A stretch of DNA of 63,137 nucleotides, the filler included, from Octopus bimaculoides (taxonomy: Eukaryota), in the NCBI RefSeq assembly GCF_001194135.2. It is 6 parts of 6 records of this genome, joined end to end, with 100 filler letters (N's around TTAATTAATTAA, not from the genome) between each part and the next. Parts side by side here need not be neighbours in the genome. Positions count along the whole stretch, not along the records: positions 50,616 to 61,858 come from NC_068984.1; 5 more parts are not named here. The stretch is one strand, 5' to 3'. The notes beneath the pieces were generated by a model that saw only the letters and a program-made list of their open reading frames with translations, made no database searches and was not told the origin of the DNA. Positions 1 through 63,137 of this stretch are shown in pieces (positions within the stretch are counted from its first letter, which is position 1; each line of letters starts with the position of its first letter). Made by a program: the position numbers and the translations under genes.

Positions 1-238
1 TGTGGCAGTGGAGACCACTGATTTTAAGATGTTAGTGTGTTACGTTATGACCAGCAGTTCCCTAACTGACAAAAACCAGGCTTCACCCGATAGAAAATAT
101 TAGTAAAATTCCGCCCCCACTTTTACTAATGAGAAAGCAAAACAGAGTTTGCATTTCCATGTATTTTTTTTTATTTCTTCGCCATACTACTAGACAAGTT
201 TAAAAAGCTGAAAGTACATAGTACATAATTTAATTTTA

Positions 239-461
239 TTAAACTCTTTAGATTACTCTGCCAAATGTAATGCTTATTTATTCACATTGCTTTGAACTAA
301 TCATGCATTATCTTGTAGCTTTGAAATTTTGATGATGTGATTGTTTATTTTTTAGAATGGCATTGTAGAGTATGTGTGAAAGGACGGATCTAACCGATTT
401 TAATATAAAAAGATAGAATATTTTAGGGACGAATATGGCTGGTTTGAATGTTAAAAGGCAA
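239..461. mobile_element. Short non-autonomous DNA element (MITE) with piggyBac-like ends, degraded
   Basis: Clearly homologous to 29780-29996 (shared tcatgcattatcttgtagctttga...gaatggcattgtag...gatatggctggttt). Ends resemble TTAA-CCCTTTAGCATT / AATGCTAAAGGG-TTAA. Confidence 0.4.
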
Positions 462-959
462 TTTGACCACTTCTTTCCACTCTCCACAGCTCCTTCCTAC
501 CCCATAAGAAACACTACTGTAGAGTGTGTTTTGAAGGAAATTCGGCTGATATTTCTAGTGGATCGGACGACCACGCAGAGGTCCTCTCGTTGGTTTGATT
601 TGCAAATGAGTTAGTAACTAGTGGTAATGTACAGCAAGTTAAAAGGAAAAAATAGGAAGGAGCTTGGGGTAATAATGAATGGCGGAAGTTAGAGTCACAA
701 GACAGCGATAGGGTACGGTTATGTTATGTTCAATTTGGAAGGGTACAATCTTATTATTTTATTATCAACATACTTTTATAGGAAGAAAAGAAAGAGAAAA
801 ATTGGAAGGGACTGATTAAGTAATGCTATGTTGCGATGGGAAAAGAGTTGGAAGGAAGTCAGGGTGAGAAAATTTGAAGAAAGTTAGGTATACAGCTGCT
901 GGTCTTGTTGTTATTTCTCTCACTCTTGCTATTAGTTACATGACATCCCTTCAAAGCAG

Positions 960-1490
960 TGACAGATTAAAAATGGCGATGACAGACGACAGAGGAAGAA
1001 GGGCCCAACGCTTCTCACCCACGTCACAAGAAATGAAAATAAATACATTAAAAGACGAATGAAAGAGGAAACAGGAAGGGAAAGAGGGAAGAAAGGATAG
1101 AGGGAGAGAAAGACAGAATCGAACCAGACTGTGTCCGTCAGTGTGGACGTATTTGTCACACACACACACACACACACGACGTAACAAGAGGGAAAGGTGG
1201 GAGAAGCAACTTTCCATCTACAGATATTCGGCAAAAATGGCGTCTTTAAAGCAATTTTTAACTCGTCAGTTCTCTTATACGATAAAAATCGAAACCCGTT
1301 ATCCTTTGTTATGTCTTTTACTTTTGTTTTTGTTTTACTTTATCGCATCATCTTGTGAGAATTGTTCTGGACCCATTGATTCATTCCACCTTCACCGGCA
1401 ATGTTTTGATCTGCGTCTTCATTCTCTAGAGTTGCGTCGATGACCGCAGCCACCCGGGGAAACAAACGAAACGTGACGTCACAGCCTCCT
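960..1490. promoter_or_regulatory. Promoter-like segment with CRE and YY1-type motifs
   Basis: Perfect CRE palindrome GTGACGTCAC at 1473-1482. AAAATGGCG (YY1-like) near 970 and 1234. Locally CpG-richer and outside recognisable repeats. No linked CDS was found. Confidence 0.25.
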
Positions 1491-1548
1491 TTTTGACAAT
1501 ATCTTTGAGAGTCATCTTCACACCCAAGGTTTCAAGTTCAATATTGAA

Positions 1549-1583
<35 letters not shown>

Positions 1584-2585
1584 CCACCACCACCACCCTT
1601 TGTTATAGAGCCACGGTCTCTGCCAATCAAGAAAAGTAGTCTTGAAGGCAGAATTTGTTATTTCAACTCACAAAGTTTACTTAAGGCTTTATTTTGAGTT
1701 CAAATTCTCGAGGTTGACTTCCGGACTCGATAAAATAAATATCAGCGGAGCACTGTGGCCCAACGTAATCGACTTACCTCTAAGATTGCTGGGCTTATGC
1801 CAAACATTGAAACCATATTACAAAATTTACGTACAACTTGCAAGATGTTTTATCGAGAAAATAACAAAACTGCATTTTAATTCATCAGTATTGGATGTTA
1901 CAGAGAAATGAGGATGGAAGATGTGCCCTAATGATTGGATGCAGATATGTAGATGTCAGTATGTAAGGGCCAGTTTTCACATTCGTAGTTCAAATGTCAT
2001 CGAGCTTGATTTTGGCTTTCTTCAATTCGGGATCGATAAAATAAGTACCACTTGATGACTGAGGTTGATGTAATCGACTTAACCCGTCCTCTCAAAATTG
2101 CTAGTCTTGTGCCAAAATTAGGAAGAATATGTAAGGACCAGTCGAGGTCGAACTGGATGTAGGACCGTTAATGAAGAAAGGAAACGGTATAACGAATTAT
2201 TGTGTATAGTGGGCTCCTAAGGGTAACCATATCATCCGAACACCCAAATTAATGAAGATAAGAAGACAGAAAAAAATAATGATAAAACAGAAGAACGATA
2301 GAATATCATTTATCTTTACTCATGAATACGGAGATAAATTATTAATTCGGGCCAATAATTCACTTCTTATTTAGTTAGTCAAGTGTTCTTATACGCAGGA
2401 GTGAATTGCCAGACAAGGCATTCAATTTTCTCTCTCTCTCTCTCTCTTTCCCTCCCTTTAATATATATATATATATATATACATTCTTTTGTTTCAGTCA
2501 TTTGACTGCAGCCGCTAAGTTACGCAAACGTAAACACACCAACATCGGTAGTCAAGCGATGGTAGGAGGACAAATAAACACGCAA

Positions 2586-2634
<49 letters not shown>

Positions 2635-2861
2635 CATACCTTAAGCAGTATATTACTGGTTATTGTTGGTGTGCTTATGTCTCCGTAACTTAGCGGTTCG
2701 GCAAAAGAGACCTATAGAATAAGTACCAAGCTTACAAAGAATAAGTACTGGGGTCGATTTCTTCGACTAAAAGGCAGTGCTCCAGCATGGCCGCAGTGAA
2801 ATGACTGAAACAAGTAAAAGAGTAAAAGAATATATATATATATATATGTACACACACACAC

Positions 2862-3058
2862 CATGTTGGACCGCGAAATCTACAATTTTTTTTTTCATTC
2901 TCTCTGTTTATTTTCTATTATTCCTTTCTGTTGAAGAGCGTAGGCTCGAAACATAAAAGGCTTTTTCATTTTTCCTGAGCGTCAAACTAATACACTTGCT
3001 TATTGTTCATACACCTGTCTTCGTCTTTTGTTTTTCTATAAATTTCAACTATATATAC
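2862..3058 (+). mobile_element. Non-autonomous PLE-terminal-repeat-like element with hammerhead-like motif (family copy 1)
   Basis: Homologous to 42576-42852 and 44975-45190 (shared ctttctgttgaagagcgtaggctcgaaac and cacctgtcttcgtc). The 3' end abuts (TA)n. Confidence 0.55.
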
Positions 3059-3061
3059 AGA

Positions 3062-3200
3062 CGACGAACTTCTGTCAGTTTCCGTCTACCAAATCCACTC
3101 ATAAGGATTAGGTCGGTCTGAGGCTATAGTAAAAGACACTTACCCAAGGTGCCACGTCATGGAATTAAATCCAAAACCACGTGGTTAATAAGCTAACTTC
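3062..3200 (-). mobile_element. tRNA-derived SINE, family B
   Basis: Matches the dispersed consensus ggcgtggctgtgtggtaagaagcttgcttcccaaccacatggttccgggttcagtcccactgcgtggcaccttgggcaagtgtcttctactatagcc. Confidence 0.75.
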
Positions 3201-3343
3201 TTACCACACACCCATACATGTATGTGCGTGTGTGTGTAAAGTGAGAAGCGGGGAATGCTCTTTTTTTTCTTCTTTTACGCATATTTGTAAATGCCAGCAA
3301 ATATGAGCATAGGTATAATTGAGTAGATGTGGATGTCCGTTGA

Positions 3344-3382
<39 letters not shown>

Positions 3383-4167
3383 GTGTGTGGTTGAATATTG
3401 AATGACAATGACTAAGGGTTGACGACTGCGGTTCAATAAACGGTGATTGAAATCTGTTTCCTTGGTCGTATCAAGTGCTGACAGAAGGTGGCCATGAAGT
3501 AAAAGGAGAGAAAGGGGGAAAAAAGTCAATCACGCAGCATATAAGCCATGCAGTGTTGGAAAGAATCCGTTGTTTGCTAGTATTTTAGGCCAAGATCAAA
3601 AGTGTAGCATTTTCAAATCGTGTGAGTAACGACAGAGAACAAGGAAAATAGTTTTTTGTTTGGTTGTTTGTTTTTACCAGTGTCCACTTCCCTGAAATGT
3701 CTATATCTTTATTTGTTATTCTTAGGAGAGTGGGCAGTGCGCATATTCTTGTGTTCAATAATTCGCTGAAATCTTGCGTTCTGTAATTCACTGAAATCTA
3801 GTACAGTTTCATCTACGGGGAAACAAGTCATTGTTTCTCCCTCCATGTCGTACTCAGAAAGAAGATTTGAAATCAGTGAAGGTATACTGATTTTTCATTT
3901 CACATTGCCTATTTATAATTTGGTCTACGGTATTTGAGATAAGTATATCGAACTCTCATCTGAAGTGCAATACTGACTCACACATTCAAGCGTTGCTTTA
4001 GGAAAATTTATGTACATGAAAAAAGGGGGGGGGGTGAGTATGGAAAACGTGAAGCTAAAAGTAACGATTAGCAAAATTTTCAATTTACTTTAAATAGGCT
4101 AAAACTCTACATGTACAGAGTATTCGTTTTTTCCTTGTTCATAAACTTCTTTGTACCATAATATATT

Positions 4168-4597
4168 GGTTTCAAATTTTAGCATAACGCCAGTAATTTC
4201 GGAGAGGGGATAAGTCAATTACATCGACTCCAGTGTTCAACTGGTACTTACTTAATCGACCACGAAGGGATGAAAGGCAAAGTCGACATCGACGGAATTT
4301 GAACTTAGAACATAATGACGGACGAACTACCGCTAAGCATTTTGTCCGGAGTGCTAACGATTCTTATTTCTTTATTGCCCACAAGGGGCTAAACATAGAG
4401 TGGACAAACAAGGACAGACAAAGGGATTAAGTCGATTACATTAACCCCAGTGTGTAACTGGTACTTAATTTATCGACCCCGGAAGGATGAAAGGCAAAGT
4501 CGACCTCGGCGGAATTTGAACTCAGAACGTAACGGCAGACGAAATACCGCTAAGCATTTCGCCCGGCCTGCTAACGATTCTGCCTGCTACCCGCCTT
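4168..4597 (-). mobile_element. Composite of two family-A SINEs: tailed copy 4364-4597 joined into the head of host copy 4168-4363
   Basis: Two consecutive copies of the core gaaaggatgaaaggcaaagtcgacctcggcggaatttgaactc, with a tRNA-like B box (gagttcaaattcc) on the minus strand. Confidence 0.85.
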
Positions 4598-5044
4598 ACT
4601 TTATGCCATAATATATTAAACACACATATATGTGATGTAAGCGATACGCATCTCTATTTTCTTGCTTTATAATGACACGTTTGTGGGTTGATGATGTTAT
4701 AGTCTTATTGGTAGCCACACAGCATTTAAATAGCTCTGGAACTGGAAATTTAAAAGGGTTGCAAAGGCATAATTTAAAGAGATCTGGAGTAGAACTATGC
4801 TTGGATCAATGCAACTTATTACTTATTTCTCGTTAAAATTAAGAGCGTCAGGTCAATATGATCAGCAGTTGTCTGTTAAAATATCGCCAGACAAGTCCCT
4901 TTTAACAGCATTACAAGGGTCTATAGATTAGCATTGGGCATCTATGTTGTTTCCGGACAACTGCCTTGTGTACCAATCCCTTAAAACTGTACTTCTCCAG
5001 GCCCCATTGGTATTTTAATGTTGCCCATCGAGTAATTTTTTCCC

Positions 5045-5232
5045 CTTCTATTATAGGGTTAAGGCCTGAAATTTGGGGGACGAGGCTAGTCGATCCCAAG
5101 GTTCGACTGGTGCTTATTTATCGAGCCTGAAAAGATGAAAGGCAAAGTTGAGCACGGTGGAATTTGAATTCAGAACGGAAGAAATGCCGCTAAGCAATTT
5201 GTCCGACTCGCTAACGATTCTGCCAGCTCACC
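5045..5232 (-). mobile_element. SINE family A
   Basis: Core gatgaaaggcaaagttgagcacggtggaatttgaattcagaac...gctaacgattctgccagctcacc. Confidence 0.8.
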
Positions 5233-6166
5233 ACCCTCTGCCTTTTGAATAAATAGCAATAGTCTTCAGTACTCAAGCACTCGTAAGGTCATGAGCACTC
5301 CTCGGAGTAGGCAAGAAGTATTGACTTTCAAGGATGGGGTTTTCCTCAGAGGTGGGGGGAGAGAAAGAAAGAAAGAAACAAACAAACAAACAAACAAACC
5401 AGTTTTCATTCTCCTTTGCTGTGACTCACAATTTGGAAATCCTATACGTTTGATAGTAGCCTAAATACAAACAGACAACGGAATCTTTACACACTGCATG
5501 ACTTTTATGCTGCACAACTAGCTTTTTTTCTTCTCTCCTTCTGTATCATGGCTACTCGGCTGTTATCGCTTGATACGACCGTGGAAATCTCAACGCTGAA
5601 TATATTCCAATTCTTATTGTTTTTTTTGGGTTTTTTTTTTTATTTATAAAAAAATTTAGTTGTTCAAGCATAAAGCAGGAAAATATTAAGGGGGGGGGTT
5701 CAAATGACCAGTTTCACCACTTTAGATTTCGTTTATCTTTTATCTGTTACTTCGACTGCTGCCATGCTGGGGCACTGCTTTGAAGACTTGTAGTTGAAAC
5801 AAATCGACAGTATTTTGTGGCATAGAAACTCATAAATTTATTCTGTACGAATACTTTTTTCACCCCTATATTTATAATTGTATATAAATTCATTAGTTAC
5901 TATAATTTATTAGTTTCTTTTGCATATTCTTAGTTTATGTATGTGTATGCAAATATTGTATTGGTATATCCCATTCATGTTCATTAGAAATTAAATAAAG
6001 AATTTTGACATGTACGAATATTTATTTCCCCTCACTGTATATATATCAGGAATTACAGTAAACCATCACCAAATCATCAATTGATATAATAATATGTGTC
6101 AGTGCATGTGTTTATATGTAAGAGGATGTCGAATATACATACATACATACATACATATATAGATAG

Positions 6167-6350
6167 ATATTAAGAAAAAGGAGGCAGTCAGAATATTAGA
6201 TAATTCTTTATTAACGCTTTCGTTCGTTTAACCGAACTCTTCAAGAAAAATTAAAACGATTTAAATTTTTCTTGAAGAGTTCGGTTAAACGAACGAAAGC
6301 GCTACTCAAGAATTAACCAAAATTCTGACTGCCCCCTTTTATCTTAATAT
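6167..6350. repeat. Fold-back (inverted repeat) element
   Basis: Perfect 38-bp inverted repeat (6215-6252 / 6264-6301) plus outer arms atattaagaaaaaggaggcagtcagaat / attctgactgccccttttatcttaatat. Confidence 0.9.
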
Positions 6351-6354
6351 ACAA

Positions 6355-6508
6355 TATCTGTACACCACTTCAAACACTATAGCTAGCTAGCACGCACGCA
6401 CATACAGAGTTGAAGTATTGTTTGATTTTTTTCCCCATCTTTTTGTACCCTTTTTATATATAAAATACTACAATTAGCCGTCATTTTTGACGGCACGGGG
6501 TCAGCTAG
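6355..6508 (+). mobile_element. Helitron-like 3' terminus
   Basis: GC hairpin gccgtca-tttt-tgacggc (6477-6494), then 10 nt, then CTAG (6505-6508) followed by T. The 5' end is uncertain. Confidence 0.5.
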
Positions 6509-7411
6509 TCATTTAACAAACACGGGATTTACAATCGGGCTACTATAAGTTCTATGCTTATATATATATATATATATNNNNNNNNNNNNNNNNNNNNNNN
6601 NNNNNNNNNNNNNNNNNNNNNNNNNNNNNNNNNNNNNNNNNNNNNNNNNNNNNNNNNNNNNNNNNNNNNNNNNNNNNNNNNNNNNNNNNNNNNNNNNNNN
6701 NNNNNNNNNNNNNNNNNNNNNNNNNNNNNNNNNNNNNNNNNNNNNNNNNNNNNNNNNNNNNNNNNNNNNNNNNNNNNNNNNNNNNNNNNNNNNNNNNNNN
6801 NNNNNNNNNNNNNNNNNNNNNNNNNNNNNNNNNNNNNNNNNNNNNNNNNNNNNNNNNNNNNNNNNNNNNNNNNNNNNNNNNNNNNNNNNNNNNNNNNNNN
6901 NNNNNNNNNNNNNNNNNNNNNNNNNNNNNNNNNNNNNNNNNNNNNNNNNNNNNNNNNNNNNNNNNNNNNNNNNNNNNNNNNNNNNNNNNNNNNNNNNNNN
7001 NNNNNNNNNNNNNNNNNNNNNNNNNNNNNNNNNNNNNNNNNNNNNNNNNNNNNNNNNNNNNNNNNNNNNNNNNNNNNNNNNNNNNNNNNNNNNNNNNNNN
7101 NNNNNNNNNNNNNNNNNNNNNNNNNNNNNNNNNNNNNNNNNNNNNNNNNNNNNNNNNNNNNNNNNNNNNNNNNNNNNNNNNNNNNNNNNNNNNNNNNNNN
7201 NNNNNNNNNNNNNNNNNNNNNNNNNNNNNNNNNNNNNNNNNNNNNNNNNNNNNNNNNNNNNNNNNNNNNNNNNNNNNNNNNNNNNNNNNNNNNNNNNNNN
7301 NNNNNNNNNNNNNNNNNNNNNNNNNNNNNNNNNNNNNNNNNNNNNNNNNNNNGCGTTTTACTTTCAGTTTTATCTCATTTCCATTTATTTACTTTTTCCA
7401 CCTTTCCAGCA

Positions 7412-9626
7412 ATGGATAGTGACCATCTTATGACATTTTCAAAACTAGCTTATGAAGAAAAGAGACAAATTATTTAAAAAATGGTAGACGAACACCAGAA
7501 CTTAAGGACCTAAAACAACAGGAAGCGACAAAAATTATCAGAACATTTCAAACTGCTTGGTACAGCAAGAAAGAGTAGTTGTGCGGCTGTACTATAACAA
7601 AAGGGCTCTTTTGTTTCCCATGTTTGCTATTTTCTGTATCTAGTGAAAGTGAGTGGGTAAAAGAAGGATATTGTGATTTAAATAGTTTGCCCAATGCTTT
7701 AAGTAAACACGAAAGATCAGCACATTATGAAAGCCAAATATCATTGAAAATATTTGGATCTACACGAATCGACTTGCTCTTAGATAAACAGAAGTCTGTC
7801 AGCATTGAAGTTCACAATAAAAAGGTTAAAGAGAACAGAGATATACTAAAACAACTGATTTGTGCTACTTGTTTCTTGATTAAACAGGAACTTGCTTTTC
7901 GCGGAGATAATGAACAGAAATCATCGTTATATCGCGGAAACAATGTCGAGTTACTGAACCATACTGCAAAACTTGATGACAAATTGGCACAACATTTACA
8001 GAATTCATCAGTTTTTTTTCTGGCCTTTCTAATAAGATACAAAATAACTTGATAGAAGCAGTAGACACGATTGTAGAAAATAATATTAAAGAAGAGGTCA
8101 CACAAGCCTCGTTCATTGCCATAGAAGTGGATGAAACAACATATATTTCATGTACAGCTCAGTGTTATATAGTATTAAGATATGTGTTGGACTCTGATAT
8201 CAAAGAAGTCTTTATAGATTTCTTAAGGACAAAACTGTTGGGGGTGTAACAGAGTGTATATTTAATAATTTGGATAAACACGACTGTTGTGAGAAACTTG
8301 TAGCACAGACGTACGATGGGGCAATAGTGATGGCATCTAATTTAAATAGTTTTAAAGTAAGAGAAAGAGCACCAGCAGCTTTATTTACTCACTGCTATGC
8401 TTATAAGTTAAATCTTGTTTTATCTCAGTCAACAAAATTCATACCTGAATGTACAAGCTTTTTCAAGACCTGTGAGGCACTTGCCTCATTTTCCTATCAC
8501 TCTACAAAGCGAACGCAACTTCTTGATGAGATAGTGAGAAAACGCATTCCAAAGGCAGCATCAACGAGATGGAGTTCGAATTCAAAACTAATCCAGACTA
8601 TTTTACAATACCATGGTGATCTTTGCAAACTTCAACAGTATGAACAATAATCCTATGTTGTGGGATCCAGATATTTTAGTGAGAAGCAATGGGTTTTATG
8701 AGTGACTAACAAAAGACTCAACATACTTTTTTCTGATGGTTTATAATGAAATTTTCATTTAAACTGACAGCCTTTTTAATGTCCTACAAGCCAAAATGAT
8801 ATATATTTCATACTTCATTGAGAGGATTAATGGAACAATAAATTTACTTGAGAATCTACACAAAACTTTCGAGGATTTGTATGTAAAGTTTGAAGAATGT
8901 TCCAGAGAAAATAACTTAACTAAATCAAAATCTCATACGAAAGGTTCAGTTAAAGAAGAAAGAATGGGAATACTTGATGACATACTGAAGAATATGAAAG
9001 CAAGATTTGCTAGTTTCAAAAACTTAAAGTTCATTTCATCAGTTCATGAAAATAAATTTCAAGATCTTGCTTGCCAAGTTGATAAGGATGCATTTGAAAG
9101 TTTAGAAAAGAACTATGGAAACTTTTTCGACATCACAAGACAGAAAACGGATTTAGCTGGAATTGACAATGCACAAGTATTTAGAGATAAATCCATTAAA
9201 ACTTTGCTTCATTTTATATTTGAAAATAAACTGACCCAAACGTTCCTCGAAGCTGTGAAGTTGCTGCAATTAATCTTGATAGTTCCTGCTACAACTGTTT
9301 CTGTGGAGGGGTCGTTTTCTGCTTCGAAAAGAATTAAGAGCTACGCTAGGAACAGAATGTTACAAAGACTTGTTACTTGCTTTAATATCCATTGAAAAGG
9401 AAAGACATAACAAAATGGAGTAAGACCCTACTTTCAATTTCTACGAAAAAGGACTGATGTTTTTGCTACAAACAATGGATTTCCTGCACAAATAGGCTAA
9501 TATAATTAGGAAGTAAACATTTAAATATTTTTACCCTTTTATATACTGACAAATCTTTTGATGATAGTTTACTACATAAAGGTCGCCAACTGCCTACCCT
9601 GAGTAATTACTGACGGCACGTCCCTG
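7412..9626 (+). pseudogene. hAT-superfamily transposase (ZMYM1-like / TTF-finger + DUF4371 type), frameshifted, with right TIR
   Basis: Overlapping ORF pieces give a TTF-like Cys region (LFCFPCLLF), ELAFRG...RGN, IAIEVDETT (first D), QTYDGA (second D), HCYAYKLNL, TRWSS and the hATC motif ILIVPATTVSVEGSFSASKRIKSYARNRM. It ends in tgacggcacgtccctg (reverse complement CAGGGACGTGCCGTCA). The left end falls in the gap. Confidence 0.9.
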
Positions 9627-10034
9627 ATATATATATNNNNNNNNNNNNNNNNNNNNNNNNNNNNNNNNNNNNNNNNNNNNNNNNNNNNNNNNNNNNNNNN
9701 NNNNNNNNNNNNNNNNNNNNNNNNNNNNNNNNNNNNNNNNNNNNNNNNNNNNNNNNNNNNNNNNNNNNNNNNNNNNNNNNNNNNNNNNNNNNNNNNNNNN
9801 NNNNNNNNNNACACACACACACACACACACATAAACACATGAAATAATGAAAGCGGCTATAACCAATTAAAAAAAACAAATAGGAAAAATTCAATTGTCA
9901 ATGGTTGTGACTGAGGGTGCAGCCGCAGGAAGCACATTTTATATACTGGCAAGGGAGATAATCGCCCCCACGGCGAGTGAGAACACTATACCATAGTTTC
10001 GTTTGAAAATTACAATCAGGTATTTCATATGATC

Positions 10035-10262
10035 AAAGAGCTAAATATTCATCGTCGAAATCGAAGGAGAGCCATCTATTTGTGTAAGGCCAGCAATTTT
10101 AGGGGTGAGGTAAGTCGATTACAGTGTTCAACTGATACTTTATTTCATCGACTCCGAAAGTATGAAAGGCAATGTCGATCTTGGCAGAATTTGAACTCAG
10201 AACAAAAAGAGTCGAAGAAATACTGCTAAGCATTTTGCCCGACACGTCAACGATTCTACCAG
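10035..10262 (-). mobile_element. SINE family A
   Basis: Core gaaagtatgaaaggcaatgtcgatcttggcagaatttgaactcagaac. Confidence 0.8.
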
Positions 10263-10547
10263 TTTGCCATTTATATACATAAGTGCGTATGGCTTCGTCA
10301 GAAGAGGAAGTGCAGTGCACATGACTCTTTACGAAACCATCGGGGCCGGTGGATAGAAGCGCGAGAAAAATTTCCGAACTGGAGAACAGCCCCCAATACT
10401 TGCAATAAAGTGTAACCTATTAAAGATGCCTAAGGCCCAGATAATGGTATTAAATGAAACGAAAATTCGCGTTTACGTTGCCAGCTAAGAATTTTCGAGC
10501 AGAAAATACGAATTACATGTAGCGCATAAGATTTAATTTATAAGAGT

Positions 10548-10700
10548 GAATGTCTGGTAAGAAGTTTGCTTCCCAACCACGCAGTTTTGAATTCAGTCCC
10601 ACTGCGTGATACATTGGGCAAGTGTCTTCTACTACAGCCGCGGCTCGACCAAAGCCTTGTGAGTGAATTTGGTCGACAGAAACTGAAAAAAGCCCATCGC
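10548..10700 (+). mobile_element. SINE family B
   Basis: ggtaagaagtttgcttcccaaccac...ttcagtcccactgcg...gaaactgaaaaaagccc. Confidence 0.8.
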
Positions 10701-10747
10701 GCGCATGTGCATGTGCGTTATGTGTATGTGTACACACACACTCACAC

Positions 10748-10821
<74 letters not shown>

Positions 10822-10904
10822 GCAAATCAAGGATAAAAACAAAAACAACAAAATTCAAAAGGATGTACATAGTGAATGTATTAGTTTGAGGCTCAGTTTA
10901 TGAT

Positions 10905-10950
10905 GCTCAGTTTATGCGACGTTTCGAGTATGGCTCTTCGTCAGAAAGAA
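10905..10950 (-). ncRNA. Minimal type-I hammerhead ribozyme-like motif (PLE type)
   Basis: Minus strand reads CUGACGA-A-GAG-CCAUA-CUC-GAAA-CG-UC, i.e. a canonical core, a GUC triplet and a palindromic ACGU stem III. Stem I is weak. Confidence 0.45.
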
Positions 10951-11597
10951 GACAGTGAAAAGATCCGGAAAGAAGGAAAAGAATAATCTGAGAAAAGTAC
11001 ATGTGTCATTACTTGGCTACGTGTGTTTGTCTCCCTTCCCTCTCGACAACTGGTGTTGGTTTGTTTTCTTCCCCGATACTCAGAGGCAAAAGAGACCTAT
11101 AGAATAAGTACCGGCCTTTTAAAAGATATGTACCCGGGTCGATTTGTTCGATTATAACCTTTAATGAGTGAAGCAAGTAAAACATAGAGGATACTAGATA
11201 CATATATAGTACAGTTGTTACTTAATTTAGAAGTCATGACTCCAGTGGAAACATTTTTATATAATCATTAAATGATTTCGATTTCCACCTAGTTGAGTTC
11301 CATTTATCGTCAGGGCAACCTCAACCATGCTGTACTCCAGCTGGGGAGTAGATAGACAGTCGACAACTGTGTTACTTGTCCTGTTTTCCATTTTTTCTCT
11401 CGTTGTTTGAGCATTTAACTCATTTGATTTCGTATTTTATGTTGTTTACACAGTTGGTGACGTCCTGTATACATATTATATATATGTATATATATTATAT
11501 AATATACATGTGTGTGTGTATGTGTGTATAATATATATTATGTATATATGTATATGTACATATATATTATATATGTGTCAATATTGCTTAGTACGAT

Positions 11598-11820
11598 AAA
11601 GGCGGTGAGCTGGCAGAAACGTTAGCACGCCGGGCGAAATGCTTAACGGTATTTCGTCTGCCGCTACGTTCTGAGTTCAAATTCCGCCGAGGTCGACTTT
11701 GCCTTTCATCCTTTCGGGGTTGATTAAATAAGTACCACTGGGGTCGATATAATCGACTTAATCCGTTTGTCTGTCCTTGTTTGTCCCCTCTGTGTAGCTC
11801 CTTGTGGGTAGTAAAGAAAC
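11598..11820 (+). mobile_element. SINE family A, full length, tailed subfamily
   Basis: aaggcggtgagctggcagaaacgttagc...gagttcaaattccgccgaggtcgactttgcctttcatcc...ttgtttgtcccctctgtgtagc...gtaaagaaac. Confidence 0.9.
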
Positions 11821-13041
11821 AACACTAGCACTGACCACTTTCCAGCACCCACAACATCATCTACACACCCACATATTACAGACGCACACACTTACACACG
11901 CACACACTTACACACGCACACATCTACACGTCTGTTAATGCACCAACGAAACCAGTCAATCTTCGACATAAAAAAGTTATAAGCCATGACGAAGACACGA
12001 TATATTTGTAGCGGCATGTATACCACCCCCTCCACTCCCGACTTTGTTTTTTCATAACCTTCAGGAAAATAGATATTTTTGATGAAATTTTCTACAAATA
12101 CCTTCAGTTGGTGTAAACTATTATTATATCGCAATTTAATGCTAAAAAAAGACACCGTAGGCGCCTATACATACATAGCGACATACAGCACACACACATA
12201 CACACAACACGTGACCGACCAGGCTATCAGATGCTGTTACACATCGCTGGTCACAATGCGCTTTTGCATTGTTTTAGCCTTCAAATGACGCCAGCCAGCT
12301 AGGTGTGTGTGAGCGTGTATATATATATATATATATATAATTATATTTTTGTTTGGAATTCTACTGGTGATTTAATCACGTGGTTTCATTCCCTCAACGA
12401 CAAACATTAATTTCATTCAGTTTGATATATCCTGATTATTATGCATCAATATCTCCCATCCTATTGGGTAAAGCATTAACCTTTGCCCGAAACTATGCAA
12501 CCATTTTCTGCATCTGATATAGACCTAATCTTGGCAGCTAGGAAAACTCTCATCAACTTTAATGATAACAACTGGACTCGAAACACATCCTCACACATTT
12601 TTGATATAACAATGGGCTCATCTGACTCAGCCCAAATAAGAGACCTTGTGGGGTTATTTCTCCTCTCACAAATAAAGCGATATTTTCCGAACATCTCCGG
12701 TGGTCTCTATAGAGACGATGCACTTTTCGCAACTAAAAATTTATCCCGTCCGGAGATTGAACGCACTAAGAAATCTTTGATAAAATTCTTTAAAAATCAT
12801 AATTTAAATATTGTATTTGAAATGGATATGGAAGCCAACTTCTTTGATGTCACACTTAACCTTAACAGTAATCTTCACTATCCATATAGGAAACCCAACC
12901 AAACCCTTCAATACTTAAATATTCTCTCTAATCATCCTAGATCAACCCTCAATAGCATGGTTACATGCCATTTCTATTAGAATTTCAAACATATCTGCCA
13001 ATGAGTAGATATTCAACACTCATGCTCCATATTATAACCAA

Positions 13042-13730
13042 AAGTGGCGACTTGTACATAAAATCAGTGGGAGTGCTGCTTTAAAATTTTTTAGCCGTTG
13101 TTTTAATATTGTGTAAAAGGAAACAAACATATAAAAAGAATATTTATACATAAACTTGATCGGTTCGCGTTTTAGCCACTGCTGGGTGGTGTGTTTAATT
13201 TGTTTACTGAATACCGCCGCGAATTCCCCCTTGTTTTTCAAAATTCCCCCCTAAATCACAAAAGAAGGGGGGGAAATCTACCCCATTTTTCAAATTCTAG
13301 CAACAACACTGAAGCTGGAAGGAGGATAGTAATCTAATTCTACACTTTATCACATTCAAGAATATAAACACGTTTTTAAGCACAACACACGCAGAGTCAA
13401 AAAGAAACACTACCTTTCACCGGCACTGCGTGAACGATAGTGCTGTCTCTCCCTAGTGTGAAGCTTCCTATCTCGGGCATGTAAGCATGCGCACAACAGC
13501 CAAACACCGCGTCGCTGGAACTGTGAAGCGCACAGTTCTATACAAGGATCTTTATATTTTTGATAAACTAGGGGATGTTTACTGACATTAAGCTTAAGGA
13601 TTATATAATGTACAAGTATAAAGAAAGAATTAAAGAAAGAAAAGGACTCATTATATAGAATGTGATCGATGATATCGTGTGGAAATGGGGGTGCTGCAGT
13701 TTCGCAGTATCTATACACGAGCCGCCACTG
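13042..13730. mobile_element. Non-autonomous hAT element (~690 bp) with 8-bp TSD
   Basis: Imperfect TIRs (a)agtggcgacttgtacata / tatacacgagccgccactg. TSD ataaccaa (13034-13041) / ataatcaa (13731-13738). Removing the insert restores the PLE frame HAPYYNQ|ALKLRGFK. Confidence 0.85.
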
Positions 13731-14911
13731 ATAATCAAGCTCTAAAATTAAGAGGCTTCAAAGTATCCATATTCCTGATACAATACTCAAAATTGAAATT
13801 CCAATCTCTTCACGAGAACTAACTCACAATCTAATACTATGGTCACCTCTTTAAATAAACCAATTAAATATATAAAAAATACATTTACGGATAACGCCCG
13901 AATAAATAATGTGTCATTTAGGAATTACCATACGTATAAATCGTATAACTCCAACCAATTTAATGAAACCAAATATTCAAAATCTAGGATACGTGTAATT
14001 ATATGGTTCGCCCCGCCCTTCTCTCTTTAGGTTAGATCATTACCGAAACCATTCTGTAAAATTTTGAAAGAAAACTTTCCAAAACATCATAAATATTCTC
14101 TTATCTTCAACAAGTTGTCTGTAAAACTTTCGTATTCCACTACACCAAATTTAGGATCGATTATAGCCTCCATTAATAGATCCAAATTTAGACTTAAGAC
14201 GTCTACCCTTCTAAAGCTTTGTATTGTACCCATAACTCAAACACCGATACTACTTCTAATAAAAAAGAAACACCAGGGTACCTTCTACCAGTTGAGGGTG
14301 CTCTGATCTCAGTTAAACGGAAGATTAATGCTGATACAAGAAGAAAAACATGTAATGGTCGCATCCAGGACTCATGCCCACTTGCTAGATCCTGTCTGCG
14401 CAGAAATGTAGTATATAAGTGCTGTGTAGAGATTCCTGCCACACAGAGGGTAGGAAGTACTACTGATTTTAAGCGTCGGTATAGGGTTCATTTGAATTCT
14501 TTTACTAACTTAAAATATAAATTCACAACAACGCTAGCCACATATATACACGAACTTAAGCTAAAGAATATACAGTATTCATTATCTTGGTCTATAATAG
14601 CAGAAGCTCTTCCGAATAATATTTATTCTTGTAACCATAGACACCATTCAGCATTTAATCATTTTTATCAATCTGGATAAGTTGATCATTAAACTCTATA
14701 ATTAGTTACATTCCACTAAATATTTATAGTCGCATCCCCCTAACCTTCCTCTTAGTGAATAATCCCTTGCTTATAATCTACCATATTTTCTAAATTTACT
14801 TCCCACAATTCTTGCTATAATATTTCCTTTTCTTGCTAACACGTGTAGCTCTTTATAAAACCAAACACTCATTTACTAATTATGACGATATATGAGATGT
14901 GAATCCTTAAC

Positions 14912-15012
14912 TAATACATTCCCCCTGATGAAGGATGCAGTGTCTAAAATTTCAATAGGAACATCCTTTATTTGTATGGATTACTGTACTCTTGAAACGG
15001 CCGTTGGAGTAT
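14912..15012 (+). ncRNA. Hammerhead ribozyme-like motif in PLE 3' terminal repeat
   Basis: CUGAUGA (14925-14931), stem II aggatgcagt/actgtactctt, GAAA (14994-14997), palindromic AACGGCCGUU stem III and GUU triplet. Confidence 0.5.
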
Positions 15013-16098
15013 CACCACTTAATTCTTGAAATTGGAGTACCTCCATCTAATCATTGGTAACTTTACCTTCCATATGGATGCTTAAACATTTCTTTATTCA
15101 CCTTTTCGCGAGGATGTACACTTTTATATTTTAATATATATTTTTAATATCTTTTTAACAACGCTCTTAATCTGTAAATAGAACGATGCCTTCAATATAT
15201 ACCTTTTAAGATACTAATATATTTTTATACATCAACAGAGTTTCCTACCCATAGATGTCTATCACATTTTTACATATATATGTATTTGTAAATTCTAAAT
15301 ATTTTTCAATATTTAAATGAGTGATACATTAAATATATTTTAATAATTTGCATACACCGGNNNNNNNNNNNNNNNNNNNNNNNNNNNNNNNNNNNNNNNN
15401 NNNNNNNNNNNNNNNNNNNNNNNNNNNNNNNNNNNNNNNNNNNNNNNNNNNNNNNNNNNNNNNNNNNNNNNNNNNNNNNNNNNNNNNNNNNNNNNNNNNN
15501 NNNNNNNNNNNNNNNNNNNNNNNNNNNNNNNNNNNNNNNNNNNNNNNNNNNNNNNNNNNNNNNNNNNNNNNNNNNNNNNNNNNNNNNNNNNNNNNNNNNN
15601 NNNNNNNNNNNNNNNNNNNNNNNNNNNNNNNNNNNNNNNNNNNNNNNNNNNNNNNNNNNNNNNNNNNNNNNNNNNNNNNNNNNNNNNNNNNNNNNNNNNN
15701 NNNNNNNNNNNNNNNNNNNNNNNNNNNNNNNNNNNNNNNNNNNNNNNNNNNNNNNNNNNNNNNNNNNNNNNNNNNNNNNNNNNNNNNNNNNNNNNNNNNN
15801 NNNNNNNNNNNNNNNNNNNNNNNNNNNNNNNNNNNNNNNNNNNNNNNNNNNNNNNNNNNNNNNNNNNNNNNNNNNNNNNNNNNNNNNNNNNNNNNNNNNN
15901 NNNNNNNNNNNNNNNNNNNNNNNNNNNNNNNNNNNNNNNNNNNNNNNNNNNNNNNNNNNNNNNNNNNNNNNNNNNNNNNNNNNNNNNNNNNNNNNNNNNN
16001 NNNNNNNNNNNNNNNNNNNNNNNNNNNNNNNNNNNNNNNNNNNNNNNNNNNNNNNNNNNNNNNNNNNNNNNNNNNNNNNNNNNNNNNNNNNNNNNNNN

Positions 16099-16129
<31 letters not shown>

Positions 16130-17032
16130 CGTGTGTGTGTTTGAGTGTCTGTCTCCCACCACCACCACCATTTCTTGACAACCGAGGTTAGTGTGTTTAC
16201 GTCCACGTAACTTAGCGGTTCGGCAGAAGAGACCGATAGAATAAGCACCAGACTTATAAAAAAAAGTCCAGGGTTCGATTTCTTCGACTGAAAGGTGGTG
16301 CTCCAGCATGGCCAGTCAAATGACTGAAACAAGTAAAAGAATAAAAGGCCCCGATATCAAATTCGCTGCATGTCTTTCACTGCGTTTAAGGGCAAGCATT
16401 CGGTGATATAACTTAGAGAATCAACCATTATAGTTTTTAACTTGTCAGCTGATTGTGGTGATCACCGTAGGATGATTGTCTTCAAGCAGGCATTTGATAT
16501 AAACGTTTACACCAGCTGGACAAGTGATCACCATAAGAATGTTAAATTTTGTTGTCGTTGCTATTACTGTTGTTGCTGTTGTTGTTGGTGGTGGTGGAAG
16601 GGGTGAGGGTAACGGTGGTAGTGATGGTAGTAAAGATTTTCCTAGAAAATATAAATATCTAGCCGGTTAAGCAGACATTGGGTGGAAACGTTAACTAAAT
16701 GTATATGCATGAGTTATTCTGACCATATATGTACGCATGAAATGTTAACAATGTGTGTGTGTGTGTGTGTGTGCACGCGTATTTGGTTACTTTAATATTT
16801 GTTCCCATTTCCTATAAGCAAAAAGAAAAAGCAAAACAGCTGAGATATTTTAGAACCTGAATTTCCAGAAACGATTTCATTCATACGCTGACAGTGTGAG
16901 AACCAGTTACAAGTCGTTTCATATTTATGAAGCTCAAATTTTCCAGACTGGTGTTCAGGTATTCTGTCAAGTGTCTCAGTGTAGTGTGAACCCCATAACC
17001 TAGATACAGCATTTGTAAGCTTCTCACAAGGA

Positions 17033-17079
<47 letters not shown>

Positions 17080-18049
17080 ATCCTTTATATTGAACACTCA
17101 ATATTTCATCTACATTCAATACTTTCTTTCATGGTGCCATCCATTTTTATTTTATTTTATTTTATATTATATATTGTATATTATATTATATATTGTATAT
17201 TCCATATTCTNNNNNNNNNNNNNNNNNNNNNNNNNNNNNNNNNNNNNNNNNNNNNNNNNNNNNNNNNNNNNNNNNNNNNNNNNNNNNNNNNNNNNNNNNN
17301 NNNNNNNNNNNNNNNNNNNNNNNNNNNNNNNNNNNNNNNNNNNNNNNNNNNNNNNNNNNNNNNNNNNNNNNNNNNNNNNNNNNNNNNNNNNNNNNNNNNN
17401 NNNNNNNNNNNNNNNNNNNNNNNNNNNNNNNNNNNNNNNNNNNNNNNNNNNNNNNNNNNNNNNNNNNNNNNNNNNNNNNNNNNNNNNNNNNNNNNNNNNN
17501 NNNNNNNNNNNNNNNNNNNNNNNNNNNNNNNNNNNNNNNNNNNNNNNNNNNNNNNNNNNNNNNNNNNNNNNNNNNNNNNNNNNNNNNNNNNNNNNNNNNN
17601 NNNNNNNNNNNNNNNNNNNNNNNNNNNNNNNNNNNNNNNNNNNNNNNNNNNNNNNNNNNNNNNNNNNNNNNNNNNNNNNNNNNNNNNNNNNNNNNNNNNN
17701 NNNNNNNNNNNNNNNNNNNNNNNNNNNNNNNNNNNNNNNNNNNNNNNNNNNNNNNNNNNNNNNNNNNNNNNNNNNNNNNNNNNNNNNNNNNNNNNNNNNN
17801 NNNNNNNNNNNNNNNNNNNNNNNNNNNNNNNNNNNNNNNNNNNNNNNNNNNNNNNNNNNNNNNNNNNNNNNNNNNNNNNNNNNNNNNNNNNNNNNNNNNN
17901 NNNNNNNNNNNNNNNNNNNNNNNNNNNNNNNNNNNNNNNNNNNNNNNNNNNNNNNNNNNNNNNNNNNNNNNNNNNNNNNNNNNNNNNNNNNNNNNNNNNN
18001 NNNNNNNNNNNNNNNNNNNNNNNNNNNNNNNNNNNNNNNNNNNNAGATA

Positions 18050-18640
18050 TATCAGGTCATCCCATAACCTCTGTCCGAATTTTGAATAAAGAAAACAAGT
18101 GATCAAATGTTATATTTAATTGAAATTTAGTCATCAATGTACTTTCCCTGTACTGTGTCCTTTATCATCTATTTACAAGCTTTTTAATCCCATCAATGTA
18201 AAACTCTTTTCGTTTCAAAACGAAGAACTCTGAAATGTCAGTTTCGACCTCCTCCTGACTTGCGAAAGTTATGTCCCCAAATGATTCTGTAAACTACGAA
18301 ACAAATGGTAGTCTGAAGGAGCAAGGTCGGGAGAATAAGGTGGATGAGGATTTTTTCCCAACCAAGCTCTTCGATCTTCTGTGATGTGATCTTTGCTGTG
18401 TGGGTTCGCGCATTGTCCTGATGAAACATCACTTCTCGATTTACTAAAGTGGGTCTTTTTTTCTTCAAAGCTTGGTTCAAACGCTCAAATTGCTGGCAGT
18501 AGACTTGAGCATTGATTGTTACATTAGGTGGTAACAATTCAAAGTGAATTACTCCTTTGCAATCCCACCAGATAGAGAGAAACTTTTTTCCATGAAGTTC
18601 CCTTCTCAGCTGTGGTCCGATTTACGCTAGACTTTTTTAT
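18050..18640 (-). mobile_element. mariner transposon 3' fragment
   Basis: TINAQVYCQQ...FHQDNARTHTA...LGWE, followed by a frameshifted HPPYSPDLAP-like region. TIR-like caggtcatcccataac at ~18052. Confidence 0.85.
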
Positions 18641-18725
18641 TCTGTTTGTATTCACATTTCAGGGGTACATTAGTTTCAAAGTATTTTCCCATTATGCACT
18701 GGTTTGCTGTTGTTGTTGTTGTTTG

Positions 18726-19056
18726 TTGTTTGTTGGTACTCCGGCGGTTACGACGACGAGGGTTCCAGTTGATCCGATCAACGGAACAGCCTGCTCGTGA
18801 AACTAACGTGCAAGTGGCTGAGCACTCTACAGACTCGTGTACCCTTAACGTAGTACTCGGGGATATTCAGCGTGACACAGTGTGACAAGGCTGACCCTTT
18901 GAAATACAGGTACAACAGAAACAGGAAGAAAGAGTGAGAGAAAGTTGTGGTGAAAGAGTACAGTAGGGTTCGCCACCATCCCCTGCCGGAGCCTCGTGGA
19001 ACTTTAGGTGTTTTCTCTCAATAAACACTCACAACGCTCGGTCTGGGAATCGAAAC
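18726..19056 (-). mobile_element. Long tRNA-derived SINE (third family), head lost in gap
   Basis: B-box-like gtttcgattccc on the minus strand at the gap edge, followed by a non-coding body ending in a (caa)n tail. Confidence 0.55.
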
Positions 19057-19487
19057 NNNNNNNNNNNNNNNNNNNNNNNNNNNNNNNNNNNNNNNNNNNN
19101 NNNNNNNNNNNNNNNNNNNNNNNNNNNNNNNNNNNNNNNNNNNNNNNNNNNNNNNNNNNNNNNNNNNNNNNNNNNNNNNNNNNNNNNNNNNNNNNNNNNN
19201 NNNNNNNNNNNNNNNNNNNNNNNNNNNNNNNNNNNNNNNNNNNNNNNNNNNNNNNNNNNNNNNNNNNNNNNNNNNNNNNNNNNNNNNNNNNNNNNNNNNN
19301 NNNNNNNNNNNNNNNNNNNNNNNNNNNNNNNNNNNNNNNNNNNNNNNNNNNNNNNNNNNNNNNNNNNNNNNNNNNNNNNNNNNNNNNNNNNNNNNNNNNN
19401 NNNNNNNNNNNNNNNNNNNNNNNNNNCAGATGAGTGGTACAGCAAGGCAGGTAATAATTAATACATTTGTATTGAAATATTTTTCAT

Positions 19488-19546
<59 letters not shown>

Positions 19547-19635
19547 TATATATATATAAACACATGTATATATACACACACACATATATATATATACACA
19601 CACATATATATAAACACACACATACACACACGCAC

Positions 19636-19800
19636 GCATTCGACAGACTTCGACATAGTTTTTCTCTCCCAAATTCACTCACAAGGCAATCGTCGGTCCA
19701 CGGCTATAGTGGAAAACACTTGCTCAAGGTGCGGCCCAGTGGGACTGAACTCGAAACTTTGTAGTTGCAAAGTGAAATTCTTAACAACATAATCATGCCT
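19636..19800 (-). mobile_element. SINE family B
   Basis: caaattcactcacaaggc...gaaaacacttgctcaaggtgc...gtgggactgaactc. Confidence 0.75.
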
Positions 19801-20167
19801 ACGCATCGTCGATTCTATTTTGGCAATTCATTTCTCTCCATTTTGTTTTTTCATTTCACTTCTTACGTTTCGTTTTATTTACTCTTTTACAATCTGTTTG
19901 TTAGATGTTTTCGAGACTGAATAAATAGAGTTTCAAATGTCAAATATATTTCAAAATTAAATCACGTACAGAATGGAAAGAGCTCATCACGAACAACGAA
20001 ACAGTTCTAATATAAACGAAGTAATTGTTATAGCTGTTATAAAGAATAGAAAAAAATCAGAGAGAATGTAATTGCTGGATATGCAGCAACTTTAAAACAT
20101 TTATCATACATAAGAAAAAAAACATATTATTTTCGATAGAAAATGGGACAAAAGTACTTGTGCGTGT

Positions 20168-20209
<42 letters not shown>

Positions 20210-20214
<5 letters not shown>

Positions 20215-20418
20215 ATAAATAATGCAGTTTTTTCAATTGCATGAACTAAAAAGTCGGAGGGGAACGGGATAAACTACCTGCATCAACTTGCTGAAATTTT
20301 ACCATATACTTATTCTTAGTGCAAGATTTGAAGAGTTCGGTTCGATTTTAACAGTTATTTTTTTAAAAGCCATAATGGAAGTGACAAAGGAGCATATTCG
20401 GCATATTTTGCTTTATGA
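20210..20418 (+). mobile_element. mariner 5' end (TIR, 5' UTR, start of transposase)
   Basis: ATG at 20375 begins MEVTKEHIRHILLY, a mariner N-terminal HTH signature, and then runs into the spacer gap. Confidence 0.7.
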
Positions 20419-20462
20419 NNNNNNNNNNNNNNNNNNNNNNNNNNNNNNNNNNNNNNNNNNNN

Positions 20463-20474
20463 TTAATTAATTAA
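20463..20474. other. Artificial scaffold spacer TTAATTAATTAA within N44 flanks (also 32590-32601, 44910-44921, 50560-50571, 61903-61914)
   Basis: Identical six-frame-stop palindrome centred in a 100-bp N block, five times. Confidence 0.95.
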
Positions 20475-21099
20475 NNNNNNNNNNNNNNNNNNNNNNNNNN
20501 NNNNNNNNNNNNNNNNNNACATGGCACTTTGGGCAAATGTTTCAATACAGATAATCCTTGGGCTGATAAATACCCCAAGAGAATTTAAACTCGTGAAAAC
20601 TGACAGAAGACCCTTGTGTGTGTGTGTGTGTGTGTGTGTGGCAGGGTATAGGATGTTTACTAAACACTCTTGAGTCATGTGGCCATTTGTGGTTGGGCTG
20701 CAACCAGTGAGGTTTGTTGGCATCTGTCAAACTAATCTGATAGCACTGCAGTTTCCAATTCCTCTGAAATATATTTTCTTTTACTTGTTTCTGTCATGTG
20801 AGTCTGGCCTTGCTGGAGCATTGCATTTAGTTGAGCAAATCAACCCCTGGACTTATTGTCATTCACTTTTGCTGAACTGCTAAGTTATGCGGATATAAAT
20901 ACTCCAGCATCAGTTGCCAAGCGATGTTGGGGACTGACTCACTCACTCACTCACTCAGGGCTTCTTTCAGTTTCTGTCTATCGTTACAGAGAGGGGACAA
21001 ACAAAAGGGGGAAGTAGCTTAAACGTTTTTTAAAAAATTTTACAAATTACGAATAAACTAAAAATATAACTAAAAAATATACATAAGAAATTATTGCGT

Positions 21100-23716
21100 T
21101 TCGCAATGAGGCAGCTAGAAGGAAGGCACCTGACCATCCTGGTAGAACCTTTGCTTCCCAAATTAGCTCCCTTACTTGGTGCCAATTGCACTCAGTTTGT
21201 GCTCCACAGACTTCCATCTTTTTGCAAACATATCCTGTGACAGGCATTTCCTCCCCAGCCTGATCTTACTACTGAGGTGGTAACTAAAGTTAACCAACCC
21301 CTGGCTGAGGTACCTGTCACTATACTTTTAACACACTTCTTTCAGTTTGGCTACTAACGCAGAAAAAACACTCCTTCCTTTCCCTGTTAAGGAAAGGTGG
21401 TGGTACAGGCTTGATGATAGATTCAGCTGATAGCTGTACTCTTCCTATCACTGACGACAGTTGTTCTGCAAAAGCTATCAGTCCCGACAACGCTGAACAC
21501 TTCACGAATGCGTGCAAGACAGTTTCCCTATCTTGCCCACATCTCGGGCATGCCGGTGAGACTGCACTTCTGTGCCTTGACAGCTTGTCATGAACAGGTC
21601 ACACCGCTTGGAAACATTGCCAAGCCAGGGATTTCTGGTAATTATCCAGATACCTCGGCCCGAATGTTCTCCTGAACAGGCTGACCAACTGACTTTCATC
21701 GTAGCCCAGGGTCTCCACCTAAGGCGTCTTCTGACATAGATTCCAATAACCCGCTATAAAAATCCACGGTGGAACTCCTGCTGCCAGCATTGCCCACCTG
21801 AGAAAGTAGCTGGAGTGCCGTCGGGCACTCCAAATGCCAGTTTCCCAGCTTAGGTCTCTGCTTGATCCATTTACCAATGTCCATTAAGGACACTAACTGG
21901 GCAAAGTAGAACCGAATATGCGGTGACCACACCTGTTCTCCATCCAGGTAAAGCCAGAGGTGTCTCAACCTTAACTCGAATTTTCGCATCCCTAGCCCAC
22001 CCTTTGGCGGTTTCTGGTAGCAGACAGAGCACTTTACAAGTGATTTTCCTCCTTTCCACAAAAAGCGGAGAAGGATTCTCTCCAACTTGTTCTGCCACAA
22101 ATCGGGGCAAGGCACCACGGTCAGGCAGTGGGTAATTACTGATGCTATAAACATCTGCACCACCTCTGCCCTTCCTAGCAAGGATAACACCCACCCAGAC
22201 CATGTCTGGGTTAGAGCAGTCACCTTGCTGGCTACCTCACTCCAATTTTTCTCTATCAGGAGGTCTGAACCTATCCAGACTCCGAGCAACTTAACAGGAC
22301 CTTGCGTCCAACGCTCCACGATGTTATTGGATGCCATCAGCTTGCCCCTCCAGGTGCCGAGTTGCAAACTGACCGACTTGTCCTTGTTAACCTTTGCTCC
22401 TGCCATCGCCTCGTAAGTTTTGATGGCCTTTTCCACCACTGGAATCTGGCCCTCATCCGCCATGATGATGGAGACGTCATCTGCGTATGCTGTAGCTCTT
22501 TCATACCATAGATCATGCGGAGTGCCCCCTAGTGCCTCCAACTTCCACAGCAATGTCTCCAGAGCCAACACATACAGAAGCGGGGATAGGGAACACCCCT
22601 GACGAACTGAATGTTTTCGAAAAGAACCCGTTCACCTTCATTACAAACTCATGTTTGGCTTTAAGGTGACGGTCCAATGCCGTTCTCGCTGCCAGAATGT
22701 GGGATGCAGAGCCCAACCTCAGTGCCTCTTCTAAGTTCGTAACTAGCTTCCCTTCTACTCTAGTCTTAGCTGTTTGCTAAACCTAATGGACTCGAAATGA
22801 ATGGCTCTTTTGAGGGCGAACCACCACCAGTTATTAACCACGGTACCGGTTAACGCCCTCAGTACTAACTCCTTAATCCAACTATGGTATGCCTCACAAG
22901 TCAAAATAGACTTGTTCAGCTTCCAGTAGCTGGGTCCTCTACTAGTTGTACTATCTATGTCCAACCTACACTTAACCATTCTATGGTCAGTGTAGGACAC
23001 TTGGACAAGTAAAACTAGGCTTATCTATAATTCTTATTACTATCCTATCTAGATAAGACTTGAACCTTCCGTTGCCACTCATCCAGGTCCACTCTGGCAC
23101 TTTCGGATGTTCAAGCCTATAACGATCTGCCAGCTGAAATCATTTAAGCAGATCGACGAGGCGTGAGTTCACTTTTCTATCAATCGAGCCGATGCTATCA
23201 ATGCAAGAGTCAACAATAGTGTTGAAGTCCCCTAACACCACTAATGTCTTCGACATCACAAGAAAGCCCTCTAGGTGCCAATAAAAGTCAGTTTGGAAAC
23301 CTCTAGCACATGGTGCATAGAGTCCGATCAGCCTGAAGGCCTTACTGCTGTATGTCACATCAAGGACAACCAGCCCACCTTCAGGGTCCACNNNNNNNNN
23401 NGAAGGCCTTACTGCTGTATGTCACATCAAGGACAACCAGCCCACCTTCAGGGTCCACACAGACTGTACTTGTCTGCAGAGCCAAGCCTTTGCGGATCAG
23501 TACCACTACACCCCCTCATCCTCCGGTCTGGCCAGGAGACATGATTTTCTCATAGCCATTCAGGAGAAGCAGGAAGGTTCGTAGACTGTCCAGCTTGGTC
23601 TCTGTAGCAACCATCACATGTATATCATGTAATCTGAGGTCGTCGGGGAAACATGCCTGCTTCCACTTGGAACTCAGACCACACACATTTAAACATCCAA
23701 TGTTAAGAGAGGCCAT
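21100..23716 (-). pseudogene. Tx1-type LINE ORF2 (APE endonuclease-RT-CCHC), disrupted
   Basis: ORF pieces 23516-23716, 23140-23391, 22755-23000, 22513-22716, 21696-22571 and 21320-21517 carry the motifs in canonical order. Confidence 0.85.
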
Positions 23717-50515: not shown

Positions 50516-51339
50516 NNNNNNNNNNNNNNNNNNNNNNNNNNNNNNNNNNNNNNNNNNNNTTAATTAATTAANNNNNNNNNNNNNNNNNNNNNNNNNNNNN
50601 NNNNNNNNNNNNNNNCCATAAATACATTTATTTGCTATAAAAAAGAAAATTTAAGAAATTGAATTTTTTGCAACCCCACTCTCTGACCCCCGATTATTTC
50701 TGTTTAGAAATTAAAATATTGGAGAGCCTGAGAAGGTCATTGCTAGCATTTATCCACAGTGATTTTTAAAAAAGAGTTACGTAAACGATAATTCATTTTA
50801 GTAGCATACTTTGTTAGAAAATATTTTTTCTTACATACACATACACGACATCGCTTGATTGAGGTGGCGGTAAAAATTTAGATTACAATTTTTGTTGCTG
50901 CTTATAGTCCACGAATGGAGTACGCTTGTGTTACTTCGGCATCGTCATTCCATAAAATGTATTTAATGGGAGAAAAATATTGAAAAAATATCAATTCATG
51001 TGAGAGTAAAAACAGAGGGTGGTTTGGGTTGTGCTAGAAACAACAGTGAAGCCTCCTTTGAATTGTTTACCTTCTTTGAAAATATTTACAATTTTTTTTT
51101 ACCGAAAAGATTCTTCCCGTGGTTTTTAAGTTAAAAAGGAAAATGGCCAAAATTGGACCGGTTAGTTATTATTGTAAGGCTTATAGAGTTCCAAACAACC
51201 ATAACAACAAAATCACTTCTTAATTTTTTTTCCAAAAATTATACTGGTATATTAAAAAAATTTCATTCAATAAATAATGTTTTTACATTACCTATACATT
51301 ATTAGAATATCATTACATTTAGTATGATTGCTATTTGCC

Positions 51340-52760
51340 CTGTATTCAAGAGGTTGAGATGTGATTTAATTTGGGTTGTTTCCTCTTGTACACTAGACGA
51401 CTCAAGTGCACATTTCTTATTAACATTTGTTCTAAGAGCATTACCATTGTTGCATTTACGACGGTTATAATTATTATAAGAATTAGATCACTTTGTTTTT
51501 CCGTTAATTGAAGATATAATCTGGGACAAGTTATTTGATACAGAAAAGTCAACTTTAAAAAACCTAAGGTTAATAATATCATAATATTTATTTTCCTTTG
51601 TAAAGTGTTTAGAAAAAAGTTTGTATAAGGCCCCGACCAAATTATTCTTCATTTGCTTAGCGAATGGAATTATAAACGAAATAATGTCGTTCATATCAGG
51701 AGATGCATCATATTTTTCAAATTTTCGAACCCTATTAAATATATGAGGGGTTTATTTTTTACCCTATTATTCATATTTCTAATCGTATGAGAACAATTAG
51801 AAGAACGAAGTAATGCATTGGTTCTCATATTTCGTATATCGTTTTTCTTATCTGTACATTTAACCTTACTTACCCTATTCTTATTCCTATCCCTAGCAGT
51901 CTGTTTAAAATATTTACTAACACGAGAAACATCCATGTTGTTAGAGATACTGATATTCTTCTTTTTAGGATATTTCAATTTTTGTCTATACCCAGCTTTG
52001 CTGAGTGCCACATTATAACAGCATTTTTGTCAAAAATATCCTACTTAGACGATAGATTAGAAATTATTTTAGAGATATTATAAACCAAAAAATCCTGGGA
52101 TGATTACTTTCGACATTTATATACTTAAGATTGGAGTTAGACTTATGGTATGGTTCGTAGTTGCCAATAATGGAGATTAAGATTAACATCTAGGAAGTTA
52201 ACCGATTCGTGTTCATATTCTATCGATATAGAGAGTTCAAAACTCTTTTAAGATCTGTAAAATTTCTCCTTATATAGTTCCAGTTTCCTATTAGATAGGT
52301 TCTTAATGGTAAAGAAGGCATCATCCCACAAGTTCAGGAAAATCTCTTCCTAAGATGACAATAATATAAATACCAACTAAATCTGTAACTTGGGCAGAAT
52401 ATGTAGAGCTCATAGCTATTCAATGCTATCCCTACTATCTATCTTAGTCCAATACTTGTTCTCAGACTCTACAATAGTTCTTCTGGCAGCTAAAAGAACA
52501 TCAGTCTCATTCATATTTATATTCGAGTTATTTTTCGCGAATAAAAGGGCCTTATTTAAAACTACTTAGTTAATTGAAGAGTAATAGCTATCAATATCTA
52601 TTTGCATTAATTTATTTCTATTTTCATACTTAATGCTATTAAACCAAACTATTACTTGATAGGTATTGGACCAGAGTTGTAACTTAATCCTTTCTTAAAG
52701 ACCCGGTATGTATTTATCTAAAATAGCTTTACTAAGTTTACCTAGGTCAGATTTTCCAAG
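51340..52760 (-). mobile_element. Penelope-like RT, heavily degraded (same type as 12353-15130)
   Basis: Minus-strand frames give LGKLSKAILDKY...WFNSI...QIDIDSYYSSI...LAARRTIV...YINVESNHP...LFSKHF...IISSIN. Confidence 0.75.
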
Positions 52761-52799
52761 CCAAATATATATATATATAAGGTACAGTGTATATTTAAG

Positions 52800-52990
52800 T
52801 ACATTAGAGGAATCCACTCATGGGATTCCTTACGCTAGAAAGAACTGCTAGGTTCTAGAACCACAAAATATGGTAAAAGTTTTTATTTTTCATCTCGTTC
52901 CTTTCGGAATTTTATCCCTAATTTTGTGGTTCTAGAACCTAGCAGTTCTTTCTAGCGTGAGGAATCCCATGAGTGGATTCCTCTTATGTA
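52800..52990. repeat. Hairpin/MITE-like inverted repeat in TA tract
   Basis: 70-bp arms (52800-52869 / 52921-52990) with 2 mismatches and a 51-bp spacer. Confidence 0.9.
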
Positions 52991-53369
52991 TCTAAATATA
53001 TATACATACATATATATATTATTTATATTCTTAAATCTCATATATTTTTACGTGTTTTTTTTTTTGTATTTATGGGCAGATGGGGTTCCTTAGCCATGAT
53101 GAGGACAACCCATGAAGGAGAAGGAAAGTTCTGATATAAAATTAGGTTTGTAGTTAACTGACGGTCCTTTTAGTTGATGTGCGCTATTAGTAACTACTTA
53201 TTCATAGGGCAGTCTGGGCTCCGTAACTTTTAAGCAACCAGACTAGGAGAGGGCCACTCAGTAAAGAAAGAAGCAGGTGTTAGGCTTGCTATTCGGAACG
53301 ACCTGGTAAAACAACTTCAGTCTCTGCCTGTTGTCATTGCGCATCTGCAGTGGAAGGTCAGTTGGTAGG

Positions 53370-53745
53370 CCACTCTTGCGCTTCAAAGACAAACTAAAAG
53401 ACAATCTGAAATGAAGCAACATTTCCTTTTTATTTCCTAGAAAAACAAAACATCAGAACTCGGGACCTGGCAAAATCGACTCCAACATTGGGACCAGCTT
53501 CGTGGAAGCATGAAGGTACGCTGACAAAACATGGCTCCTCTAAATGGAAATCTTACCTGTCATTGTGGTTTTGTGGCACGAAGCAAAGCAGGCCTAGCCA
53601 ACCGCTCAAGAAAACACAAAGTAAATAATCCCCAAGCACTCAAGCAAACTAAGTCTTCAACTTGTTCCATTTGCCAAAAGGTTTGCAAGGCTTCAAGAGA
53701 CGCGTTCGTGTCCATAGAACATGATAATGCTTCATTTTGCTGAAC
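53370..53745 (+). mobile_element. RTE (BovB-like) LINE 3' fragment
   Basis: LRFKDKLKDNLK..., then C-terminal finger-like TCHCGFVARSKAGLANRSRKH and TCSICQKVCK. Confidence 0.55.
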
Positions 53746-54596
53746 ACTCATTTGTAGTTCACGACAAGAGAATCCATCCATCTACATGTGTGTGTGTGCG
53801 TCTGTGCGTCTGTGTGTGTATTACCTATCAGGCATTTCAAACAATAAAGTTTCCAAGTCCATCTTTCTCAAAAATATTTCCAGGCTATCTCAACTTAATC
53901 TCCAGGATACAGAGTATCTTTGACTTCTTTGCTTCCATTTTCATAGTGAGCACATTATTATTATAAAGATTATCCCGCCAGTACGAGGGAAACGTTTGTT
54001 TTAAAATATCTAAAAATTCTTTCGATGACCTGTTACTGTAGTTCAAAATAAGCAACTCAATAATAAACTACTCTATAAAGTTTGTGCGTGTGTGTGTGCC
54101 TGTGTGTGGGCGCGCGCGTGTTTAGTGTTCTTACAATACAAGTCCCAAAACGGATCTTTTCTGTCTGGCGCTAAATTTTTGAAATTTTGAAATTAAATGA
54201 AAATTTTCAAATTCGGTATATTGATGTAATTTTTCACGTTGAATCTGTTGCTGTTATTTACTTGTTTCAGAAAAGTTTTAGAACAATGTTACAGCGGTTT
54301 AAAGTTTGATTATTTTTATCCAATCAGAAAATAAGATTTAGAAGCTGGCAATTTCTGCGTAATAACTTTGATTAAACAAATGGGAGCTATATATTATGAC
54401 ATCGAAAGTTGTAAGAGGTTTTTCATAAGTTTAAATGAATGAAGTCATGTGAAACGATAGAGCAGGAAGAATCGTCAATGTTTTTTTTGTTTTTGTTTTT
54501 TTTGCGAAACATTACAATACGACAAATTGTTCTACTGCAGTTCTGTTCATATAAACAATTAAAAGCGAAAAGTCAAAAACGAAAGTTTGATATACA

Positions 54597-54787
54597 TTAG
54601 AGTTATAGTATGGCTGGGAAGTAGGGTTAGACTTATGGTGTACAGTTAGAGTTTATGGTTGAGCTTCAGAGTAACAATTAGGGTTTAGGATTTAGGGTTT
54701 AGAGCTAGAGTTAGGGTTTAGCGTTAAAGTTTAAGGTTAGAATTAGGGTTTAGGGTTAGACTTAGAGCTTAGGGTTGGCGTTTAGGT
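54597..54787 (+). repeat. Degenerate telomere-like (TTAGGG/TTTAGGG) interstitial array
   Basis: Several exact ttaggg and tttaggg units mixed with ttagag, ttagac and ttatgg variants. Confidence 0.75.
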
Positions 54788-55022
54788 AAATTATAAAAAG
54801 CTATTAATCTTTTTATCGATTAATTTATGGAAAAAATTAGTTTCATCTCCATAATTAACATGCACAACTACATCAATACATCAAATTTGAAATCAATTGT
54901 AACAAAATTGAAGCGATTGAGAAGTAAAGGCCAAACAGAAGAGAACCCACAAAAGTTTTAAATTTTAATCAATAATATAAAGGAAGTTTCGAATAGTCAT
55001 ATCTGCTCATACAGTTGTTTTC

Positions 55023-55796
55023 TTACACATAGTATCTTGCCTTTGTTGAATGTTCCCTTGGTTCAAAGTGAGATATTCTTAATAACTGCTTCATCTGTTC
55101 ATGAACATCTACTATTTCTCTCTCCTTTCCATTATACCCTGTCAGATCTGACAAGTCATCAAGCCATCCGGTGTGGGAGCCAAGGACAACTATTCCCGTA
55201 TAAATAGCCGTTGCCGCTACAAGATTTGGTTTATAGCCAAATTTTACGCTAACAATCTCATCATATAGCGCTAGTTCCAATATATAGTTGGTCATACTAT
55301 ACAAATCGTGATAGGGTTCCAATCTGAGAATAACATGGAAATACGAAAGGAAGACATAAGGAGTAACAAAAAATGTTTTACCTCTGAAACGGTTAAGAAC
55401 CAAAAGATACATTCTACGAAGCTCAGCTAAAGAAGACTCTGGGTCGACTCTGGAAGTCATAGCAACAATTGCAAAACCCTCACGTGTCTTAATATTTTCT
55501 ATCGTATCAAAAGCAATTTTAAGACATATAGCTCCAACACATTGCATTTTTTCGCATGATAACGTCGGTGCCTTTTCAGAAGACAAGAATAAGTCAAATA
55601 ATGCAACTGATAAGTGTACGACATCCATAATACCTTCGAAATGATTTACACATGCTATCATCCAGTTGACCACAATCTTACGATCTTCAGGCTGAAAATT
55701 ATGGCGACCTTCTCGAAAATAATCACGGACTCTCTTCTGTCGTTTTTCTTGATCAAATAGGTTCTCTAAATTTGCAAGACAAGCTGAATATTCCAT
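55023..55796 (-). CDS. Divergent A/B-type cyclin-fold protein, 257 aa, single coding exon
   Basis: Uninterrupted ATG-TAA ORF in a TE-decayed region. Cyclin N box DRKIVVNWM...LSVALFDLFL...MQCVGAICLKIA...RRMYLLVL...TPYVFL. C box YILELALYD...KPNLVAATAIY...W...L...TGY. ATTAAA about 55 nt after the stop. Confidence 0.88.
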   Translation of the reverse strand: MEYSACLANLENLFDQEKRQKRVRDYFREGRHNFQPEDRKIVVNWMIACVNHFEGIMDVVHLSVALFDLFLSSEKAPTLSCEKMQCVGAICLKIAFDTIENIKTREGFAIVAMTSRVDPESSLAELRRMYLLVLNRFRGKTFFVTPYVFLSYFHVILRLEPYHDLYSMTNYILELALYDEIVSVKFGYKPNLVAATAIYTGIVVLGSHTGWLDDLSDLTGYNGKEREIVDVHEQMKQLLRISHFEPREHSTKARYYV

Positions 55797-55905
55797 GGTC
55801 GTTCTTCTGCAAAATTAAACGAAACTTGCTTGTTTAGAAAGTATAGCGAAGTGTGAAGTGGCGAAAACCACAAAAATTTATCAATTGATTACGTCATTCA
55901 AATGT
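55797..55905 (-). promoter_or_regulatory. Possible splice acceptor / proximal promoter of cyclin gene
   Basis: tttaattttgcag sits 10 nt upstream of the ATG. TTTGAA (CHR-like, 55897-55902) abuts TGACGTAA (ATF/CRE-like, 55889-55896). These short motifs are common in AT-rich DNA. Confidence 0.25.
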
Positions 55906-56554
55906 AACAATCATTAAATGTCGTTCTATTTTATTTGAATAATTAAAATCTTNNNNNNNNNNNNNNNNNNNNNNNNNNNNNNNNNNNNNNNNNNNNNAAA
56001 ATAACATGGAGTGTTTTAAATCTATTTAATGCCCAAAACTATTATAATAAAATTGCAAGGCATAACTTTTATGATATTTGGGCCTATAAAATACACAAAT
56101 CATAATTCTAACTTATTTGCAAAGTTTCTCAAATGCAAATGTATGTATTTAATCAACATACATGCATACATACATATATACATACATACATACATACGTA
56201 CATTCATGCATACATACATACATACATACATATACACACACACATGCATACACACACACTCACACGCATACACATTCATATATAAACGAACAAATAGAAA
56301 GTCATACAGGCAGACAGGCAGGTCGACGAACGGACAGGCAGAAAGACCGACAGACAGACAAGAAGTTAGATATAGATATCGATATAAATATATGAATATA
56401 TATTTGTATGGATGTACATATGTAATATGTACGTGTGTGTTTGTGCGTGTGTGTTTTTATGTGTGTATACGTGTTTTCTTTCTATGCATATACATATGCA
56501 TGTGTTTATGTGTGCATTGTGTAAATGTACATATGTGTATATGTGTGCATGTGT

Positions 56555-57610
56555 GCACGAGGAGGATACCGAAAGTAATTGAAAGATAAACGTGACATTT
56601 ATATCACCTGATAGATCGTTTAAATAGTACGTGTTGATAGAGCAACTCTTCGTCTAAGGCAACTCTTCTTCTTGTTCTTCATTGCAGGCAAATAATTGAT
56701 TCCAAGCAGAAATAACATACCGTTATTGAATTCTTGATAGAGAGGGATGCAAGCGGTCCGACATCCATACAAAGCTACTAGTTGCTTACGGAGAGATGAC
56801 GCTATTGACAGAAGTAATGTACGCTAACTGATGAAAATGTTTAAAAAAGAGGAAAACAACATTGAAGACAGACCGCGCACTGGAAAAACATCAACTGCGA
56901 TCATTGACACCATTCACCAGCAACTGGACGAATTAATTCGCTTAGTAAAAGTCACAATTCTTGAACTTCCTGCACTGTTATCAAAATGCATTAGAGAAGA
57001 TGGTGCGAGACTGGGTATCGCAAAGTGTGTGCAAAGTGGGTACATCGATTTGGAGGAGGGATAGGGTAAACGTCTGCTCTGAGCTGTTAGAAACATTTGA
57101 AGACATTTTTTTTTTCCGATCTGATGACAGGGGATGAAACGTGGGCGTATTTTTATTATCTACAAATGAAGACTCGGTCCATGGAATGGCGTTACATGCC
57201 TTCTCCAAGGCTTAAAAAGCTCAATCTAGCGATCAGTACAGGCATGGTGGGGATGACAAAAGCGTTATTTTCCTTGATTTTCTGGAGCGCATTTGTGATT
57301 TAAACAGCGAGCGGTATATTGAGACACTCAGAAAGATTTGAGGAAGTGACCGAACAAGAATCTGAAAACGATTAACATTCACCATGAAAATTCATGGACG
57401 CAAACATCTTTAGCAACAAATCAGGCAATCGGCAAACTGGACTCGTCAGTGACCACTTTTCACCTGAAGATGGATTTGGCGCTCTCCAACTTCCACCTGT
57501 TCAATCGAGAGTACAGTCTTTGAGGAGAATGATTTGATTTGATGACGGAGACGAGATGGGAGTAGTTGCGAAGAAGTGTACACCTGAGCTTTTACAAAGA
57601 TTCGAGACAC
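56555..57610 (+). mobile_element. mariner transposon, degraded
   Basis: ACGAGG..-type end, HTH-like VIEFL..DIH..L..AYGE, EDRPRTGK, MTGDETW, and later fragments similar to the DD34D C-terminus. Confidence 0.75.
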
Positions 57611-57725
57611 ACATACAAACACATGCTTACATATATACACAGATAAATATATATATATNNNNNNNNNNNNNNNNNNNNNNNNNNNNNNNNNNNNNNNNNN
57701 NNNNNNNNNNNNNNNNNNNNNNNNN

Positions 57726-58316
57726 GATATTTTTACATCACCACCCTCCTGTTTCATCCTTTTAAAAAGTTGTTCTATTTTTTCCATATTTATTTCAATG
57801 TTTTCGGTTGCCACTTCGGCAACCGCTGCAAACTTTTTTGTCATGTTATTCTCCTCTTTCTGACTCTCAATGAGTGACTGTTTTCCGGTAACAATTTCAA
57901 TTGGCATTTTCCCTTTACAAATGGGAGACCTATACAATATTATTATTATTATTAAATTTTAAACGAATTGTTCTCCTCTACGCAAGGACACAGAAGGTTC
58001 AAATCCCGCCCCCGCTGGGGGAGGGGCACAAGGGATAGTCTAAAAACGACTATTAACAGTTTGTACAAAAATTTTCACAGATACAAGAAATGCCTCAGTG
58101 GCCAAAAAATGTAACAGTTCTACAATTACTCCCCGGTAAACCGGGAAGTACAAAGTCCAACAAATTTTCCAGCACTTTCCAACAGATAATTCAACCGAAA
58201 ATTCAACAAGTACAACAACAGCAAGGCAATAATGACAGCAAGAAACACTTACCGGGTAACGAACAGAATACGTCCAAACGCAACCTTACCAGAAGTGATG
58301 CAATTGCGCCAAACCA
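57726..58316 (-). mobile_element. Second copy of Tx1-type LINE: 5' UTR and start of ORF1
   Basis: EENNMTKK...IEINMEKIEQLFKRMKQEGGDVKI matches ORF1 at 25060-25200. The 5' UTR blocks are shared with 25204-25617. Confidence 0.85.
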
Positions 58317-58808
58317 GAAGAAAGCTTCTTACCACACAGCCACGCCTTGTGTGCGCGTGTTTGTGTGTGTGTGGCTCAAATGTACAAAAAACAAAATACA
58401 GAAGACAGAGACAAGTGGCTCAACAACAAAGTGTATTAATTTCACGCTCAAGGAAAAATAGAAAAGTCTTTGACACTTAGAACCTCTTGATAAAGCAGGT
58501 CACAAAAACTTAGGATTATTTTTTTTCTTTTTACTCTATTAATATTATATGAACTTTGGCGATATAAGTGAATGATATTTTTATGATATACAGTTAACAT
58601 AACAGATATAATTTCTAACGTTGGCACAAGCCCACATATGTTAGAAGAAGATGCATATGATTGGTATTTCCTTTGTATTTTATCTGTGCCGAATAAAAGA
58701 TGAAAGTCAAAAATCAAACAGAGGTGCATTTGAAATTACTCATAAAATATATAAAGAAATTAGACTATTTTATTTTAGTTTTGAAACATATATTGTATAA
58801 AATTCAAA

Positions 58809-58862
<54 letters not shown>

Positions 58863-58879
58863 TACTTTTAATCTGCATG

Positions 58880-60165
58880 TTTGTTACAGTCACTCGCTGA
58901 GACGCACCCAGTTTCCTGGGGCAGGTGTCGGATAAGAGATGTTATAGTATGACTGAACGCTTGCGGAGGGGAAGTAGTGAAATATCTTCATGTAATACAA
59001 CACAGACATTTAAATGGATAGGGTTTTTCTAAGGGTGTGGGCAGTACTTGTCAGTACAATCTTTTGAATTTTTCTGAAACATGGTTCTCCTGGGATCTTA
59101 TCTAGATGTTCCTGACATCTCTTTTTTCTATCATACCTAGGGCACCTTCAATAACAGGAACAGTTCCCGTTTTAAGATGCCACATCTTTTGTATTTCAAT
59201 TTCCAGGTCCTTATATTTACTTAATTTGTCAAATTCCTTGACAGATACATTTTTAACAGTGGGAACACTTACATCTATCAGTCTACAAGTATTTTCTTCC
59301 TTGTCTTTTATAATTACGTCTGGTCGATTATCCTTGATCGTTATGTCAGTGTTTACTAGAAAATCCCAGAGGGGAGTGATATTTTTACCTTCAATGACTG
59401 GCTCAGGATGTTGTTCATACCAGTAAACAGGAGTGCTGATTTTGTACTGTTTACATATTTTCCTGTGTAAATACTATCCTACCCTATCGTTACGATTTTT
59501 GTATTCGTTTGGNNNNNNNNNNNNNNNNNNNNNNNNNNNNNGTGCTGCTAATATGAAACCTTCAGCTTCTGCTTTCAGTCCTGAACTTCTCAGCCACTGA
59601 TGGGCTATTGCTTGATCTACATCAGCATTTCGACTTCGAAGTATATACTGTCCATGCAGAGGCTTCTGGCTCTACCGCTCCTCAATTTGTTTCTGCCCGT
59701 TCTTTTTTGCAGTCGGTTTGATCCATTTTGCTTGTTTTGTGGCAATGGTTTCAGGTTCTTCAAATATTTAAATATTTCAGAATTAATGCCAAGTTCCTTT
59801 GCGAATATGAAAGCTTCCTTGATAAATAAATTATATTATCTTTGGCAGCTTTCGTGTTTGCACACAAGACGCAGCATCCAGTCCTCTGTACTGGATGTGT
59901 ACCTATTCGTTGGTATTGTGGAGTTCTTTTAGCGCTGTTCGACCTGCATCATCTCACTTCCCCCATTACTTCTAGGTAGGTACAAACGATCAACATCTGC
60001 TTTTGGGTAGTACATGTGCTTAGGAATTAGTAGTTTTCTTGTCTTCCTGTCCAGGCGTTGGAGCTCTGTAAGATTCCAGTTAATGATGTTAAAACTATAT
60101 TGGACTACTGGAAGTGCCAGAGTGTTAATAGCTTCGATGTGATTTTTATAGTTGAGTTCAGTTTT
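58880..60165 (-). mobile_element. R4/Dong-type LINE 3' half, flanked by (TAA)n on both sides
   Basis: EAINTLALPVVQYSF..W...L.RLDRKTRK...DRLYLPRSNGG; aggactgaaagcagaagctgaaggtttcatattagcagc (GLKAEAEGFILAA); GTVPVIEGALG. Confidence 0.85.
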
Positions 60166-60183
60166 GTTGTTATTATTGTTATG

Positions 60184-60278
<95 letters not shown>

Positions 60279-60299
60279 CATCATTATTATTATACACAA

Positions 60300-60900
60300 C
60301 AAATTAAACTGTTGGAAAAGAAAAATGCCTGACATTGGGCTACAACAAGTAATTTTAAATGCCAAGAACCCTCCTAAGTATCATAGCTGTCCCTAATAGC
60401 ACTGTTGCCTGGAACTGTGCTAAACTGGGTTGTATGCTTATTTCCTCTATCCATCTGTTCAAATCTTTAGGGATAGTTCCTAATGCACCTCCAACTATTT
60501 GGATACATTTACCCACACTTTCCATTTGCCTCTGTAATTCAATGGCTAGGTTCTGGTACTTTGCTATTTTTTCTATACTTCTCATATTGATTTTTTTCGT
60601 CATTTGGTAAGGTTCATTATCTGACACTTCCTCTTCTCTTTACTACTACTAAATCAGGCCTTCTAGCTTATATTACTCTATTAGTCTGAACGTTAAAGTC
60701 ACACAACATCTTATATATCTTACTTTCTAGCACTCTCCTAGGTTCATGTTCATACCATTTATGAGTGCGGTCATATCCTAGCTTTCTACACAACTCCCAG
60801 TGGATTACTCTCCCTATGTTGTCATATCTTCTCTTGTATTTTTTCTGTGCTACATTCACTTACTATATGAGTAGCACTTTCATCTTTTGATATGCATAGC
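60300..60900 (-). mobile_element. R4/Dong-type LINE 3' fragment upstream of (TAA)n
   Basis: YKRRYDNIGRVIHWELC...HKWYEHEP...EKIAKYQNLAIEL...VGGALGTIP..LLGTAMILRRVL. Confidence 0.85.
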
Positions 60901-61205
60901 CTTCTTTGGGAATCTAGTTGGCTTTTGCCTATCTTGGCTTTTATCCAATTAGTCCTTACAATACTTGTTGAGCACTGGCTTCGATGTGATTGATGATAAC
61001 CCCCCCCCCCCCAAAAAAAANNNNNNNNNNNNNNNNNNNNNNNNNNNNNNNNNNNNNNNNNNNNNNNNNNNNNNNNNNNNNNNNNNNNNNNNNNNNNNNN
61101 NNNNNNNNNNNNNNNNNNNNNNNNNNNNNNNNNNNNNNNNNNNNNNNNNNNNNNNNNNNNNNNNNNNNNNNNNNNNNNNNNNNNNNNNNNNNNNNNNNNN
61201 NNNNN

Positions 61206-61858
61206 CCCATAGTGAGGAAGGATTATTTTTATTCAGTAGTCTTATTTTTATCATGTGATTTCACTTCACTACTGAGCGCAGCTCTGTGTGCCTTGGATAT
61301 GGGCTGTGGTTCGTTGTGGTGCTCTTATTTTCACCGTATTGAAAGTGTTTTACGTAAGATGTGTGCCTAACAGTGCTATATTCTGAATTTTATACCTACT
61401 TGTAAGTCCTGGTGTTTTTGTTAATTAGAAGGTATTTTTTCTTGGCGATCTCTGACAACTATATCAGGCCTATTAGCCTTGGTTTCTCTATCTGTGTGTA
61501 TTGGCATATCCCAAAGTATGGTGGCTTTCTCAATTTCTGCGTCTTTTTCTGGGGTGTGCCTATACCATCTTTTTCTCTGTTGCTATTCCATAGTTATTGT
61601 TATTCTAAGCCTTAAACTAATGAGTAAGTAGAAAGGTCATTCCATTGTGTTGGCATAGCTTCCAGTGTATATAGGTCCCAATTCTGTCGGGTGTGTAAAT
61701 ATATTCTTTCTTAGCCAGGACTGGGCACTCAGAAACAATATGATTATTTCTTCTTTATCACCACATATTCTGCAGTTACTTGTATTTTTTTTTTTTCATT
61801 ATGTGTTTTTGGTAGATTTCTGGTGGGAAGGCTTTGATCTTGTGCTGCAATTAAAGAT
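61206..61858 (-). mobile_element. R4/Dong-type LINE fragments, rearranged
   Basis: 61206-61430 is homologous to 50196-50420. TILWDMPIHTDRE on the minus strand near 61480-61530. Confidence 0.65.
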
Positions 61859-61958
61859 NNNNNNNNNNNNNNNNNNNNNNNNNNNNNNNNNNNNNNNNNN
61901 NNTTAATTAATTAANNNNNNNNNNNNNNNNNNNNNNNNNNNNNNNNNNNNNNNNNNNN

Positions 61959-62160
61959 CCGGGCGAAATGCTGAGCGGTATTTCGTCTGCCGCTACGTTC
62001 TGAGTCCAAATTCCGCCGAGGTCAACTTTGCCTTTCATCCTTTCGGGGTCGATCAAATAAGTACCAGTTACGCACTGGGGTCGGTATAATCGACTTAATC
62101 CCTTTGTCTGTCCTTGTTTGTCCCCTCTGTGTGTAGCCCCTTGTGGGTAGTAAAGAAATA
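61959..62160 (+). mobile_element. SINE family A, tailed subfamily
   Basis: Family-A core plus tail ttgtttgtcccctctgtgtgtagccccttgtgggtagtaaagaaata. Confidence 0.85.
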
Positions 62161-62179
62161 ACACACACAGAACAAAAAT

Positions 62180-62825
62180 TTTTTCCTCTCTTTTTTTCTC
62201 TCTCTGTAGTAGTTATCTCCCCTTCCATCTCTCTTTCTTTCTCACTCACGCAGCGATAATTATCTCTCTCTTTCTTCTTCTCTTGCCCTCTCTGCAACAG
62301 TCATGTCACCCACACTGTCTCTCTCTCTCTCTTCCTCTTTCTCTCTCTCTCTCTTTGTCTCCCTTTCCTCTTTTCCTCTCCTATCTCCAGTCTCTTTCTC
62401 TCTCCTTCTCACCTCTCTGTTACGCCCTCTCTTTCCCTCTCTCTCTCTTTCTTTCTTTATCTCCCTTTCCTCTCTTTCTCTCCCTTTTCCCAATCTCTCT
62501 CTCCCTCTCCCCTCTCTGTTACACCCTCTCTTTCACTCTCACTCTTTCCCTCTCTCTTTCTTTCTCTCTTTCTTTGTCTCCCTTCCCTCTTTTTCTCTCC
62601 CTTCCCTCTCTCTCTCTCTCTTTCTTTGTCTCCCTTCCCTCTCTCTCTCTCTTTCCTTTTCTCTTTCTCTCTCTCTCTCTTTGTCTCCCTTTCCTCTTTT
62701 CTCTCCCTTCTCCAGCCTCTCTCTCTCCCTCTCCCCTCTCTGTTACGCCCTCTCTGTCTCTTTCCGACTCTCCCCTCTCTTTCCTTCTCTCTTTCTCTCT
62801 CTCTCCCTCTCTCTCCTTCTCCCGA
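62180..62825. repeat. CT-rich minisatellite / polypyrimidine tract
   Basis: Almost pure C/T, with recurring units tctccctttcctct...ctctctgttac(g/a)ccctctc. Confidence 0.85.
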
Positions 62826-62864
62826 GTGCTTATTGCACATCTTACTCGTTCACTGTTACCGCTA

Positions 62865-62882
62865 TTATAATTATTATTATTA

Positions 62883-62937
<55 letters not shown>

Positions 62938-62958
62938 CATTATTATTATTATTATTAC

Positions 62959-63006
<48 letters not shown>

Positions 63007-63032
63007 TACTATTATTATTATTATTATTATTA

Positions 63033-63081
<49 letters not shown>

Positions 63082-63084
63082 CAG

Positions 63085-63135
<51 letters not shown>

Positions 63136-63137
63136 CA
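62865..63137. repeat. (TTA)n microsatellite; representative of dozens of (CA)n, (TA)n, (TCTA)n, (AAT)n, (GAT)n, (CTT)n, (CAG/TAG)n tracts in the window
   Basis: Direct inspection. Confidence 0.95.

What the first reader, a model, noticed from the sequence alone, without database searches (positions are those of the whole stretch)
55023..55796. Intact single-exon 'pseudo-cyclin' missing both conserved CDK-binding residues
Seen: the only long intact non-TE ORF in 63 kb, with a complete two-box cyclin fold. By-eye alignment to cyclin A2 puts LQLVGTAAMLLASKFEE against MQCVGAICLKIAFDTIE and LRMEHLVL against RRMYLLVL. The invariant Lys (K266 in human cyclin A2) is Asp and the invariant Glu (E295) is Tyr. 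DRF/YL has become DLFL and the MRAIL helix is DRKIV. There is no N-terminal extension or destruction box. Known: the Lys-Glu pair bonds the CDK PSTAIRE region and is needed for activation. Inference: a lineage-specific retro- or duplicate-derived cyclin-fold protein kept open by selection. It may act as a CDK-independent adaptor, a substrate decoy, or a partner of a non-canonical kinase.
Basis: partly seen in the sequence, partly recalled or inferred. Interest (0 to 1): 0.75.

Follow-up and report, generated by a model that had tools for sequence, protein, structure and literature searches.

The report
Fast-evolving octopus cyclin-like gene family
This Octopus bimaculoides gene is one copy of an undescribed, octopod-only family of short cyclin-shaped proteins that have lost the two residues all normal cyclins use to grip their kinase, yet are kept open by selection and change faster than neutral DNA, so they probably do something other than switch on a CDK.

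Summary
Window 55023-55796 (-) is a 257-aa ORF with both cyclin domains. A confident model (pLDDT 95.7) matches cyclin A2 best (TM 0.82). Tyr130 replaces the Glu found in 133 of 135. The RxL-docking patch is also altered (Met->Asp, Glu->Ala).

The gene is not a singleton. It belongs to an octopod-restricted family (O. bimaculoides, O. sinensis, O. vulgaris, Argonauta hians), tandemly duplicated, always with an uninterrupted CDS and a conserved CRE-like upstream region.

dN/dS is about 1-2. This is not decay: 7 close copies carry no indels and 2 stops, against about 34 stops expected neutrally. The CDS diverges at 0.153 against 0.08-0.09 in the orthologous flanks. Omega ranges from 0.4 in buried helices to 2.4-3.4 on surface elements.

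"Intact" needs a caveat. The window copy has Gln258->stop, which removes a 14-19-aa tail that most other family members keep.

The most likely function is a CDK-independent binding scaffold facing a fast-evolving partner. That is inferred, not shown. I classify it as a new variant of a known kind, with moderately high interest.

The parts
55026..55796 (-). Uninterrupted coding sequence, 257 codons, of the cyclin-like protein (P0001)
   Evidence: ORF list. Exact match to a called gene on O. bimaculoides chromosome CM046604.1.
55392..55766 (-). First cyclin box (Pfam Cyclin_N, residues 11-135)
   Evidence: E 9.7e-12, 45 bits against a cut-off of 23. Helices are confirmed in the model.
55074..55367 (-). 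Second cyclin box (Pfam Cyclin_C, residues 144-241)
   Evidence: E 3.2e-11, 43.7 bits against a cut-off of 22.
55671..55685 (-). DRKIV (residues 38-42), the counterpart of the MRAIL helix. The Met of the RxL-docking patch is Asp38. The nearby Glu220 counterpart is Ala48.
   Evidence: Canonical cyclins: 113 of 135 have Met; 88 have Glu and 21 have Asp. Family: D/N and A/S in all 11 members.
55509..55514 (-). Codons A95-F96, the junction where the [S/A]-Lys dipeptide (cyclin A2 S265-K266) is missing
   Evidence: 134 of 135 canonical cyclins have Lys in that column. All 11 family members have a gap there.
55407..55409 (-). Codon Tyr130, in the column of the invariant Glu (cyclin A2 E295)
   Evidence: 133 of 135 canonical cyclins have Glu. 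The family has Y, H, R, L or F.
55023..55025 (-). TAA stop at codon 258, premature relative to every other close copy
   Evidence: The six closest copies have CAA, AAA, CCA or TCA at this codon.
54969..55022 (-). Relic of the family's C-terminal tail, still in frame behind the stop (ENNCMSRYDYSKLPLYY + stop)
   Evidence: Read-through translation aligns with QENNYMSTFDYSHL... of the O. sinensis orthologue.
55797..56190 (-). Conserved upstream region, the probable promoter and 5' UTR. It is interrupted by an assembly gap (N run, 55954-55997). The ATG lies in an ACCATGG context, preceded by ttaattttgcag.
   Evidence: Alignment of 7 copies. The proximal 158 nt are more conserved than the CDS in 21 of 21 pairs.
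55889..55896 (-). CRE/ATF-like octamer TGACGTAA at -100, followed by a TATA-like GATAAAT
   Evidence: The octamer is identical in five of the six copies scanned (Osin_A has TGACGCAA). CRE half-sites occur within 320 nt upstream in 5 of 5 family lineages, against 0.31 expected.

Best explanation
SHOWN.
- The ORF is one copy of an octopod-restricted, tandemly duplicated gene family. Its products, 257-276 aa long, are nothing but an A/B-type double cyclin box.
- Each copy has an uninterrupted CDS behind a compact, conserved upstream region with a CRE-like TGACGTAA and a TATA-like element.
- At the origin of the family the Lys was deleted and the Glu replaced. These are the two residues by which CDK-binding cyclins hold the kinase.
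- The flanking 'EE' and the RxL-docking patch were also changed (Met->Asp, Glu->Ala). The fold-core residues were kept.
- Selection keeps the frames open. At the same time amino acids change faster than the local neutral rate, mainly on the N-terminal helix, the alpha1-alpha2 loop, alpha4 and alpha5'.

INFERRED.
- The founder was probably a 5'-truncated retro-copy of an A/B-type cyclin mRNA that acquired its own promoter.
- The protein most likely no longer activates a CDK through the canonical interface. It probably serves as a stable cyclin-box scaffold that binds some other, rapidly co-evolving partner.
- The combination of tandem duplication, omega >1 and a CRE-type promoter is typical of germline, reproductive or conflict-driven genes.
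- The window copy is a C-terminally shortened variant (Gln258->stop). It has evolved under positive selection since the split from O. sinensis. It may still be functional, or it may have been disabled only recently.
For: Fold:
- Both Pfam domains score above their cut-offs.
- The model has pLDDT 95.7.
- Foldseek TM to cyclin A2 is 0.82, to B1 0.79.
- The family profile against PDB scores A2 79 bits > B1 58 > D1 52 > E1/F 38.

Loss of the interface:
- The Lys column is K in 134 of 135 canonical cyclins and a gap in 11 of 11 family members.
- The Glu column is E in 133 of 135 and Y/H/R/L/F in the family.
- R39, W45 and D68 are invariant in all 146 sequences.
- The review PMC6971155 states that the Lys-Glu pair is critical for CDK binding. 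Among human cyclins only cyclin F lacks both; the authors consider it unlikely to interact with a CDK.

Family and distribution:
- There are 3 close copies in O. bimaculoides and 4 tandem copies in O. sinensis.
- More distant members occur in O. bimaculoides, O. sinensis, O. vulgaris, Argonauta hians and unidentified species.
- The family is monophyletic on a long stem.

Selection:
- The 7 close copies have 0 indels and 2 stops. A neutral simulation gives a mean of 34 stops, and 0 of 3000 runs gave <=2.
- Orthologous flanks have JC divergence 0.078-0.089 with 23 gap openings in 3.3 kb. The CDS has 0.153 with 0 gaps.
- Window versus its orthologue: dN 0.163, dS 0.101.
- The window lineage has 65 N and 9 S changes, P=0.003-0.017. 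Pooled over the O. bimaculoides lineages, P<=0.0004.
- Omega is 0.4-0.7 in buried helices and 2.4-3.4 in the N-terminal helix, the a1-a2 loop and a5'.

Regulation:
- The proximal upstream region is more conserved than the CDS in 21 of 21 pairs.
- CRE half-sites are found in 5 of 5 lineages.
Against: - There are no expression data and no interaction data.
- The window copy has a premature stop, the longest branch, and 20 private changes at sites invariant in its six closest relatives. It could therefore be a young pseudogene. On its own lineage, P(<=1 stop | neutral) is only 0.05-0.13.
- One O. sinensis copy is clearly disabled, with TAG at codon 35.
- A Lys or Arg at position 93 in the window's subgroup lies three residues before F96 and might conceivably substitute for the lost Lys. 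I could not test this without a model of the complex.
- The structure model was built on an alignment dominated by canonical cyclins, so it leans towards their fold.
- The selection tests use counting methods on 7 sequences, not likelihood models. Gene conversion between paralogues was not excluded.
- The germline or conflict reading is by analogy only.
Confidence: 0.55

Rival explanations
1. The protein is still a kinase partner. The remodelled face (alpha3 to alpha5 and the N-terminal helix) binds and regulates a CDK or CDK-like kinase in a non-canonical way. The fast evolution reflects co-evolution with that kinase or with competing regulators.
For: - The whole double cyclin box is preserved, and alpha3 is under purifying selection with omega about 0.5.
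- The former CDK face (the alpha3-alpha4 loop and alpha4, and the N-terminal helix) is among the diversifying regions.
- From established knowledge: the cyclin-fold activator p35 and the unrelated Speedy/RINGO proteins activate CDKs without the canonical contacts.
- K/R93 occurs in the window's subgroup.
Against: - The Lys, the Glu and the adjacent EE are all gone in all 11 members.
- According to PMC6971155, mutating the Lys alone impairs CDK binding in cyclins D1 and Y, and the one human cyclin lacking both residues is judged unlikely to interact with a CDK.
- K/R93 is not conserved in the distant family members, which have W or S there.
Confidence: 0.2
2. This particular copy is a very young pseudogene of an otherwise functional family. 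The Gln258->stop removed a needed C-terminal tail, and the long branch reflects relaxed constraint. This concerns the window copy only and is compatible with the family-level explanation.
For: - TAA at codon 258, against a sense codon in the 6 closest copies.
- The tail motif (S..DYS..Y-like) is conserved in most other members.
- The window copy has the longest branch and 20 private changes at otherwise invariant sites.
- A sister family member in O. sinensis is already disabled.
Against: - The window lineage shows omega about 1.9, significantly above the neutral N:S ratio (P=0.003-0.017), rather than omega=1.
- Neutrality predicts 3.6-4.9 stops on this lineage, but only one is seen, at the very end. 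There are no indels where about 5 are expected from the flanks.
- Most of the private changes are conservative.
- The proximal promoter is 94.9% identical to the orthologue, against 91.6-92.6% for the general flanks.
- The stop lies beyond the Cyclin_C domain match (residues 144-241).
Confidence: 0.25
3. The whole family is a set of neutrally decaying processed pseudogenes of a mitotic cyclin. The open frames are luck, and dN/dS near 1 reflects the absence of constraint.
For: - Pairwise dN/dS is 0.8-1.3 for most pairs.
- The CDS is intronless and there is no N-terminal region.
- Two copies carry stops.
Against: - 0 of 3000 neutral simulations keep the frames as open as observed: mean 34 stops against 2 observed.
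- There are no indels in 7 x 272 codons, while the flanks show 23 gap openings in 3.3 kb.
- Omega ranges from 0.38 to 3.4 in a way that follows the fold.
- The CDS diverges about 1.8 times faster than neutral flanks.
- The promoter-proximal DNA is conserved.
- Open frames of 265-271 aa persist in Argonauta and other distant members.
Confidence: 0.02
4. The family descends from a viral cyclin (herpes-like or giant-virus) that was endogenised in an octopod ancestor. That would explain the short, intronless, box-only architecture.
For: - Its length (257-276 aa), box-only architecture and intronless CDS resemble viral cyclins of similar length (224-259 aa targets).
- Viral structural matches exist, with E 2e-6 to 1e-4.
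Against: - Viral matches are weaker (TM 0.66-0.70) than cellular cyclin A2 and B1 (0.79-0.82).
- Sequence profiles rank cellular A-type cyclins first.
- I saw no viral genes next to any copy. The neighbours are transposon remnants.
Confidence: 0.05

Closest known systems
Cyclin A / cyclin B (canonical A/B-type mitotic cyclins; e.g. human cyclin A2, PDB 1FIN/4I3Z)
   Same: - Two five-helix cyclin boxes plus an N-terminal helix. It is the best sequence match (profile, 79 bits) and the best structural match (TM 0.82).
- R211, D240, W217, Q254, G257 and A264 equivalents are kept.
- A C-terminal 'RY....VS'-type tail is present in the other family members.
   Different: - There is no N-terminal regulatory region and no destruction box.
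- The Lys266 dipeptide is deleted, Glu295 is Tyr, and E268/E269 are Asp/Thr.
- In the RxL patch, Met is Asp and Glu is Ala.
- The alpha3-alpha4 loop is longer.
- The CDS is intronless.
- It evolves faster than neutral DNA instead of being highly conserved.
Cyclin F (CCNF/FBXO1)
   Same: According to PMC6971155 it is the only human cyclin-box protein lacking both the Lys and the Glu, and the authors judge it unlikely to interact with a CDK. From my own knowledge, it uses its cyclin domain as a substrate-binding module. This is the closest functional precedent for a CDK-independent cyclin box.
   Different: - Cyclin F is a 786-aa F-box protein (length from my own knowledge). It is conserved and single-copy, and its hydrophobic patch is intact for Cy-motif substrates.
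- The octopus proteins have no F-box or any other extra domain.
- They have an altered patch, are tandemly duplicated and evolve fast.
- Sequence similarity to cyclin F is low, 38 bits.
Atypical/orphan cyclins (CNTD1, CNTD2/CCNP, CCNO, CCNJ, CCNG, CCNI, CCNY)
   Same: They are divergent cyclin-box proteins with unclear or unusual kinase partners, and some are germline-specific (from my own knowledge).
   Different: - According to PMC6971155 all of them keep the Lys-Glu pair (CCNG2 has Arg in place of the Lys), and most have a single cyclin box.
- The octopus family has two boxes and neither residue.
Viral cyclins (gammaherpesvirus v-cyclins, giant-virus cyclins)
   Same: Box-only proteins of about 220-260 aa. 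From my own knowledge, they are encoded without introns.
   Different: - From my own knowledge, v-cyclins are D-type-like and do bind and activate CDK6.
- Structural similarity is lower (TM 0.66-0.70) than to cellular cyclin A.

Membership tests
Cyclin fold superfamily (Pfam Cyclin_N + Cyclin_C) | Significant match to the Cyclin_N profile | tested here: met
   45.2 bits against a gathering score of 23, residues 11-135.
Cyclin fold superfamily (Pfam Cyclin_N + Cyclin_C) | Significant match to the Cyclin_C profile (second box) | tested here: met
   43.7 bits against a gathering score of 22, residues 144-241.
Cyclin fold superfamily (Pfam Cyclin_N + Cyclin_C) | Three-dimensional double five-helix bundle superimposable on a solved cyclin | tested here: met
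   Model pLDDT 95.7. TM 0.80-0.82 and rmsd 2.7 A to cyclin A2. The alignment behind the model is dominated by canonical cyclins.
Cyclin fold superfamily (Pfam Cyclin_N + Cyclin_C) | Core signature residues of the first box (Arg of MRAIL, Asp of IDRFL, Trp of helix 1) | tested here: met
   R39, D68 and W45 are invariant in all 146 aligned sequences.
CDK-binding cyclin in the sense of Quandt et al. 2019 (PMC6971155) | Lys of the Lys-Glu pair (CCNB1 K257 / CCNA2 K266) | tested here: not met
   The column is K in 134 of 135 canonical cyclins and a gap in all 11 family members.
CDK-binding cyclin in the sense of Quandt et al. 2019 (PMC6971155) | Glu of the Lys-Glu pair (CCNB1 E286 / CCNA2 E295) | tested here: not met
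   The column is E in 133 of 135 canonical cyclins. The window protein has Tyr130 and the family has Y/H/R/L/F.
CDK-binding cyclin in the sense of Quandt et al. 2019 (PMC6971155) | Physical binding and activation of a CDK | not testable with these tools
   This needs co-IP and kinase assays, or at least prediction of the complex with octopus CDKs.
A/B-type mitotic cyclins | N-terminal regulatory region with destruction box | tested here: not met
   The protein starts 35 residues before the MRAIL-equivalent helix. Only 6 codons are open upstream, and all paralogues use the same start.
A/B-type mitotic cyclins | MRAIL hydrophobic patch with its Met, and the Glu that pairs with the Arg of RxL motifs | tested here: not met
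   Met (113 of 135) is D/N and Glu/Asp (109 of 135) is A/S in all 11 family members. The Leu253/Gln254 equivalents are kept.
A/B-type mitotic cyclins | Closest sequence and structure relatives are A/B cyclins | tested here: met
   Profile bit scores: A2 79 > B1 58 > D1 52 > E1/F 38. The nearest named outsiders are plant and algal cyclin A. No specific molluscan parent was identified.
Cyclin F-like CDK-independent cyclin-domain proteins | Absence of both the Lys and the Glu | tested here: met
Cyclin F-like CDK-independent cyclin-domain proteins | F-box that links the cyclin domain to SCF | tested here: not met
   Only Cyclin_N and Cyclin_C are found, and no room is left in 257 aa for another domain.
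Processed pseudogene / decaying retro-copy | Neutral evolution with accumulating stops and indels | tested here: not met
   For the family: 2 stops against about 34 expected, 0 indels, heterogeneous omega, and a CDS evolving faster than its flanks.
Processed pseudogene / decaying retro-copy | Disabling mutation in this copy | tested here: inconclusive
   There is one premature stop, at codon 258, which removes 14-19 tail residues lying beyond the Cyclin_C domain match. No other lesion is present.
Viral cyclins | Closest relatives are viral, or the gene lies in a viral genomic context | tested here: not met
   Best viral TM is 0.70, below the cellular 0.82. The neighbours are transposon remnants, not viral genes.

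The most novel reading that the evidence does not exclude
The family is a germline-expressed, conflict-driven system. In this reading, box-only cyclin mimics have been freed from CDK activation and act as antagonists or decoys in meiosis or gametogenesis (for example in sperm competition, meiotic drive or its suppression). Alternatively, they pair with a co-evolving non-canonical kinase. Repeated tandem duplication and positive selection would then record an arms race. That would make it the first example of a cyclin box recruited into such a role in molluscs.
Probability: 0.15. Interest if true: 0.8.

Novelty: new variant of a known kind. Interest (0 to 1): 0.55.

Why it matters
Cyclins are among the most conserved regulators in eukaryotes. 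A recent review uses the Lys-Glu pair to define what counts as a cyclin, and human cyclin F is the only exception it gives that lacks both residues. Here a whole clade of two-box cyclin proteins has lost the pair and has also altered the substrate-docking patch. Yet it persists across octopod lineages at least as far apart as Octopus and Argonauta, duplicates in tandem and evolves under positive selection.

If the proteins are expressed, they give a natural experiment on what a cyclin box can do without a CDK. They would also be a candidate lineage-specific innovation in cephalopods, a group known for novel gene families.

The case also carries a methodological warning. Here dN/dS near 1 is a mixture of strong purifying and strong diversifying selection, not decay.

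Tried and rejected
1. A first structure prediction with only the five closest sequences gave an unusable model, pLDDT 42. I replaced it with a 146-sequence alignment.
2. A word-indexed homology search with the family profile returned only family members and no named canonical cyclins. Subfamily placement therefore rests on the PDB profile search and on a few named representatives. I did not obtain a proper phylogeny with molluscan cyclins A, B and B3.
3. I tried to use the Logan contigs as evidence of transcription. They are collinear with genomic upstream DNA, so they are genomic and say nothing about expression.
4. I searched the literature for the run accessions, the LOC and XP identifiers, and for cephalopod, fast-evolving or CDK-independent cyclins. 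Nothing on this family turned up.
5. The species of P0009/P0168 (ERZ21867824 and several SRA runs) could not be identified. Their loci share no non-coding DNA with Octopus.
6. Pfam on eight neighbouring ORFs of the piece found nothing. My reading of them as mariner-like and reverse-transcriptase remnants is therefore unverified.
7. The 'ttaattttgcag' just before the ATG looks like a 3' splice site. With a CRE and a TATA-like element only about 100 nt upstream, an unspliced short 5' UTR is equally possible. This is left open.
Full report
**1. The observation**

The piece 50616-61858 contains a 257-codon ORF on the minus strand at 55023-55796. It is the longest ORF in the piece, and the surrounding DNA is about 35% G+C.

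- **Domains.** Pfam finds both cyclin domains above their curated cut-offs. Cyclin_N scores 45 bits against a cut-off of 23, over residues 11-135. Cyclin_C scores 44 bits against a cut-off of 22, over residues 144-241.
- **Sequence neighbours.** A single-sequence search of the PDB gives cyclin A2 first (E 3e-8), followed by D1, D3, F, B1 and E1.
- **Structure.** A first model built on five sequences was useless, with pLDDT 42. With a 146-sequence alignment the model reaches pLDDT 95.7 and pTM 0.93. It superimposes on cyclin A2 with TM 0.80-0.82 and rmsd 2.7 A, and on cyclin B1 with TM 0.79. Viral cyclins fit worse, with TM no higher than 0.70.

The window is Octopus bimaculoides. The same protein is called on chromosome CM046604.1 of assembly GCA_001194135.2.

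**2. The two CDK-binding residues**

- **The Glu.** HMMER pairwise, family-profile and MAFFT alignments all place Tyr130 in the column of cyclin A2 E295.
- **The Lys.** The gapped alignments show that the family lacks the dipeptide [S/A]-Lys. The family's IA-FDT lines up with cyclin A2's LASKFEE. The Lys is therefore deleted rather than changed to Asp, and D97/T98 are the counterparts of E268/E269.
- **Counts.** In the 146-sequence alignment the Lys column is K in 134 of 135 canonical cyclins and a gap in all 11 family members. The Glu column is E in 133 of 135 and Y/H/R/L/F in the family. R39, W45 and D68 are invariant in all 146 sequences.

Other positions that are strongly conserved in canonical cyclins have been replaced by different residues that are fixed, or nearly so, across the family:

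| Canonical residue | In the family |
|---|---|
| Met of MRAIL | Asp/Asn |
| Glu220 equivalent | Ala/Ser |
| Arg of IDRFL | Leu/Ile (10 of 11) |
| Leu255 | Cys (10 of 11) |

So both classical functional surfaces are rebuilt, the CDK face and the RxL-docking patch, while the fold core is kept.

The review PMC6971155 states that the Lys-Glu pair is critical for CDK binding. It says the pair is conserved in all human cyclins, including the atypical ones. The exceptions are cyclin F, which lacks both and which the authors consider unlikely to interact with a CDK, and CCNG2, which has Arg in place of the Lys. The authors propose the pair as a criterion for the name 'cyclin'.

**3. It is a family, not a lone gene**

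The closest copies:

| Species | Copy | Location and state |
|---|---|---|
| O. bimaculoides | window copy | chromosome CM046604.1 |
| O. bimaculoides | LOC106872332 | 17 km... see note below |
| O. bimaculoides | LOC106877718 | unplaced scaffold |
| O. sinensis | Osin_A, B, C, D | tandem, same strand, about 8-12 kb apart |

LOC106872332 lies 17 kb from the window copy, in convergent orientation. Osin_B has TAG at codon 35. The NCBI model called 'cyclin-B2-1-like' joins the first ~38 codons of copy A to copy C, so it is chimeric.

An exhaustive profile search of 1.84 billion cluster representatives found only five further family clusters. After those there is a gap, and generic cyclins follow at E 1e-17 to 1e-12. 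The further clusters are:
- O. bimaculoides LOC106882405, on another chromosome
- an Argonauta hians protein
- an O. vulgaris / O. sinensis protein that lies 107 kb from the O. sinensis array
- unnamed proteins from unidentified species

All of them have an essentially uninterrupted CDS of 265-276 codons starting at the same position.

In a distance tree the family is monophyletic on a long stem. It lies further from any canonical cyclin (mean distance about 2.0) than those cyclins lie from each other (about 1.5). The Argonauta protein groups with one Octopus subclade, which suggests that several paralogous lineages predate that split. The tree has no bootstrap support.

The nearest named outsiders are A-type cyclins of plants and algae and a Capitella protein. 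No specific parent gene was identified.

An origin as a 5'-truncated retro-copy of an A/B cyclin would explain both the intronless CDS and the missing N-terminal region. This is an inference.

**4. Selection**

Pairwise dN/dS among the seven close copies is mostly 0.8-1.3. It is 1.6-2.1 between the window copy and its syntenic orthologue Osin_C, and 2.5 between the two other O. bimaculoides copies. Four results show that this is not neutral decay.

- **(a) Frames stay open.** The seven copies align without a single indel over 272 codons and carry only two stops. A neutral simulation on their tree (477 substitutions) gives a mean of 34 stops, and none of 3000 runs gave two or fewer.
- **(b) The CDS outruns its flanks.** Around the window copy and Osin_C, 3.3 kb of orthologous flank has JC divergence 0.078-0.089 with 23 gap openings. 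The CDS has 0.153 and no gaps. About five indels would be expected in the CDS at the flank rate.
- **(c) Lineage-specific excess of amino-acid change.** Parsimony assigns 65 nonsynonymous and 9 synonymous changes to the window lineage, against 23 and 6 for Osin_C. Against a simulated neutral N fraction of 0.74-0.77 the excess is significant at P=0.003-0.017. For the three O. bimaculoides lineages pooled, P<=0.0004.
- **(d) Omega follows the fold**:

| Element | omega |
|---|---|
| alpha2 | 0.38 |
| alpha3 | 0.48 |
| alpha1' | 0.47 |
| alpha3' | 0.70 |
| alpha3-alpha4 loop plus alpha4 | 1.2 |
| alpha5' | 2.4 |
| N-terminal helix | 2.8 |
| alpha1-alpha2 loop | 3.4 |

These tests use counting methods on few sequences. 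I did not test for gene conversion.

**5. Regulation**

About 400 nt upstream of the ATG are conserved in all seven close copies. The proximal 158 nt are more conserved than the CDS in 21 of 21 pairs, with means of 89.4% against 81.8%. For the window copy against Osin_C the figures are 94.9% against 86.1%, with 91.6-92.6% for the general flanks.

The block holds a TGACGTAA (CRE/ATF-like) at -100, followed by a TATA-like element. The octamer is identical in five of the six copies scanned; Osin_A has TGACGCAA. CRE half-sites lie within 320 nt upstream of the ATG in all five independent family lineages, against 0.31 expected. In the LOC106882405 subclade the half-site is followed by TATATA.

The ATG sits in an ACCATGG context preceded by 'ttaattttgcag'. 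That could be a splice acceptor or simply part of the 5' UTR. No transcript data were available. The short Logan contigs proved to be genomic DNA.

**6. The window copy itself**

Codon 258 is TAA where the six closest copies have CAA, AAA, CCA or TCA. Behind the stop the frame still reads ENNCMSRYDYSKLPLYY*, which is homologous to the family tail.

The copy also has the longest branch and 20 private changes at positions invariant in the six others. Most of these changes are conservative.

Against recent death:
- omega is about 1.9 rather than 1
- there is one stop where 3.6-4.9 are expected under neutrality
- there are no indels
- the promoter is well conserved

Whether the 257-aa product is functional remains open.

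**7. Most likely mechanism**

- **Shown:** this is a stable double cyclin box without the canonical CDK-gripping residues and with a changed docking patch. It is maintained and diversified by selection.
- **Inferred:** it does not activate a CDK in the canonical way. It acts as a binding scaffold for another, fast-evolving partner. The combination of tandem duplication, positive selection and a CRE-type promoter points, by analogy only, to a germline or conflict-related role.

The rivals, with the confidence I give each:
- a non-canonical kinase partner (0.2)
- this copy being a young pseudogene (0.25; compatible with the family-level story)
- a viral origin (0.05)
- a family of dead retro-copies (0.02; effectively refuted)

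**8. Comparison and novelty**

By fold and nearest relatives this is an A/B-type cyclin derivative. By the Lys-Glu criterion of PMC6971155 it is not a CDK-binding cyclin.

The closest functional precedent is the cyclin domain of cyclin F. The octopus proteins differ from it in having no F-box, an altered hydrophobic patch, multiple tandem copies and fast evolution.

I found no publication on the family. I classify it as a new variant of a known kind, with interest 0.55.

Noticed in passing
window 54678-54786: A degenerate interstitial telomere-like array, (TTAGGG)n-like with about 12 units, lies 240-350 nt downstream of the gene's stop. The same kind of array lies at the same offset in the orthologous O. 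sinensis locus. TTAGGG hexamers also occur about 660-690 nt downstream of three other O. sinensis copies. It is therefore an old part of the duplicated unit.
   Followed up: partly
window 55954-55997 (also N runs near 57650-57720 and 61000-61230): An assembly gap of 44 N sits inside the conserved upstream region of the gene. All other copies have roughly 100-150 nt of conserved sequence there that is missing from this assembly.
   Followed up: partly
L001:22142-22957 (O. sinensis CM016862.1): Copy Osin_B is 94.5% identical in protein to Osin_D but carries TAG at codon 35. It is a recently duplicated and disabled family member.
   Followed up: yes
L001:10001-30206 (O. sinensis gene model for P0002, 'cyclin-B2-1-like'): The annotated protein is a chimera. 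Roughly its first 38 residues come from tandem copy A, joined across about 19 kb to copy C. Copy C has its own complete ORF and start codon. This is either an annotation artefact or read-through splicing between tandem copies.
   Followed up: partly
L011:8001-13035 (O. sinensis XP_029634932.1): The annotated model splices the last 21 residues in from an exon 4.2 kb downstream. The unspliced frame continues with the family-typical tail, and the Argonauta protein aligns over 267 residues without interruption.
   Followed up: partly
window 56156-56554: (ACAT)n / (TGTA)n-type microsatellites lie directly upstream of the conserved promoter block. Similar ATGT repeats border the conserved block in several paralogues.
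   Followed up: no
window 56831-57303 (+): Two short ORFs read like remnants of a mariner-type transposase (…DRPRTGKTST…, …TGDETWAYFY…). Pfam gave no hit, so this is unverified. Mariner-type genes (Transposase_1, HTH_48) also lie next to family members in the unidentified species and in Argonauta.
   Followed up: partly
window 59929-60859 (-), with (TTA)n at 58813-58862 and 60170-60293: ORF fragments that resemble the C-terminal part of a non-LTR retrotransposon reverse transcriptase are interrupted by a long (TTA)41 microsatellite. The microsatellite produces a poly-Asn / poly-Ile ORF. There is no Pfam hit.
   Followed up: no
window 53100-53900: A local G+C peak of 0.42-0.44, against about 0.31 around it, carries overlapping 70-81-aa ORFs on both strands. 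One is Cys/His-rich (…CHCGF…CSICQKVC…). There is no Pfam hit.
   Followed up: no
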